A DNA stretch of 64,000 nucleotides, from NCBI GenBank assembly GCA_050742975.1, contig JBOGDQ010000070.1:19889-83888 (forward strand), read 5' to 3'. Position 1 is the stretch's first letter. Every line of letters starts with the position of its first letter. Origin of the DNA: Jatrophihabitantaceae bacterium (GTDB lineage Bacteria; Actinomycetota; Actinomycetes; Mycobacteriales; Jatrophihabitantaceae). Below are positions 1 to 64,000 of this stretch, in pieces. Below the pieces are notes generated by a model. It did not search any database and was not told the DNA's origin. It saw only the letters and a list, made by a program, of their open reading frames with translations. The position numbers and the translations under genes were made by a program.

Positions 1-1
1 T

Positions 2-199
2 CTGGACTCTCAGGTCATCCGTCCCGACGGCTCAACCTTCGACGGGCTGTACGCCGCCGGCGAGGTCGCCGGCTTCGGTGGTGGTGGGGTGCACGGCTAC
101 AACGCGCTGGAGGGGACGTTCCTCGGCGGCTGCATCTTCTCCGGACGGGCTGCCGGGCGCGCCCTGGCCCGCAGCCTCGGCCGTCCGCGATCGTCCTGA
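2..199 (+). CDS. FAD-binding dehydrogenase, C-terminal fragment (5' end outside window)
   Basis: Frame-2 translation ...DGLYAAGEVAGFGGGGVHGYNALEGTFLGGCIFSGRAAGRALA... ends at TGA 197-199. This C-terminal pattern is typical of FAD-dependent dehydrogenases. Confidence 0.7.
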   Translation: MDSQVIRPDGSTFDGLYAAGEVAGFGGGGVHGYNALEGTFLGGCIFSGRAAGRALARSLGRPRSS

Positions 200-203
200 C
201 GAG

Positions 204-599
204 CTAGCGCGATTCTCGCGGCACGCTCAGCCGCGGCACGCCGCCGAGGCCGAGGTTGTAACGGACATTCTCGGAGTACTCGGCCAGCTTGTCCCACAGC
301 GCGGCGTGCGCGGGCCACGGGATCGGTTCGTCGCCGTTGAGCCAGCTGTCGCCGAAGGTGATCCACACCAAGGTCCAGTCGGCGGCGAGCGCCCACCTGC
401 CGTTGCTCCAGTCGATCAGTGAGCGGCGGATCTGGAATGCGAGCCGCGGGGCGTCCGGGAAGTTCGGGGCGGTGTGCACGGTCCAGACCCGGAAGTCGTG
501 CGACATCAGCTCGAGTTCGAGATCGGTGAGCACGGCGGGGTGCACCAGCACCGTCGCCACGTTCTCGAATCCGGACTCACGCATCACTCGATTGTCCAC
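204..599 (-). CDS. hypothetical protein (131 aa)
   Basis: ORF with balanced, non Arg/Pro-biased composition (W, F, N, E present). It fills the gap before the GGDEF-EAL gene. No motif recognised. Confidence 0.5.
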   Translation of the reverse strand: MDNRVMRESGFENVATVLVHPAVLTDLELELMSHDFRVWTVHTAPNFPDAPRLAFQIRRSLIDWSNGRWALAADWTLVWITFGDSWLNGDEPIPWPAHAALWDKLAEYSENVRYNLGLGGVPRLSVPRESR

Positions 600-696
600 C
601 CGCCCTCCGACTACGCCGGTGGCGTGGGCTCAGTTGCGGCAAAACGGCCAGGTCACTCAAGAATGTCTCGCTTCAGCCGATCTTGCTACGAAGTTC

Positions 697-3042
697 ATGA
701 GGGATCCGGAGGGTCTGGTGATAGCCGAGTGGCCGCGGTTGGTGCGATTCGCGTCGCGCTGGCCGCGTCGCGTACGCCGGATCGTCGCTGTCGCGCTCGT
801 CATCAACGTCGCGCTCGGAATGGCGTTCAGCATCATCGGCCTGCGCCGTCAGGGCGACGCGCGCTCCGGTGTGCAGGTGCAGCTCACCCAGCGGGTAGCG
901 GCCGCGAACGACATCCGCGCCGACGTCTGGCGCTCCGTCGCGCGAGGCTCGGTGTCACCGCTGCTCGCTCGGGCCGACCTCACCACGGTCGCGAGCTGGA
1001 CCGCCGGGACGCAGCACGCCGGCAGCGCGGCTGGCCACGACACGGGCGCGGCATTCGCGGCATCAGTGCAGTCGGTGCGCACCGCACTGGCCGCCGGTGA
1101 CCTTGCCCGTGCGCGCGCCGACGCGCTCGTGATCGACGCCGATCTCGTCACGCTGCGGCAAGCCTTGACCTCGGCGTCGGCAGCGCACCTGCGCTCCTCC
1201 GAGCGGGCCGGCACGACCGCCGACATCGAGACGATCGTGCTCATGCTCTTCGCGGCGCTGATGGGGCTGGTTCTCTTCCAGCGCACGGCTGCCGCCCGCA
1301 TCAACGGCGACCTGCGTGCCGCGCGGGAGCGGGCCCGGGCCGAGGCCAGGTTCGGCTCGCTGGTCCGGCACTCCTCGGACCTGATCTCGATCGTCGACAT
1401 CGACTTCACCATTGCCTACCAGACGCCGTCCCTGGAGTCCGTGCTCGGCTACGCGGCGGGGGAACTGGTCGGCACCAGGCTGCTCGAGCTCGTCCACCCG
1501 GCCGATGCCCTCCACCTGGTCGCGGCGCACGACGCGCTGCTCGACGGCGCGGATCCGCTGCCGACAACCGTGCGGGTGCAGGCGGCAGACGGCACCTGGC
1601 GCCACATCGAGAACGTGCACAACGACATGCGCGATGACGAGACGGTGGCCGGCATCGTGGTCACGTCGCGGGACGTCAGCGAGCGGGTCGCGCTGGAGGA
1701 GCAGTTGCGGCACAGCGCGTTGCACGACGACCTGACCGGATTGGCCAACCGCGTCCTGTTCGCGGACCGCGTCGAGCACGCGATGAGCCGGCGCGTGGGT
1801 GTCACGACCACGCCTGCGGTCATCTTCCTCGACCTCGACGACTTCAAGGCCGTCAACGACGCGCTCGGCCATCGTGTCGGCGACGAGCTGCTGGTCGTCG
1901 TGGCCCAGCGACTGAGTGCGGGCGTCCGGGACAGCGACACCGTCGCCCGGCTGGGCGGCGACGAGTTCGCGGTGCTGGTCGAGGACCTGGACGCCGCGTC
2001 CTGTGCACGCATGCTGCAGCGGGTGCAGGAGTCGTTGCGCCGTCCGGTGGAACTCGACGGTCGCGAGCTGACCGTTCGGGCGAGCCTCGGCATCGCCCGC
2101 GCCGTCACCGCCACGGACGCGGGCAGCCTGCTGGCCAATGCCGACCTCGCGATGTATGCGGCGAAGGCGGCCGGAAAGGACACCTTGCTCGAGTTCACCG
2201 CGGACCTGGGCGAGGACGCCCTGCGGCGCCTGCAGATCAAGACCGAGCTGCAGCAGGCGCTGCGCGTCGGGGAGATCCGCACGTACTTCCAGCCGACGGT
2301 CACCCTCGCGACCGGTGAGCTCAGCGGGTTCGAGGCACTGGTCCGGTGGGAGCATCCGCGCCGCGGGACCGTCGCGCCGCTGGAGTTCATCCCGCTCGCC
2401 GAGCAGACGGGGCAGATCGTCCAGATCGGCCGGCACGTCTTGCGCGATGCGTGCCAGTCACTCGCCGGATGGCACCGGGCGCACCCGCAGTACGCGCACC
2501 TGACGGTCGCGGTGAACCTGTCCGCCCGCGAGCTGCAGGAGCCCGACCTGGTGCAGGCCGTCACGGCGGAACTGAGCCGGTCCGGTCTCGCGCCGGACAA
2601 GCTGACGCTCGAGGTCACCGAGAGCCTGTTCATGACCGACACGGTGCAGGCGAAGCGTCAACTGGCCGCGCTGCGCAGCATCGGCGTCCTCGTTGCGATC
2701 GACGACTTCGGCACCGGGTACTCGTCGCTGAGCTACCTCGAAGAGCTGCCGGCCGACATCGTCAAGATCGACAAGTCGTTCGTGGACCGGCTCACCACCG
2801 GCCAGCCGAACGTGCTCGTCGAGACGATCACCCAGCTCGGCGCAGCGCTCGGGCTGCGTACGGTCGCAGAGGGGATCGAGCACAACTCGCAGGCCGAGAT
2901 CCTGCGCGAGCTGGGCTGCGACCTCGGCCAGGGTTACCTCTACTCGCGTCCGGTGCCCCCCCACGAGATCGACGCACTGCTCGGCATCCGACGTCCGATG
3001 GCGCGACGACGCGTCCCCACCGGCGCCGTCCGCGTCGCCTGA
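697..3042 (+). CDS. membrane-anchored PAS-GGDEF-EAL protein (c-di-GMP turnover)
   Basis: RLGGDEFAVLV (GGDEF) and EALVRWEHP...DDFGTGYSSL...KIDKSFV (EAL) motifs, with hydrophobic N-terminal segments. Start taken at ATG 697 because the longer ORF (289) overlaps the antisense gene 204..599. Confidence 0.88.
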   Translation: MRDPEGLVIAEWPRLVRFASRWPRRVRRIVAVALVINVALGMAFSIIGLRRQGDARSGVQVQLTQRVAAANDIRADVWRSVARGSVSPLLARADLTTVASWTAGTQHAGSAAGHDTGAAFAASVQSVRTALAAGDLARARADALVIDADLVTLRQALTSASAAHLRSSERAGTTADIETIVLMLFAALMGLVLFQRTAAARINGDLRAARERARAEARFGSLVRHSSDLISIVDIDFTIAYQTPSLESVLGYAAGELVGTRLLELVHPADALHLVAAHDALLDGADPLPTTVRVQAADGTWRHIENVHNDMRDDETVAGIVVTSRDVSERVALEEQLRHSALHDDLTGLANRVLFADRVEHAMSRRVGVTTTPAVIFLDLDDFKAVNDALGHRVGDELLVVVAQRLSAGVRDSDTVARLGGDEFAVLVEDLDAASCARMLQRVQESLRRPVELDGRELTVRASLGIARAVTATDAGSLLANADLAMYAAKAAGKDTLLEFTADLGEDALRRLQIKTELQQALRVGEIRTYFQPTVTLATGELSGFEALVRWEHPRRGTVAPLEFIPLAEQTGQIVQIGRHVLRDACQSLAGWHRAHPQYAHLTVAVNLSARELQEPDLVQAVTAELSRSGLAPDKLTLEVTESLFMTDTVQAKRQLAALRSIGVLVAIDDFGTGYSSLSYLEELPADIVKIDKSFVDRLTTGQPNVLVETITQLGAALGLRTVAEGIEHNSQAEILRELGCDLGQGYLYSRPVPPHEIDALLGIRRPMARRRVPTGAVRVA

Positions 3043-3069
3043 CGACCCACGATCACAAGGAGATCACCC

Positions 3070-3504
3070 ATGTACCGGTTCAGTCGCTCGCCGGCGAGCA
3101 TCTTCGCCGTCGTCTTCGGCATCGCCTACCTCGCCACGGGCATCGCGGGATTCGCGGTCACCGGGTTCAGCGGCTTCGCGAGCATGGACGGCCCCCGCTT
3201 GCTGGGCCTGTTCATGGTGAACCCGCTGCATAACCTCGTGCACATCGCGATCGCCGCGGTGTGGCTCGTGACCGCTCCGTGGCACCAGGCCGCGCGCATC
3301 GCGAACCTGGCCATCGGCACCACTCTCGGGCTGGTGACCGTGCTGGGGTTCGCGCACGTGCTGACCTTCCTCAGCATTCACAGCCTCGGCGATCCGGACA
3401 ATTTCCTGCACCTCATGTCGGCCACGCTCGCGCTGTACTTCGGCTCCATCGGCGCCGAGCGGCTCGCCACCGATCCGGTCGCGCACGCGGATCTCGGCGT
3501 CTGA
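3070..3504 (+). CDS. DUF4383-like small membrane protein
   Basis: 144 aa with four hydrophobic segments. The NPLHNLVHIAIA motif is typical of DUF4383. Confidence 0.75.
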   Translation: MYRFSRSPASIFAVVFGIAYLATGIAGFAVTGFSGFASMDGPRLLGLFMVNPLHNLVHIAIAAVWLVTAPWHQAARIANLAIGTTLGLVTVLGFAHVLTFLSIHSLGDPDNFLHLMSATLALYFGSIGAERLATDPVAHADLGV

Positions 3505-3764
3505 ACCGGCCGACGCCGGCTGCGCATTCATTACCGCGAGGTCGTGGCCATGACCCACGGACTCGGGCTCGCGTGTAGTGCCTTCGGGCAACGTGGGTCG
3601 TCCTGAGTTGTATTACGCCCGTAAGACAGTTCGCACATTGCATCCTCTCGTCCCCGCCGGATTCCGGTCGCAGTGAGAGTTCCCTGCTTCGTCCCGGCCA
3701 GCCTCGTGGTCGATCTGGGTCGCCGTTCGACGTCGACGACGAAATTGGCCCACCCTTGCCATAT

Positions 3765-3780
3765 GCGAACATTTGTTCGA
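3765..3780. promoter_or_regulatory. LexA SOS box (GCGAAC-ATTT-GTTCGA)
   Basis: Matches the actinobacterial TCGAAC-N4-GTTCGA consensus at 15/16 positions. It lies directly in front of the imuA'-imuB-dnaE2 cassette. Confidence 0.8.
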
Positions 3781-4105
3781 CTATGGTCGTGTGCTTGATG
3801 TTGTCATCCGCCGAGTCGACGGCGTGCCCGTCCCGGTCCGCGCCGGGCCGCGGCTACTGCCGGTCCATCCCGCGCTGCTGGACGCGTTCGACGTGGTGGC
3901 GGTCCGGCCACCACGGCAACTGACCGCGGCGGCCATGCACCAGCTAGCGGCCCGAGTCCGGCTGCGCGAGGTGGTGCTCGTGCCCTACCTCGCTGGAGTG
4001 GCGGACTGGTCCGGGACCGACGTCCGGTTGACGGTGAGCGATGGGCGGTGGTTCGGCACCGAGGACGGGTACGGGCGGTTGCGACAGCGGCGGGGTGTGA
4101 TGTGA
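3773..4105 (+). CDS. imuA': ImuA'-like protein, short form (C-terminal-half homology only)
   Basis: Position upstream of imuB/dnaE2. The C-terminal pattern ...LAARVRLREVVLVPY...WSGTDVRLTVSDGRWFGTEDGYGRLRQR resembles ImuA' C-termini. The stop overlaps the imuB GTG (GTGA). Start uncertain (TTG 3773 lies inside the SOS box; GTG 3791 is an alternative). Confidence 0.6.
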   Translation: MFDYGRVLDVVIRRVDGVPVPVRAGPRLLPVHPALLDAFDVVAVRPPRQLTAAAMHQLAARVRLREVVLVPYLAGVADWSGTDVRLTVSDGRWFGTEDGYGRLRQRRGVM

Positions 4106-5613
4106 CCGCACCTCGCATGATCGCGGTGTGGTGTCCGGACTGGCCGGTGACCGCCGCCGGCGCGGACCCTGCGGAGCCGGTCGCGGTGTTCGTCGCCAAC
4201 CGGGTAGTGGCCTGCTCGCATCCGGCACGGGCCGAGGGAGTGCGCCGCGGTCAGCGGCGCCGGGAGGCGCAGGCTCGCTGCCCGCAGCTGCGGGTCCTGG
4301 CCCGGGACGAGGCGGCCGAAGCGCGCGCGTTCGAGCCGGTCGTGGTCGCCCTGGAGTCGATCGCTCCCGGGGTCGAAATCGTCCGGCCGGGGCTCGCGCT
4401 GATCGGCGCCCGCGGGCCGACGCGGTACTTCGGCAGCGAGGACGGCGTCCTAGTCGCGTTGTCCCGTGCGATCGCCGCCTGGGCGTCCGATGTGCAGCTC
4501 GGGGTGGCCGACGGCGCGTTCGCCGCCGAGCAGGCGGCGCGGCAGGGCGTGGTCGTGGCGGCGGGCGGGTCGCCGGAGTTCCTCGCCGGCCTGCCGATCG
4601 CCGCGCTCGGCCGGCCGGTGCTGGCCGACCTGTTGCGCCGGCTCGGCATCGGCACGCTCGGCGACTTCGCCGCGTTGCCCGCGCGGGACGTGCTGGCCCG
4701 GTTCGGCCCGGACGGTTCCCGGGCACACCGGCACGCGGCCGCGCGCGAGGACAGGCCGGTCGCCGCCCGGCGACCACCGGCCGAGCTCGACGCCGTTCTC
4801 GACCTGGACGCGGCGATCGACCGGGTCGACACGATGGCGTTCACCGCGCGCGGCACGGTCGAACGGTTCATCGACACGCTCGCCGCGCACGGACTGGCGT
4901 GCAGCTGCTTCGAGTTGCAGCTGTGCACCGACCGCGGCGAACAGACCGTCCGCCGCTGGCGGCACACCGGCGTGCTCACCCCGGTCGACGTCGTCGACCG
5001 GTTGCGCTGGCAGCTCGAAGCGTGGCAGCCGGGCAGCGAGGTGACCCGGCTGCGGCTGATCCCGGTGGAGACGGTCCCGGTCGGCGCGCACCAGCAGGGA
5101 CTGTGGGGTGGCGCGGGCGACGGGGACGAGCGGGCGCGTCGCGCGCTGTCCAGGGTGCAGACGCTGCTCGGCCCGGGCTCGGTGCTGGTTCCGATCGTCC
5201 AGGGCGGACGCACGCCAGCCGAGCGCACCCGCTACGTCCCGTGGGGGGACGACCCGGCGCCTCGCCGGTCACCGGTCGAGCCCTGGCCCGGACGGCTGCC
5301 CGCACCGGCGCCGTCGGTGCTGCTCGACCCGCCCCGTCCGGTCCAGGTGCTGGACGCGGCCGGAATCCCGGTCCGGGTCACCGACACCGGAGCGGTTCCC
5401 GCCGCACCGACCCGGCTGGTGGACGGCGCGCAGCGGCCCGTGCCGATCACGTCCTGGGCCGGGCCGTGGCCGCTCGACGAACGGTGGTGGGACGCCGCCG
5501 CCACGACCCGGGTCGCGCTGCTCCAACTCGTCGACGTCCGGGGCCGGGCCTACCTCGCGAGCTACCGACTCGACGGAGGTGGCCGGTGGACCCTCGACGC
5601 GGTGTACGACTGA
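4102..5613 (+). CDS. imuB: ImuB, Y-family polymerase-like mutasome subunit
   Basis: N-terminus (V)TAPRMIAVWCPDWPVTAAG is typical of ImuB, and the gene lies between imuA' and dnaE2. GTG 4102 overlaps the imuA' stop. Confidence 0.88.
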   Translation: MTAPRMIAVWCPDWPVTAAGADPAEPVAVFVANRVVACSHPARAEGVRRGQRRREAQARCPQLRVLARDEAAEARAFEPVVVALESIAPGVEIVRPGLALIGARGPTRYFGSEDGVLVALSRAIAAWASDVQLGVADGAFAAEQAARQGVVVAAGGSPEFLAGLPIAALGRPVLADLLRRLGIGTLGDFAALPARDVLARFGPDGSRAHRHAAAREDRPVAARRPPAELDAVLDLDAAIDRVDTMAFTARGTVERFIDTLAAHGLACSCFELQLCTDRGEQTVRRWRHTGVLTPVDVVDRLRWQLEAWQPGSEVTRLRLIPVETVPVGAHQQGLWGGAGDGDERARRALSRVQTLLGPGSVLVPIVQGGRTPAERTRYVPWGDDPAPRRSPVEPWPGRLPAPAPSVLLDPPRPVQVLDAAGIPVRVTDTGAVPAAPTRLVDGAQRPVPITSWAGPWPLDERWWDAAATTRVALLQLVDVRGRAYLASYRLDGGGRWTLDAVYD

Positions 5614-5639
5614 GTTCGCCGAGCCAGGCGTAGGTACCG

Positions 5640-8600
5640 ATGGGCTGGCACAACCCCGACGTCACGTGGCGGGAACTGGAGCGGCGGCTGTCCGGCCGGC
5701 CGATCGAGGACCGCGGCCCGGTCTCGCGCAAGCGGGTACCACCACCAGCTCCGTCTACCCGCCGCCGAGTCAAGGCGCCACGCTATGCCGAACTGCATGC
5801 CCACTCGTCGTTCAGCCACCTGGACGGCGCGTCCACCCCGGAGGAGCTGGCCGCGGCCGCCGCCGAACTCGGCCTGTCCGCACTAGCGATCACCGACCAC
5901 GACGGCATGTACGGCGCGCCCCGGTTCGCCGCCGCCGCGGCACAGCAACAACCGCCGCTGCCGACGATCTTCGGCGCCGAGCTCTCCTGCGATCTCCTCC
6001 CACCCGTCACCACAACCGGCCGACTTGTCGGCGCCCGGTCCGCGATGCCCGACCCACCCGGCCGGCACCTGCTCGTGCTCGCCCGCGACCCGACTGGGTA
6101 CGCGAGCCTGTGCCGGGGCATCAGCCGGGCTCAACTGCGTGGCGGCGCCAAGGGTCACCCGGTCTACGACTGGGACGAGTTCGCCGATCTCGCCGACGGT
6201 CACTGGCTGGTGCTGACCGGCTGTCGCAAGGGCCCGGTGCGCCAAGCCCTCGACGTCGGTCAATACGGCACGTTCGCCCTCGATCCCGCCCGCCGGGCGC
6301 TGGCCGAGCTGGTCGACCGGTTCGGCCGCGACAACGTCGCGGTGGAGTTGACCTACGCCCGCGAGCCGCTGGCCGACGAGCGCTACGACGTGCTGGCCCA
6401 GCTGGCCGGCGAAGCCGGCCTGCCGATCGTGGCGACAACCGGCGCGCACTACCACACCCCGGCCCGCCGCCGGCTGGCCACCGCGCTGGCCGCGGTACGA
6501 GCACGCTGCAGCCTGGACGAGCTGGACGGCTGGCTGCCGGCCTGGGCCGACGCCCGGCTGCGGTCAGGAGCCGAGCTGGCCGAGCGATTCGCCCGCTGGC
6601 CCGGCGCGGTCGAGCACGCCGCCCGGCTGGGCGACGAACTCGCCTTCGACCTGCGACTGGTCGCCCCCAACCTGCCGCCGTTCCCCGTCCCGGGGGGATT
6701 CGCCGACGAGATGGCCTACCTGCGCCACCTCACCTACGCCGGTGCCGCCGAGCGGTACGGCACGCCGCTCGACGAGAAGGTCCGTGCTCGGCTCGAACAC
6801 GAGCTGGCTGTCATCGCCGACCGCGACTTTCCCGGCTACTTCCTCGTCGTCTGGGACATCACGAAGTTCTGCCGGGACAACGGCATCCTCTGCCAAGGCC
6901 GCGGCTCGGCGGCCGGCTCGGCAGTCTGCTACGCGCTGGAGGTCACCGCAATCGACCCGGTCGGCTTCGACCTGCTCTTCGAGCGCTTTCTCGCTCCCGA
7001 CCGTACCGAAGCCCCGGACATCGACATTGACATCGAGTCCGGGCAACCGCGAGAGGATGTCATCCAGTACGTCTACCGCAAGCACGGCCGGGAGTACGCC
7101 GCGCAGGTGGCGAACGCGATCACCTACCGCCCCAAGATCGCCGTCCGGGACATCGCCCGCGCGCTGGGCTACTCGCCGGGACAGCAGGACGCGTGGAGCA
7201 AGCAGATCGAGCAGGGTTACTGGACCGATGATGCCGCGCCGAGCACCGGCTGCCCGGACGGCGACATCCCTCCGCTCGTTCGCGAACTGGCCACCGAGCT
7301 GACGGTCACCGGCCAGCCGCGACACCTCGGCATCCACTCCGGTGGCATGGTCATCTGCGACCGGCCGATCATCGACGTCTGCCCGGTCGAGTGGGCCCGG
7401 ATGCCGGACCGCAGCGTGCTGCAGTGGGACAAGGACGACTGCGAGTACGCCGGGCTGGTGAAGTTCGACCTGCTCGGTCTCGGCATGCTCAGCGCGCTGC
7501 GGCAGTGTTTCGAGCTGATCGAGTCCTGGCACGGCGAGCACTACGAACTCGCCACGATCCCGAAGGAGCAGCCGTGTGTCTACGAGATCCTCGGCCGGGC
7601 AGACACCGTGGGGGTGTTCCAGGTCGAGTCCCGAGCCCAGATGCAGGCGCTGCCCCGGCTGCGCCCCAAGAAGTTCTACGAACTGGCGATTCAGGTCGCG
7701 ATGATCCGCCCCGGCCCCATCCAGGGTGGCGCGGTGCATCCGTACATCCGCCGTAAGAACAGCCAAGAAGACATCACCTACCCGCACCCACTGCTGAAAC
7801 CCGCGCTGGAGCGCACCCTCGGTGTGCCGCTGTTCCAGGAGCAGTTGATGGAGATCGCTGTCCACGGTGCCGGCTTCAGCCCGGCCGAGGCCGACCAACT
7901 GCGCCGGGCGATGGGCTCCAAGCGCGGCGTCGAACGCATCGACGCGATGGAGGCGCGGCTGTACGACGGCCTCGCCGACCATGGCATCACCGACGCGGTC
8001 GCCGGCGACATCGTCAACCGGGTCAAGGCCTTCGCCTCGTTCGGGTTCGCGGAGAGCCACGCACTGTCGTTCGCGCTACTCGTCTACGCCTCGGCCTGGC
8101 TGAAGCGGCACTACCCGGCCGCGTTCCTTGCCGCGTTGCTCAACTCCCAGCCGATGGGCTTCTACTCACCGCAGACGCTCGTGCACGACGCCAAGCGACA
8201 CGGCATCGAGGTGCATCGCCCCGACGTCAACCGCTCCGCCACGAGAGCGGCGCTGGAGACGGGCACCGGCTCGCGGCAGTGCGCCTGCGAGCACGGCAAC
8301 GTCATCCAACCTGCGGTACGTCTGGGGCTGTCCGGCGTGCGCACCGTCGACACCGAGGTCGCCGACCGGATCGTCGCCGAACGCGAGGCCCGCGGCCCGT
8401 TCACCTCGATCACCGACCTCGCCCGCCGCGCCGGGGTGTCCGGCGGACAGCTCGAGGCGCTGGCCACCGCAGGGGCGTTCGACGGCCTCGGCCTGCAGCG
8501 CCGGACCGCCCTGTGGATCGCAGGCGGCGCCGCCGACACCGGCCCCGACCAACTCGCCCTGTGTGCCGATCCGGACGTCCCGACGCTGACACCGATGACC

Positions 8601-9008
8601 GAACCCGAACAACTCATCGCCGACATGTGGGCCACGAGCATCACCCCTGACCGCTACCCCACCGCGCTCATCCGCGGCCGGCTCGACGCGCTCGGCGTCA
8701 CCGTCGCCGCGAGGCTGCGCGAGATCCCCGACCGCACCCGAGTCACCGTCGGCGGAGTGGTCACCCACCGACAGCGACCCTCCACCGCCGGCGGCGTCAC
8801 CTTCCTCAACTTGGAAGACGAAACCGGCATGGTCAACGTCATCTGCCCGTCCGCCGTGTGGGACCGGCACCGCCGAATTGCCCGCGACTCCGGCGGCCTG
8901 CTCATCCGTGGCCGGCTCGAACGCGCCGGCGACATCGCCAATGTCCTGGCCGAGCGGATCGCCAAGCTCCCGCTGGGCCTGCGCACCCGCTCCCGCGACT
9001 TCCGCTAG
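5640..9008 (+). CDS. dnaE2: error-prone DNA polymerase III alpha subunit DnaE2
   Basis: 1122 aa. PHP domain start YAELHAHSSFSHLDGAS and pol III alpha core motifs (GLVKFDLLGL, FQVESR), in imuB-dnaE2 synteny. Confidence 0.96.
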   Translation: MGWHNPDVTWRELERRLSGRPIEDRGPVSRKRVPPPAPSTRRRVKAPRYAELHAHSSFSHLDGASTPEELAAAAAELGLSALAITDHDGMYGAPRFAAAAAQQQPPLPTIFGAELSCDLLPPVTTTGRLVGARSAMPDPPGRHLLVLARDPTGYASLCRGISRAQLRGGAKGHPVYDWDEFADLADGHWLVLTGCRKGPVRQALDVGQYGTFALDPARRALAELVDRFGRDNVAVELTYAREPLADERYDVLAQLAGEAGLPIVATTGAHYHTPARRRLATALAAVRARCSLDELDGWLPAWADARLRSGAELAERFARWPGAVEHAARLGDELAFDLRLVAPNLPPFPVPGGFADEMAYLRHLTYAGAAERYGTPLDEKVRARLEHELAVIADRDFPGYFLVVWDITKFCRDNGILCQGRGSAAGSAVCYALEVTAIDPVGFDLLFERFLAPDRTEAPDIDIDIESGQPREDVIQYVYRKHGREYAAQVANAITYRPKIAVRDIARALGYSPGQQDAWSKQIEQGYWTDDAAPSTGCPDGDIPPLVRELATELTVTGQPRHLGIHSGGMVICDRPIIDVCPVEWARMPDRSVLQWDKDDCEYAGLVKFDLLGLGMLSALRQCFELIESWHGEHYELATIPKEQPCVYEILGRADTVGVFQVESRAQMQALPRLRPKKFYELAIQVAMIRPGPIQGGAVHPYIRRKNSQEDITYPHPLLKPALERTLGVPLFQEQLMEIAVHGAGFSPAEADQLRRAMGSKRGVERIDAMEARLYDGLADHGITDAVAGDIVNRVKAFASFGFAESHALSFALLVYASAWLKRHYPAAFLAALLNSQPMGFYSPQTLVHDAKRHGIEVHRPDVNRSATRAALETGTGSRQCACEHGNVIQPAVRLGLSGVRTVDTEVADRIVAEREARGPFTSITDLARRAGVSGGQLEALATAGAFDGLGLQRRTALWIAGGAADTGPDQLALCADPDVPTLTPMTEPEQLIADMWATSITPDRYPTALIRGRLDALGVTVAARLREIPDRTRVTVGGVVTHRQRPSTAGGVTFLNLEDETGMVNVICPSAVWDRHRRIARDSGGLLIRGRLERAGDIANVLAERIAKLPLGLRTRSRDFR

Positions 9009-9037
9009 ACCTCGATCCGTGGAGGGCAACCGATTCG

Positions 9038-9084
9038 CGTGGGCCCCGTGGGGCTCGAACCCACAACCTACGGATCAAAAGTCC
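9038..9084 (-). repeat. distal att-type repeat: displaced 3' portion of tRNA-Lys (partial, non-functional)
   Basis: Identical to 14287-14333 except 9076 C versus 14325 T. It lacks the 5' half of the tRNA. Confidence 0.88.
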
Positions 9085-9186
9085 TCGGGTCGGCCAGCAT
9101 CACCGCGCGCCAGACAGCCCAAACCCCTGTATTCATGGGACTCCCTCTGACTAGCGCATAGGTGCGTGTCGGTCGCTGTCGCTACC

Positions 9187-9208
9187 GAATGGGTGCCAAA
9201 TGGGTGCC
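9187..9208 (+). repeat. tandem (G/A)AATGGGTGCC 11-mers at the island edge
   Basis: GAATGGGTGCC followed by AAATGGGTGCC. The same motif recurs twice at 14183-14216, near the other island end. Confidence 0.7.
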
Positions 9209-9404
9209 GCGCTGGCGGCACTTCTGGTGTAGGAGCTGCACGGCACGGCTGACGCCTGCCGGGTCTCCGACGATCGAGGGGCCGCAGCTAGGCGGTCGCC
9301 CCATCCCAACGCGGGCGCTCGGCAACACCGACCATGCCGTCGGCATTACGCCGAAGGCGATCTCCATCTTGGTACCCCAGACTTTCCTCCTGGTCCGCGA
9401 ATCC

Positions 9405-10432
9405 TCAACGACGCCAAGGAAGTTCGGGCCGTCCGATGTCCAGGCTTGCTGGCAGGCTGCGGGCGCCACGTGCAGGCAGCGGCGCGGGGCGGGTCCGGCC
9501 GGCCTTGCGCAGCTGCCGGTAGCGCAACGGTTCGCCACCGACGGCCTGGCGTAGCAGCGTGCGGAACAGCAGGCCTCGGCTGCGTGAGTGGCGATGGTTG
9601 AAACGGAACACCCACTCGTCGAAATAGGGCTGCAGATGCTCGGCGCTGACCGAGCCTTGCACGGTGCCCATCAGCCACCGCTTGACCAGCGAGAAGATCC
9701 GATGCACCGCGGGTAGCACCTCGTGCGCGGCCAGCCCGGACGCGGCCACCGACGTTCCAAGGTGACGATAGTTCTCCCGCGTCGCAGCAGGGTAGGCCGA
9801 CCAGCCCTCGGTGATCACTCGCGAACCGGGCTCGACGTTGTCGGCCAAGAACCCGTTCAACTCCTGCGCGCTCGCGTCCGCGATGATCCCGAGACGCGCC
9901 CGGCCGAAGCCGCCCTCGTCGCGCTCCACGGCGCCAGCGAACAGCACTTTCCCTCGCGCTCCACGCCCAGGCATCCCCGCTCAGGGCCGCCGAGAAACGA
10001 CTCGTCGACCTCGACGTCACCGCGCAGCCGATCATGTCCTGGGCGCACCATCACCGACCGGTACCGGTGCAGCGTCGCCCACGCGGTCTGGTATGAGCCG
10101 AACTCCGTCTCCCGCTGCAACTGCATCGCCGAGATCCCGATCTTGTCGCCGACCATGCGTCACCCAGCAGCGAACCACACCGTCAGCGGCGTGCGCGTCT
10201 TGTCGAAGATCGTGCCCGTCGTGGCTGACACCTTCCGCTGGCAGCCGCCGCACTTGTTGTGTCCATCCGCGAGCCGCCAACCGACACCGCTGCCGCAGCC
10301 CGGGCAAACGAACCCATCGCGCCAGCGCAGCCACTCCAGGTAGTCGGTGCACTTCCCGTCCTCATCGAACCAGGCCCGCAGTTGCGCGTACGACCTCGGA
10401 TAGTCGCGCCCAGCAACGATCTTGGACCCCAC
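9405..10432 (-). pseudogene. IS1595-family transposase, inactivated (in-frame TGA plus frameshift)
   Basis: Three ORF pieces (10432-10160, 10156-9857, 9974-9405) together give a typical actinobacterial IS1595 transposase (zinc-ribbon CPGCG...CGGC, then VEVDESFLGG, DDE-type core, FVFRFNHRHSRSRGLLF). TGA lies at 10162-10160 where homologues have Trp. A frame change occurs near 9975. Confidence 0.85.
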
Positions 10433-10624
10433 CGAAGAAGGGTATCAATGGAGACCCCCTTTACGCCGATTAGGCGCCTGGATTAGCCGCTTTGTCTTGT
10501 CTGCAAGCTCGACGTTCTGCGCCGCACTCGCCCTCAGTCCCTTCGTTCCTCCCGGGTGCGCGCGCGGGTCCGGGCCACGCGTTCAGCTCCGCTTCGTAGC
10601 TCAGCCGCACAGAGCGTCGCTCTC

Positions 10625-11671
10625 ATGAGCCGGCCGGCGCTCGTTCAAGTGCACCCGAGGGCTACGGGGCCGAGCTACCCTCCGAGCGTGAGACCTGCGA
10701 CCGTGCCGGTACCTGCCCGCTGCGAACATCTGGCCTACGACGCGCGCGGGTTCCCGATCATCTCCGTCGTATCGAACAACGGCAGCGAGGTGAGCTTCGG
10801 TGCGATCTCGGAGAAACGCAAGCTGGTGTTGGCGACGTTCGACTTGTGCGCAGTCTGCGGCAAACCGTTCCGTGACGAGTTGCGTTGGCAGGTCGCCTTC
10901 GGCGACGAACTGCCTGCCCCCGACGATTCTCCGATCGGCTTCAACGAAGCTCCCGTACACGAGATCTGCGCTTTGCTCGCCGCGCAGGTGTGCCCGTTCG
11001 TCTCCTCCCCCTATGCGCGGCACGGCGACGAGTACCGCAAAGGGCAGCAACGCGAAAAGACGCTACTGCTGGCAGGGTTTGAGCACACCGCAGAGGTCTG
11101 GGGGCACGAATCGGCACTGCAACCGGGCGAGTGGATCCTCAGCTTCGCTATGGACAGGATTGGGCCGGTGCGCCAGCTCACTAGCGCCGAGGACGCGGCC
11201 CGGGCGTATCGCGACGCGCTTGCCGCCGAAGCGCCGCTGGTTCTCGACGACGACGAGCAAGCCATCCTGGACGTGCTCTGCTCCCCCACCCCGGACAACG
11301 AGGACTCCGGCGGCGTCCTGGCCGGTGCGGCCTGGATGATTGGCGCGGCGTTCTGCCCGGACATCGACAGAGTGCAGGGCATGTCCATCTACACCAAGCG
11401 TGATACCTATCTGGGGATAGCGATGGGCTCTCTCATCGAACCCGACAAGCTCGTCGCGTTCGAAAAATCGCGCGACCCGTCCACGGTGGCGGCGATGCGG
11501 TGGTTCCTCCATCACCGCGACCGCCTGCCACCAGTACTCGCCGAATGGAGGACCGCGGCGATGGACGGAATGCACGCCCGAGAGCGGGCGCGTAATCGCC
11601 GACCCGATCCGGCCACTGCGGCACGACGTCGCGCCGCGGAGGTAGCCCGACGCAGGAAGAAGCGCAGCTGA
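10625..11671 (+). CDS. hypothetical Cys-rich protein (348 aa), island cargo
   Basis: ORF with normal composition. It has a CAVCG...HEIC...CP cluster suggesting a Zn-binding N-terminal domain and a basic C-terminal tail. Start chosen at ATG 10625. Confidence 0.55.
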   Translation: MSRPALVQVHPRATGPSYPPSVRPATVPVPARCEHLAYDARGFPIISVVSNNGSEVSFGAISEKRKLVLATFDLCAVCGKPFRDELRWQVAFGDELPAPDDSPIGFNEAPVHEICALLAAQVCPFVSSPYARHGDEYRKGQQREKTLLLAGFEHTAEVWGHESALQPGEWILSFAMDRIGPVRQLTSAEDAARAYRDALAAEAPLVLDDDEQAILDVLCSPTPDNEDSGGVLAGAAWMIGAAFCPDIDRVQGMSIYTKRDTYLGIAMGSLIEPDKLVAFEKSRDPSTVAAMRWFLHHRDRLPPVLAEWRTAAMDGMHARERARNRRPDPATAARRRAAEVARRRKKRS

Positions 11672-11942
11672 CGCAGCACCGCCCGGGCCAGCCGCACTGT
11701 GCTCGAGCAAGGCTCGGTCTTGCCGTGCCGTGTACACAATCGTCCCATCTGCGCGATGGTTGGCGACCAGGACAGCGACGGCGAGCCACGCAGACGGCTC
11801 TGGCGTGTCTTCGATGCCCGGGACCTGACACCGATGCGGTATGGCATGTGATCATTTGCGCCTGACGGGGCGGGTTGGCATCGTTGACAGCGGCTGGTCG
11901 CGCTTGTGCGCTGGTGGCGTCTGCGTTGGCGGTGGGCGGCTA

Positions 11943-12803
11943 TCACTCAGTTCGGCGAGCTGCGACTGCGGTGAGTAGGTCGGCTGATAGTGCTGCGCTT
12001 GCCTGTGCGGCGATTTCGGGTTCGCCGACGCCCTGTTCGGTGCGCGCGGCCATCTGTGAGCCGAGCGCTTCGGCGCCGTCTGCGAACAGTTCTTGCAGGT
12101 AGGTGAGCGCTTGGGCTGTGATCTCGCCGGCCAGTTCGTCGTCGAGCAGGCGTATCAGGGTCTCGGCGAGTTGGTCGGTGCTAATGGCGACCAGCAAGCG
12201 GTAGATGTCGTGGGCGTCCTTGTCCAGCAGACGGTCTGGATTCGTGCGCCGCTCGGCGATCTTGTGGAGTTTCGCGATGAGCAGCGCGGCCGGTCCGGCG
12301 ACCTTGGCGGTGAGGTGGCGCTGATCGCGGGGCGACAATGCTGTGATCGGCATTTCGTGGTGGTCGACTACGGCGGCTTCCAGACCGACGGCGCGGCGCA
12401 TTGCCCGTTTGCCGTGTGGCGGATGGATCACGCTGCGTCGGCTATTTCCGCCGGCGATCGCTTCGGGGACCATCAGGTCGACCGGGATCCCGTTCGGGCT
12501 CATCCAGGCGCCCGGCTGCCCGGCGATCGGGTCGAGGAAGAACCCGGCGCGCTCCATCGCCGCGTCGATCAGCGGGTCTTGCCGTAGGGCTCGCACATCG
12601 ACGGCGAGGTCGCTGTCTTTGGTGGTTTCGGCGACGGCGATCGGTGCCGCGCCGGTGTGCAGGTACACGGCTTGGGCGCCGATGACGATAACGGAGTCGC
12701 GATGCTCGGCCAGGGCGGTGAGTGCGTCCAGCAGCACCGATCGGGCGCGTACGAACAGGTTGTCACTGTTGCCAGCGGTCAACGTTGGCCTCCATCCAGT
12801 CAA
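11943..12803 (-). CDS. nucleotidyltransferase-fold protein (AbiEii/GSU2403-like candidate toxin)
   Basis: N-terminal VIVIGAQAVYLH...TKDSDLAVD fits the NTase G[SA]-x(n)-DxD pattern. It lies immediately downstream of, and overlapping, an AbiEi-like gene. Confidence 0.65.
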   Translation of the reverse strand: MTGWRPTLTAGNSDNLFVRARSVLLDALTALAEHRDSVIVIGAQAVYLHTGAAPIAVAETTKDSDLAVDVRALRQDPLIDAAMERAGFFLDPIAGQPGAWMSPNGIPVDLMVPEAIAGGNSRRSVIHPPHGKRAMRRAVGLEAAVVDHHEMPITALSPRDQRHLTAKVAGPAALLIAKLHKIAERRTNPDRLLDKDAHDIYRLLVAISTDQLAETLIRLLDDELAGEITAQALTYLQELFADGAEALGSQMAARTEQGVGEPEIAAQASAALSADLLTAVAARRTE

Positions 12804-13881
12804 GAAGTGCCTCGCCTTCGGCCGGGTTACGTCCAGGGCCGGTGATCAGGTCGACGGCGGCCTGACTCGGCGCCACCGTCACGACCCCCTCGAGCGTGTC
12901 TGCGCGGTCATAGACCACCTCGTAGGCGGGCTGGGCCAGCAGCACGTTCCCTCCGCTGTCCACCGGTCGCAGATCTAGCTGGTTGGCGAGTTGCGCTGAG
13001 TCGTCGCAGTAGATCATCGCAGCTCGGGCCGGAGCGTAGGGCGCCCAGTTCTGAGCGGCCAACGAGCCGGTCACGGCGTAGCGCAGCCCATTCTGGTTGG
13101 GCAGTTCGGCTAGCCCGCTCGATAGGACCGGCAGTCCGCGCGGGGCCAGGAAGTTGGTGACGGCGTGGGTGCGGAGGAACCCGTAGTCCTGGGACCAGCG
13201 GCGCAATAACTCCACCCACCGCACCTGCTTGATCGGACCGCGGACGGCTCGCTCCAGCACGGCCTGTTCGGCGAGGAAGTCCACCACCCGGTAGGTCGGA
13301 CCGGTAGAGGCGCCGGACAACTCCACCAAGCGCGGCACGGAGTACGGCGGTGCGTAGTCGGCCAGCGCCCGCACCACCCGCGCCGCCGGCTCGCCGGTCA
13401 GATTGCCCTTCGGTCGTCCCGGCCCCCGCCACGGGTCCCTGGTTGCGCCCACGTCCCGCACGAACAGTGCCGGTCGATCCAGCGCTACGCGCAGATTTCC
13501 GGTCGCGTCACAGTAGGCGACGTTGCGCTCGGTCAGCCAGCGCTGCAGCGGCGTCGACAGGTATCGTGACGCGATCAGAGGCAGCGCGCCCGGTGTGCCG
13601 CGCCGTGCCGGGAAGGTCGCCGCGATGTAGCCATTGAGCTGCTCGAGCATGCCCGGAAGATCCCGGGTGACCAGGCTGCTCTTCACCTCGACAACCAACA
13701 CCGTAGCCGGACCCTGCGGCGGAACCAGAGAGAGGACTGCATCCGCACGTCGCCGGTCCATAGGCCCGTCGTACGGCTCCAGGCGCCACCCCTGCGGGAT
13801 CCGGGCCCGGATCTGCTCAAGCGCCGCGCCCAGGACATCCCGCTCACGCGACAGAGGTGCTGGCGCCGCGGCCACGTCCAT
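12763..13881 (-). CDS. AbiEi-like regulator/antitoxin with extra N-terminal PD-(D/E)xK-like segment
   Basis: 372 aa. ADAVLSL-x13-VVEVKSS resembles a D...ExK nuclease motif. The central segment looks like a winged HTH (EPAARVVRALADYAPPYSVPRLVELSGASTGPTYRVVDFL). The C-terminal part resembles AbiEi C-domains (recalled from memory, not searched). Confidence 0.55.
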   Translation of the reverse strand: MDVAAAPAPLSRERDVLGAALEQIRARIPQGWRLEPYDGPMDRRRADAVLSLVPPQGPATVLVVEVKSSLVTRDLPGMLEQLNGYIAATFPARRGTPGALPLIASRYLSTPLQRWLTERNVAYCDATGNLRVALDRPALFVRDVGATRDPWRGPGRPKGNLTGEPAARVVRALADYAPPYSVPRLVELSGASTGPTYRVVDFLAEQAVLERAVRGPIKQVRWVELLRRWSQDYGFLRTHAVTNFLAPRGLPVLSSGLAELPNQNGLRYAVTGSLAAQNWAPYAPARAAMIYCDDSAQLANQLDLRPVDSGGNVLLAQPAYEVVYDRADTLEGVVTVAPSQAAVDLITGPGRNPAEGEALLDWMEANVDRWQQ

Positions 13882-14182
13882 CGCAGATCCCCCTTGTCTC
13901 GTTCACCTACAGTCGTATTCCTGTAATGCTAACACTCCGTTGTCAGCGGAGGCTAGATATTCCCAGAAAATTGGACGGCAGATGACCGGGAGGGGGCCCC
14001 GGCACACGGTGACGAAAGGGTGCAGCCCGAGACGGCCGGCGTGTCGTGGTCCGAGCTCCGATCCGTCCAGGAGCTTCCTGCCGGCAGCCCGTCGGTTTGT
14101 CAGGCACAAGCGTCTGATCCGTCAAGCTGCGGAATTTGTCCGCAGAACATCTGCCCATCGACGCTTGCCGGGACACATCGAC

Positions 14183-14216
14183 AAATGGGTGCCAGACGAC
14201 GGAAATGGGTGCCAGA
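14183..14216 (+). repeat. two AAATGGGTGCCAGA 14-mers spaced 20 bp, tRNA-proximal island edge
   Basis: Copies at 14183-14196 and 14203-14216. They share the core with the repeats at 9187-9208. Confidence 0.7.
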
Positions 14217-14288
14217 AGCCGCTGCGTCGACCATGTCGTTGGCCGCGCAAAACCCGTTAATCACCTCGTATATAAGGGATTCATGCCG

Positions 14289-14361
14289 TGGGCCCCGTGG
14301 GGCTCGAACCCACAACCTACGGATTAAAAGTCCGCAGCTCTGCCAATTGAGCTAGAGGCCC
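14289..14361 (-). tRNA. tRNA-Lys (anticodon UUU)
   Basis: The reverse complement GGGCCTCTAGCTCAATTGGCAGAGCTGCGGACTTTTAATCCGTAGGTTGTGGGTTCGAGCCCCACGGGGCCCA folds as a cloverleaf with a 7-bp acceptor stem, anticodon loop CTTTTAA and T-loop GGTTCGAGCC. CCA is not encoded. Confidence 0.95.
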
Positions 14362-14420
14362 GGCGTACTCCTGAAGGGTAGACGGGAGCCACGAGCGACA
14401 GAGACACGCGGACTGGCCGC

Positions 14421-14882
14421 TCACGCAGGCGGTTGCCGCAGCAGGCGGGGGAAATGCCGGGCTCCCGCGCCACCTGCCGCGAGCGCGTCGTCGGGATTGG
14501 AGATCGCGCAGCGCTTGAGCGACAGGCAGCCGCAGCCGATGCACGAGTCCAGGCCGTCGCGCAGCTTGGTCAGCGCAGCGATTTGGTCGTTCAACCGACC
14601 GCGCCAGGAGTGCGACAGGCGCGACCAGTCCGCCCTGGTCGGCGCGCGGCCGTCCGGCAGCGTCGCCAGCGCGGCAGCGACCTCGTCCAGGCCCAGCCCG
14701 ACGTTGCGCGCTGCCCGGATGAATGCCAGCCGCCGCAGCACGTTGCGCTCGTAGCGACGCTGGCCGCCTGACGTGCGCGTCGCGCTCACCAGACCCTCGC
14801 GCTCGTAGAAGCGCAATGCCGACGCCGCGAAGCCGCTGCGCCGAGCGACCTCGCTGACTGTAAGCAGGTCCGTCGTCCGCAT
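14421..14882 (-). CDS. soxR: redox-sensitive MerR-family regulator SoxR
   Basis: MerR HTH (LTVSEVARRSGFAASALRFYEREGL) plus the [2Fe-2S] motif CIGCGCLSLKRC. Confidence 0.9.
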   Translation of the reverse strand: MRTTDLLTVSEVARRSGFAASALRFYEREGLVSATRTSGGQRRYERNVLRRLAFIRAARNVGLGLDEVAAALATLPDGRAPTRADWSRLSHSWRGRLNDQIAALTKLRDGLDSCIGCGCLSLKRCAISNPDDALAAGGAGARHFPRLLRQPPA

Positions 14883-14903
14883 CGTCCGATCCCCTCGTTT
14901 GAC

Positions 14904-14919
14904 TTGAAGTTGACTTCAA
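14904..14919. promoter_or_regulatory. candidate SoxR operator within the divergent promoter (TTGAAGT-TG-ACTTCAA)
   Basis: A 7-2-7 inverted repeat lies between TTGACT (14899-14904) and TATAAC (14921-14926). It resembles the AAGT..ACTT core of known SoxR boxes. Confidence 0.55.
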
Positions 14920-14927
14920 CTATAACG

Positions 14928-15653
14928 ATGGACGGCATGACACCGACAACCTCGCACCAACGACCCACCGCTCTGGTCACCGGCGCATCGCGCGGGTTCG
15001 GCCGAGCCGTGGCCCTGGCCCTCGCCGATCGAGGCTGGCGCCTCGTACTCGACGCGCGCAGCCGCGCTGACCTCGACACCGTCGTTGCGCTGGCTCCCGG
15101 CTCTGTCACGGTGGCCGGCGACGTCACGTCGCCGATCCATCGCGAGGCGCTGACCGCAGCCGTCGAGGTACTCGGAGGCCTGGACCTGCTAGTCAACAAC
15201 GCCAGCGAGCTCGGCCCCAGCCCGCTGCCGACGCTCGCGGCCTACCCGCTGGACGCGCTGCGGCGGGTCTACGAGACGAACGTCCTCGCGCCGCTGGCGC
15301 TGACGCAACTGCTGCTTCCGACGCTGACGGCATCCGCCGGGACCGTGGTGAACGTGAGCTCCGACGCCGCCGTCGAGGCCTACGAGGGGTGGGGCGGGTA
15401 CGGGTCCAGCAAGGCGGCGCTCGATCACCTGGGCCGGGTGCTCGCCGCCGAGAACGCGTCCGTGCGCGTGTACGGATTCGACCCGGGCGACATGCGGACC
15501 GACATGCACCAGCGCGCGTTCCCCGGCGAGGACATCTCCGATCGTCCGCTGCCCGAGACCGTGGTGCCGGCACTGCTGCGGCTGCTGGACGAGCGACCCC
15601 TCAGCGGGCGTTACCGCGCCAGCGATCTCTCCGCCCCGGCGGGCACGCCGTGA
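14928..15653 (+). CDS. SDR-family oxidoreductase (likely SoxR target)
   Basis: ALVTGASRGFGRA Rossmann motif and the YGSSKAAL catalytic motif. Start is ATG 14928 or 14937 (possibly leaderless). Confidence 0.85.
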   Translation: MDGMTPTTSHQRPTALVTGASRGFGRAVALALADRGWRLVLDARSRADLDTVVALAPGSVTVAGDVTSPIHREALTAAVEVLGGLDLLVNNASELGPSPLPTLAAYPLDALRRVYETNVLAPLALTQLLLPTLTASAGTVVNVSSDAAVEAYEGWGGYGSSKAALDHLGRVLAAENASVRVYGFDPGDMRTDMHQRAFPGEDISDRPLPETVVPALLRLLDERPLSGRYRASDLSAPAGTP

Positions 15654-16672
15654 CCGCGCTCGAGTTCGCCCTTCCGCCCGACCTCGAGGCGAGCGCGCCG
15701 CCACGGGAGCGAGACGACGTCCGACTGCTCGTCGCCGCGCCCGACGGCATGCGGCACGAGCGGTTCGCCGACTTCGCGCGATTCCTGCAGCCGGGCGATC
15801 TGCTCGTCGTGAACACCTCGGCCACCCTGGCCGCCGAGGTCGACGGCCGTCGGCTCGGCGGGGCACCGGTCGCCGTCCACTTCGCCTCCGCACTCGACGA
15901 CGGAAGCTGGGTCGTGGAGCTCCGCCCACCCTGGCCCGCCACCGGCCCGGTGCGCGACGTGCGACCAGGTGAGCACATCGAAATGCCCGACGGCATAACG
16001 CTTTCCGCGATCGAACCGCACCCTGACGGTCAGCGCCGGCTCTGGCGCGCGTCGGTCGCGGTGGACGGCGGCGTGCGGCGGTACCTCGCGCGGCACGGAC
16101 GCCCGATCCGTTACGCCTACGTGCCCGCGCCGCACCCGCTCACGGCCTACCAGACCGTCTTCGCCGACGATCCGGGCAGCGCGGAGATGCCCAGCGCGGG
16201 ACGGCCGTTCACCACCGGGATCGTCACCGACCTGGCGGTCCACGGAGTCGCGGTCGCACCCGTCACGCTGCACACCGGCGTCTCGTCGCCGGAGGCCGGC
16301 GAGCCACCGCAGCCGGAGCCCTACCGGGTCCCGTCGCCGACCGCCCGCCTGGTGAACAGCACGCGCGATGCGGGCGGGCGGATCGTCGCCGTCGGCACCA
16401 CCGTCACGCGGGCGCTGGAGAGCGCGGCCGACGTCCGCGGCACGGTTACCGGATCGGCCGGCTGGACAGACCTCGTCCTCGGGCCGGACCGTCCCGCTCG
16501 GGTGGTCAACGGGCTGGTCACCGGGTGGCATGCTCCTGGCGCGTCCCATCTGAGCCTGCTCGAGGCCGTAGCCGGTGGCGAGCTCGTCGCTTCGGCGTAC
16601 GCCGAAGCGCTTCGCGAGCGGTACCGGTGGCACGAGTTCGGAGACAGCTGCCTGCTCCTTCCACCGGCGTAA
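15650..16672 (+). CDS. queA: S-adenosylmethionine:tRNA ribosyltransferase-isomerase (QueA) family protein
   Basis: FALPPDLEA...GDLLVVNTS...YQTVFA...GSAEMPSAGRPFT...VTLHTG...AVGTTVTRALES...WHEFGDSCLL follow the QueA motif order. GTG 15650 overlaps the SDR stop (GTGA). Confidence 0.78.
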   Translation: MTALEFALPPDLEASAPPRERDDVRLLVAAPDGMRHERFADFARFLQPGDLLVVNTSATLAAEVDGRRLGGAPVAVHFASALDDGSWVVELRPPWPATGPVRDVRPGEHIEMPDGITLSAIEPHPDGQRRLWRASVAVDGGVRRYLARHGRPIRYAYVPAPHPLTAYQTVFADDPGSAEMPSAGRPFTTGIVTDLAVHGVAVAPVTLHTGVSSPEAGEPPQPEPYRVPSPTARLVNSTRDAGGRIVAVGTTVTRALESAADVRGTVTGSAGWTDLVLGPDRPARVVNGLVTGWHAPGASHLSLLEAVAGGELVASAYAEALRERYRWHEFGDSCLLLPPA

Positions 16673-16693
16673 ACACCCTTCCGCTCCGGGCGG

Positions 16694-17269
16694 ATGGTCA
16701 ATGGTGGACAACTTCGGTGCGGAACAGGGAGCTGCCGCTACGGTGAGTCGGTGACGACCTCGGTTGCGCCCGAGGACGATGCGCTCGCGCAGTGGGAAGC
16801 GATCAGCCGGAGGGTGCAGAGCACGCAGCAGCGACTGGTCACCCGCATCGAGAAGTCGGGCGTTCCCAGCCAGTGGTTCGCCGTCCTGCACCTGCTGCTG
16901 CACGCCGACCAGCGGCGGATGCCGATGACCCGACTGGCCGACGAGCTGTCGATGACGTCCGGCGGGTTCACCAAGCTCGCCGACCGGATGGGCCAGGAGG
17001 GCCTGATCGATCGCCGCAACTCGTCCGGCGATCGCCGGGTGGTCTACGCGGGCCTGACCGGCGAGGGCCTGCGCCTAGCCCGGCAGACCGAGCGGATGTA
17101 TCGCGACGCGGTCCAGGAGCACGTCCTGGAGGTGCTCACCTCTGAGAAGCTCACGCTGCTCGCTGCGGAGTCCGAGCCGCTCGATCGGAGCGCCGGCGAG
17201 GACGGTGCCGACGACGCCAGCGACGCACTGTCCCGGGATCCGGCGCTGCCCGACCGGCGCACCCGCTGA
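16694..17269 (+). CDS. MarR-family transcriptional regulator
   Basis: Winged-HTH pattern ...FAVLHLLLHADQRRMPMTRLADELSMTSGGFTKLADRMGQEGLIDRRNSSGDRRVVYAGLT. Start uncertain (GTG 16751 is an alternative). Confidence 0.8.
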   Translation: MVNGGQLRCGTGSCRYGESVTTSVAPEDDALAQWEAISRRVQSTQQRLVTRIEKSGVPSQWFAVLHLLLHADQRRMPMTRLADELSMTSGGFTKLADRMGQEGLIDRRNSSGDRRVVYAGLTGEGLRLARQTERMYRDAVQEHVLEVLTSEKLTLLAAESEPLDRSAGEDGADDASDALSRDPALPDRRTR

Positions 17270-17329
17270 GACGGGCGCGTCGGTCACGCCGGCGCGACGG
17301 CGCCGCGGACCAGGGTAGCCTCGCGGTCC

Positions 17330-18352
17330 GTGCCCGCCGTCCTCGCCGATCTGACCACCCTCCGCCTCGGAGGACCGGCCGCGCGCACGGTCTCCGCGTC
17401 GTCCGCCGACGAGCTCGTCGACGCCGTCCGGGCGGCCGATGCGTCCGGCGAAGCGGTCCTGATCCTCGGCGGCGGCAGCAATCTGGTCGTCGCTGACGAG
17501 GGGTGGCCGGGCGTGGCCGTCCTCGTGCGGACCGGCGCGATCGAGATCGCGCAGCCGACGTCGACCGCCGTGCGCATCACCACGCAGGCGGGCGTCGTGT
17601 GGGACGAGCTCGTCGAGCTGTCGGTCCGGGAAGGGCTCTCGGGGCTGGCGCCGATGTCGGGAATTCCCGGCCTGGCCGGCGCAACACCGGTGCAGAACGT
17701 CGGCGCGTACGGCAGCGAGGTTTCGGACGTCATCACCGGGCTGAGCGTGCTGGACAGGCAGACGGGCGCGATCGAGGCATGGGCGCCCGAGCGGTGCGGC
17801 TTCGGTTTCCGCACCAGCGCCTTCAAGCACACCGACCGCTTCGTGGTGCTCGACGTGACGTTCGAGCTGCAGCGCAGCGAGCTGAGCGCCCCGGTCCGGT
17901 ACCTCGAGGTGGCGCGCCAGCTCGGGATCGAGCCGGGCGAGCGGGCGCCGTCGGAACGGGTGCGCGAGGTGGTCCTGAAGCTGCGGCGGAGCAAGGGGAT
18001 GCTGCTCGACGCGGCCGACCACGACACCTGGAGCGTCGGCTCGTTCTTCGTCAACCCGTTCGTCGCGCCGGAGCAGGTTCCCGACGGCTGCCCCAACTTC
18101 CTCGTCGACGGTCAGGTCAAGCTGTCCGCCGCGTGGCTGATCGAGAACGCCGGGTTCGGTAAGGGGTTCACCGGTTCGCACGGCAACGGAACCGTCTCGG
18201 TATCGACGAAGCACACCCTGGCCCTCACGAACCGCGGCGGGGCGACGACGGCCGAGCTGCTCGAGCTCGCGGCGGAGATCCGCGCCGGTGTCGAGGCGCG
18301 GTTCGGCATCCGGCTGCGGCCCGAGGCTCACCTTGCAGGCGTGGAGTTCTGA
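17330..18352 (+). CDS. murB: UDP-N-acetylenolpyruvoylglucosamine reductase
   Basis: LTTLRLGGPA...ILGGGSNLVVADEG...GAYG...SVGSFFVNP...KLSAAWLIE are MurB hallmarks. Confidence 0.92.
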   Translation: MPAVLADLTTLRLGGPAARTVSASSADELVDAVRAADASGEAVLILGGGSNLVVADEGWPGVAVLVRTGAIEIAQPTSTAVRITTQAGVVWDELVELSVREGLSGLAPMSGIPGLAGATPVQNVGAYGSEVSDVITGLSVLDRQTGAIEAWAPERCGFGFRTSAFKHTDRFVVLDVTFELQRSELSAPVRYLEVARQLGIEPGERAPSERVREVVLKLRRSKGMLLDAADHDTWSVGSFFVNPFVAPEQVPDGCPNFLVDGQVKLSAAWLIENAGFGKGFTGSHGNGTVSVSTKHTLALTNRGGATTAELLELAAEIRAGVEARFGIRLRPEAHLAGVEF

Positions 18353-18359
18353 CCTGCTG

Positions 18360-19106
18360 TCAGCTGCGGGCGACCTTGTGCGGAGCCGCCTGCGCCAGCG
18401 GCTTGACCACCAGCAGGTCGACGTTCACGTGCGCCGGTCGCGTGACGGCGAACGCGATGCAGTCGGCGATGTCCTCGGCCGTCAGCGGATGCTCGACACC
18501 CTCGTAGACCCGGTCCGCCGCCACCTGGTCGCCGCGCAGCCGGACGAGCGAGAACCCCTGCGTGTGCACCATGCCCGGCGCGATCTCGGTGACCCGGACC
18601 GGCCGCCCGTTCAGCTCCAGGCGCAGTGTCTCGACCAGCGCGGCCGCACCGTGCTTGGCCGCCGTGTACCCCGCGCCGCCCTCGTAGACCAGGTGCCCGG
18701 CGATCGACCCGGTGACCACGACGTGCCCGCCCGCTCCACCCTCGAGCGCCGGCAGCAGCGCCTGGGTCACCCGCAGCACGCCGAGCACGTTGGTGTCGTA
18801 CATCGCCTGCCAGTCCGCGGGATCGGCCCGTTCGATCGGCTCGACCCCGATCGCGCCGCCGGCGTTGTTCACCAGGACCGCGACGTCATCGAGCGCGTCG
18901 GCGAGTGAGTCGACCGACTCGGGGGAGGTCACGTCCAGCGTCACTGCTCGGATGCCGGGCAGCGACGCGGCCAACTCGTCCAGCCGATCGCGACGCCGCG
19001 CGGCGGCCACGACCTGGTACCCCTCGGCCGCGAGACGCCGGGCAGTGGCGGCCCCGATCCCGCTGCTCGCTCCGGTGACGACGGCTATGCCCCTGGTCTC
19101 GCTCAT
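18360..19106 (-). CDS. SDR-family oxidoreductase
   Basis: [22 protein letters not shown]... with the YTAAKHG catalytic motif. Start at ATG 19106, inside the longer listed ORF. Confidence 0.85.
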
Positions 19107-19137
19107 GCACCGATTCTGCTGGGCCGGCCGTTCGGGC

Positions 19138-20463
19138 ATGATCGGAGGGGTCGGTGTGTTACCACCTGGAACGGACGGACGACGAGAGGGGCGGCGAGTG
19201 CACGGCAGCGCGCGCGCGCAAGCTCCCCGACGCGTGGCCATGCTGAGCGTGCACACGTCCCCCCTGGACGCCCCCGGCGGCGGTGACGCGGGTGGGATGA
19301 ACGTGTACATCGTCGAAACGGCCAAGCGCCTCGCGGCGGCTGGGGTCGAGGTCGAGATCTTCACGCGGGCCACGTCCAGCGAGCAGCCGCCGCGGGTCGA
19401 GTTGGAGCCGGGAGTGCTCGTCCGGCACGTCACCGCCGGCCCGTTCGAGGGACTGGCGAAGGGCGATCTGCCCGCGCAGCTGTGCGCTTTCAGTGCCGGC
19501 GTCATGCGCGCCGAGGCGTTCCAGGAGCCGGGCTTCTACGACGTCATCCACTCCCACTACTGGCTGTCCGGGCAGGTCGGCTGGCTGGCCCGCGAGCGGT
19601 GGGGCGTCCCGCTCGTGCACTCCGCGCACACCCTGGCCAAGGTGAAGAACGCGCTGCTGGCCGACGGCGATGTGCCCGAACCGATGGCCCGGGTGATCGG
19701 CGAGGAGCAGGTGGTCGCCGAGGCAGACCGGCTGATCGCGTCCACCGCCGAGGAGGCCGACGAGCTGATCGGACTGTACGGCGCCGAGCCGTCCCGCGTG
19801 CGGACGATCGCGCCGGGCGTGGATCTCGAGACGTTCACGCCGGGGGACGTGGTGGCCGCGCGGCGCCGCGTCGGCCTGCCCGAGACCGCGCCGACCCTGC
19901 TGTTCGTCGGGCGCATCCAGCCGCTGAAGGCGCCCGACGTGCTGCTTCGCGCCGCGGCGGTACTGCGCGCGGACCATCCCGATCTTCAGGTCGTGGTGCT
20001 CGGTGCACCCAGCGGCACCGGCCTGGCCGACACGCACTGGCTGGCCGGCCTGGCCGGTTCGCTGGAGCTGGCCGACACGGTCCGGTTCGTACCACCCGCC
20101 GCCCGCGATGTGGTCGCGCAGTACTACCGCGCCGCCGACCTCACCGTCGTCCCCAGCTACAACGAGTCGTTCGGCCTGGTGGCGCTCGAGTCGCAGGCCT
20201 GCGGAACGCCCGTCGTCGCCGCTGCCGTCGGCGGTCTCACCACAGCCGTTGCGGACGGCGACTCGGGAGTCCTCGTCGACGGCCACGATCCAGACCTGTG
20301 GGCAAAGGTCATCGGCGACCTGCTGCGCCCGCCCAGCCCGCTCACGCGGCTGGCCGCGGGCGCGCGCCCGCACGCGGAGCAGTTCTCGTGGGAGCGGACG
20401 ACCGGCGGGCTGCTCGCCGCATACACCGAGGCGATGGCGGCCGTGACGGGCACACCGCGATGA
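19138..20463 (+). CDS. mshA: D-inositol-3-phosphate glycosyltransferase (mycothiol biosynthesis)
   Basis: [35 protein letters not shown] is the characteristic MshA N-terminus, and the protein has a GT4 fold. Start is ATG 19138 or GTG 19198. Confidence 0.9.
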
Positions 20464-20948
20464 GCGCGGTGGAGATCATCGCTGCCTCGCTCGCCGAGCA
20501 GGAGCTCGAGCACGAGCGGCTGGACGGCGCGACGTTCGCGGTTGCCCTGCCGGGCGAGAAACGGCTCAAGACCGCATGCGTGCTGACGGTCGGCGCACAC
20601 GCGCTGGAGATCGAGGCGTTCGTCATGCGCCGGCCGGACGAGAATCGCGAGCAGGTCTACGCGTTCCTGCTCCAGCGCAACGCCCGGATGTACGCGGTGT
20701 CCTGGGCGATCGACAGCACCGGTGACGTGTACCTGAGCGGTCGGGTCGCGCTCACGTCCGTCACGCCGGACGAGATCGACCGCATCCTCGGCTGCGTGCT
20801 CGAGTACGCCGACGGCACGTTCAACACCCTGCTGGAGCTGGGCTTCGCGTCGTCCATCCGCCGTGAGTGGGCGTGGCGGGTGAAGCGGGGCGAATCGCTC
20901 GCGAACCTGGCGGCGTTCAAGGCGTTCGCCGAGCGCGAGCCTGAGTAG
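20460..20948 (+). CDS. YbjN-domain protein
   Basis: 162 aa, ATGA-coupled to mshA. This matches the mshA-Rv0487-like synteny. Confidence 0.75.
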
Positions 20949-20990
20949 ACGCCTTGCCTGCCCGGCGCCCTGATCCGGCAGGATGAGGGT

Positions 20991-21731
20991 GTGCCGACAC
21001 TGATCCTGCTCCGCCACGGTGAGAGCGATTGGAACGCCAAGAACCTGTTCACCGGTTGGGTGGACGTCGACCTCACCCCGGCCGGTGAGGCGCAGGGTCG
21101 CCGCGGTGGTGAGCTGCTGCGCGAGCACGGCCTGGTGCCGGCCGTGGTGCACACGTCGGTGCTGCGCCGGGCGATCCGCACCGCGAACATCGCGCTGGAC
21201 GTCGCCGACCTGCACTGGCTGCCGGTGCGTCGCTCGTGGCGGCTCAACGAGCGGCACTACGGCGCGTTGCAGGGCAAGGACAAGGCGGCCGTCCGCGCGG
21301 AGTTCGGCGACAAGCAGTTCATGCTCTGGCGCCGCTCCTACGACACCCCGCCCCCACCGCTGGCCGACGACGACGAGTTCAGCCAGGTCGGCGATCCCCG
21401 GTACGCCGACCTGCTCGAGACGGTGCCGCGTACCGAGTGCCTGGCCGACGTCGTCGACCGCCTGCTGCCGTACTGGTACGACGCGATCGTGCCGGACCTG
21501 CGCAACGGCACGGTGCTGATCGTCGCGCACGGCAACTCGCTGCGCGGGCTGATCAAGCACCTGGACAAGCTGTCCGACGAGGCGGTGGTCGCGCTGAATG
21601 TCCCGACCGGCATCCCGCTGCGCTACCAGCTCGACCCCGCCACGCTCCTGCCGACGCGGCCGGGGGAGTACCTGGACCCGCAAGCGGCCGCGGTCGCGAT
21701 CGAGGCCGTCGCCAACCAGGGCAAGAAGTAG
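20991..21731 (+). CDS. gpmA: 2,3-bisphosphoglycerate-dependent phosphoglycerate mutase
   Basis: [26 protein letters not shown] and AHGNSLRGL motifs. Confidence 0.95.
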
Positions 21732-21748
21732 CCCGTACGATCGGCCCC

Positions 21749-22960
21749 GTGCTGGGGTTCGCGATCTCGTTCGGTCTGCTCACCCTGGTTCTCGGCGTGT
21801 TCGTCGGGTCTCGGTCCCGGGCGCGGGGCGTCCCGCGGCCAGCACAGCAGGAGAACGCCGAGCGGCCCCGGCTCGTCGCCCACCTGCCCGCGCTGTCCTC
21901 GCTCGTCGTCGAGGCGCTCGACGGCGCGGTGATCGTCGTGGACGCCGAGGAGCGGGTCGTGCTGGTGAATCCGGCCGCCCGCGCGATGGACATCGTCAAG
22001 CTCGACCAGCTCGCATTCGAGCCGCTGAGCGAGGTGGCCCGCCGTGCGCGCGAGAGCGGGCGGCGGGTCACGGAGGCGGTGGACCTGCCGATCGGGCGCC
22101 TGGGCCGTGAGCCGATCGGCGTCGCGGTGACCGCAGTGCCGATCAGCGACGGTGAGAGTCCGGACGCCGTCGCCCTGCTGCTCACCGACATCAGCGAGCA
22201 GCGCCGACTGGACGCCGTCCGGCGCGACTTCGTGGCCAACGTCTCGCACGAGCTGAAGACTCCGGTCGGCGCGCTCACCCTGCTCGCCGAGGCCGTGCAG
22301 GACGCGGCGGGCGATGCCGACGCCGTGGCCCGCTTCGCCGGGCGCATGGAGCACGAGGGCAAGCGCCTCGTCCGGCTGGTGAGCGAGCTGATGGAGCTGT
22401 CCCGCGTGCAGGGCGTCGACCCGATGCCCGGCGCCACCGAGGTGGACGTGGCCGGCCTGGTGAGCGACGCCGTCGACCGTGAGCGGCTCGTCGCCGAGAA
22501 GGCGTCCATCGCCATCGACGTGCACAGCGAGCCCGGGCTGACGGTGCGGGGCAACGCGGCCCAACTAGCCACCGCGGTCACCAACCTGGTCGACAACGCG
22601 GTCGCGTACAGCGGCGACAACACCCGGATCTCCGTGACGGCCCGGGCGTCCAGCGATCACCAGGCCCGTCCGATCGTGGACATCTCGATCACCGATCAGG
22701 GCCTGGGCATCTCCGAGGTCGAACAGGACCGGATCTTCGAACGCTTCTATCGGGTCGACCCGGCGCGCTCGCGTGCTACCGGCGGCACCGGACTCGGCCT
22801 GGCGATCGTCAAGAACATCGTCACCAACCACCTCGGCCGGGTGTCGGTTCGCAGCACCGTCGGCGAGGGTTCGACGTTCACCATCCGGTTACCCCGCGTT
22901 CATTCAGCTGGTAGATCGTCGGCGGCAGAACCCGGCGACGGTGCTGCCCTGCCGTCCTGA
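21749..22960 (+). CDS. senX3: phosphate-responsive sensor histidine kinase SenX3
   Basis: TM start, PAS-like segment, H-box FVANVSHELKTP and an HATPase domain (GGTGLGLAIVK). It lies in gpmA-senX3-regX3 synteny. Start at GTG 21749. Confidence 0.85.
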   Translation: MLGFAISFGLLTLVLGVFVGSRSRARGVPRPAQQENAERPRLVAHLPALSSLVVEALDGAVIVVDAEERVVLVNPAARAMDIVKLDQLAFEPLSEVARRARESGRRVTEAVDLPIGRLGREPIGVAVTAVPISDGESPDAVALLLTDISEQRRLDAVRRDFVANVSHELKTPVGALTLLAEAVQDAAGDADAVARFAGRMEHEGKRLVRLVSELMELSRVQGVDPMPGATEVDVAGLVSDAVDRERLVAEKASIAIDVHSEPGLTVRGNAAQLATAVTNLVDNAVAYSGDNTRISVTARASSDHQARPIVDISITDQGLGISEVEQDRIFERFYRVDPARSRATGGTGLGLAIVKNIVTNHLGRVSVRSTVGEGSTFTIRLPRVHSAGRSSAAEPGDGAALPS

Positions 22961-22974
22961 TCGAAGGAGAACCG

Positions 22975-23655
22975 GTGACGCGGGTACTGGTGGTCGAGGA
23001 CGAGGAGTCGTTCTCGGACGCGCTGTCGTTCCAGCTGCAGCGCGAGGGGTTCGAGGTCGAGGTCGCGGCGAACGGCAACGATGCCCTGACCGCGTTCGAC
23101 CGCAACGGGGCGGACATCGTGCTGCTCGACCTGATGCTCCCGGGCCTGTCGGGAACCGAGGTCTGCCGCGCCTTACGGTCGAAGTCCACCGTGCCGATCA
23201 TCATGGTCACCGCGCGCGACGCCGAGGTGGACAAGGTCGTCGGCCTCGAGCTCGGCGCTGACGATTACGTGACCAAGCCGTTCTCCTCGCGCGAGCTCAT
23301 CGCCCGCATCCGGGCCGTGCTTCGTCGCGGCAGCGAGCCGGACGAGTTGCTGACCGCCACCGTCGAGGCAGGCCCGGTGCGGATGGACGTCGAGCGGCAC
23401 GTGGTGTCGGTCGACGGTTCGCAGGTTGCCATGCCGCTCAAGGAGTTCGACCTGCTGGAGATGCTGCTGCGCAATGCCGGTCGGGTGCTGACGCGCGGGC
23501 AGCTGATCGATCGGGTCTGGGGCTCGGACTACGTCGGTGACACCAAGACGCTCGACGTGCACGTGAAGCGGTTGCGCGCGAAGATCGAGCCCGACCCGGG
23601 CAATCCGAAGTACCTCGTCACGGTTCGCGGCCTGGGCTACAAGTTCGAGGCCTGA
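22975..23655 (+). CDS. regX3: OmpR-family response regulator RegX3
   Basis: Receiver domain (VLVVEDEES...DLMLPG) plus a winged-helix output domain (TVRGLGYKF). Confidence 0.9.
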   Translation: MTRVLVVEDEESFSDALSFQLQREGFEVEVAANGNDALTAFDRNGADIVLLDLMLPGLSGTEVCRALRSKSTVPIIMVTARDAEVDKVVGLELGADDYVTKPFSSRELIARIRAVLRRGSEPDELLTATVEAGPVRMDVERHVVSVDGSQVAMPLKEFDLLEMLLRNAGRVLTRGQLIDRVWGSDYVGDTKTLDVHVKRLRAKIEPDPGNPKYLVTVRGLGYKFEA

Positions 23656-23686
23656 GTACGTACTTGCCCGGATCTGTTTGATCAGC

Positions 23687-23941
23687 TCACTTCCAGCGGA
23701 AGTGGACGAAGACGCGGCCGAAGTTGTCGGAGTCCTTCTCGACCCGGTGGTACAGCGCCTTGATCTCCTTGCGGTCCAGGAACCGCAGCACCCGCTTCTT
23801 CAGCTGACCGGATCCCTTGCCGGGGATGATCTCGACGAGCGGCGCCTTCTTGGCCACCGCCTCGTCGATCACCGCACGCAACGCGCGCTCGATCTCGTCG
23901 CCGCGGTTGTAGATGTCATGCAGATCCAGCTTGAGCTTCAT
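23687..23941 (-). CDS. Smr-domain protein
   Basis: 84 aa. LDLHD...VEIIPGKGSGQLKKRV matches the Smr small MutS-related domain. Confidence 0.75.
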   Translation of the reverse strand: MKLKLDLHDIYNRGDEIERALRAVIDEAVAKKAPLVEIIPGKGSGQLKKRVLRFLDRKEIKALYHRVEKDSDNFGRVFVHFRWK

Positions 23942-23950
23942 CGACGAGAC

Positions 23951-24748
23951 CTAGCTGCGACGCTGGGCGCGGGCCTCGGTCGTGGCGGGGTGGACGGCGA
24001 CCAGCCCGAGCTTGAGCCGGTCGCCGCAGACCCGCGCCAGCTCGTCGTACGCGTCCTGGCCGAGCAGCGCGACCAGCTCGGCAGCGTAGGACAGGTACAT
24101 CGCCTCGCCACCGACGTGCGCCTCGGGCGAGGACGTGCAGTACCAGTCCAGGTCGTGGCCACCCTCGCCCCAGCTGCGGCGGTCGAACTCGGCGACGGTG
24201 GACTGCAGGATCCGGGTGCCATCCGGCCGATCCACCCACTCCTGCTCGCGGCGCACCGGCAGCTGCCAGCACACCTCGGGCTTGGTCTCCAGCGGGTTCA
24301 CGCCGTTCTGCAACGCGAGCGCGTGCAGCGCGCAGCCGATCCCACCGGCGAAGCCCTCACGGTTGGCGAAGATGCACGCACCGTCGACGACCCGGGTCTT
24401 CTTGCGCAGCTCGCCGTCGAGCTCCTCGCGCACGAAGACGTCCAGCTTCTTCCGGTCCGCGCGGACGGCGTGATCGCGCAGCTGCCACAGCTCAGGCGTC
24501 AGTTCGTTGACGAACGCCCGCACCCGCTTCTCGTCGGCCCGGTCGGAGAAGTACGCGCCGTGGTTGCAGCACCCGGTGCTGCCCTGCCCGGCGAGGGTTC
24601 CGTGGCAGCCGCGTCCGAAGATGCACGTCCACCGCGAGCACAGCCAGGTGAGGTCGGCCCGGATCAGGTGCGCGGGATCGGCCGGGTCGTAGAACTCGAT
24701 CCACTCACGCGGGAAGTCGAGCGACACTTCATCGTTGAGGGCAGGCAC
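23951..24748 (-). CDS. conserved actinobacterial Cys-rich protein (Rv0495c-like)
   Basis: Well-composed ORF with [14 protein letters not shown]...GCCNHGAYF...DGACIFAN...GCALH clusters. It is divergent from ppx, as in mycobacteria. Start at GTG 24748; the rest of the 605-aa listed ORF is antisense to ppx. Confidence 0.75.
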
Positions 24749-24775
24749 ACCGATGAGGGTAATAGTCTGAAGGTC

Positions 24776-25708
24776 ATGCGACTCGGTGTGCTGGACGTCG
24801 GTTCCAACACCGTCCACCTGCTCGTGGTCGACGCACACCGCGGCGCCGAGCCGACACCGCAGCTCTCGCACAAGAGCGAGCTGTGCCTGTCCGAGCTGAT
24901 CGACAAGCGCGGCGACCTCGCGAAGGGCGGTGCCGACGCACTGGTCGAGGCCGTGCGCAGTGCGCGGAAGGAGGCCGACGAGCTCGACTGCGACGAGCTG
25001 ATCGCGTTCGCGACGTCGGCGGTGCGCGACGCCCGCAACAGCGCCGAGGTCCTCGCGCGGGTGGCGAGGGAGAGCGGCGTCGAGCTCGAGGTACTGCCCG
25101 GCGAGGACGAGGCGCGGCTGACGTTCCTCGCGGTACGCCGCTGGTACGGCTGGAGCGCGGGCAACCTGATCTGCGTGGACATCGGCGGCGGATCGCTCGA
25201 ACTCGGGGCCGGAAGTGACGAGGACCCGGACGTCGCCGTCTCGCTCCCGCTCGGCTCCGCGCGACTGACCCGCGACTGGTTCACGGCCGACCCCGCGAGC
25301 AAGGACGAGATCGCGAGGCTGCGCGCGTACGTCGACGCGCAGCTCGCCGAGCCTGCGGCCAAGTTGCTGTCCGGCGGCAACCCCGACCGCGTCGTCGCGA
25401 CCTCCAAGACGTTCCGCACGCTGGCCCGGCTCGCCGGTGCGGCGCCCAGCTCGGCCGGCCCGCGTGCCCGTCGGCCGCTGAGCCGGATCGGGCTGGGTCA
25501 GGTGAGCGCGTTCATCTCGCGGATGGCGTCCGGGGACCTGGCAGAGCTGGACGGCGTGAGCGAGGGGCGGGCCCACCAGGTGCTCGCCGGCTCGGTCGTC
25601 GCCGCCGCCACCATGGACGCCCTCGGCGTGGACGAGCTCGAGCTCTGCCCGTGGGCGCTGCGCGAGGGTGTGATCCTGCGCCGCCTGGACTGGCTCACCG
25701 GCACGTGA
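24776..25708 (+). CDS. ppx: Ppx/GppA-family phosphatase (exopolyphosphatase)
   Basis: [19 protein letters not shown]...DIGGGSLEL are ASKHA-fold Ppx/GppA motifs. Confidence 0.88.
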
Positions 25709-25736
25709 TCGAACTGCAGCGGCTAGCCTCCCGGCC

Positions 25737-26579
25737 ATGACCGACACCTCGCCGCCCCCGCGCGTCAAGGTGGGCCTGTCGACGGCGTCGGTGTATCCCG
25801 AGGGAACCGCGGTGGCCTTCGAGCTGGCGGCCCGGCTGGGCTATGACGGCGTCGAGGTGATGGTCTGGACCGACCCGACCAGCCAGGACCCGTACGCACT
25901 GCTCCGCCTGTCGCAGCATTACCAGGTACCGATCCTCGCGATCCACGCCCCGTGCCTGATCATCACCCAGCGCGTCTGGACGACCGATCCGTGGGTCAAG
26001 CTGCAGAAGGCACAGTTCGCGGCCGAGCTGCTCGGCGCGCAGACGGTGGTGGTGCACCCGCCGTTCCGCTGGCAGCGCGAGTACGCCCGGCACTTCCGCT
26101 CCGGCATCGAGAAGCTGGCCGACGAGACGCCGGTTCGCTTCGCGGTGGAGAACATGTTCCCGCTGCGGGTGCGGGGCCGCGAGGTGTCGGCGTACCAGCC
26201 GACGTGGGACGTCGCGTCCGGCGGCACTTCTGACACCGAGCCGTACCGCGACTACACGCTCGACCTGTCCCACTCGGCCGTGTCCCAGTCGGACGCGCTG
26301 GCGATGCTGACCGCGATGGGGGACCGGCTGCGCCACCTGCACCTCGCCGACGGCACCGGCCTGACCAAGGACGAGCACCTGATCCCCGGCCGTGGCGACC
26401 AGCCGTGCGTCGAGGTCCTGCAGACTCTGGCCAGCCGTAGGTTCGACGGGCACGTGATCGTCGAGGTGAACACCCGCAAGGCGCTGGACCGCGCCGAACG
26501 CGAGGCCGACCTGGCGGAGGCACTAGCGTTCTGCCGCCTCCACCTGGCCGCCTCGCCGGCTGCTCAGGCCGGCACGTAG
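25737..26579 (+). CDS. sugar phosphate isomerase/epimerase (xylose isomerase-like TIM barrel)
   Basis: GYDGVEV...HAP...VVHPP...ENM...HLAD pattern of the AP-endonuclease-2/TIM-barrel family. Confidence 0.8.
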
Positions 26580-26584
26580 GACGC

Positions 26585-27121
26585 TCAGGCCGGCACGTAG
26601 GTCGCGACGATCACGCCGCTGCCCGTGGTCTGCGTCTTCGCCAGAGTCAGCTCGCTGCCGACGCCGTTGCCGAACAGTCGGTTCCCGCTTCCCGCGATCA
26701 GCGGGTAGATCATCAGCCGGTACTCGTCGATCAGGTTGCGCGCCCGCAGCGTCTCGACCAGCTTCGCGCTACCGGCGATCATCAGCGACTGACCGGACTC
26801 CTTGAGCGTGGCGACCGCCGCGGTCACATCGCCCTCGAGCAGCGTTGCGTTCCATTCGGGCGAGGTCAGGGTCGTCGACGCGACGTACTTGCCGATGCTG
26901 TTCATCCGCTTACCGAAGTCGCCGGTCTCGGCCTCCATCTTCGGCCACGCGTCGGCGAACCCCTCGTAGGTGACGCGGCCGAGCAGCAGCCCGTCGCACT
27001 CGAGCAGGTTGTCGGCCTGGAAACTCTGCAGCTGCTCGTCGAAGTAGGGGCCGCTCCACCGGCCCGGCTCGTCGAAGACGCCGTCCAGGGTGAGGTACTC
27101 CACCGCGAAGATCTTGCCCAT
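26585..27121 (-). CDS. dihydrofolate reductase-family protein (RibD C-terminal domain)
   Basis: LTLDGV...LLLGRVTYEGFADAWP...IDEYRLMIYPLIAGSG pattern. Confidence 0.8.
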   Translation of the reverse strand: MGKIFAVEYLTLDGVFDEPGRWSGPYFDEQLQSFQADNLLECDGLLLGRVTYEGFADAWPKMEAETGDFGKRMNSIGKYVASTTLTSPEWNATLLEGDVTAAVATLKESGQSLMIAGSAKLVETLRARNLIDEYRLMIYPLIAGSGNRLFGNGVGSELTLAKTQTTGSGVIVATYVPA

Positions 27122-27145
27122 GACTTTCTCCTTATGCAGTAGGGG

Positions 27146-27607
27146 TTACGCCGCTGCGAGTAGCGCGTCGAGCTTGGTGAACGAGCTACCCCAACCCTCG
27201 CGGGCGTTGCCGGCGAAGTCCTCGCGGTACGGGCCCTGGACGAGCACCAGCCGGGTCTTGCCGCCCTCGTCGTGGAACTCGATGCGCAGGCTCAGCCGTG
27301 AGGTTCCGAACATCTCGGCCATCTCGGTCTCGAGGTCTTCGTGGCCGACCAGCAGTTCGTTCTCGATGACCTCGTCGAACGTGGCGTTGACCTGACCGGC
27401 CGGCGGCAGGCTGTCGTTGTCCGGAACCATCGTGAAGCGTTGGTGTCCGCCGACCCGGACGTCCACTTCGACGCTGTCGCGCGGAACGGTGTAGCCCACC
27501 GGGCCGAACCAGGCGGCGATCTGGTCGGGGTCGGTGAACGCCCTGTAGACGAGCTCTCGGGGCGCGTCGAAGGTGCGCTCGATGCGCAGTTCGGTGGTGC
27601 CGTTCAT
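27146..27607 (-). CDS. SRPBCC/AHSA1-domain protein
   Basis: LRIERTFDAPRELVYRAFTDPDQIAAWFGP is a typical Aha1/SRPBCC start. It is ATGA-coupled to the upstream ArsR gene. Confidence 0.8.
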   Translation of the reverse strand: MNGTTELRIERTFDAPRELVYRAFTDPDQIAAWFGPVGYTVPRDSVEVDVRVGGHQRFTMVPDNDSLPPAGQVNATFDEVIENELLVGHEDLETEMAEMFGTSRLSLRIEFHDEGGKTRLVLVQGPYREDFAGNAREGWGSSFTKLDALLAAA

Positions 27608-27951
27608 GATGCGGTCCCTTCGGTTGTGTGCGGCTGCTTCATCCGGTCCAGATGTGCGTCGAGGCGGTCGAAGTTGACGTCCCAGAACTTGCGGTAGGGC
27701 TCCATCCACGCGGTGACCTCGCGCAGCGGCTCGGCCTGCAGCGCGCTCGAGCGCCACTGCGCCGACCGGGCCCGCGCGATCAGGCCGGCCTGCTCGAGCA
27801 CCTTCAGGTGCCGAGAGATCGCGGGCAGGCTGATAGGGAACGGCTCGGCCAGTTCGGAGACGGTGGCCTCGCCCTCGGTGAGCCGGGCGAGGATCGCCCG
27901 GCGCGTGGGGTCGGCCAGTGCCGCGAAGATGGTGCTCAGCCGGTCCGTCAC
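27604..27951 (-). CDS. ArsR/SmtB-family transcriptional regulator
   Basis: IFAALADPTRRAILARLTEGEATVSELAEPFPISLPAISRHLKVLEQAGLI wHTH. Start at GTG 27951. Confidence 0.85.
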   Translation of the reverse strand: MTDRLSTIFAALADPTRRAILARLTEGEATVSELAEPFPISLPAISRHLKVLEQAGLIARARSAQWRSSALQAEPLREVTAWMEPYRKFWDVNFDRLDAHLDRMKQPHTTEGTAS

Positions 27952-28003
27952 GTATTTAACGTACCAGTTACATAACGAAGGGCTCAAGTACGCTCCGCCA
28001 CGC

Positions 28004-28053
28004 GATGAACACCCCCTTCACCGCGCTGGGGCGAGATGAAGGGGGTGTTCATC
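28004..28053. promoter_or_regulatory. 17-bp perfect inverted repeat (GATGAACACCCCCTTCA-N16-TGAAGGGGGTGTTCATC) upstream of proline dehydrogenase
   Basis: Arms at 28004-28020 and 28037-28053, in the divergent ArsR/PRODH intergenic region, 21 nt before ATG 28075. Confidence 0.45.
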
Positions 28054-28074
28054 GGGTCTCGGTAGGGTCAACCC

Positions 28075-29019
28075 ATGCTGCGTTCGGCGATCCTGGCTGC
28101 CTCCCGAAGCCCCCGCGTGGAGGGCCTGATCACCCATGCCCCGCTGTCCCGGGGCGTGGTCCACCGCTTCGTCGGCGGCCCCGACACCGCGTCGGCGGTG
28201 GCCACCTCCAGGGCCTTGGTCGATGCCGGGCTGACACTCACGCTGGACCATCTAGGCGAGGACACCACCGACCGCGAGCAGGCGGCCGCCGTGGTCACGG
28301 CCTACACCGACCTGCTGAGCGAGCTGGCCGCGGCCGGGCTGGCCGAGCGGCTCGGCCCGCTGACCTGCCGGGCCGACGTCAGCGTCAAGCTCAGCGCGAT
28401 CGGCCAGGCCCTGCCCGGCGACGGCGAGAAGCTCGCGCTCGAGCATGCCCGGACGATCTGCCTGGCCGCCAGGAGCGTCGGCGCCAGCGTCACGCTCGAC
28501 ATGGAGGACCACACCACCACCGACTCGACGCTCGGCATCCTGCAAGAGCTGCGCGCGGACTTCCCCGACACGGCCGCGGTGCTGCAGGCGTACCTGCACC
28601 GCACCGAGGGCGACTGCCGCGACCTCGCGACTGCCGGCAGCCGGGTCCGGCTGTGCAAGGGCGCGTACAAGCAGCCGGCGTCGGTGGCCTACCAGAAGCG
28701 CCTGGACGTCGACCTGTCCTACGTCCGCTGCCTGAACGCCTTGATGGCCGGTGACGGCTACCCGATGCTCGCCACCCACGACCCGCGACTGATCGAGATC
28801 GGCGCGGAGCGGGCCAAGTTTCACGGGAAGGTCGACTTCGAGTTCCAGCTGCTATACGGCATCCGGCCCGAGGAACAGCACCGGCTCGCGGAAGCGGGCC
28901 ACACGGTCCGCGTCTACATCCCCTACGGTGCGCAGTGGTACGGCTACCTGATGCGCCGCCTGGCGGAACGACCGGCCAACCTGGCGTTCTTCGGCCGCGC
29001 ACTCGTCACGAAGGGTTGA
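28075..29019 (+). CDS. proline dehydrogenase
   Basis: 314 aa with ...LTLDHLGED...DMEDH...CKGAYK...HDP...LYGIR..., the monofunctional PRODH pattern. It is followed by proC. Confidence 0.85.
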   Translation: MLRSAILAASRSPRVEGLITHAPLSRGVVHRFVGGPDTASAVATSRALVDAGLTLTLDHLGEDTTDREQAAAVVTAYTDLLSELAAAGLAERLGPLTCRADVSVKLSAIGQALPGDGEKLALEHARTICLAARSVGASVTLDMEDHTTTDSTLGILQELRADFPDTAAVLQAYLHRTEGDCRDLATAGSRVRLCKGAYKQPASVAYQKRLDVDLSYVRCLNALMAGDGYPMLATHDPRLIEIGAERAKFHGKVDFEFQLLYGIRPEEQHRLAEAGHTVRVYIPYGAQWYGYLMRRLAERPANLAFFGRALVTKG

Positions 29020-29021
29020 GC

Positions 29022-29831
29022 ATGGACGGACTCGCGATCCTCGGCGGCGGCAAGATCGGCGAGGCGCTGCTCTCCGGCCTGCTGCGCGGGGAGCGGACTG
29101 CGGCCGACATCGTGGTGTCGGAGAAGCACGCCGCGCGCGCCGACTACCTGGCCCGGACGCACGGCGTGAAGACGCTGGACGTCGCGGCCTCGGCAGCCGT
29201 GGCCAGCACGATCGTGCTGGCCGTCAAGCCCCAGGACATCGACGCGCTGCTCGCCGAGCTGCACGACGTGGTAGGCCCGCAGCACCTGGTCGTGTCGGTC
29301 GCGGCCGGCGTGACCACGGCGCACATCGAGGCCGCGCTCCCCGACGGCGTCCCGGTCGTGCGCTGCATGCCGAACACGCCGGCGCTGGTCGATCAGGCGA
29401 TGACCGCGGTCTCGGCCGGGGCGCATGCGGACGAGCGGCACCTGACCGTCGCCGAGTCGTTGCTGCGAGCCGTCGGCAAGGTCGTCCGGGTGCCCGAGTC
29501 CCAGCTCGACGCGGTCACCGCGCTGTCGGGCTCGGGTCCGGCGTACTTCTTCTTCCTGGTCGAGGCGATGATCGACGCCGGGATCCTGCTCGGCCTGCCC
29601 CGGGCCCTGGCCGCAGACCTGATCGTGCAGACGGCGATCGGGTCGGCAGTGATGCTGCGCGACTCGGGCGAGCACCCGGTGCAGCTGCGCGAGGCGGTCA
29701 CCAGCCCCGGTGGCACCACCATCGCGGCCATCCGCGAACTCGAGGTGCACGGCGTGCGCGCCGCACTGCTCGCGGCCATCGAGGCGGCCTGCCTGCGCAG
29801 CCGGGAGCTGGGTGCGGGCCCCCAAGCATGA
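29022..29831 (+). CDS. proC: pyrroline-5-carboxylate reductase
   Basis: ILGGGKIGEALLSGL...RCMPNTPALV...VTSPGGTTIAAI motifs. Start at ATG 29022. Confidence 0.92.
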   Translation: MDGLAILGGGKIGEALLSGLLRGERTAADIVVSEKHAARADYLARTHGVKTLDVAASAAVASTIVLAVKPQDIDALLAELHDVVGPQHLVVSVAAGVTTAHIEAALPDGVPVVRCMPNTPALVDQAMTAVSAGAHADERHLTVAESLLRAVGKVVRVPESQLDAVTALSGSGPAYFFFLVEAMIDAGILLGLPRALAADLIVQTAIGSAVMLRDSGEHPVQLREAVTSPGGTTIAAIRELEVHGVRAALLAAIEAACLRSRELGAGPQA

Positions 29832-29954
29832 TCAGTGGGGAACAGCTATCGCTTCTGCACCACCTGTACCGCTAGTCTCATCCCAGCACGTGCGTGTCCC
29901 GTTCGCCGGTGGGGAAGCCGACGCACTGACACGTGCCGAAAGAACCGGTGAAAC

Positions 29955-30227
29955 ATGAGCACGTCAGACAAGCGTGGTTCGGACGAGCCCGCAGAGCCTG
30001 CGAAGGCGCAGGGGTCGTCCGAGGTACATCCGATCGACCCCGCGCTCGCCGACGTCAAGTTCTTGACGGTGGCCGAGGTCGCTGCCGTCATGCGGGTATC
30101 GAAGATGACGGTGTACCGCATGGTGCACAGCGGCGACCTGCCCGCAGTCCGGGTGGGCCGCTCCTTCCGGGTCCCCGAGCAGGCGGTGCACGAGTACCTG
30201 CGCGCGGCGTTCATCGAGGCCGGTTGA
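29955..30227 (+). CDS. excisionase-family (MerR-like) HTH DNA-binding protein
   Basis: FLTVAEVAAVMRVSKMTVYRMVHSGDLPAVRVGRSFRVPE, as in Rv0500A/SCO3328-type proteins. Confidence 0.85.
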   Translation: MSTSDKRGSDEPAEPAKAQGSSEVHPIDPALADVKFLTVAEVAAVMRVSKMTVYRMVHSGDLPAVRVGRSFRVPEQAVHEYLRAAFIEAG

Positions 30228-30353
30228 GCCCCGGACGAGGCATGCGGTACCGGCAGGTAGGCTGAGCCCCTGATACGTACGCCCGGCGGGCTCGCCCCGG
30301 GCGGATCACCAACTGCGTCCGGCAGCGTGCCGGGCATTCGATGAGGTTTACGC

Positions 30354-30452
30354 ATGGGTTCAGTCATCAAGAAGCGGCGCAAGCGGATGGCCAAGAAGAA
30401 GCACCGCAAGCTGCTGAAGAAGACGCGCGTTCAGCGCCGCAACAAGAAGTAG
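30354..30452 (+). CDS. small ribosomal protein bS22 (32 aa)
   Basis: [32 protein letters not shown], near-identical in pattern to mycobacterial bS22 (Rv0500B-type). Too short for the supplied ORF track. Confidence 0.85.
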
Positions 30453-31288
30453 CCGCGCGCGACCGGGCGGCGCCTGCCCCGCAGCGACCCCTGCCTGAGC
30501 GCGACGGCGGCCGCAACACCACCGCCGATCGCGCCGACACCGAGCGCCACCGGAACGCCCACCCTGACCACTTTGCGGCCGGTCCGGAAGTCACGGATCT
30601 CCCACCCGCGCGTCCTGGCCTCGGCGCGTAGCGCGGAGTCGGGGTTCACCGCGACGGCGTGGCCGACCAGCGACAGCATCGGGATGTCGTTGATCGAATC
30701 GGAGTACGCCGAGCACCGGGACAGGTCTAGGTACTCGCGCTCGGCCAGCCGCCGCACCGCGCGTGCCTTCGCCTCGCCGTGCAGCACGTCGCCGACGAGC
30801 GCGCCGGTGTACACGCCCTCGACGGTCTCGGACACGGTGCCGAGCGCGCCGGTCAGTTCGAGCCGCGTTGCGATGATCGTCGCCAGCTCGACCGGGGTCG
30901 CCGTGACCAGCCAGACCTGTTCGCCGGAGTCCAGGTGCCGCCGGGCCAGCGCGTGCGTGCCCGACCAGATCCGGCCGGCCAGCTCCTCGTCGTAGATCTG
31001 TTCGCCGAGCGCGACGATCTCGCTGACCTTTTTGCCGGCGACGAAGGCCAGCGCCGAGTCCCGCGTGGTGTGCATGTCGCCGACGGTCTCGCCCTTGAGC
31101 CGCAGCCGCACCTGGCGCAGCGCGAAGGTGACCAGATCGCGCGAGCTGATGAACCTCCGGCTCGCCATCCCCTTGGCGAAGTGGAAGATCGACGCGCCGA
31201 CCATCATCGTGTTGTCCACGTCGAAGAACGCCGCCGCGCCCGGCCCGCCGTCCTTCCAGGCGGGACCCGGGGGGCCGGTCGACGTCAT
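30431..31288 (-). CDS. HAD-IB family hydrolase (SerB-like) with C-terminal membrane segment
   Basis: FFDVDNTMM (DxDxT motif), ...TATP..., [10 protein letters not shown]. Hydrophobic C-terminus. Confidence 0.82.
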
Positions 31289-31330
31289 CCGCCCAGCGTA
31301 TCGGCGCAGGTAACGGCAGGGTCTCGCGCG

Positions 31331-32584
31331 TCAGATGTGCAGGTGAATGCCGCACGTGCCGATGCCGATCGGCCCGAGTGTCAGTCCGTCGCAGCTGCCT
31401 GCGCTGCCGGGCGGCGTGCTCGGCAGCGGCAGGGACGGCAGCGGCAGCAGCGTCGACGGGAGCGGCAGCGTGGGCAGGACCGCCGTCGGAAGCGGGCCGC
31501 CCGGCGTCGGTGAGGCGGTCGGTGCGGGCGTCGGCGCGCCGGTCGGCCCCCGCGGGTTCGACGCACCGGTCGAGGTCCGATTGCGCGCGCTGCCCGAGGG
31601 GTTCGGGCCGCTGCCCGGCCGGTTCGGGTTGTTCGCCGAGCCGGGGTTGCCGGGCTGGTTCGGGTGCTGCCGCGCCGTCGACGTCGAGCACACCCGGCAC
31701 GGGACCGGGCCGAGCGAGTCGGTGGGCGCGTCGCCCAGGCAGCTGCACCCCAGCACCGACTTGAGCGCCTGCGCCCGGGTGTACGCCGCGCTGAGCAGCT
31801 TCGCCGAGGACATGACCCGGTCGCGGATCGAGCCGGTCGGGGTGCGGGAGACCACGGTGCCCAGCCGCGACATCTGCGCCGGTGCCCAGTTGATCATCAC
31901 GGTCAGCGGCGACGCGGACCGGTCGTGGACGGCCTGCGACCCGAACAGCTGCGAGGCCTGCCGGACGTCGCCGTCAGCAGAGTTGAGCGTGCTCGTGACC
32001 AGTGCGGCGGTGTGGCTGTCGATGGCTCCGCCGGCCTGGATGCCCACGCCCGAGGCCGTCGTCTTCGACAGCAGATCGGTGACCTCGTCCACGCGTGTCT
32101 TGGCGAAGGACAGCAGTTCCTTGCCGCGGGGCACGTTGCCCGAGGTCAGCGAGAACTGCGCGTTCTCGCTGGCCCGCTTGAGGCCGTAGAGCGTCTCGCC
32201 CGGCAGCGCACTGCGGCTGAGCCAGACGGCGCCGCTGAGAGCCAGTGCGAGCACGGTGAGCGCGGCGACGACGAAGCGGACCGGACGGCCGATTCGCAGG
32301 CGCGGGAGGCGGGAGGCGACCGTGCGCGCGCGCGACGGCTGGGCCGCGTCGACCGTCTCGGGCGCATGCCGGACCAGCTCGGCCGGTCCTTCGGACACCA
32401 GCCGCGGGGCGACGGCGACCAGCTGCGACCGGAGCTCGGCGCGGAAGTGCGCGCGCGGCGGCGGCGCCACCTCGAGGGTGGCCAGCGCGGTGACGAGCTC
32501 ACGGATGCGCGGATCGCTCGAGCGCGACGGGTCCGTGCGTCGGTGCAACGCGGCCCCCAGCACCGGTACCCGATGCTCAGCCAT
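31331..32584 (-). CDS. anti-sigma factor (RsbN-like), single-pass membrane protein with Pro/Gly-rich C-terminus
   Basis: Directly downstream of the ECF sigma gene. It has a central TM (VVAALTVLALALSGAVWL) and a low-complexity tail. Confidence 0.65.
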   Translation of the reverse strand: MAEHRVPVLGAALHRRTDPSRSSDPRIRELVTALATLEVAPPPRAHFRAELRSQLVAVAPRLVSEGPAELVRHAPETVDAAQPSRARTVASRLPRLRIGRPVRFVVAALTVLALALSGAVWLSRSALPGETLYGLKRASENAQFSLTSGNVPRGKELLSFAKTRVDEVTDLLSKTTASGVGIQAGGAIDSHTAALVTSTLNSADGDVRQASQLFGSQAVHDRSASPLTVMINWAPAQMSRLGTVVSRTPTGSIRDRVMSSAKLLSAAYTRAQALKSVLGCSCLGDAPTDSLGPVPCRVCSTSTARQHPNQPGNPGSANNPNRPGSGPNPSGSARNRTSTGASNPRGPTGAPTPAPTASPTPGGPLPTAVLPTLPLPSTLLPLPSLPLPSTPPGSAGSCDGLTLGPIGIGTCGIHLHI

Positions 32585-32686
32585 ATCCGTAGTCCCCCCA
32601 GGTCACAAGATCGTTCACCGAGAGCAACGAGCGGGCAGGCAGTGCGTTACTGGCCCGAAATGGCTGCCTCACATACTCGCGAGTAG

Positions 32687-33550
32687 TCATCGGAGATCGG
32701 TTCCGACGAGCTCGGCCAGCTTGCGCACGGCCCGGTGCTGCAGTGCCTTGATGGCGCCGTCGTTCTTGCCCATGACGCTCGCGGTCTCGCTGACCGAGAA
32801 GCCCTGGATGAACCGCAGCATCACGCACTCGCGCTGCTCGTCGCCGAGCTGGTTCACCGCTGCCATCAGCCGCTCGTTGGTCAGCGATTCGATCACCGCC
32901 GCCTCCGGCCCCGCGGCTCGGTCGTGGCCCTCCGGAGTGTCGGCGGTCGTGACCTCCAGTCGGTGCCGTGCCGACTTCACGTGATCGAGCACGATGTTGC
33001 GGGCGATCGTGACGAACCACGCGCCGATGTCGCGGCCCTGGTAGCTGATGCTGCCGATGCGGCGCAGCGCGCGCAGGAACGTCTCGCTGGTGAAGTCCTC
33101 GGCCAGTGCCCGGTCGTTCACGCGGTAGTAGATGTAGCGGTACACCGAGTCGACGTACCGGTCGTAGAGCCGGCCGAACGCCTCCCCGTCGCCGGACTGC
33201 GCCAGGGTGACCTGCTGCCAGACCTCGGCGTGCTCTTCGTCCACGCCGTCGGCATCGGACCGCGAGCCCGAGCCTGTGCCCGAATCCGTGCCGGCGCGAC
33301 CGGGGGCACCGCTCGCGCCGCGACGGCCGGCCCGCTGCAGGGCCGAGGAGACGTCGACGGCCATCTGTGCCGCGAGCGGCCCGGCCGGTTCGGGTAGTCC
33401 CGCCGATCCGGAAGTTCCGGCCGGCCCGGCGACCGCCAGCGCGGGCTGCGCACCGATCGCCAGCAGTGCCTCGTTGACCAGTCGGGCCAGTACGCGCAGG
33501 CCGTGCTCGGGGTCTTCTGAACCTCGGTACGGGCTTGCAGCGCGCGGCAT
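32687..33550 (-). CDS. bldN: ECF sigma factor, BldN family (with N-terminal extension)
   Basis: Sigma-70 regions 2 and 4 (FGRLYDRYVDSVYRYIYYRV...; ECVMLRFIQGFSVSETASVMGKNDGAIKALQHRAVRKLA). The context with anti-sigma, HAD, acyl-CoA ligase and rex-hem genes is as in Streptomyces bldN. Start uncertain (ATG 33550 chosen). Confidence 0.75.
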   Translation of the reverse strand: MPRAASPYRGSEDPEHGLRVLARLVNEALLAIGAQPALAVAGPAGTSGSAGLPEPAGPLAAQMAVDVSSALQRAGRRGASGAPGRAGTDSGTGSGSRSDADGVDEEHAEVWQQVTLAQSGDGEAFGRLYDRYVDSVYRYIYYRVNDRALAEDFTSETFLRALRRIGSISYQGRDIGAWFVTIARNIVLDHVKSARHRLEVTTADTPEGHDRAAGPEAAVIESLTNERLMAAVNQLGDEQRECVMLRFIQGFSVSETASVMGKNDGAIKALQHRAVRKLAELVGTDLR

Positions 33551-33698
33551 GCGTGCACCTCTCCACGGCGGCGAAAGGTGGGGGATCCGTCGGGTACGTG
33601 AAACTCGCACTAACGGTACCTTTGATCCGCACTCCTGAACACCGGCCTGACTAAAGGCCGCCGGGGAGGTCCCCCGTCCCGCGCTGCGAGAGGACCAG

Positions 33699-35150
33699 AT
33701 GAACACACCAGTCGGACCGTCCGATCTGGTCCGGCAGCATGCGGGGAGCAGGCCGGACGCGCTCGCCCTGGTGGACACCGGCGTGCGGCTGACCTGGGCC
33801 GAACTCGACAGCCAGAGCACCCGAGCCGCGCTGGCCCTGCTGGCCGCCGGGGCGCAGCCGGGCGACCGGGTCGCGCTGAGCCTGCGCACCGGTGCGCAGT
33901 TCGCTATCGCCTACCTGGGCGCGCTGCGGGCCGGCCTGATCGCGGTTCCGATCAACCCGTCCAGCACCGAGCGCGAGGTCGAACACATCGTCGGCGACAG
34001 CGGGGCTCGACTGCACCTCACCGCAGACGCCGTGGCGCAGCTTGCGGCGAGCGCTCCGGCGGGCGAGGACCCGCACGCCGACCGCACGGGCGAGGCGACG
34101 GCGGTGCTCCTGTACACCGGCGGCACCGGCGGGCAGGCGCGCGGGGCGATGCTCTCGGCACGGGCGCTGATGGCGAACCTCGACCAGCTGGCCGCGATCG
34201 AGCCGCCCCTGCTCGTGGCCGGCGACGTGCTGTTCGTGCCGCTCCCGCTCTCGCACGTCTTCGGGCTCAACGCAGGGCTGGGCATGGCCCTGCGGGTCGG
34301 CGCCACTGCCGTCCTCGCCGACCGGTTCGACCCCGCGGCCACGCTCGCCACGATGGCGGCCGAGCACGTCACCGCCGTCGTCGGCGTCCCGGGCCAGTAC
34401 GCGGCCTGGCTGAGCCGGCCTGACGTCGCGGAATCGTTCGCGTCGGTCCGCTTCGCGATGTCCGGGTCGGCGACGTTGACCCGGGCGACGGTCGACGGAT
34501 TCCGCGCCCTGGGCGTGGTCCTGCACGACGGCTACGGGCTGACCGAGGCGGCGCCGGTGGTCGCGGTGAACGCGATCGGCGCGGCCCGGGAGCGTCCGAG
34601 GCCCGGCTCGGTCGGCTGCCCGATCCCCGGCGTCGAGGTGCAGTTGCGCGACGGCGACGGTGCGGTGGACGAGGCCGGCGACCCGGGGCGGGTGTTCGTC
34701 CGCGGCGCCAACCTGTTCTCCGGGTACTGGCCGCTGGGCGACGACGGGCCGGTCGCCGACGGCTGGTTCGGCACCGGGGACCTCGCCGTGCAGGACGCCG
34801 ACGGGGCCCTGCACCTGGTCGGCCGCAGCGCCGAGCTCGTCGTCGTGAACGGGTTCAACGTCTACCCGGCCGAGGTCGAGGCGGTGCTCGCCGCCGAACC
34901 CGGCGTCGCCGAGGTCGCCGTCGTCGGCGTGCCGGACGAGCGGGCGGGCGAGGCGGTGCGCGCCTACGTCGTCCCGACCGCGGGAACCGTGCTCGATCCG
35001 GACGAGCTGCTCGCTGCGGCGACGCGCTCGCTGGCCCGGTTCAAGTTGCCGGGCACGATCGAGCTGGTCAGCTCGCTGCCGCACACCGTGACCGGCAGGG
35101 TGATGAAGTGGGCGCTCGGGTCCGAGGAGGGTGAGCGTGGCCGCGACTGA
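33699..35150 (+). CDS. AMP-dependent synthetase/ligase (acyl-CoA synthetase family)
   Basis: Adenylate-forming motifs LLYTGGTGGQARG, DGYGLTE, GTGDLAV. Confidence 0.88.
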   Translation: MNTPVGPSDLVRQHAGSRPDALALVDTGVRLTWAELDSQSTRAALALLAAGAQPGDRVALSLRTGAQFAIAYLGALRAGLIAVPINPSSTEREVEHIVGDSGARLHLTADAVAQLAASAPAGEDPHADRTGEATAVLLYTGGTGGQARGAMLSARALMANLDQLAAIEPPLLVAGDVLFVPLPLSHVFGLNAGLGMALRVGATAVLADRFDPAATLATMAAEHVTAVVGVPGQYAAWLSRPDVAESFASVRFAMSGSATLTRATVDGFRALGVVLHDGYGLTEAAPVVAVNAIGAARERPRPGSVGCPIPGVEVQLRDGDGAVDEAGDPGRVFVRGANLFSGYWPLGDDGPVADGWFGTGDLAVQDADGALHLVGRSAELVVVNGFNVYPAEVEAVLAAEPGVAEVAVVGVPDERAGEAVRAYVVPTAGTVLDPDELLAAATRSLARFKLPGTIELVSSLPHTVTGRVMKWALGSEEGERGRD

Positions 35151-35385
35151 CCACCGCGTCACGCTGATCACCCGGGTCGGCTGCCACCTGTGCCAGGACG
35201 CCGAGACGGTGCTGCGGCGGCTCAGCGGTGAGCTCGGGTTCGGCTACGCGGAGCTGGACGTCGACGCCGAGCCGGCCCGTCGGGCGGAGTACTCCGACCG
35301 GGTCCCGGTGATCCTTATCGACGGCCGGGAGCACGGCTACTGGCGGGTCGAGGAGGCCCGGTTCCGCAAGGCGATAGCTCGCTGA
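35131..35385 (+). CDS. glutaredoxin-like protein (CxxC)
   Basis: VTLITRVGCHLCQDAE...VPVILIDGRE thioredoxin-fold pattern. Confidence 0.8.
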   Translation: MSVAATDHRVTLITRVGCHLCQDAETVLRRLSGELGFGYAELDVDAEPARRAEYSDRVPVILIDGREHGYWRVEEARFRKAIAR

Positions 35386-35413
35386 GGCGGCCTATAACAC
35401 AGCCCTGCTCGAT

Positions 35414-35431
35414 TTGGGAAAAGATTCACGA
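35414..35431. promoter_or_regulatory. candidate Rex operator TTGGGAA-AAGA-TTCACGA
   Basis: Matches the TTGTGAA-N4-TTCACAA consensus with one mismatch per half-site. It lies about 90 nt upstream of rex. Confidence 0.6.
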
Positions 35432-35518
35432 GCGGCGTAGCTTCGACGGCGTCCCAGCAGTCCCTACCACACCGATCCGGGCCGTAGTTCGGCGCCCGTC
35501 TGGAGCCGGTGTACCGAG

Positions 35519-36208
35519 GTGTCGATGACCATCGAGCGCAGTGTCGGCGCTGATGTGCGCACGGTGCCGGAGGCGACGGTGGCCCGGCTGGCGACCTACC
35601 TGCGCGTGCTCGGGGCGCTCGGCGAACGGGCCATCACAACCGTGTCGTCGGAGGAGCTGGCCGTCGCGGCCGGGGTGAACTCGGCCAAGCTGCGCAAGGA
35701 CCTGTCCCACCTGGGCTCGTACGGGATCCGCGGCGTGGGCTACGACGTCGGCACCCTCACTGACGAGATCGCGCGCACGCTCGGCGTCACCGTGCGCCGC
35801 TCGGTCGCCCTGATCGGCGTCGGCAACCTGGGCCAGGCGCTCGCCGGCTACGACGGGTTCGCCTCGCGCGGGTTCCGGATCGCCGCCCTGCTCGACGCGG
35901 CTCCGGCGCGCATCGGCAGCACGATCCGCGGCCTGGTCGTGCGTGACATCCGCGCGCTCGCCGACATCGTCGCCGAGCAGGAGATCGCGATCGCCGTGCT
36001 GGCCACCCCCGCATCGGTGGCGCAGGACGTATGCGACCAGGTCGTCGCCGCAGGTGTCACCAGCATCCTCAACTTCGCGCCGGTCGTGCTGTCGGTTCCC
36101 GCGCACGTCGACCTGCGCAAGGTCGACCTCGCGGCCGAGCTGCAGATCCTGTCCTTCCACGAGAGCCGCAAGGCTGCGGCCCTGATCGCGGCGGGGGTGC
36201 AGGCATGA
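35519..36208 (+). CDS. rex: redox-sensing transcriptional repressor Rex
   Basis: ATVARLATYLRVL...LRKDLSHLGSYGIRGVGYDV... followed by a Rossmann segment LIGVGNLGQAL. Confidence 0.92.
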   Translation: MSMTIERSVGADVRTVPEATVARLATYLRVLGALGERAITTVSSEELAVAAGVNSAKLRKDLSHLGSYGIRGVGYDVGTLTDEIARTLGVTVRRSVALIGVGNLGQALAGYDGFASRGFRIAALLDAAPARIGSTIRGLVVRDIRALADIVAEQEIAIAVLATPASVAQDVCDQVVAAGVTSILNFAPVVLSVPAHVDLRKVDLAAELQILSFHESRKAAALIAAGVQA

Positions 36209-37500
36209 CGCTGCTCGTTGTCGGCCTGTCGCACCGCACGGCACCGGTGTCCCTGCTGGAGAAGATCGTGGTACCGGTCGACGACCTGCGCAAGACGCTC
36301 GACGAGCTGTACCGCACCGAGACGATCAGCGAGGTGCTGCTGCTGTCGACGTGCAACCGCGTCGAGGTCTACGCCGACGTAGCACGGTTCCACCCGGCCG
36401 TCGCCGAGGTGAGCACCGTGCTGTCGCGGCACTCGGGTGTCCAGGGCGGCGACCTGTCCGAGCACCTGTACGTGCACTTCGCCGAGGCCGCGGTCGAGCA
36501 CCTGTTCTCCGTCGCGTCCGGCCTGGACTCGATGGTCGTCGGCGAGTCGCAGATCCTCGGCCAGCTGAGGTCGGCGTACGCGCTGGGCGGCGAGGTCGGC
36601 TCGATCGGCAGCGTCCTGCACGACCTGGCGCAGACCGCGCTGCGCGTCGGTAAGCGGGTGCACTCGGAGACCGGCATCGACCAGGCCGGTGCCTCGGTGG
36701 TCTCGGTCGCGCTCGACCGGGCGGTGGACGTCCTCGGCGATCTAGCCGGACGCCGCGCGCTGATCGTCGGCGCCGGGTCGATGGGCGCGCTGGCCGGTGC
36801 CTCGCTCCGCCGCCGCGGGGTTACCGACCTCGTCGTGGCGAACCGATCCCTGGCCCGCGCCGAGCGGCTGGCCGACTCGCTCGGCGGCCGGGCCGTCGCA
36901 CTGTCGCAGATCGGCGAGGAGATCATCGGCGCGGACCTGCTCGTCTCGTCCACCGGGGCCACCGGGCTGGTCGTCGACAGCGCCGCGATCGGGCCCCGCG
37001 CCGACCGACCGCTGGTCGTGCTCGACCTCGCCCTGCCGCGTGACGTGTCGCCGCTGGTCGCCGATCAGCCCGGCGTGACGTACGTCGACATCGACTCGCT
37101 GCGCGACAGCGGCGCCATGGTCAGCGACACGGACGTGCGCGAGGCGACCGCGATCGTGACCGACGAGCTGGGGCGCTACCTCGCCGAGCAGCAGAAGCTG
37201 GCCGTCGCGCCGACGGTCACCGCGCTGCGGGCGCGCGCGAACCAGGTCATCGACGGTGAGCTGGCGCGGCTCGACGGCCGGCTGCCGGGCCTTGCCCCGG
37301 ACGTGCGCCGCGAGCTGGGCGACGCGGTCCGCCGCGCGGTGGAGAAGGTGCTGCACGCGCCGACGGTCCGGGTCAAGGAGCTCGCGTCCACGCCGGGCGG
37401 GGACCAGTACGCGAGTGCCCTGCGCGAGCTGTTCGACCTCGATCCGGCCACCGCGGAGTCCGTCGCCGCGGTGAAGAAGGATCCGGGGGTGAGCCGATGA
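36205..37500 (+). CDS. hemA: glutamyl-tRNA reductase
   Basis: MTLLVVGLSHRTAPVSLLEK...LSTCNRVEVY...GESQILGQ. ATGA-coupled to rex. Confidence 0.95.
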   Translation: MTLLVVGLSHRTAPVSLLEKIVVPVDDLRKTLDELYRTETISEVLLLSTCNRVEVYADVARFHPAVAEVSTVLSRHSGVQGGDLSEHLYVHFAEAAVEHLFSVASGLDSMVVGESQILGQLRSAYALGGEVGSIGSVLHDLAQTALRVGKRVHSETGIDQAGASVVSVALDRAVDVLGDLAGRRALIVGAGSMGALAGASLRRRGVTDLVVANRSLARAERLADSLGGRAVALSQIGEEIIGADLLVSSTGATGLVVDSAAIGPRADRPLVVLDLALPRDVSPLVADQPGVTYVDIDSLRDSGAMVSDTDVREATAIVTDELGRYLAEQQKLAVAPTVTALRARANQVIDGELARLDGRLPGLAPDVRRELGDAVRRAVEKVLHAPTVRVKELASTPGGDQYASALRELFDLDPATAESVAAVKKDPGVSR

Positions 37501-38480
37501 CCGTGACCCGCACGCTTCGAATCGGTACCCGCAGGAGCGCGCTCGCCCGCGCCCAGACGCAGCACATCGTCGAGGCGCTCGGCGTCCCGATCGAGATCGT
37601 GCCGATCGTGACCCAGGGCGACCGCTCGACCGAGGCGCTGGCGCAGCTGGGAGGCACGGGTGTGTTCGTGTCCGCGCTGCGGTCGGCGCTGCTCACGGGC
37701 GAGATCGACGCCGCCGTCCACTCGTTCAAGGATCTGCCGACCGCGGCCGCCGACGGCATCGTGGTCGGAGCCGTCCCGCCTCGCGAGGACGCGCGGGACG
37801 CGCTCGTGGCCCGGTCCGGGTTGACGCTCGCCGAGCTGCCGCAGGGCGCACGGATCGGTACCGGCTCGCCGCGGCGAGCGGCCCAGCTGCGCGCCCTCGG
37901 CCTCGGGCTGGAGATCATCGAGATCCGCGGCAACGTCGACACCCGGCTCGGCAAGGTCGCGTCCGGCGAGCTCGACGGCGTCGTTCTCGCGCTGGCCGGA
38001 CTGCGACGGCTGGGCCGGGACAGCGAGGCCACCGAAGTCCTCGACCCGATCCAGGTGCTGCCCGCAGCGGCACAGGGCGCGCTGGCCGTCGAGTGCCGCG
38101 CGTCGTCCGAGGAGGTTCGCGCCACGCTCGCCGGGCTCGAGCACGCCGACACGCGCATTGCGGTCACCGCCGAGCGCGCGTTGCTGGCGGCGCTGGAGGC
38201 CGGCTGCTCGGCGCCGGTAGGTGCTATCGCTGAGGTCGTCGAGGGCGACTACGGCACCGACTGTAAGTCCAGGCGCCCGGCGTCCGGCGACGAAAGGAGC
38301 CGGCGCGATGGGTGCGGCACCGAAGTGTTCCTTCGGGCATCGGTGACGGCGATCGACGGCAGCGCTGCCGTTCGACTGTCCGCCACCGGCCCGACCACCG
38401 ATGCCGAGGGCGTGGGACGACGGCTCGCCGCCGAACTCCTCGCCGACGGTGCAGATCGAATGATGGGGAGCTCGTCATGA
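37497..38480 (+). CDS. hemC: hydroxymethylbilane synthase (porphobilinogen deaminase)
   Basis: LRIGTRRSALARAQT...HSFKDLPT...GTGSPRRAAQL...IRGNVDTRL. Contains an extra ~20-aa segment near the C-terminus. Confidence 0.93.
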   Translation: MTVTRTLRIGTRRSALARAQTQHIVEALGVPIEIVPIVTQGDRSTEALAQLGGTGVFVSALRSALLTGEIDAAVHSFKDLPTAAADGIVVGAVPPREDARDALVARSGLTLAELPQGARIGTGSPRRAAQLRALGLGLEIIEIRGNVDTRLGKVASGELDGVVLALAGLRRLGRDSEATEVLDPIQVLPAAAQGALAVECRASSEEVRATLAGLEHADTRIAVTAERALLAALEAGCSAPVGAIAEVVEGDYGTDCKSRRPASGDERSRRDGCGTEVFLRASVTAIDGSAAVRLSATGPTTDAEGVGRRLAAELLADGADRMMGSSS

Positions 38481-40033
38481 CCCGCGTGCGCAAGATCGTC
38501 GGCCGTATCACCTTCGTGGGTGCCGGTCCCGGCGACCCGGGACTGCTCGCCGTACACGCCACCGACGCGCTGAGCCGGGCGGACATCGTCTATGCCGACG
38601 AGTCCGTCAACCCGGCGGTCAAGGCGCTCGCCCGCGGCGAGGTTCGTGCCGCGGACACGGTGCCGGCGGAGACGGCCAAGCTGATGCTGGCCGAGGCCCG
38701 CAACGGCCTGTCGGTCACCCGCCTCGTCGCAGGCGACCCGATGTCCGACGACCGCGTCGTGAAGGAGGCGCTCGCGGTAGCCAGGACCGTCGTGCCGTTC
38801 GACGTCGTCCCGGGCGTCGGAACCGGAGTCGGCGCGGCGACCTACGCCGGCGTCCCCTACGGCTCGATCCGCACCGAGGCCGACGTCACCGACGCCGAGA
38901 CGCTCGATTACGAGGCACTGGCCGCGGCGCCCGGCACGCTCGTGCTGACCGCCGAGGCCGCCGACGTGCGGCTGCTCGGCGAGCAGCTGGTCGCGAACGG
39001 GCTCAAGCCCGACACCGCCGTCACGGTCAGCTGCGGCGCCACGTCCACCGGCCAGCAGACGATCGCCGGCACGCTCGGCGACCTCGAGCTGGCCGCGGTC
39101 GGCATGACCGGCACCCTGGTCGTCACCGTCGGCAAGGCCGCCACCCAGCGCGAGAGGCTGGCGTGGTGGGAGGCGCGCGCGCTCTACGGCTGGAAGGTCC
39201 TCGTCCCGCGGACGAAGGAGCAGGCCGGGGCGATGAGCGAGCGGCTGCGTTCGTACGGCGCGGTGCCGGTCGAGGTTCCGACGATCGCGGTCGAGCCGCC
39301 GCGCACGCCGACGCAGATGGAGCGCGCGATCAAGGGCCTGGTCACCGGCCGGTACGAGTGGATCGTGTTCACCTCGACCAACGCGGTGCGGGCGGTGCGC
39401 GAGAAGTTCGAGGAGTACGGCCTGGACGCGCGCGCGTTCGCCGGCGTGAAGATCGCCTGCGTGGGTGAGGCCACTGCGGACGCGGTGCGCGCGTTCGGCA
39501 TCAACCCCGAGCTGGTGCCGTCGGGCGAGCAGTCGTCCGAGGGCCTGCTGCTCGACTTCCCGCCGTACGACGACGTGCTCGACCCGATCGACCGGGTGCT
39601 GCTGCCGCGCGCGGACATCGCGACCGAGACGCTGGCCGCCGGGTTGCGCGAGCGGGGCTGGGAGATCGACGACGTAACGGCGTACCGCACGGTGCGTGCC
39701 GCGCCGCCGGCGGCCGAGATCCGCGACGCAATCAAGTCCGGCGGCTTCCAGGCGGTGTGCTTCACCTCGTCCTCGACCGTGCGGAACCTGGTCGGCATCG
39801 CCGGCAAGCCGCACGCGCGGACGGTCGTGGCCTGCATCGGACCGCAGACCGCGGCCACGGCCAAGGAGTTCGGCCTGCGGGTGGACGTCCAGCCCGAGTC
39901 GGCGACGATCCCGGCGCTGGTCGACGCGCTGGCCGCGCACGCGGCGGCGAAGGCGATCGAGGAGCGGGAGAAGGCCGCCGCCGCGGCCGCGAAGAAGGCC
40001 GCCCGCTCGTCCTCGCGCCGAGCCGTCCGCTGA
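38477..40033 (+). CDS. bifunctional uroporphyrinogen-III C-methyltransferase / uroporphyrinogen-III synthase
   Basis: N-terminal SUMT motif FVGAGPGDPGLL and a C-terminal HemD-like half (VLVPRTKEQA...). ATGA-coupled to hemC. Confidence 0.88.
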   Translation: MTRVRKIVGRITFVGAGPGDPGLLAVHATDALSRADIVYADESVNPAVKALARGEVRAADTVPAETAKLMLAEARNGLSVTRLVAGDPMSDDRVVKEALAVARTVVPFDVVPGVGTGVGAATYAGVPYGSIRTEADVTDAETLDYEALAAAPGTLVLTAEAADVRLLGEQLVANGLKPDTAVTVSCGATSTGQQTIAGTLGDLELAAVGMTGTLVVTVGKAATQRERLAWWEARALYGWKVLVPRTKEQAGAMSERLRSYGAVPVEVPTIAVEPPRTPTQMERAIKGLVTGRYEWIVFTSTNAVRAVREKFEEYGLDARAFAGVKIACVGEATADAVRAFGINPELVPSGEQSSEGLLLDFPPYDDVLDPIDRVLLPRADIATETLAAGLRERGWEIDDVTAYRTVRAAPPAAEIRDAIKSGGFQAVCFTSSSTVRNLVGIAGKPHARTVVACIGPQTAATAKEFGLRVDVQPESATIPALVDALAAHAAAKAIEEREKAAAAAAKKAARSSSRRAVR

Positions 40034-40039
40034 GCTTCG

Positions 40040-40092
40040 CCCGATTGTGCAACTCTCGGCGGTCTGACACCGCCGGAGGTTGCACAATCGGG
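40040..40092. repeat. 53-nt compound palindromic element (CCCGATTGTGCAAC...GTTGCACAATCGGG), copy 1
   Basis: A 14-bp perfect outer stem plus inner CGGCGG/CCGCCG stem, 7 nt after the hemD-fusion stop. A near-identical element lies at 46294-46345. Confidence 0.8.
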
Positions 40093-40105
40093 TAGGAACG
40101 GGGTT

Positions 40106-41104
40106 GTGATGTTGCCTGAGCTGCCGCCGTTCCCGGTCTCCCGTCCACGCCGGCTGCGGCGCACGCCCGCGCTGCGCCGACTGATGTCCGACGTGGCCGT
40201 GCGGCCGTCCGATCTGGTGCTGCCGATGTTCGTGCGCGAGTCGATCTCCGAGCCGACGCCGATCTCGTCCATGCCGGGGGTCGTCCAGCACACGCAAGAT
40301 TCGCTGGTCAAGGCTGCCGTCGAGGCAGTCGAGGCGGGTGTCGGCGGGCTGATGCTGTTCGGCATCCCGGTGCGCAAGGACGCGCAGGGCTCGGGCGCCG
40401 ACGACCCGGACGGTGTGCTCAACGTGGCCCTGCGCCGGCTGCGCGCCGAGGTGGGCGGCGACACGGTGCTGATGGCCGACCTGTGCCTGGACGAGTTCAC
40501 CGACCATGGCCACTGCGGCGTGCTCGCCGGGGACGGCTCCGTCGACAACGACGCGACGCTGCACCTGTACGCGTCGATGGGTCTCGCGCAGGCCGAGGCG
40601 GGGGCGCACCTGCTCGGAACCAGCGGGATGATGGACGGCCAGGTCGGCGCGGTGCGGGCTGCCCTCGACGCAGCCGGCCACGTCGACACCGGCATCCTGG
40701 GCTACGCGCCGAAGTACGCGTCCGGCTTCTATGGCCCGTTCCGCGAGGCGGTGAGCTCCTCGCTCACCGGCGATCGCAAGAGCTACCAGCAGGACAACGC
40801 CCGCTCGGTGGCCGAGGCGCTGGCCGAGGTGGCGCTGGACGTCGCGGAGGGTGCCGACCTGGTCATGGTCAAGCCGGCGCTGCCGTACCTGGACGTGCTG
40901 CGCGCGGTCGCGGACGCCTCGCCGGTGCCCGTCGCGGCGTACCAAATCAGCGGCGAGTACGCGATGGTCGAGGCGGCGACCGAGCGCGGCTGGCTCGATC
41001 GCGATCGCGTCGTCGTCGAGACGCTGACCTCGATCAAGCGCGCCGGTGCGTCCTTGATCCTCACCTACTGGGCGACGAGATTTGCTAACGGCGAGTTTAC
41101 TTAA
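40106..41104 (+). CDS. hemB: porphobilinogen synthase (delta-aminolevulinate dehydratase)
   Basis: RPRRLRRTPALRRL...MVKPALPYLD...YQISGEYAM motifs. Confidence 0.95.
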   Translation: MMLPELPPFPVSRPRRLRRTPALRRLMSDVAVRPSDLVLPMFVRESISEPTPISSMPGVVQHTQDSLVKAAVEAVEAGVGGLMLFGIPVRKDAQGSGADDPDGVLNVALRRLRAEVGGDTVLMADLCLDEFTDHGHCGVLAGDGSVDNDATLHLYASMGLAQAEAGAHLLGTSGMMDGQVGAVRAALDAAGHVDTGILGYAPKYASGFYGPFREAVSSSLTGDRKSYQQDNARSVAEALAEVALDVAEGADLVMVKPALPYLDVLRAVADASPVPVAAYQISGEYAMVEAATERGWLDRDRVVVETLTSIKRAGASLILTYWATRFANGEFT

Positions 41105-41172
41105 TATGTGAGCGGGCTTGCGAGCGAACCAATCGGTAGAGGTACGCCTCCGCGGCCGACGAGGGAGGCCGA

Positions 41173-42102
41173 GTGAGCGTTGCGCGGCCGATCTACGCCG
41201 AGCCGGGGCGAAGCTACATGTCCTCAGCCGTGCTGCTCGTCGTGCTCGTCGCCGGCTTCGTGGGGGACCTGCTGCTCGGCGGCGGGCGCGCGCACCTGAT
41301 CGGCTGGCTGATCGCGGTGATCGTGGTCGTAGGCATCGACACACTCACCGTGCGCTCCGCGCGCACCCTGCGCTCGGTCACGCTGACCGAGCACGAGCTG
41401 CGCGTCGGCGAGGAGGTGATCGAGCGCGATGACATCGTCGCCGTCGATCACGAGTTCGACCCGCTGACGCCGATCGTCGGCCGGTCCGTGGCCGACGGGC
41501 TGCCGCGAGGCTGGAGCGGGCTGGCGCTGCACCTGGCCGACGGCCGGTACGTGGTAGCCCCGACCCGGCACCCGGACCGGCTCGGGTCGGCGCTGGAGCT
41601 AGCGCTCGACGTCCCTGACGTGCGGGCGGCCGAGCCGGAGGAGCTGCCGCTGCTGGCCGAGATCGACGAGCGGGCCGAGTCGCTGTTCCGGGTGGCCGGC
41701 CTGGAACTGCCCGCTATCGCGTTCCCGATCGACGAGCTGCACGACGCCAAGGCGGTGTTCGTGGTCGGCCGCCCGCCGGTCGGGTTCGTCCGGGTGGAGG
41801 AGGTCGACGGCCTCGCGCACATCGAGGAGCTCGCCGTGCTGCCCGGGCGCATGCGGCGCGGCCTGGGCACGTCGTTGCTGGAGGCGGCCTGCACCTGGGC
41901 CAAGGCGCACGACTACCCGGCGATCACGCTCATCACCTACGCCGACGTGACGTGGAACGGGCCGTTCTACGCGGCCCGCCAGTTCGTCGAGGTGGCAGAG
42001 CCGACTCCCGAGCTGGTCGAGCTGCGCGACTGGGAGACGACGATGGGGCTGGACCGCATCGGCCGCCGCATCGTCATGCGCCGCGAGCTCGGCTCCTCCT
42101 GA
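41173..42102 (+). CDS. GNAT-family N-acetyltransferase with N-terminal membrane segments
   Basis: C-terminal HIEELAVLPGRMRRGLGTSLLEAA acetyl-CoA binding pattern. Hydrophobic N-terminus. Confidence 0.75.
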   Translation: MSVARPIYAEPGRSYMSSAVLLVVLVAGFVGDLLLGGGRAHLIGWLIAVIVVVGIDTLTVRSARTLRSVTLTEHELRVGEEVIERDDIVAVDHEFDPLTPIVGRSVADGLPRGWSGLALHLADGRYVVAPTRHPDRLGSALELALDVPDVRAAEPEELPLLAEIDERAESLFRVAGLELPAIAFPIDELHDAKAVFVVGRPPVGFVRVEEVDGLAHIEELAVLPGRMRRGLGTSLLEAACTWAKAHDYPAITLITYADVTWNGPFYAARQFVEVAEPTPELVELRDWETTMGLDRIGRRIVMRRELGSS

Positions 42103-42114
42103 TTTCCCGCGGGC

Positions 42115-42879
42115 TCAGCGCGGCGCCATGCGGATCGCGCCGTCGAGGCGGATGACCTCGCCGTTGAGCATCGGGTTGCCGACAATGTGCTCGACCAGCG
42201 CGGCGTACTCGGACGGGTCACCGAGCCGGCTCGGGTGCGGTACCTGGGCGCCGAGCGAGTCCTGCGCCTCCTGCGGCAACCCCTCGAGCATCGGCGTCTT
42301 GAACAGGCCGGGCGCGATCGTCATGACGCGGATCTGCCTGTCGGCAAGGTCGCGCGCGATCGCCAGCGTCATCCCCACGACGCCGCCCTTCGACGCGGAG
42401 TAGGCCGCCTGCCCGACCTGGCCGTCGAACGCCGCGACGGACGCGGTGTTGACGATGACGCCGCGCTCGCCGTCGACCGGTTCGGTGGCCGCAATCCGTT
42501 CTGCGGCAAGGCGAATCACGTTGAAGGTGCCGATCAGGTTGACCGTGACGACGCGGGCGAACTGCTCAAGCGGCAGCACCACCCCCTTTCCGCTGATAAC
42601 CCGGCCCGGTGTGCCGATGCCCGCGCAGTTGACCGCGATGCGGATCGGGCCGAGAGCGGCGGCGGCGTCGAGTGCAGCGGCCACCTGGGCCTCGTCCGTG
42701 ACGTCGGCCGGGGCGAAGCTGGCCTGCGTCCCGATCGACTCCACGGCCTTTTCACCCGGCGCGGACGGGAGGTCCACCAGCACCACCCGGGCCCCGGCCG
42801 TGGCCAGGCGCCGCGCCGTAGCCTGGCCGAGCCCGGACGCGCCGCCGGTGATGACCGCGACGCTGCCTTCGATGTTCAT
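42115..42879 (-). CDS. 3-hydroxyacyl-CoA dehydrogenase-type SDR
   Basis: [15 protein letters not shown]...[12 protein letters not shown]...[17 protein letters not shown]10-like pattern. Confidence 0.85.
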
Positions 42880-43230
42880 TCACTTGCCCTTTCGAGTCCG
42901 GGATCGGGGTCGATCCTGCACCACGGGCAGCGGGCGCAGCGGTACCGGGGTGGTGACCACGATCGACGTCACGGTCTGGCCGTACAGCAGGAACCGGTCC
43001 AGGACGGACTCCAGTTCGGCGATCGTCGGCGCGTGGACGCGGACCAGGAAGCAGTCCTCGCCGGTGATGCGGTGGCACTCGGTCACCTCGCGCAGCGACC
43101 TCGCCAGGTCCGCGATCTTCGCGAGCTGTCCCGCGGCCGGGCGGATCCGGGTGAACGCGGTGACCGGCATCCCGAGCGCAGCCGGATCGACGTCGAGGTG
43201 GTAGCCACCGATGACGCCGGACCGCTCCAT
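42880..43230 (-). CDS. Lrp/AsnC-family ligand-binding (RAM) domain protein lacking the N-terminal HTH (probably 5'-truncated)
   Basis: It begins MERSGVIGGYHLDVDPAALG, which is the linker after the HTH in full-length Lrp/AsnC proteins (compare 58585..59037). An in-frame TGA lies 15 nt upstream. The upstream space is occupied by 48-nt repeats. Confidence 0.6.
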   Translation of the reverse strand: MERSGVIGGYHLDVDPAALGMPVTAFTRIRPAAGQLAKIADLARSLREVTECHRITGEDCFLVRVHAPTIAELESVLDRFLLYGQTVTSIVVTTPVPLRPLPVVQDRPRSRTRKGK

Positions 43231-43252
43231 CCGCTGCCGTGCTCAGTGAGCG

Positions 43253-43300
43253 GATCTTCCTGCGCCAGCCGTCACCGGCACTACCCGGCGCAGGAAGATC
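43253..43300 (-). repeat. 48-nt palindromic repeat element, copy a (reverse orientation)
   Basis: The reverse complement GATCTTCCTGCGCCGGGTAGTGCCGGTGACGGCTGGCGCAGGAAGATC has 13-bp terminal inverted repeats. It lies 22 nt upstream of ATG 43230. Confidence 0.85.
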
Positions 43301-43319
43301 GCGCGGCGCAGGTGAAGTG

Positions 43320-43342
43320 CCCGGCGCAGGAAGATCGCGCGG
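43320..43342 (-). repeat. partial duplicate of the 48-nt element end (CCCGGCGCAGGAAGATCGCGCGG)
   Basis: 23-bp direct repeat of 43284-43306. Confidence 0.75.
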
Positions 43343-43352
43343 CCGGCAACTG

Positions 43353-44222
43353 GTGTCGCGGCTGCCACCCACGTCGTTCTTCCTGACCAGCGCGATCTTC
43401 CACTACCTCGGACCGTCGCTGGCCGTGCTGCTGTTCGCGCACGTCGCGGCGCTGGGTGTGGCCTGGCTGCGCATCCTGTCGGCGGCGGTGGTCTTCGCGC
43501 TCTGGCGTCGTCCGTGGCGGCTGCTGCGGTCGATGACGCGTTCGCAGCGACGGCTGTTGTTGGCGCTGGGCGTGGTGCTGGCGGGGATGAACTCGCTGTT
43601 CTACCTCGCCGTCGCCCGGCTGCCGCTGGCGACGGTCGGCGCGATCGAGTTCCTCGGCACGGTCGTGCTCGCGAGCCTCGGTGCGCGGACGACCCGCAAC
43701 GTGCTGGCGCTGCTGCTCGCGGTCGGCGGGGTGGCTGTCCTGACCGACGTGCGGATCGCCCATGACCTGACCGGCTTCGTGTTCGCGTTCGCCAACTGCG
43801 TCGGGTTCATGCTGTACGTAGTGCTGGCACACCGGGTGGCCAGCGAGGGCGCTTCGCGGGGCCAGCTGGGCGGGATCGACCAGCTCGGCGCGGCGATGCT
43901 CGTCGCGGCGTTCGCGTCCGCACCGCTCGGGCTCGCCGACGCGCTGCCCGCGTTCGCCCACCCGCTCTGGTTGCTGTGGGGCGTCGGCGTCGGGGTGTGC
44001 TCGTCGGTCATCCCGTACGTCACCGACCAACTGGCGATGGCGCGGCTGCCGCGGGCGACGTTTGCGCTGATGCTCGCGCTGCTGCCAGCGGCGGCGACGC
44101 TGATCGGGCTGGTCGTGCTCGGCCAGGTGCCGACCCGGCCGGACATCGCCGGCATCGTCCTGGTGATTGCCGGCCTGGCCGTGCACCGCGAGTCGGAGGT
44201 GCCCACGTCCCTGGGAGAATGA
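43353..44222 (+). CDS. EamA/DMT-family transporter
   Basis: Ten-TM pattern with duplicated EamA halves. Start at GTG 43353 because the listed upstream extension reads through the repeat elements. Confidence 0.8.
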
Positions 44223-45544
44223 CCGGCGTGAGCACCGATGCCCCGATCTCGGCCGAACTGTTTGCTCGCGCGCAGCGTGTGACCCCGGGGGGCGTGAACT
44301 CGCCTGTGCGAGCGTTTCACGCGGTCGGCGGCACGCCCCGGTTCATGGTCAGCGGGACCGGTGCGTACCTGACCGATGCGGACGGCCGGCAGTACGTCGA
44401 CCTGGTCTCGTCGTGGGGGCCGATGATCCTCGGGCACGCGCATCCTGCCGTCGTCGCCGCCGCTCAGGCCGCCGCCGCCGGTGGGCTGTCGTTCGGCGCG
44501 CCCACGATCGGTGAGGTCGAGCTCGCGGAGACGATCGTCGAACGGGTCGCCTCGCCGTCGCTGCAGCAGGTCCGGCTCGTCAACTCCGGTACCGAGGCGA
44601 CCATGTCGGCGATCCGGCTGGCCCGCGGCGTCACCGGCCGGCACCGGGTGGTGAAGTTCGCCGGGTGCTATCACGGGCACGTCGACGCGCTGCTGGCCGC
44701 GGCCGGTTCGGGCGTCGTGACGTTCGCGCTGCCGGACACGCCCGGAGTGACCGGGGCGCAGACCGCCGAGACGATCGTGCTGCCGTACAACGATCTCGCT
44801 GCCGTCGAGGTGTGCTTCGCCGAGTTCGGCGCGGACATCGCCTGCGTGATCACCGAGGCGGCGGCCGGGAACATGGGCGCCGTGCCGCCGGCGGCCGGTT
44901 TCAACGCCGGTCTGCGGGAGATCACGTTCAAGCACGGTGCGCTGCTGATCATGGACGAGGTGATGACCGGGTTCCGCGTGTCGGCGTCCGGCTGGTACGG
45001 CCTCGATCCGGTCGAGGCGGACCTGTTCACGTTCGGGAAGGTGATGAGCGGCGGGCTGCCGGCGGCCGCGTTCGGGGGTCGCGAGGACGCGATGGCCCGG
45101 CTCGCTCCGTCCGGGCCGGTCTACCAGGCCGGGACGCTGTCGGGGAATCCGGTCGCGGTCGCGGCCGGGCTGGCGACGCTGCGCGCGGCGGACGCGCGCG
45201 TGTACGCGGCCCTCGACGCGAACGCCAGCACCGTCGGCCGGCTGGTGTCGACGGCGCTGGCCGAGTCCGGTGTGGCGCACCAGGTGCAGTTTGCGGGCAA
45301 CCTGTTCTCGGTGTTCTTCGGCGCCGAACCCGTCGTCGACTTCGCCGGCGCGCAGGCCGCCGAAACCTGGCGGTACCCCCCGTTCTTCCACGCGATGCTG
45401 GACGCCGGCGTGTACCTGCCACCGAGCGCGTTCGAGGCCTGGTTCGTCAATGCCGCTATGGACGACGGCGCCCTGGCCCGGATCGCCGACGCCCTCCCGG
45501 CCGCCGCCCGCGCCGCGGCCGCCGCGGCGGAACGCCCGAACTGA
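44219..45544 (+). CDS. hemL: glutamate-1-semialdehyde 2,1-aminomutase
   Basis: [20 protein letters not shown]...DEVMTGFRV...GKVMSGGLP motifs. ATGA-coupled to the transporter gene. Confidence 0.95.
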
Positions 45545-45556
45545 TGGCCGAAGGTG

Positions 45557-45604
45557 GATCTTCCTGCTCCGAGCGCACCGGGTGACGGCTGGCGCAGGAA
45601 GATC
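45557..45604 (+). repeat. 48-nt palindromic repeat element, copy b
   Basis: GATCTTCCTGCTCCGAGCGCACCGGGTGACGGCTGGCGCAGGAAGATC, 12 nt after the hemL stop and 24 nt before GTG 45629. Confidence 0.85.
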
Positions 45605-45628
45605 GAGTCGGTTTGGGAGGATGGGCGC

Positions 45629-46291
45629 GTGATCACCGTTCACCTGCTGCGTCACGGCGAGGTCTTCAACCCCGACCGGATCCTGTACGGGCGGCTACCC
45701 GGCTACCGGCTCTCGGACCTCGGGATCGCACAGGCCAAGCTCGCGGCCGAGTACCTGGCGCAGCGGCCGATCGGCTACCTGGTCTGCTCCCCGCTGGAGC
45801 GCGCACAGCAGACTGCGCAGCCGCTGGCCGAGGCCCTCGGGCTGCCGATCGCCGTCGACGAACGCCTGCTCGAGGCCGACAACCATCTCGAGGGACGCCA
45901 GGTCGCGGGCGGGAAGGGCCTGCTCACCGACTGGCGTAGCTACCGGTACTACTGGAACCCGTTCCGTCCGTCGTGGGGTGAGCCGTACGCCGAGATCGCG
46001 ACGCGGGTGCTGGCCGCCGCCCGCAGCGCGCGTGACGCCGCCCGTAACGCCGCCGCCAACGACGCCGCCGACGTCGGCGCGCAGGCCGAGGCCGTGTGCG
46101 TCACTCACCAACTGCCGATCGTCGCAGCTCGACGACAGGCCGAGGGCAAGGTGCTGTTCCACGACCCGCGCCGGCGCGAGTGCGGCCTGGCGTCGGTCAC
46201 CTCGTTCACGTTCGACGGGGACCGGATCGCCGACATCACGTACGCCGAGCCGGCCGCCGCGCTGCCGTCCGGACACGGAGCCGGTGCGTGA
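45629..46291 (+). CDS. histidine phosphatase family protein
   Basis: VHLLRHGEVFNP... RHG motif. In hemL-phosphatase-thioredoxin-ccdA-resB-ccsB synteny. Confidence 0.82.
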   Translation: MITVHLLRHGEVFNPDRILYGRLPGYRLSDLGIAQAKLAAEYLAQRPIGYLVCSPLERAQQTAQPLAEALGLPIAVDERLLEADNHLEGRQVAGGKGLLTDWRSYRYYWNPFRPSWGEPYAEIATRVLAAARSARDAARNAAANDAADVGAQAEAVCVTHQLPIVAARRQAEGKVLFHDPRRRECGLASVTSFTFDGDRIADITYAEPAAALPSGHGAGA

Positions 46292-46293
46292 CG

Positions 46294-46345
46294 CCGATTG
46301 TGCAACTCTGGGCGGCGTGAGACCGCCGAAAGTTGCACAATCCGG
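46294..46345. repeat. compound palindromic element (CCGATTGTGCAAC...GTTGCACAATCCGG), copy 2
   Basis: Same architecture and near-identical arms as 40040-40092. It starts 3 nt after the phosphatase stop. Confidence 0.8.
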
Positions 46346-46420
46346 TCTGGAGCCGGCCTGCATCACAGCGGGCTGAGCCGACTGCGGGCGCGCGGACCGG
46401 GTAACGCACACTGGACGTCG

Positions 46421-47002
46421 ATGAAACTCCGCCTGCTCGCTGTCCTGTCGATCGCCGCCGCGCTCGTGCTGTCCGGCTGCACCGGCAAGGACGCGGTCGT
46501 CCAGGGCGACGGCGGGAACAACTTCCACTTCGTCGGCGGCACGTCGCTGGGCAAGTCGTACCCGATCGCCGATCGCAAGAAGGCGGGCAACTTCACCGGC
46601 GACCTGCTCGACGGAGGCAAGCTCAGCCTGTCCCAGTTCGCCGGCAAGGTCGTCGTCATCAATTTCTGGGCGACCTGGTGCGGTCCGTGCCAGACCGAGA
46701 CGCCGCAGTTCGACAGTGTCTACCGCAAGTACAAGGCCAAGGGCGTCGCGTTCATCGGGATCGACACCAAGAACAGCCCTAGCAGCAAGGCCAAGTCGTT
46801 CGTCAAGGACAACGACATCAGCTACCCGATGGTCTACGACCAGACCGGCGAGACCGCGCTGCGGCTGGGCAAGATCCCCGCGCTGTCACTGCCGTTCACG
46901 GTGATCGTCGACAAGCACGGCCGGGTCGCCGTCGTCTACCTGAACGAGATGACGGCCAAGGATCTCGAGCCGCTGCTCGACAAGCTGCTCGCGGAGTCGT
47001 AG
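46421..47002 (+). CDS. TlpA/ResA-like thiol-disulfide oxidoreductase lipoprotein
   Basis: Lipobox LVLSGC and the thioredoxin motif WATWCGPC. Confidence 0.88.
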   Translation: MKLRLLAVLSIAAALVLSGCTGKDAVVQGDGGNNFHFVGGTSLGKSYPIADRKKAGNFTGDLLDGGKLSLSQFAGKVVVINFWATWCGPCQTETPQFDSVYRKYKAKGVAFIGIDTKNSPSSKAKSFVKDNDISYPMVYDQTGETALRLGKIPALSLPFTVIVDKHGRVAVVYLNEMTAKDLEPLLDKLLAES

Positions 47003-47764
47003 ATGCTGCTCGCCGATCCCGGCTTCACGCATGCGGTCAATGACGGCCCGCTGCTCGTCGCCGCGGGGGTGGCCGCGCTGGTCGGCCTGGTCGGCTTCCT
47101 GTCGCCGTGCGTGCTGCCGCTCGTGCCGGGCTATTTGTCCTATGTGGCCGGGCTGTCCGGGTCGGACGAGCGGCCTACGCAGCGGCGCATGTTCGGCGGA
47201 GCGCTGCTGTTCGTGCTCGGCTTCACCGTCATCTTCGTGCTCGAGGGCGTGCTGTTCGGCAGCCTCGGCGCCGCCATCCGCGACCACACGCTGGGGATCG
47301 AACGGGTGCTCGGCGTCGTCACCATCGTGATGGGCGTGGTCTTCCTCGGCGGCATCGGGTTCCTGCAACGCGAGCGGCGCATCCACCGGCTGCCGGCGCC
47401 GGGACTGGTCGGTGCACCGCTGCTCGGTGCGGCGTTCGGGCTGGCCTGGGCGCCCTGCCTCACCCCGACGTTCGGCGCGGTGTACTCGCTCGCGTTCCAG
47501 GAGGGCACTGCCGGCCGGGGTGCGTTCCTGATGTTCTGCTACTGCCTCGGCCTCGGCGTGCCGTTCGTGCTGGTGGCGCTGGGCTTCGGCTGGGTGTCCG
47601 GCGCGCTCGGCTTCGTGCGGCGGCACGTCCGCGCCGTCAGCCGGGTGGGCGGCGTGCTGCTGATCGTCATCGGCGTCCTGCTCGTCACCGGCGAGTGGAA
47701 CTCCTGGATGGACCAGTTGCGGACGTCCGTGGGAACCGGCACGGGCATCGGCGGCGGGCTGTGA
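47003..47764 (+). CDS. ccdA: cytochrome c biogenesis protein CcdA
   Basis: FLSPCVLPLVPGYLSYV and WAPCLTP motifs, six TM segments. Confidence 0.9.
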   Translation: MLLADPGFTHAVNDGPLLVAAGVAALVGLVGFLSPCVLPLVPGYLSYVAGLSGSDERPTQRRMFGGALLFVLGFTVIFVLEGVLFGSLGAAIRDHTLGIERVLGVVTIVMGVVFLGGIGFLQRERRIHRLPAPGLVGAPLLGAAFGLAWAPCLTPTFGAVYSLAFQEGTAGRGAFLMFCYCLGLGVPFVLVALGFGWVSGALGFVRRHVRAVSRVGGVLLIVIGVLLVTGEWNSWMDQLRTSVGTGTGIGGGL

Positions 47765-47819
47765 AAACCGCACGAAACCGCTCCGCACAAAGCACTCCGC
47801 ACTTTCGCGGGGGCCTCGC

Positions 47820-49370
47820 ATGATCACGACGGTCCTTCGTCCGGTGCGGATGACCTGGCGCCGGCTGACCAGCATGCGGACGGCGCTGATCCTGCTGTTC
47901 CTGCTCGCAGTCGCCGCAGTGCCCGGCTCGATCCTGCCCCAGCGCCCGCTCAACCCGACCAAGACCTCGTCGTACATCGCCTCGCACGGCGGCTGGGGCA
48001 CGTTCCTGGATCGCATCGGCATGTTCGACGTCTTCGGCTCGGTCTGGTTCGCGGCCATCTACCTGCTGCTGTTCGTCTCGCTCGTCGGCTGCCTGATCCC
48101 GCGCATCCGGCTGCACGCCCGCGCGATCGCCCGCAAGCCGCTGGCCGCGCCGCGGAACCTGAACCGGCTGCCGGAGAGCGGCGCCGTCGAGGTGGCGGAC
48201 ACGGCCGAGCAGTACGCGGTTGCCGCGCGCCGCACGCTCGGCCGGCGGTGGCGCGTGACCCGACGCGAGGAACCCTCCGGCGCGATCACGCTGTCCGCCG
48301 AGAAGGGCTACAGCCGCGAGACGGGAAACCTGCTGTTCCACGTCGCACTGCTCAGCGCGCTGATCCTGATCGCCGTCGGCAAGCTGTATAGCTACCAGGG
48401 AACGCTGATCGTCAACCAGGGCGACGGCTTCTGCAACACTGTCTCGCAGTACGACTCGTGGAAGCCCGGACGGCTCGCCTCCGACGGCAAGATCTCCCCC
48501 GCGCCGTTCTGCATCACCAAGCTGGACAAGTTCACCGCGACCTACACCGCGTCCGGCGAGCCGTCCAAGTTCGCGGCCGACGTGACGTACAAGCCGAACG
48601 TCGATGCCGCGTCGAGGAAGACGGCGATCACCGTCAACCATCCGCTGCGGCTCGAGGGCGACCGGGTGTACCTGATCAACCATGGCTTCGCGCCCCAGGT
48701 GACGATCCGCATGCCGGACGGTTCGGTCGTGCACGACACCCAGTCGTTCGTGCCGACCAACGCGACGACCTTCCTGTCCGAGGGCGCCTTCAAGGAGCAG
48801 GGCCGGCCGGGCGCCAAGCAGGACGTCGGCCTCTCCGGGCTGTTCGCGCCGACGCCGCAGGACGAGGGCAACGGCGTCATCACCTCGACGTCACCGCAGG
48901 TGCACAACCCCGTGCTCGCGGTCTTCGTCTATGTCGGCGACCTGAACTACAACGGGATGCCACAGTCGGTGTACTCGCTGGACACGTCGAAGATGACCAA
49001 GATCGGCGCGGTGAACCTGGCGGTGGGGCAGACCAAGACGTTCGCCCACGGAGTTTCGGTGACGTTCGACGGCTGGGTCCCGTGGGTCAGCTTCCAGGTC
49101 AGCCACGACCCGACGCAGGGCTATCTGCTGATCGCGGTTGTCGCCATGGTGCTTGGGCTGATCGGCTCGCTGAGCATCCGGCGGCGGCGAGTGTGGCTGC
49201 GCATCACCCCTCCGGCGGACCCCCTGGACGGGTCGCCTACCGTTGTCTCCGTCGGCGGCCTGGCCCGCAGCGACTCGGGCAACTTCAGTACCGAGTTCAC
49301 GGCGCTGCTGGACCGGCTGCGCGGGGCCGGCAGGCCGGCACGGGAGAGCGTCCCGGCAGGAAGGGAGTGA
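47820..49370 (+). CDS. resB: cytochrome c biogenesis protein ResB
   Basis: LTSMRTALILLFLLAVAAVPGSILPQR N-terminus, large extracytoplasmic domain and C-terminal TM. Confidence 0.9.
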   Translation: MITTVLRPVRMTWRRLTSMRTALILLFLLAVAAVPGSILPQRPLNPTKTSSYIASHGGWGTFLDRIGMFDVFGSVWFAAIYLLLFVSLVGCLIPRIRLHARAIARKPLAAPRNLNRLPESGAVEVADTAEQYAVAARRTLGRRWRVTRREEPSGAITLSAEKGYSRETGNLLFHVALLSALILIAVGKLYSYQGTLIVNQGDGFCNTVSQYDSWKPGRLASDGKISPAPFCITKLDKFTATYTASGEPSKFAADVTYKPNVDAASRKTAITVNHPLRLEGDRVYLINHGFAPQVTIRMPDGSVVHDTQSFVPTNATTFLSEGAFKEQGRPGAKQDVGLSGLFAPTPQDEGNGVITSTSPQVHNPVLAVFVYVGDLNYNGMPQSVYSLDTSKMTKIGAVNLAVGQTKTFAHGVSVTFDGWVPWVSFQVSHDPTQGYLLIAVVAMVLGLIGSLSIRRRRVWLRITPPADPLDGSPTVVSVGGLARSDSGNFSTEFTALLDRLRGAGRPARESVPAGRE

Positions 49371-49372
49371 CG

Positions 49373-50413
49373 GTGGCTGGCATCGACGGTTCCATGGCCC
49401 ACCTGTCCGACTCGTTGTTCACGACCTCGATCGCGATCTACGCGGTCGCGATGGTCGGGTACACGGCCGAATACGCCTTCGGGCGCCGGGGACGGATCGC
49501 AGCCACGGTGCCGGTCGCCGCGCGCGAGCTCGTGGGCGCCAGGGGGGGTCCCCCCGCCAATTGGGGCGTAACCGGCGGGGGAGGGCCGCCGTCCGTCGAG
49601 TCGATACCCCCTGCGCCGTCTCCTACGCGACCATCGGCCGCCGAGCGCATCGGTCGCTTCTCCTTCGCCATCACCGTGCTGGGCGCGCTGTTCCACACGG
49701 CATCCATCGCGGTTCGTGCCACGGCCGTCGACGCGGTGCCGTGGAGCAACATGTACGAGTTCGCATCGGTCGCGGGTCTCGTCGGTGTCATCGCGTTCAT
49801 CGCCCTGCTCTGGCGGCTGCCCGCGATCCGGCACCTCGGCGGGCTGATCCTGCTGCCGGTCATCCTGCTGATGTTCCTGGCCGGGACGGTGTTCTACTCC
49901 AGGGCCCAGCCGCTCGTTCCCGCGCTGCAGTCGTACTGGCTGGCCATCCACGTCACGCTGGTCTCGATCGCCGAGGGCGCGCTGATGACCAGCGCGGTGC
50001 TGACCGTGCTGTTCCTGGCCAAGCAGCGCTACGACCGGATCAGCGTGCGGCCCGGCTTCAAGCCCGGCTCGCTGGCCACGCTTGCCTCGCGGCTGCCGGA
50101 CGCGACCACCCTGGACAAGGCCGCGTACCGGATCGTCGCGTTCTCCTTCCCGCTGTACACGGTCGCGATCATCTGCGGTGCCATCTGGGCGGAGGCCGCC
50201 TGGGGGCGGTACTGGGGCTGGGACCCGAAGGAGACCTGGGCGTTCATCGTCTGGGTTATCTACGCCTGCTACCTGCATGCGCGCGCGACCGCCGGCTGGA
50301 AGGGCCGCGCTGCGGCCTGGGTGAACCTGGCCGGGTTCGGTGCGATCATCTTCAACTTCGTGATCGTCAACGTGGTCATCTCCGGGCTGCACTCCTACGC
50401 CGGCCTCAGCTGA
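49373..50413 (+). CDS. ccsB: cytochrome c-type biogenesis protein CcsB/ResC
   Basis: WGRYWGWDPKETWAFI tryptophan-rich haem-handling motif. Start is GTG 49373 (ATG 49394 is an alternative). Confidence 0.9.
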   Translation: MAGIDGSMAHLSDSLFTTSIAIYAVAMVGYTAEYAFGRRGRIAATVPVAARELVGARGGPPANWGVTGGGGPPSVESIPPAPSPTRPSAAERIGRFSFAITVLGALFHTASIAVRATAVDAVPWSNMYEFASVAGLVGVIAFIALLWRLPAIRHLGGLILLPVILLMFLAGTVFYSRAQPLVPALQSYWLAIHVTLVSIAEGALMTSAVLTVLFLAKQRYDRISVRPGFKPGSLATLASRLPDATTLDKAAYRIVAFSFPLYTVAIICGAIWAEAAWGRYWGWDPKETWAFIVWVIYACYLHARATAGWKGRAAAWVNLAGFGAIIFNFVIVNVVISGLHSYAGLS

Positions 50414-50498
50414 CCCGCCCGCTGCTGCTGCAGCGCTCCGGCGTCCGAGGCCATGATCAAAGTAGCGGTTGCGACCAGATACGACAGGATCGGTGCTT

Positions 50499-50531
50499 CG
50501 GTCGGCGTGGCTGCGGCAGCCACGCCGACCG
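50499..50531. terminator. perfect 33-nt palindromic hairpin between convergent genes (candidate bidirectional terminator)
   Basis: CGGTCGGCGTGGCTGCGGCAGCCACGCCGACCG. It lies between the ccsB stop (50413) and the end of the minus-strand ORF (50719). Confidence 0.6.
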
Positions 50532-50718
50532 CGCCCTGTTCGCGGCGGACGGCACCGCTGCAGGACAGCTCCGGTTGCCTTGGCTATCGGATCTGCCCTT
50601 GTCCGGCGACGGATAGTGATGGTGCGGGGTGTATTACGCGCGTCATACAGCTTGGGGAGGCATGGTTCCAGGCAGCCGCGCTCTGCCGCCGATCTGGAGG
50701 TCCTGGGTTGTTGAGCGG

Positions 50719-51084
50719 TCACATATTGATCAACGAGCCGAGGGCGCTCAGCTCGGGCTCGCGTTGGCTTATCGAGTAAGCGACAACCTCGCCGTCTGGG
50801 TGCAGCCAGATACCAGTGAGGTGCTCGCCGGTGTGAGGCGCGAAGCCTTTCGGGCGCCGTGGGGCTACAAATGACCCTCGACCGGTGATGACGACAACAG
50901 GCCTGTTCGCGACAGGGTGATTCGCGTGTGTACGGGCTCCATAGACCGCGGTATCGGCAATCTGAAAGGTACTGAAAACGTACTTGAGATCGGTCGGTTT
51001 GGGCTCTCCACAGCCCGACGCCAGGCGCCGGAACTCGGCGCGGAGTTGTTCAGCCGGTGCGTCGTCCATCATCTCAGCATGCAC
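50719..51084 (-). CDS. hypothetical protein (121 aa) in a visibly more AT-rich segment
   Basis: ORF with non-biased composition (K, F, Y, H, I present). No recognisable motif. Confidence 0.5.
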   Translation of the reverse strand: MHAEMMDDAPAEQLRAEFRRLASGCGEPKPTDLKYVFSTFQIADTAVYGARTHANHPVANRPVVVITGRGSFVAPRRPKGFAPHTGEHLTGIWLHPDGEVVAYSISQREPELSALGSLINM

Positions 51085-51329
51085 CGACCGGGTCCTCGGG
51101 TCGCCCGCCGACGGTCGGACAAGGCCTCAGGAAGCACCAGGTATCTCGACCACACCGGGCGGCTGACTGCGCCGCCGACCGTCAGCAGCGTGATGCCCGG
51201 CTCGTGCCTGGTTCCGGTGTCCGCGAACCGGCGCGAGCCTAGCCGGACCAGTACGGCGAGCTGCGCGAACGTCGTCAGCAGCGCCAGCGCGGCCAGCCCG
51301 GCGCCTCGCATCGTGAACCAGACCGTCAT
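51069..51329 (-). CDS. small hydrophobic ORF (86 aa) ATGA-coupled to apbE; possibly a truncated membrane protein
   Basis: MTVWFTMRGAGLAALALLTTFAQLAVLV... The start overlaps the apbE stop. The tail runs into the AT-richer segment and overlaps the next ORF by 16 nt. Confidence 0.35.
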   Translation of the reverse strand: MTVWFTMRGAGLAALALLTTFAQLAVLVRLGSRRFADTGTRHEPGITLLTVGGAVSRPVWSRYLVLPEALSDRRRATRGPGRCMLR

Positions 51330-52237
51330 GCCGACACCGCCAGCGGATTCTGCTGCGGCCAGCCGCCGACGGTCGTGACCACACCGTCCACGGCAACGAA
51401 GCGGGCGGCCAGGTTCCGAGCGGCGAACCAGCCGAGCGCATCGGCGCCCAACACGATTCCCGCCGTGCTCGCCGTGTTGGCCGCCAGCGCGCACGGCGCG
51501 TAGACGGAGACGGTGCGCCACGGACCGGCCGCGGGCCGTCCGGTGCGCGGGTCGACGATGTGGTGCACGGCTGCGCCGCCACGACGCCACCGGCGGATCA
51601 CCGTGGTGGACGTGGCCATTCCGCCGTGCCGCACGAGCACGTGCTGACCGGTGTCACCGGCGCGCTCGGCGACGTCGATGCACCAGCCCTGCGGCCGGTT
51701 GCCGGCGACGGCGAGGTCACCGCCGAGCTCGACGAGCACCGCGGTGCCGTAACGCTGCGCGAGGGCGTGCGCGGCGTGATCGGCCAGGTAGGACTTCGCA
51801 GTCGCGCCGAGGTCCAGCGCTGCACCGGGCGGCACGGTCAGCAGCCCGGCGTCGCGGTCCAGCCGCACGTCCCGCCAGGTGCGCACCGCCGCCGACGGCG
51901 CCGCGGGACCGTCAGCCGAGACCGCCGCGATGTCCCGGTCGTAGCCGAGCCGGCCGAGCGTCGTCCCCACGGTGGGATCGACCAGGCCGCCGGTCGTGTC
52001 TGCGGCGTCGAGGGCGACGGCGACGAGATCGACGAGCAGGCGCGGCACCGGGACGGGTCGGCCGGCGCTCGAGTTCGCCTTCGACAGCGCGGAGTCCGGA
52101 CGGAAGCGGCTCGCCGCGGCGTCGACCCGGGCGAGCAGCGCGGCCAGGTCGGCGGCGGCTGGACGGATCGCGCGCTCGTCGTCGACCACGAGCCGGACCG
52201 TGCAGCTCCACGCCCGCATCACCTGAGTGGCGCTCAT
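51326..52237 (-). CDS. apbE: FAD:protein FMN transferase (ApbE family)
   Basis: ...LDLGATAKSYLAD...GGDLAV...HHIVDPRTGRP...ALAANTASTA... ApbE motifs. Confidence 0.85.
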   Translation of the reverse strand: MSATQVMRAWSCTVRLVVDDERAIRPAAADLAALLARVDAAASRFRPDSALSKANSSAGRPVPVPRLLVDLVAVALDAADTTGGLVDPTVGTTLGRLGYDRDIAAVSADGPAAPSAAVRTWRDVRLDRDAGLLTVPPGAALDLGATAKSYLADHAAHALAQRYGTAVLVELGGDLAVAGNRPQGWCIDVAERAGDTGQHVLVRHGGMATSTTVIRRWRRGGAAVHHIVDPRTGRPAAGPWRTVSVYAPCALAANTASTAGIVLGADALGWFAARNLAARFVAVDGVVTTVGGWPQQNPLAVSA

Positions 52238-52274
52238 CGCGACACCGCCGTCGCCCGGCCGGCAGCAAGGCTTC

Positions 52275-52556
52275 TCATGAGCCGTTGCTCCCGCCGGCGG
52301 GAGCCTGATCCTGCGTCGAGCTGGACAGGCCGCCGGTCGAGTCCGATCCGCTGTCCGTGCTGTTCGACGTCGTGGACGTCGTGCCGGTGGTGGTGGACGT
52401 CGTCCCGTGCGTGGTCGTCGTGGCCGCGGTGCTGTGCGAGACCCCGACGGTCAGCGCCGCGGTGAGCGCGACTCCGGCCGCCGCGGTGCCGCCGCCGGCG
52501 AGGACGGCCAGGCGGACCAGGCGCTTCGGGTTGCTGTTCTCGGTCATGCCGTTCAC
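52275..52556 (-). CDS. small membrane-anchored Thr/Ser-rich protein
   Basis: N-terminal TM (LVRLAVLAGGGTAAAGVALTAALTV) followed by a low-complexity T/S-rich tail. Immediately upstream of apbE. Confidence 0.45.
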   Translation of the reverse strand: MNGMTENSNPKRLVRLAVLAGGGTAAAGVALTAALTVGVSHSTAATTTTHGTTSTTTGTTSTTSNSTDSGSDSTGGLSSSTQDQAPAGGSNGS

Positions 52557-52631
52557 GATCGGGCCCAGCGCATCAGCGCCGCCTCACGCGAACGTCAAGG
52601 CCGTCCTAAGTTCGGCTTTGACCAGGTGAAG

Positions 52632-53207
52632 TCAGCCCGCCGGCCACGCCGGATCGCGCCCGCAGAGGCCGATCAGCCGATCCAGCGGCGGCGCCGATGC
52701 GGGTACCTCGACGACCGGGCCGAACGGGCCGTCCACCGGACGCAGATCGGCCGAGGCCTCCGCGAGCCTGATGCACTCCTGGACCAGGCCCGGGTCGGCC
52801 GCGAACGGCTGGCCACTGGCCCGGCTGACGTCCCAGCCGTGGACGACCAACTCGTTGACCGCCACCAGTCCCGCGACCTCGCCGGGCAGCGTGATGCCGC
52901 CGACCTCGGTCATCCCGTCCCAGGCGTCCGGCAGGGTCCACGCTCGCGCGAGAGCGCGCAGCTGCACCGGGATCTGCTCGCGCCAGCCGTCGGCGAGCCG
53001 GCTCGCGTCGCCCGACGGGGCCGCCGAACCACCGGGTGGCTGCTCCTTGTTCGCCGCGAACGTGAACGCAAGCGAGAGTCCGTTGACGTGCTCGATCAGG
53101 TCACCGAGCATGTAGTTCGGGCACGGCGTCGGCGCGCCGAGCTGGTCGTCGGTCACCGCGCCGAGCGCGCCGATCAGCCCTTCGGCCGCGGGGGTCAGGT
53201 AGAGCAT
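52632..53207 (-). CDS. TIGR03086/DinB-like mycothiol-dependent enzyme family protein
   Basis: GAVTDDQLGAPTPCPNYMLGDLIEHV is the typical N-terminus of this family. Confidence 0.78.
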   Translation of the reverse strand: MLYLTPAAEGLIGALGAVTDDQLGAPTPCPNYMLGDLIEHVNGLSLAFTFAANKEQPPGGSAAPSGDASRLADGWREQIPVQLRALARAWTLPDAWDGMTEVGGITLPGEVAGLVAVNELVVHGWDVSRASGQPFAADPGLVQECIRLAEASADLRPVDGPFGPVVEVPASAPPLDRLIGLCGRDPAWPAG

Positions 53208-53283
53208 GGTCGGGGTGTCCTTTCACGGTTGCGTCGTCTCACCAGTCAAGCGTCGTTGCACCAGTGAAGCGTCGTCTCACCAG

Positions 53284-54609
53284 TCAAGCCCAGTGGAGCA
53301 GCAACGTGATCAGCGCGCCCCCTGCTGCGCTTCGTCCGAGCGTCATCGTGCCGCCGCTGCCCTCAGCGCACCGGCGGGCGATGTCCAGGCCCAGCCCGGT
53401 CGAGCCGCGGTCGCTGCGGCCGCGGACCAGGGCGTCCTCCGGCAGCCCCGGCCCGGCGTCGGAGACTTCCAGCACCGCGCCCTCGTCGGATGCGACGAGC
53501 CGCACGCTGAACGCCGTCCCCTCCGGGGTGTGCGCGATGACGTTCTCCAGCAGCGCGTCGACGGTTGCGGCCAGATCCTCGGCCGATGTCCTGACCGGCA
53601 AAGGGGATTCGGGCAGGTTGACCTCGGTCGGGCGCTCCTGCTCGTCGGCCAGTGCGGACCAGAACGACACCCGCTCGCCGACGACGGAGGTGGCGTCGCT
53701 GGCGGGCATCCGACCCTCGCGCTGCGGACGCCGCGCAGCGTGGATGATCGCGGTGAGCATCCGCTCCAGCGTGCTCACGTGGTTGCCGACGCGCTCGGCG
53801 TCCTCCGGATCGCGCAGCGCCTCGGCGTCCAGGCGCAGCGCGGTCAGCGGGGTGCGCAGCCGGTGCGAGAGGTCCGCGACGGTCTCGCGCTCCTCGGCGA
53901 TCAGCTCGTCGATCCGATCGGCCAGCCGGTTCAGCGCCGAACCGACCTCGGCGATCTCGCGCGGGCCGTCGGTCGGTGCGCGCGCGGTCGTGTCACCGAC
54001 TGCGAGCTGCTGCGCCGTGTCGGCGGTGCGGACGAGCGGACGGACGATGCGCCGGGTCAGCAGCTCGGCGGCGAGCGCACCGAGCAGCAGCAGGCCGAGG
54101 CCGCCGCCGACCAGCAGGAACCACCACTTGGCCTCGCCCGCGTGCAGCGCGTCGTTCGACAGGTACACGCGGATGAAGTAGAACGTCGTGCTCGTGCGAG
54201 CGGTCGTCTCGGCCAGCTGCCCGCCGGGGATCGGATGCAGCGTCGCGTTGGGAGCGCCGCCCTCGGGCCCGCCACCGCCGGGCAGGTTGGGGAAGCCGTT
54301 GCGTGCACCCCGCGGGGTGAACTGCGCGGTTCGCGGGTCACTCGGCGTCGTGCCGATCGTCGTGCCGTCGGCCAGCGTCACCGACGTGGGCCGACCGGTG
54401 TTGGCCGATACGGACTGCACGTACGTCGTGATCTTGCTCTTCGTCGGTCCGCTGCCTAGGAAGAAGGCCGCGTTCTTGGCCTGGTCCAGAGTGGCCTGCT
54501 CGGCGCGCTGCGCGACGGCGGAGTGCAGCAGGATGCCGACCGGGATCGCGAAGGCGACCACGACCAGCGTCGTCATCCCGACGACGAGCAGCAGGATGCG
54601 GCGCCTCAT
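53284..54609 (-). CDS. sensor histidine kinase (HAMP-HisKA-HATPase)
   Basis: Two TMs and the H-box VADLSHRLRTPLTAL, plus GSTGLGLDIARR. Start at ATG 54609. Confidence 0.88.
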   Translation of the reverse strand: MRRRILLLVVGMTTLVVVAFAIPVGILLHSAVAQRAEQATLDQAKNAAFFLGSGPTKSKITTYVQSVSANTGRPTSVTLADGTTIGTTPSDPRTAQFTPRGARNGFPNLPGGGGPEGGAPNATLHPIPGGQLAETTARTSTTFYFIRVYLSNDALHAGEAKWWFLLVGGGLGLLLLGALAAELLTRRIVRPLVRTADTAQQLAVGDTTARAPTDGPREIAEVGSALNRLADRIDELIAEERETVADLSHRLRTPLTALRLDAEALRDPEDAERVGNHVSTLERMLTAIIHAARRPQREGRMPASDATSVVGERVSFWSALADEQERPTEVNLPESPLPVRTSAEDLAATVDALLENVIAHTPEGTAFSVRLVASDEGAVLEVSDAGPGLPEDALVRGRSDRGSTGLGLDIARRCAEGSGGTMTLGRSAAGGALITLLLHWA

Positions 54610-54661
54610 GCGGACCTCGACCCAGGCGTGGTCGTGGCCCGCGCGGCAGCGTTTCGGCTCG

Positions 54662-55351
54662 TCATGCCGATTCCGCCGGAGCCACCAGCCGGACGCCGAC
54701 GCCGCGCACGCTGTACAGGTAGCGCGGGTTCGCGGCCGTCTCGCCGAGCTTGCGCCGCAGCCAGGACAGGTGCACGTCGACCGTCCGGTCCGAGCCGCCC
54801 CAGGCCAGCTGCCACACCTCGGCCAGCAGGTCGCGCTTGCTGACAACCTCGCCGGCGCGACGTGCCAGGGCCAGCAGCAGCTCGAACTCCTTGCGCGCGA
54901 GCTCGACCGGACGCCCGTCGACGCTCACCTCGTAGCTGCGCGTGTCGATCTTCAGCCCGCCGACGGTGATCACCGGGTCCTCGTCGGTTCGCCCGGTCCG
55001 TCGCAGCACGGCTCGGATGCGCGCGTTCAGTTGGACGGCGGTGAACGGCTTGATCACGTAGTCGTCGGCGCCGAGCTCGAGCAGCCGCACCATCTCGGAC
55101 TCCTCGTCGCGCGCGGTGGCCACGATGACCGGGACGTCGCTGACCGCACGCAGCATCGACAGCACGTCGGCCCCGTCGAGATCGGGCAGGCCGAGGTCGA
55201 GGAGCACCACATCCGGCTTGCGCTCCACGGCTGAGGTCAGGGCAGGCATCCCCGAGCTGACCGACGCGACACCGTGGCCGAGTTCGCGCAGGGCACGGGT
55301 CAGCGCCGTGCGGATGGCGGCATCGTCCTCGACGAGCAGCACCTGGGCCAT
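54662..55351 (-). CDS. OmpR-family response regulator
   Basis: VLLVEDDAAI...DLGLPDLDG receiver and SVRGVGVRL winged helix. Confidence 0.9.
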   Translation of the reverse strand: MAQVLLVEDDAAIRTALTRALRELGHGVASVSSGMPALTSAVERKPDVVLLDLGLPDLDGADVLSMLRAVSDVPVIVATARDEESEMVRLLELGADDYVIKPFTAVQLNARIRAVLRRTGRTDEDPVITVGGLKIDTRSYEVSVDGRPVELARKEFELLLALARRAGEVVSKRDLLAEVWQLAWGGSDRTVDVHLSWLRRKLGETAANPRYLYSVRGVGVRLVAPAESA

Positions 55352-55392
55352 GGCCGCGAAGGTACACGCGACAGGCAGGGATACTGGTCGGC

Positions 55393-56853
55393 GTGGCGTT
55401 CTCGGATCTGCAGGACTTCCTCTCGGCGCTGGAGCGCGATGGCGACCTCGCGCGGGTCACGGCGCCGGTGGATCCACACCTCGAGGTGACCGGGATCGTC
55501 CAGCGCGTGCTGCGCGAGCAGGGACCGGCGCTGCTGTTCGAGAACCCGACGCGCGGCCGGATGCCGTTGCTGATGAACGCGTTCGGCACCCAGCGGCGGA
55601 TGGCGCGCGCGCTCGGTGTCGACGACCTGGACGAGATCGGCGCCCGGATCGCCGAGCTGCTCAAGCCCGAGTTGCCCCGCGGCGTCGGCGGCCTGCGCGA
55701 TGCGCTCGGGAAGGTGTCGCAGCTGCGGGCCGCGCCCCCGCGGCGGGTGCGGAGCGCGCCGTGCCAGGAGGTGATCGTCAAAGGCGACGACGTGGACCTG
55801 ATCGACCTGCTGCCCGGCGTGCAGTCGTGGCCGGACGACGGTGGCGTGTTCCTGAATCTCGGGCTGACGCACACCAAGCACCCCGAGACCGGCGCGCGGA
55901 ACCTCGGCATGTACCGGCTGCAGCTGCAGGATTCGCGCACCGTCTCGCTGCACTGGCAGATCCACAAGGACTCCACCTCGCACGCGGCGATCGCCGAGCG
56001 GCGGGGCGAGCGACTGCCCGTCGCGATCGCGTTCGGCTGCCCGCCGGCGGTGACGTACTCGGCATCCGCGCCGCTGCCCGCCGACATCGACGAGTACCTG
56101 TTCGCCGGCTTCGTCCAGCGCGAGCGCGTCGACATGGTCGACTGCGTCTCGGTGCCGCTGCAGGTACCGGCCGCCGCACAGATCGTGCTGGAGGGCTGGG
56201 TGTCACCGGGCGAGCGCCTACCGGAAGGGCCCTTCGGCGATCACACCGGTTTCTACACGCCGGTCGAGCCGTTCCCGTTCGTGCGGGTCGAGACCTTGAC
56301 GATGCGCGAGCAGCCGATCTACCAGTCGATCATCGTCGGGCGGCCGCCGCAGGAGGACGGGCCGCTGGGCAAGGCGACCGAGCGGATCTTCCTGCCGCTG
56401 ATCAGGATGAGCGTGCCGGAGATCGTCGACTACGACCTGCCCGAGGCCGGCGTGTTCCACAACTGCTGCATCGTCTCGGTCGACAAGCGCTTCCCCAAGC
56501 ATGCACAGAAGGTGATGAACGCGATCTGGGGTGCCGGGCTGCTGTCGCTGTCCAAGCTGATCGTCGTCGTGGACGCCGACTGCGACGTGCACGACTATGC
56601 CGAGGTGGCCTGGCGGGCGTTCGGCAACGTCGACTACGCACACGACGTGCAGCACACGGTCGGCCCGGTCGATCACCTCGATCATGCGTCGTACGAGCAG
56701 TTCTTCGGCGGCAAGCTCGGCGTGGATGCGACCCGCAAGCTGCCGACCGAGGGCTACCACCGTGCCGGTGGCTGGCCGTCGGAGTGTGTTCTCGACGCGG
56801 CGACGCTCGGGCTGGTGGACCGCCGCTGGAGCGAGTACGGGATCGGGCGATGA
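55393..56853 (+). CDS. UbiD-family decarboxylase (menaquinone via futalosine, SCO4490-like)
   Basis: FSDLQDFLSALERDGDLARV...GMYRLQL...HWQIHKD UbiD motifs, in a cluster with UbiA-like, UbiX and mqn genes. Confidence 0.88.
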   Translation: MAFSDLQDFLSALERDGDLARVTAPVDPHLEVTGIVQRVLREQGPALLFENPTRGRMPLLMNAFGTQRRMARALGVDDLDEIGARIAELLKPELPRGVGGLRDALGKVSQLRAAPPRRVRSAPCQEVIVKGDDVDLIDLLPGVQSWPDDGGVFLNLGLTHTKHPETGARNLGMYRLQLQDSRTVSLHWQIHKDSTSHAAIAERRGERLPVAIAFGCPPAVTYSASAPLPADIDEYLFAGFVQRERVDMVDCVSVPLQVPAAAQIVLEGWVSPGERLPEGPFGDHTGFYTPVEPFPFVRVETLTMREQPIYQSIIVGRPPQEDGPLGKATERIFLPLIRMSVPEIVDYDLPEAGVFHNCCIVSVDKRFPKHAQKVMNAIWGAGLLSLSKLIVVVDADCDVHDYAEVAWRAFGNVDYAHDVQHTVGPVDHLDHASYEQFFGGKLGVDATRKLPTEGYHRAGGWPSECVLDAATLGLVDRRWSEYGIGR

Positions 56854-56876
56854 GCGAGGCGGACAGGGTGTCCGGC

Positions 56877-56903
56877 GATCTTCCTGCGCCGGGTAGCGCT
56901 GGT
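56877..56903 (+). repeat. partial (27-nt) copy of the 48-nt element
   Basis: GATCTTCCTGCGCCGGGTAGCGCTGGT, abutting a full copy. Confidence 0.75.
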
Positions 56904-56951
56904 GATCTTCCTGCGCCTGGTGGTGCCCGTGACGGTATGGGTAGGAAGATC
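56904..56951 (+). repeat. 48-nt palindromic repeat element, copy c
   Basis: GATCTTCCTGCGCCTGGTGGTGCCCGTGACGGTATGGGTAGGAAGATC. Confidence 0.85.
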
Positions 56952-56975
56952 AAGACCGCGAGCCCGGCGCGCGTC

Positions 56976-57023
56976 GATCTTCCTGCGCCCGGTAGCGCCC
57001 GTGACGGTACGCGCAGGAAGATC
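56976..57023 (+). repeat. 48-nt palindromic repeat element, copy d
   Basis: GATCTTCCTGCGCCCGGTAGCGCCCGTGACGGTACGCGCAGGAAGATC, 21 nt before ATG 57045. Confidence 0.85.
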
Positions 57024-57044
57024 CGTCAGTTCCTGCGGCTGGTG

Positions 57045-57884
57045 ATGATCGAGCACTCGGTGTTCGCGCTGCCGTTCGCGTACATCGCCGCGCTCACCGC
57101 GATGTGGACGCAGAGCCGCTCGGTGCACTGGGTGCAGCTGCTGCTGATCACCGTCGCGATGGTGTCGGCGCGCACCGTCGCCATGTCCGCGAACCGCATC
57201 CTGGACCGCAACTTCGACGCGCTCAATCCCCGGACGGCGCGGCGCGAGCTGGTGACCGGCGCGCTGAGCGTCCGCTCGGCCTGGGTCGGTACGGCCATCG
57301 CGCTGGCGATCTTCCTGGCGACATGCGCCGCGCTGTCCTGGCTGTGCCTGGCCCTTGCCCCGATCGCGATCTTCCTGCTCGTCCTGTACTCGTACGGCAA
57401 GCGGTTCACGGACTTCCCGCAGGTGCTGCTCGCGTTAGCCCAGTTCGTGGCCCCGGTCGGCGCCTGGATCGCGGTCACCGGCTCGGCGTCATGGGCCGCC
57501 GTCGCGCTCGGTCTCGCGGTCGGCACCTGGATCGGCGGGTTCGACCTGATCTACTCGTGCCAGGACGCCGACGTCGACCGGCAGATCGGCTCACGCTCGT
57601 TCCCGGCCCGCTTCGGCATCCCCGCGGCCTTACGCGCGTCGTCGGTCGTGCACGGCGTGACCTTCGCCGGGTTCGCCTGGTTCGGAGTCGCTGCCGGGCT
57701 CGGCTGGGTGTGGTGGCTCGGCCTCGCGCTCATCGCGGCCGTCCTGGTCTACGAGCACGCGATCGTCCGACCCGACGACCTGTCCCGCGTGAACCGCGCC
57801 TTCTTCACCGCGAACGGCGTGATCGGCATCGGCCTGTTCACGTTCGCTCTCGCCGATCTGCTCGCCCACGGGTTGTCGCGGTGA
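57045..57884 (+). CDS. UbiA-family polyprenyltransferase (menaquinone via futalosine, SCO4491-like)
   Basis: MIEHSVFALPFAYIAAL...NRILDRNFDALNPRTARREL...D-rich motif QDADVD. The frame stays open back to ATG 56850 (ATGA-coupled to ubiD) through the repeats, so the true start is uncertain. Confidence 0.82.
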   Translation: MIEHSVFALPFAYIAALTAMWTQSRSVHWVQLLLITVAMVSARTVAMSANRILDRNFDALNPRTARRELVTGALSVRSAWVGTAIALAIFLATCAALSWLCLALAPIAIFLLVLYSYGKRFTDFPQVLLALAQFVAPVGAWIAVTGSASWAAVALGLAVGTWIGGFDLIYSCQDADVDRQIGSRSFPARFGIPAALRASSVVHGVTFAGFAWFGVAAGLGWVWWLGLALIAAVLVYEHAIVRPDDLSRVNRAFFTANGVIGIGLFTFALADLLAHGLSR

Positions 57885-57951
57885 TCGGCGCGTTTGCACC
57901 CGCTGCGCGCGCCCGCACCGCCCACCCCACGACCACTGCGGGTGCAAAGCC

Positions 57952-58575
57952 GTGAACGGGGAACGGGTGCCGTGGGTGTTCGGGGTGTCCGGGGCATCGG
58001 GCACGGGATACGCGCGCGCGGTGCTCAACGCGCTTCTGGACGCGGGTGAAGCGGTCGACCTGATCGTCTCGCGAGCCGCTCGGCTGACGCTGCTGGACGA
58101 GGTCGGGCTGAGCTTCCGCGACGCGCACTGGCGCGAGGACCTGTCGATCTGGCTCGGGCGCGACCCCGGCAACTCCGTCCACTGGCCGGCGGGCGACCTG
58201 GCAGCAGGCCCGTCGTCCGGCTCCTACCGCACGCGCGGCATGCTCGTCGTCCCGGCGTCGACCGCAGCCGTCGCCGGCATCGCGATCGGACTGTCCAAGG
58301 ACCTGCTCCAGCGCGCCGCCGACGTGACCCTCAAGGAACGCAGGACGCTCGTCGTCGTCCCGCGCGAGACGCCGTACACCCGCGCCACGCTGCAGCACCT
58401 GCTCACGCTGCACGACGCGGGCGCGATCGTCCTGCCCGCGAGCCCGGGGTTTTACAGCGCAGCGAACAGCGTCCAGCAGCTCGTCGACTTCGTCGCGGCC
58501 AAGGTGCTCGACGGGATCGGCGTGGAGCACGACCTGATCACGCGCTGGAGCGGGGATCTGGGCGGCGCGCGGTAA
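57952..58575 (+). CDS. ubiX: UbiX-family flavin prenyltransferase
   Basis: WVFGVSGASGTGYA...MLVVPASTAAVAGIAIGLS...VVVPRETP motifs. Confidence 0.9.
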   Translation: MNGERVPWVFGVSGASGTGYARAVLNALLDAGEAVDLIVSRAARLTLLDEVGLSFRDAHWREDLSIWLGRDPGNSVHWPAGDLAAGPSSGSYRTRGMLVVPASTAAVAGIAIGLSKDLLQRAADVTLKERRTLVVVPRETPYTRATLQHLLTLHDAGAIVLPASPGFYSAANSVQQLVDFVAAKVLDGIGVEHDLITRWSGDLGGAR

Positions 58576-58584
58576 CGTCCGGAC

Positions 58585-59037
58585 GTGGACTCGGTCGACC
58601 GGCAACTGCTCGACGCGCTGCGCACCAACGCGCGCGCCACCTACGCCGAGCTGGCGCGGATCGTCGGCCTCAGCGCGCCCGCAGTGCACGAGCGCGTCGG
58701 GAAGCTCGAGACCGCCGGCGTGATCACCGGCTACCACGCGGCCGTCGCGCCCGAGTCGCTCGGCTACGCGATGAACGCACTGGTCGGCATCTTCATCTCC
58801 GACAGCGCCGATACCGACGAGGTGGCCGCGCAGCTCGCCGCCCTCTCGTCGGTCGAACACTGCTGGTTCGTGGCCGGCGAGGAGACCTTCGTCGTCAAGG
58901 TCCGGGTCCCGGACGTCGCCGGGCTCGAGGCCGCGATCCGCGATCTCAATTCGATGCGCGGCGTCGCTCGTACCCGCACGACCGTCGTCCTGTCCACCAA
59001 GTTCGAGGACCGCGTGCAGGCGGTCGACCAGGACTGA
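58585..59037 (+). CDS. Lrp/AsnC-family transcriptional regulator (full length)
   Basis: HTH LDALRTNARATYAELARIVGLSAPAVHERVGKLETAGVITGY plus a RAM domain. Confidence 0.88.
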   Translation: MDSVDRQLLDALRTNARATYAELARIVGLSAPAVHERVGKLETAGVITGYHAAVAPESLGYAMNALVGIFISDSADTDEVAAQLAALSSVEHCWFVAGEETFVVKVRVPDVAGLEAAIRDLNSMRGVARTRTTVVLSTKFEDRVQAVDQD

Positions 59038-59041
59038 CTGA

Positions 59042-59941
59042 TCAGCGCAGCTGCGCGGCCACCACGTACACCGACTTCTCGCTCCGGCGCCCGGCGGTGG
59101 CGTGCCGTCGGGCAAGCTCGTCGGACTCGGCCAGGTCCGCGACCGCGAAGCCGTGCTTGTCGAGGAAGTCGACAGCGTGCTCGGGCGGCAGGCCGAACGT
59201 CACCGGCTCGCCGATAAGCCGGATCGCCTGCGCAGCCGCACGCCGCACCTGGTCGAACGGGTGCAGGCCGCCGGGCTCGTGCCAGAAGTCCATCGCGAGG
59301 GTCGAGCCCGAACCGCAGATCTCGCGCAGCGTCCCCAACGTCGCGCTGACCGCCAGCCGCGACAGGTACATGCTCACGCCCTCCCAGACGACGAAGGTCC
59401 GGACGCCGACGGTGAACCCCGAGTCCAGCAGCCGGTCGGCCAGCGACTCGGTGCGGAAGTCGATCTCGACACGACGGATGCTGTTGCCCACGAAAAGGTC
59501 CGGATGCGCCGCGACGATCTCGGCCTTGAGCCGCGACAGCGGGGGCAGGTCGACCTCGTGCACCGGACGGCCGCGCAGCTCGTCCGCGAACCGGTAGGCC
59601 CGCGAGTCGTAGCCGGCGCCGAGGACGACGACCTGCTCGGCACCGTCGGCGAGGGCCTTGCCCAGCTGCTCGTCGATGTACCGGTGCCGCAGCAGCACGA
59701 ACGTCGAGATCCCCGCGAGCTCGTGGCGCTCGGCCAGGTGCACGAGCGGGGAGCCGAGCCGCAGCGACTCGAGCACACCGCGGTAGGCCGGCGTGAGGAA
59801 CAGCGGGGCGTACTCGTCGCTGACGATCCGGTCCGCCGGACGCCGGTCCAGCTCGAGCGCGCGCGCCAGCGTCGTCCACTGCGCGGTGGCGCTGGGCCGG
59901 TCGCCGGCGTGCAGCTCGTTCGGCATCAGGGGGATTTGCAT
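59042..59941 (-). CDS. class I SAM-dependent methyltransferase (TIGR00027-like)
   Basis: VVVLGAGYDSRAYRF SAM-binding motif and VWEGVSMYL. Confidence 0.82.
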   Translation of the reverse strand: MQIPLMPNELHAGDRPSATAQWTTLARALELDRRPADRIVSDEYAPLFLTPAYRGVLESLRLGSPLVHLAERHELAGISTFVLLRHRYIDEQLGKALADGAEQVVVLGAGYDSRAYRFADELRGRPVHEVDLPPLSRLKAEIVAAHPDLFVGNSIRRVEIDFRTESLADRLLDSGFTVGVRTFVVWEGVSMYLSRLAVSATLGTLREICGSGSTLAMDFWHEPGGLHPFDQVRRAAAQAIRLIGEPVTFGLPPEHAVDFLDKHGFAVADLAESDELARRHATAGRRSEKSVYVVAAQLR

Positions 59942-60082
59942 GGTGGATCGAGGGTAGGGGATCGCGCCGGGTTCGGCAGACCTTTACGTCCTGTTTACGG
60001 GCTTTCGCGACGTCGCGAGGGACGGGTGCGGCAGCCTGACCTCAGGGCGGGTCGGTACTGGGCCGCACGTACGCTGAACGGC

Positions 60083-61228
60083 ATGGCGCTGACCGAATCC
60101 CGCAAGGCCGAGCTGACCGAGAAGGTCGCCAACCGCGAACGGCTCACCCGCCGGGACGGCGAGGACCTGTACGACTCCGACGACCTGGCCTGGCTCGGTG
60201 GCCTGGCCCACGACGTCCGCACCCGCAAGAACGGCAGCGTCGTCTTCTTCAACGTGAACCGCCACCTGAACCTGACGAACGTCTGCACCGCGTCCTGCGC
60301 GTATTGCAGCTTCCAGCGCAAGCCCGGGCAGAAGGACGCGTACACGATGCGCGTCGAGGAGGCCGTCGAGCTGGCGTCGGCGATGCAGGGCGACGGCCTG
60401 ACCGAGCTGCACATCGTGAACGGCCTGCACCCGACGCTGCCGTGGAAGTACTACCCGCGCGTGCTGCGTGAGCTCAAGGCCGAGCTGCCGGACGTCGCGC
60501 TCAAGTGCTTCACCGCGACCGAGATCCACTTCTTCGAGGAGATCAGCGGGCTGTCCGCGAGCGAGATCCTGGACGAGCTGATCGACGCCGGCCTGGAGTC
60601 GCTGACCGGCGGCGGTGCGGAGATCTTCGACTGGGACGTGCGCAAGCAGATCGTCGACCACAAGACGCACTGGGAGGACTGGTCGCGCATCCACCGCCTC
60701 GCGCACGGCAAGGGTCTGCAGACCCCGGCGACGATGCTGTACGGGCACATCGAGGAGCCGCGCCACCGCGTCGACCACGTCCTGCGGCTGCGCGAGTTGC
60801 AGGACGAGACCGGCGGCTTCCAGGTGTTCATCCCGCTGCGCTTCCACAACGACAACAACCGACTGTCGCACCTGCCGATGGCCCAGCCCGCCGACGTGCT
60901 CAAGACGTTCGCGGTGTCCCGCCTGATGCTCGACAACTTCCCGCACGTCAAGGTGTTCTGGGTGATGCACGGGCTCTCGACCTCCCAGCTCGCGCTGAAC
61001 TACGGTGCGGACGACATGGACGGATCGGTGGTCGAATACAAGATCACCCACGACGCCGACCACTTCGGCACGCCGGACAAGCTGACCCGCGAGAACCTGC
61101 TGGAGCTGATCCGCGACGCCGGGTTCACGCCCACCGAGCGCAACACGCGGTACGAGATCGTCCGCGAGTACGACGGTCCGGTGAGCCTGGCCGAGCGGCG
61201 CGCCGAACCGCAGGCGGTCTGGGCGTGA
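60083..61228 (+). CDS. radical SAM menaquinone (futalosine pathway) enzyme, MqnE/MqnC family
   Basis: CTASCAYC CxxxCxxC cluster, 381 aa. Its position next to UbiD/UbiA/UbiX/AsnC-like genes mirrors SCO4490-4494, where the radical SAM is aminofutalosine synthase (from memory). Confidence 0.82.
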   Translation: MALTESRKAELTEKVANRERLTRRDGEDLYDSDDLAWLGGLAHDVRTRKNGSVVFFNVNRHLNLTNVCTASCAYCSFQRKPGQKDAYTMRVEEAVELASAMQGDGLTELHIVNGLHPTLPWKYYPRVLRELKAELPDVALKCFTATEIHFFEEISGLSASEILDELIDAGLESLTGGGAEIFDWDVRKQIVDHKTHWEDWSRIHRLAHGKGLQTPATMLYGHIEEPRHRVDHVLRLRELQDETGGFQVFIPLRFHNDNNRLSHLPMAQPADVLKTFAVSRLMLDNFPHVKVFWVMHGLSTSQLALNYGADDMDGSVVEYKITHDADHFGTPDKLTRENLLELIRDAGFTPTERNTRYEIVREYDGPVSLAERRAEPQAVWA

Positions 61229-61290
61229 AGACGCCCCGCGACGTTGCTCGCAGGGATGGCACCCTCGCGGGGGCCCAGAAGGAGTCGTCG

Positions 61291-61584
61291 ATGAAGTACC
61301 AGCGCAGTGGCCCCAGCTTCGGGAGCTGGATGGGTTCGATGTGGCTCTACACGATCCTGCGCTTCGCCCTGTTCTTCGCGCTCTGGGGGCTGATGCTGCT
61401 GCTCGGCCTGCACGGTTTCGTCGCAGCGCTCGTCGCGCTCGCGCTGTCGATCCCGCTCGCGCTGGTGCTGCTCGCCGTGCCGCGCGCCCGGTTCGCCGCG
61501 ACCGTCGAGCAGCGGATGAACGCCCATCGCGACGAGCGGGCCCAGCTGGACGCCGAACTCGATCCCGAGCACCGCGACGACTGA
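61291..61584 (+). CDS. DUF4229-like small membrane protein
   Basis: 97 aa with two TMs (LYTILRFALFFALWGLMLLLGL, FVAALVALALSIPLALVLL). GAAGGAG Shine-Dalgarno upstream. Confidence 0.7.
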   Translation: MKYQRSGPSFGSWMGSMWLYTILRFALFFALWGLMLLLGLHGFVAALVALALSIPLALVLLAVPRARFAATVEQRMNAHRDERAQLDAELDPEHRDD

Positions 61585-61586
61585 CC

Positions 61587-61664
61587 GTCCTGATCACGTT
61601 TTCCCCGCGCGTCACCGGTTCGCCGACTCGCAACCGGTGCCCAGCGGGGAAACGTGATCAGGAC
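61587..61664. terminator. 78-nt compound hairpin (21-bp outer stem, 8-bp inner stem) overlapping the RT stop codon; candidate bidirectional terminator or structured RNA
   Basis: GTCCTGATCACGTTTTCCCCGC...CACCGGTT-N11-AACCGGTG...GCGGGGAAACGTGATCAGGAC. It lies between convergent genes. Confidence 0.55.
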
Positions 61665-62974
61665 CAGTCGATCCCGTCGAACGATGCGCGCAGCCGTGCG
61701 CCGAAGGCCGGGTCCAGGCTGTTGGCCCACGACATCCGCCCGAGCAGGCGCTCGCGGAAGTCCTCCGCGCCCCGCGACTGGCCGCGCCAACCGTGCACGG
61801 CGCAGTTGTGCACGATCGCGCGCAGGTTGTCGCGCTCGCGCCGTGGCAGGCTCGGGTGGTCGTTGACCACGGCGCCGAGCGCCTGCTGGCGTCCGGACGA
61901 GCCGAGCACCACGGTCTTGCGCTCGTTGCAGCGAAAGCCCTCCTCGCGCACGATCTGCCCGACGAGCTCGACGAACCGGCTGCGCGCACCACGAAGCGAC
62001 GGGCCACCGCTGAACGTCAGGTCGTCGACGTAGCGGGTGTAGCTCGCGCCGAACGCGCGCGCAAGCCCGGTGAGCCGCCGGTCGAGCGAGAACGCGACCA
62101 GGTTGGCGACGGCGGGGGACGTCGGCGCGCCCTGCGGCAGGTGTGGTGTAGCAAGCCGGCGGCCGAGTTGCCGGTGCGCGTCGCGATCACGCGGAACCGG
62201 GACGTCGCGCCACACGCCCAGCGGAACCGTCGTCGTCATGAGGCCGGTCAACGTGTGCGCGACCGCCTCCGGCAGTCCGGCCGTCCGCAGCACACCCCAT
62301 ACCCGCCCGGCCGCGATCGACGCGAAGAACGTCTCGAGGTCGACGCGGATCACGACCGCCGACCCGGCGTGCGGCTGCACCGCGGTGCGCACCGAGCGGC
62401 CGCGGACGCAGCCGTGCGCCGCGTCGTGGAGGGGGATCGGGTCCAACACGTGACGCAGCAGCCGGCGCTGGATCTCCTTCATCCGCGGCTTCGGGGCGGC
62501 CACCAGGCGCACGCCGTCGCGCTTCGGCAGCGCCCGCCAGCGGTAGTGCCGCAATGGTGCGGCGACCGTCCGCTCGAGCCCGCGCACGTCGGCGAACCAG
62601 TCCAGCTCGCCCGCGTCGAGGTCGAGCAGGCGGGCGAGCGCCGACAGGTCGTCGAGCCGGGCGATCAGACACGGTGACGGCAGGGCGGTGGTCGCGACCG
62701 GCTCCCAGTGCACGATCCGCGGCGAGCGCCGGTGCTGCCAGGCCAGCGCCCACGCCGGCCGGGTCTGCAGGTAGGCAGCGAGCTCGCGCGGTCGGTCGGT
62801 GGGCGGGTCGCGGTAGGCGTCGAGCACCTGGTCGATGAGCGCGCCCACCCAGCGCGGGGCGCGGCGCTGCCCCAGCGCGGCGGTGAGCCGCGAGTGCATG
62901 AGCGGCCGCGTCCACGGTCCGGCGAGCAGCGCGGTAGCCACACCGGCTGCGACCTGCTCGTGGCGAGCGCTCAT
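61658..62974 (-). CDS. retron-like reverse transcriptase with ~170-aa N-terminal extension
   Basis: RT motifs VIRVDLETFFASI, LPQGAPTSPAVANL, YTRYVDDLTFSG, NERKT, ALGAVVN. Start is ATG 62974 (in-frame alternatives at 63064, 63073, 63145). Confidence 0.88.
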   Translation of the reverse strand: MSARHEQVAAGVATALLAGPWTRPLMHSRLTAALGQRRAPRWVGALIDQVLDAYRDPPTDRPRELAAYLQTRPAWALAWQHRRSPRIVHWEPVATTALPSPCLIARLDDLSALARLLDLDAGELDWFADVRGLERTVAAPLRHYRWRALPKRDGVRLVAAPKPRMKEIQRRLLRHVLDPIPLHDAAHGCVRGRSVRTAVQPHAGSAVVIRVDLETFFASIAAGRVWGVLRTAGLPEAVAHTLTGLMTTTVPLGVWRDVPVPRDRDAHRQLGRRLATPHLPQGAPTSPAVANLVAFSLDRRLTGLARAFGASYTRYVDDLTFSGGPSLRGARSRFVELVGQIVREEGFRCNERKTVVLGSSGRQQALGAVVNDHPSLPRRERDNLRAIVHNCAVHGWRGQSRGAEDFRERLLGRMSWANSLDPAFGARLRASFDGIDWS

Positions 62975-63152
62975 GCCGACGGCGCCGAAAGCGCAGCAGT
63001 GAGCAGCGTGCGGCCGACTCTCATGCGGGGGGCGGCGGCAGCCAACCTCTGCCGTGCGCGCCATGAGCTTCATGACGTGAAGGCGATGGCGTGCGACGCG
63101 ATGTCCCGGCGCGATGATCGAGATCCAGGCGACGGCGACACTCACCGGTCGC

Positions 63153-63308
63153 TCAATTCGGCGTCAGCAGCGTGAACGAATCCCATCGCTCGGTGCGCCA
63201 CCGCGACGCCGCGCGCGCCCGTTCCAGCACGACGTGTTCGGCGCCGCTGTCGCTGAGCAGCTTTGCTGACCGCGACCCCCGCGTGGCCGACTCCGATGAT
63301 CAGGTCAC
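63153..63308 (-). pseudogene. N-terminal remnant of a flavin-dependent monooxygenase/oxidoreductase (frameshifted, truncated)
   Basis: Two frames together read ...[14 protein letters not shown] / [36 protein letters not shown], i.e. a GxGxxG dinucleotide-binding start plus the RWDSF.L.TPN pattern. It is cut off at TGA 63155-63153. Confidence 0.7.
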
Positions 63309-63322
63309 CTTACGTTTCTATG

Positions 63323-63340
63323 ATTGCAAACGCTAGCAAT
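63323..63340. promoter_or_regulatory. LacI/GalR-type operator ATTGCAAACGCTAGCAAT
   Basis: 14/18 symmetric positions. The core TGCAAACGCTAGCA fits TGNAANCGNTNNCA. It lies just downstream of the LacI-family gene and upstream of the monooxygenase remnant and RT. Confidence 0.6.
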
Positions 63341-63373
63341 TCGAGGCGCGGCAGATGTCGCTCGGTGAAGTGC

Positions 63374-64000
63374 TCAGCCGCTGCGCACCCTGGGCCTGGC
63401 TGCCGGCCGTGGTGTTGCACGCGCCGATTTGGTGACCGGTACGGGTGGGGGCGCGGCCGTGGAGTTGCGAACGATGAGTTCGAGCGGCAGCAGCACCGAC
63501 TTCGCGGGCACCGTGTCGTCGCGGATCCGGTCGAGCAGCAACTGGGCCGCTTCGGCACCGACCTGATACTGCGGTATGTGCACTGTCGTGAGGCTGGGCC
63601 TGAGCTTGTCGACGATCGGCATGTCGTTGAATCCGACGATGCTGATCTGCTTCGGGCAGACGATGCCGCGCTCGCCGAGCAGGTCGTAGCAACCCAGCGC
63701 GATCAGATCGTTGCCAGCGAGCACCGCCGTGAACTCGACCTTGCGGTCGAAGAGGCGGCCCAGGCACTGGGCACCCTGAATCTCCGTCCAGGCCTCGCAC
63801 TCGACGATAAGGTTGTTGGCGTGCGGGAGCCCTAGATCCCGCAATGCTTGGCGATAGGCCCGGAGCCGGATCTGGCCGGTCGAGGTGAGCTGTGGGCCCG
63901 CCAAATGGGCGATGTAACGGTGGCCGAGGCTGGCCAGGTGGCGTACGGCGAGGTATACCCCTGCGGTGTCGTCGCCAGTCACCGACGGCAGTCCGGGCGC
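63374..64000 (-). CDS. LacI-family transcriptional regulator, C-terminal part (5' end outside window)
   Basis: Periplasmic-binding-fold effector domain pattern ...AVRHLASLGHRYIAHLAGP...RLRAYRQAL...TAVLAGNDLIALG...SIVGFNDMPI...LTTVHIP... The frame is open to the window edge. Confidence 0.85.
   Translation of the reverse strand, partial: APGLPSVTGDDTAGVYLAVRHLASLGHRYIAHLAGPQLTSTGQIRLRAYRQALRDLGLPHANNLIVECEAWTEIQGAQCLGRLFDRKVEFTAVLAGNDLIALGCYDLLGERGIVCPKQISIVGFNDMPIVDKLRPSLTTVHIPQYQVGAEAAQLLLDRIRDDTVPAKSVLLPLELIVRNSTAAPPPVPVTKSARATPRPAARPRVRSG

Follow-up and report, generated by a model that had tools for sequence, protein, structure and literature searches.

The reverse transcriptase (RT) encoded on the minus strand near one end of this 64 kb stretch of DNA (the window) is, with a probability of roughly 80%, a stand-alone retron RT of the clade 11 type that has been inherited largely vertically, and whose non-coding RNA (ncRNA) is truncated at its 5' end, this copy most likely making no msDNA in cis. 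The truncated ncRNA is the main peculiarity of the window copy, and was overlooked in an earlier reading of the sequence alone (the sequence-only reading), which had seen here a single-gene, inserted RT module, either an uncharacterised DRT/UG-like defence RT or a retron-like element with its N-terminal domain as the effector. The RT family has been catalogued already, the window copy being a further, probably crippled member of it.

By sequence and by fold, the RT belongs to the retron lineage. The PADLOC model RT_other matches residues 52–495 of the open reading frame (ORF) with 540.8 bits and RT_outgroup/retron matches with 514 bits, both near full length, and the top 25 PADLOC matches are retron RT models, with no DRT or UG model among the top matches. 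A sequence search of the PDB returned retron RTs exclusively. The top Foldseek matches are Ec86, Eco7, Ec83, Eco8, and Eco2 (E 1e-17 to 1e-12), with G2L4, group II, and DRT RTs at 3e-8 or weaker, some 5–9 orders of E-value behind the retron RTs. The retron-like character recognised in the sequence-only reading is borne out by these models and neighbours, while the label of an uncharacterised or DRT/UG-like RT is not, given retron models above 500 bits as against DRT models at 14–28 bits. Indeed, classification with RT models places the protein in a family that is already described, an outcome which that reading had itself named as counting against it.

Two other identities were considered and rejected. 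In the case of the DRT systems, the NCBIfam models Drt2, Drt3a, and Drt4 score 27.5 bits (cut-off 390), 22.6 bits (cut-off 200), and 13.9 bits (cut-off 450). In the case of a group II intron RT or maturase, TIGR04416 reaches 28 bits, its cut-off being 300, and the group II RTs are only distant fold matches; the Rfam scans found no group II intron RNA.

Taken together, the PADLOC model labels and the matching properties of the family suggest that it is clade 11 of Mestre et al. [quoted passage not shown] RT_outgroup (PDLC03740) and RT_other (PDLC02949) probably correspond to clade 11, since these untyped PADLOC groups beside RT_Ec107-like parallel the groups 'clade 11' and 'clade2_Ec107like'. 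The taxonomic spread is consistent with a mainly actinobacterial clade: about 70 of the best 80 genome loci are from Actinomycetota, and those of the best 80 that are not come from Rhodocyclaceae, Planctomycetia, and Myxococcales, at 37–45% identity. Clade 11 and the window family share a retron-lineage RT found mostly in Actinobacteria but also in Pseudomonadota and further phyla, an ncRNA directly 5' of it whose parts are an a1/a2 stem, short hairpins in the msr, and a stem-loop in the msd, the lack of an associated effector, and conserved synteny signalling vertical inheritance. The window copy differs from clade 11 in that its ncRNA is without the 5' half.

Of the named retrons, Retron-Eco1 (Ec86), of type II-A (PDB 7V9U, 7V9X, 7XJG), has the RT that is both the best sequence match (E 8e-27) and the best fold match (E 3.5e-17). 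The two RTs share the motif order, the histidine of the X region, and the glycine of the Y region, and the ncRNA architecture of Ec86 is analogous to that of the window's relatives. They are, however, only about 22–23% identical, with NATPH, VTG, and YADD in Ec86 against AVQPH, ALG, and YVDD in the window RT, and Ec86 is paired with an NDT-type effector and lacks the N-terminal domain, the alignment beginning at about residue 138 of the window RT. The Retron-Eco5 (Ec107)-like branch of clade 2 likewise consists of effector-less, orphan msr-msd-RT units without a consistent partner, but it is of another RT clade, with 170 bits for RT_Ec107-like as against 514–541 for the best models, and its hosts are mostly Gammaproteobacteria and Bacillota. 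Type XIII retrons (clade 10) provide the next-best PADLOC model, RT_XIII, with 284 bits over ORF residues 163–490 only. These are reported to be partly vertically inherited, as is the window family, but have dedicated accessory proteins, none of which are present at the window-family loci.

The minus-strand ORF of 495 amino acids (61658..63145) is over-called at its 5' end. The true extent of the RT coding sequence is 61658..62974 on the minus strand (438 amino acids, with YVDD intact), which is 100% identical to the 438 amino acid NCBI gene call (P0001) and has its start methionine at nt 62974, common to that call and to all 96 aligned homologues. The 57 leading codons (62975..63145, minus strand) are spurious and are made up of spacer and ncRNA remnant rather than protein. 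All of the RT motifs that had been quoted in the sequence-only reading are present in the ORF (VIRVDLETFFASI, LPQGAPTSPAVANL, YTRYVDDLTFSG, NERKT, ALGAVVN, and TAVQPH), in the same order as in Ec86, and Pfam RVT_1 matches ORF residues 207–414 (E 1e-16).

The same reading had pointed to differences at the two retron hallmark positions. These are real, but they are typical of the family rather than peculiar to this protein, and the key residues are kept. In the X region, between RT2 and RT3, NATPH of Ec86 aligns with AVQPH, where H202 is invariant in 97 homologues and the N and A are replaced family-wide by A and V. In the Y region, in RT7, VTG of Ec86 aligns with ALG, where the family consensus is (x)LG, with the V and T replaced and G367 kept in at least 90% of sequences. 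The H of NAxxH and the G of VTG are the most conserved residues according to Mestre et al. 2020 (PMC7736814). The RT itself is without decay: it carries two deviations, both conservative, among the columns that are kept in at least 93% of sequences, and its dN/dS of 0.17–0.36 is indistinguishable from that of pairs of intact copies.

About 170 residues had been thought to precede the fingers of the RT. The extension is there and is kept across the family, but its length from the true start is about 135 residues, because the first 57 codons of the ORF are spacer and ncRNA remnant. This family-specific N-terminal domain (amino acids 1–135; 62570..62974, minus strand) is conserved in the 97 homologues and in most representatives of clusters at 50% identity. 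Structure prediction of this part, as had been proposed earlier, gives an all-helical AF2 model (pLDDT 84.6), in which residues 3–80 would form a five-helix bundle, followed by a linker and two short helices. The PDB retron RTs align from about residue 138 onward, and the domain is absent from the solved retron RTs. It has no Pfam match, no significant Foldseek match in PDB or BFVD, and no match to any catalytic fold in these two databases, and the suggestion that this small five-helix domain is the effector finds no support. Those parts of the clade 11 literature that were available do not describe such a domain. The conserved helical N-terminal domain of about 135 amino acids is the only distinguishing protein feature of the family.

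In the relatives, a structured ncRNA of about 170 nt, with an a1/a2 stem, two msr hairpins, and an msd hairpin, is present directly 5' of the RT. RNAalifold, applied to an alignment of 43 sequences (A2), gives 41 pairs, with compensatory changes in 28 of these; 82% of the alignment cells are paired, compared with 41–51% when the partners are slid, and none of 500 shuffles reaches the observed values. The covariance model, R1, finds the ncRNA upstream of the RT and co-oriented with it in 73 of the best 80 loci (34–159 bits), which contradicts the description of the locus as a single-gene module. The scores are 92–159 bits in actinobacterial relatives, and 142 and 158 bits in the two closest (81% and 77% RT identity). 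R1 is one coherent ncRNA family in the actinobacterial loci, and it has no match in Rfam. The model keeps a hand-drawn register of the lower msd helix that is off by one (30% paired), the valid register being that of RNAalifold, yet despite this flaw it still separates intact from truncated copies. At one locus (L083), the ncRNA folds to -99 kcal/mol (z -7.4). The portion of the literature available for this family holds no experimental report of branched msDNA.

In the window, what remains is the 3' half of this ncRNA, at approximately 63117..63028 on the minus strand, made up of a linker, the msd stem-loop (~63094..63056), and the a2 repeat (~63041..63028), and 88% identical to the intact relatives; the conservation of a2 and the msd hairpin is 88–100%. 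The covariance match, at 63150..63021, is of 48.7 bits; it lacks 39 model positions, those of both msr hairpins, and about 9 of the 17 a1/a2 pairs are broken. The region folds at z +1.7, with only the msd hairpin forming. The contiguous set of ncRNA features is therefore incomplete, with the msd hairpin and a2 kept and with a1, the priming G, and both msr hairpins gone. A motif search of the whole 64 kb did not find the hallmark hairpin (motif CYCCGGGGNNACCCCGGGG), there is no second covariance-model match in the window, and an inverted-repeat search of 63000–63400 found no alternative a1 complementary to a2.

A junction or filler sequence (63118..63155, minus strand), without homology to the 5' half of the relatives' ncRNA, occupies the place that in the relatives is taken by the -10 box, a1, the priming G, and the two msr hairpins; the breakpoint was mapped from alignment A3. 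The covariance model places 63150–63123 on a1, but this is treated as an alignment artefact or, at best, as a heavily mutated a1. Because the model forces this segment onto a1, the position of the breakpoint is uncertain within 63118–63155.

The genes on either side of the RT are as the sequence-only reading had them. On one side are a DUF4229 gene (61297..61584, plus strand; Pfam), convergent with the RT, and a radical-SAM CofH/MqnC-type gene of the futalosine pathway for menaquinone (60074..61228, plus strand). Both are syntenic neighbours, the DUF4229 gene lying downstream of the RT in about 18 loci without being a partner. On the other side is the decayed 5' stub of an FAD/NAD(P)-dependent oxidoreductase gene (63156..63309, minus strand), of about 50 codons with one frameshift and no start codon, with weak Pfam matches (E 1.7e-4) to the N-termini of FAD_binding_3, NAD_binding_8, and Pyr_redox_3. 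Beyond it is the C-terminal ligand-binding part of a LacI-family regulator (63374..63982, minus strand; Peripla_BP_3, E 1.8e-35), the gene for which extends past the end of the window. A LacI-type operator-like palindrome is present upstream of the RT.

The conserved order is IMPase – ncRNA – RT facing DUF4229–MqnE. The RT lies between the inositol monophosphatase gene (IMPase) and DUF4229–MqnE in about 18 loci, with RT identities as low as 47%, and this conserved position argues for vertical inheritance and rules out a recent insertion, such that the locus cannot be called an inserted module. The IMPase gene, upstream in 18 relatives, is absent from the whole of the window, and the LacI gene and oxidoreductase stub are upstream of the RT in no related locus.

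No effector-type gene is present beside the RT, in agreement with the earlier observation, and the analysis of homologue neighbourhoods that had been suggested likewise found no partner conserved across lineages. All ORFs within 3.5 kb on either side of the RT were clustered for 81 loci, and no cluster is present in more than 18 of them. The neighbour clusters all represent lineage-restricted housekeeping synteny, and the 10 distant loci have none in common. The family is a stand-alone (msr-msd)-RT without a specifically associated protein.

These features would be explained by a family composed of an RT and an msr-msd ncRNA with no effector gene, passed on largely vertically in the Jatrophihabitantaceae, the Geodermatophilaceae, and related actinobacteria. 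In the intact relatives, a TAnnnT box shortly before the RT gene would drive transcription of the RNA of about 170 nt. The ends of this RNA pair in an a1/a2 stem of 17–18 bp, followed by a conserved G beside a1, the two msr hairpins, and the msd hairpin. If it works as characterised retrons do, the RT may dock on the msr hairpins, start synthesis at the 2'-OH of the G, and copy the msd into msDNA. In the window, a rearrangement with its breakpoint inside the ncRNA gene would have removed the promoter box, a1, the priming G, and both msr hairpins, with the oxidoreductase pseudogene stub and LacI gene now in their place, and would have left the msd hairpin, a2, and the RT ORF intact. Without the removed elements, the window copy most likely makes no msDNA in cis, and it is probably a recently disabled retron with an RT that has not yet decayed.

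Some decay might be expected of a useless RT; the undecayed RT and the 88% conserved remnant fit a very recent event and also continued function. It is unlikely, however, that the RT is still functional, whether with the 5' half of the ncRNA elsewhere following a reciprocal rearrangement, by pairing in trans, or through an msr-independent role of the RT and its N-terminal domain. Expression could in that case come by read-through from a LacI-controlled promoter upstream, with which the operator-like palindrome would agree. The intact ORF with its two conservative deviations, the dN/dS equal to that of intact pairs, and the conservation of a2 and the msd hairpin would also favour continued function, and Mestre et al. 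(PMC7736814) have speculated that clade 11 may have been domesticated for cellular functions. On the other hand, a deletion in the recent past would leave the ORF just as intact, there is no msr-like element in the 64 kb, and no precedent was found in the portion of the literature available. A scan of 61400–63500 for sigma-70 promoters and intrinsic terminators found none, using consensus patterns that fit actinobacteria poorly. The ncRNA 5' half could be located elsewhere in the genome, outside the window. That an msr-less RT is under purifying selection, using a split ncRNA in trans via a2, or other templates, for housekeeping rather than for defence, is quite unlikely; if true, it would mean that an RT with a unique helical N-terminal domain works without an msr-msd in cis.

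The junction is known from one contig of a metagenome-assembled genome (MAG), the RT protein is found on this single contig, and the exact junction is matched in no other metagenome assembly, which is uninformative. An assembly artefact, in which the contig joins a LacI–oxidoreductase locus to a retron locus, or collapses GC-rich hairpins, while the true retron is intact, is nonetheless very unlikely. Genes are truncated on both sides of the junction, and the stub, with its frameshift and missing start codon, has the look of real decay rather than of two sequences cleanly joined in a chimera. The two sides have no repeat in common at the junction, and the syntenic IMPase is missing from the whole window. 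That this is an uncharacterised, horizontally inserted single-gene defence RT of the DRT/UG-like kind, or a retron-like RT with its N-terminal domain as the effector, is highly improbable. In its favour, no effector gene lies beside the RT, and nothing homologous to the conserved N-terminal domain is known. Against it, the retron models score above 500 bits with the DRT models far under their cut-offs, synteny is conserved to 47% RT identity, the relatives have a cognate ncRNA, and the domain forms a small bundle of helices that matches no catalytic fold.

For this probably disabled clade 11-type retron, the annotation would change, with the gene start moved to nt 62974 and the locus labelled as a clade-11-type stand-alone retron with a 5'-truncated ncRNA and not as a novel orphan defence RT. 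Calls of a 'retron' from the RT only can mask inactivated systems. What the copy in the window contributes is not much more than a naturally occurring 'msr-deletion' allele. Clade 11 is, though, one of the few retron groups that has no effector and has signs of vertical inheritance, and the well-supported ncRNA model and the conserved N-terminal domain are experimental handles in the culturable Modestobacter, Blastococcus, and Geodermatophilus. At the 3' end of the RT gene, the spacer between the convergent stop codons of DUF4229 and the RT is filled by a long nested inverted repeat (61587..61664), which is probably a bidirectional terminator hairpin.

The ORF at 61658..63145 (-), 495 aa long and described in the sequence-only reading as an orphan retron-like reverse transcriptase (RT), is present with all of the RT motifs quoted for it, and its residues 207-414 match Pfam RVT_1 (E 1e-16). 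The corresponding NCBI protein, P0001, is identical in sequence and 438 aa long, its start methionine encoded at nt 62974, and the start lies at the equivalent position in all aligned homologues, which means that the first 57 codons of the longer ORF are not protein and that the RT gene occupies 61658..62974 (-). Two PADLOC retron models match almost end to end, RT_other with 540.8 bits (ORF aa 52-495) and RT_outgroup/retron with 514 bits, and the next best models are other retron RT types. Both DRT and group II identities were rejected, the NCBIfam models for each being far under their cut-offs. The RT is therefore not the uncharacterised DRT/UG-like enzyme that had been considered, and falls within an already catalogued retron family. 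Sequence matches in the PDB are to retron RTs only (Ec86, Ec78/Eco7, Ec67/Eco2, Ec83, Eco8, and Kva2), all confined to P0001 residues ~138-431. With the AlphaFold2 model (pLDDT 89.4), Foldseek finds retron RTs at E 1e-17 to 1e-12, followed by G2L4, group II, and DRT RTs at E 3e-8 or weaker.

The hallmark motifs do differ from those of Ec86, with AVQPH in place of NATPH at motif X and ALG in place of VTG at motif Y. All 97 homologues have the X-motif H, and at least 90% keep the Y-motif G, so that what had appeared non-canonical is the variant typical of this family. The family is large, with 1322 clusters at 50% identity (E<1e-30); the top 150 of these are mostly ~410-470 aa and mostly align from near residue 5-12, and so include the N-terminal region.

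[quoted passage not shown] P0001 residues 1-135 (62570-62974 (-)) are modelled as a five-helix bundle (residues 3-80) and two short helices, with pLDDT 84.6. W21, W42, P58, and L65 are invariant, there is a DRPRELA motif, and the domain is kept from actinobacteria to proteobacterial members of ~40% identity. It is missing from every solved retron RT, has no match in Pfam, and gave nothing significant in structural searches of the PDB (best E 3.9) and BFVD. Nothing suggests an enzymatic function, and the idea that this domain is the effector finds no backing; the domain could plausibly bind RNA or msDNA, or serve oligomerisation.

A genome scan for relatives gave 80 loci, those at 47-75% identity being in Jatrophihabitans/Jatrophihabitantaceae, Acidothermaceae, Geodermatophilaceae (Modestobacter, Blastococcus, Geodermatophilus), and Frankiales, and those at 37-45% in Rhodocyclaceae, Planctomycetia, and Myxococcales. 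BLASTN with the window flanks revealed a conserved block of ~75 nt directly upstream of the RT start in >20 loci, and alignment of the upstream regions extends this to an element of ~170-190 nt in the relatives. Of the 41 pairs in the RNAalifold consensus of 43 sequences, 28 show compensatory double changes. The structure comprises a terminal a1/a2 stem of 17 bp flanked by conserved G residues on both strands, a first hairpin (GATCGGG…CCCGATC), a nearly invariant second hairpin (CYCCGGGG-NNA-CCCCGGGG), and an msd-type stem-loop. In this alignment 82% of cells pair, whereas sliding the partners lowers the figure to 41-51%, and none of 500 shuffles attained the real values. One intact copy takes up a textbook retron fold at -99 kcal/mol (z = -7.4); Rfam holds no corresponding family. 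A covariance model built from the element, R1, places it upstream of and co-oriented with the RT in 73 of the 80 loci (34-159 bits), the lowest scores belonging to distant non-actinobacterial copies; four more distant loci carry weak, diverged versions. A TAnnnT box (TAGGGT, TATCGT, TAGCGT) is conserved ~10-15 nt upstream of a1, and is probably an actinobacterial -10 element setting the 5' end of the ncRNA.

In the window only the 3' part of this element remains. The single R1 match in the 64 kb, at 63150..63021 (-), scores 48.7 bits, both msr hairpins (39 model positions) being deleted and ~9 of the 17 a1/a2 pairs non-canonical. Homology to the closest relatives begins just 3' of msr hairpin 2 (~63117) and includes the msd hairpin (~63094-63056 (-)) and a2 (~63041-63028 (-)). 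The hallmark hairpin is not found in the window with 3 mismatches allowed, there is no alternative a1 complementary to a2 near the remnant, and the TAnnnT box is absent from the corresponding place. For the equivalent 157 nt the predicted fold is no more stable than those of shuffled sequences (z +1.7), the msd hairpin being the sole structure to form, and an Rfam gathering-threshold scan of the 64 kb matches only a tRNA at 14289-14361 (-). In the closest available relatives, with RT identities of 81% and 77%, the ncRNA is intact (142 and 158 bits), so its loss is specific to the lineage of the window. A spacer of ~50 nt (62971-63026 (-)) separates a2 from the RT start; it is flanked by the direct repeat GCATGAG and related to a long spacer in two other loci (L002 and L005). 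Its ATG at 63024, at the RT start-codon position of most relatives, opens a uORF of 17 codons, the TGA of which overlaps the RT ATG (ATGA).

In ~18 Jatrophihabitantaceae-type loci the order is AMP-ligase, inositol monophosphatase (IMPase), ncRNA, RT, facing DUF4229 and MqnE, an arrangement kept down to 47% RT identity. The chromosomal position of the retron is therefore conserved, and the inserted module previously envisaged is rejected. All of the neighbours named earlier are present: convergent with the RT downstream are DUF4229 and a radical-SAM CofH/MqnC-type gene, as in the relatives, and upstream are a LacI-family gene and, between it and the RT, ~50 codons left of the Rossmann N-terminus of an FAD/NAD(P) oxidoreductase, a stub with weak Pfam matches that carries one frameshift and lacks a start codon. 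The IMPase is absent from the entire window, and the LacI gene and stub, found in no relative, adjoin the ncRNA remnant, which places a rearrangement breakpoint inside the ncRNA gene.

By analogy with characterised retrons, the msr hairpins of intact relatives would be recognised by the RT, which would start synthesis at the conserved G adjoining a1 and reverse-transcribe the msd hairpin region to give msDNA. Lacking the promoter box, a1, the priming G, and the recognition hairpins, the window locus should be incapable of msDNA synthesis in cis, and is probably a disabled copy of a retron that normally has its cognate ncRNA. P0001 has only two deviations, both conservative (L165M, L388V), at columns at least 93% conserved (family median 3), its dN/dS values against relatives (0.17-0.36) are the same as those between intact pairs (0.25-0.31), and the remnant is 88% identical to relatives, compared with 73-81% nucleotide identity for the RT gene; neither therefore shows decay. 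This leaves two possibilities, a recent truncation or an RT that is still useful. Usefulness might come from a 5' half of the ncRNA supplied in trans, or from an msr-independent role, which we consider unlikely, the window itself holding no second R1 match. That the junction is an assembly chimera, this being a contig of a Jatrophihabitantaceae MAG (Actinomycetota), seems slightly less likely again. Degenerate copies occur elsewhere in the family: L054, a Geodermatophilus MAG locus, has no ncRNA match and its RT match begins only at residue 87, and in several others (L052, L053, L057, L064, L067, and L070) the match starts from ~residue 100 or is in pieces, which suggests frameshifts or decay.

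The retron-like RT was rightly seen as having no partner. Clustering of neighbouring ORFs within +/-3.5 kb in 81 loci gave no family in more than 18, all clusters were lineage-restricted, and none was common to the 10 distant loci. The family hides no universal effector that this copy could simply have lost. At L083 (5820-7323; also L084 and L085) an RT 77% identical and a perfectly intact ncRNA (158 bits) lie in a wholly different neighbourhood, with an MFS transporter upstream and glyoxalase/aminoglycoside-resistance genes downstream; the cassette therefore relocates at times, despite the generally conserved synteny.

These properties match clade 11, a stand-alone (msr-msd)-RT clade essentially restricted to Actinobacteria, among the 11 retron RT clades of Mestre et al. 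2020 (PMC7736814), although the assignment of the name is indirect. Its ncRNAs follow more than one consensus structure, and the clade was suggested to be possibly vertically inherited and domesticated (Mestre et al. 2020, PMC7736814). A 2026 SPIRE survey, which applied HMMs for clade 11 and a pair of ncRNA models (A and B), found members in Pseudomonadota, Actinomycetota, and Acidobacteriota, and rated their novelty low. The modest interest that remains is in the uncharacterised biology of these effector-less retrons and in the N-terminal domain that they carry.

An imperfect palindrome, attgctagcgtttgcaat (63323-63340 (-)), lies between the stop codon of LacI and the oxidoreductase stub and resembles a LacI-family operator; should it be active, transcription from its promoter region could now continue into the RT. 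Where DUF4229 and the RT converge, a nested inverted repeat (61587-61664; 19-nt arms 95% and 21-nt arms 86% complementary) takes up all of the space between their stop codons and is likely a bidirectional terminator without a U-tract. Beyond this, 55393-61228 is a futalosine-pathway/prenylation cluster, syntenic in several relatives, which encodes a UbiD-family decarboxylase, a UbiA-type prenyltransferase, a UbiX flavoprotein, an Lrp/AsnC regulator, an LCM-type methyltransferase, and the CofH/MqnC-type radical SAM protein.
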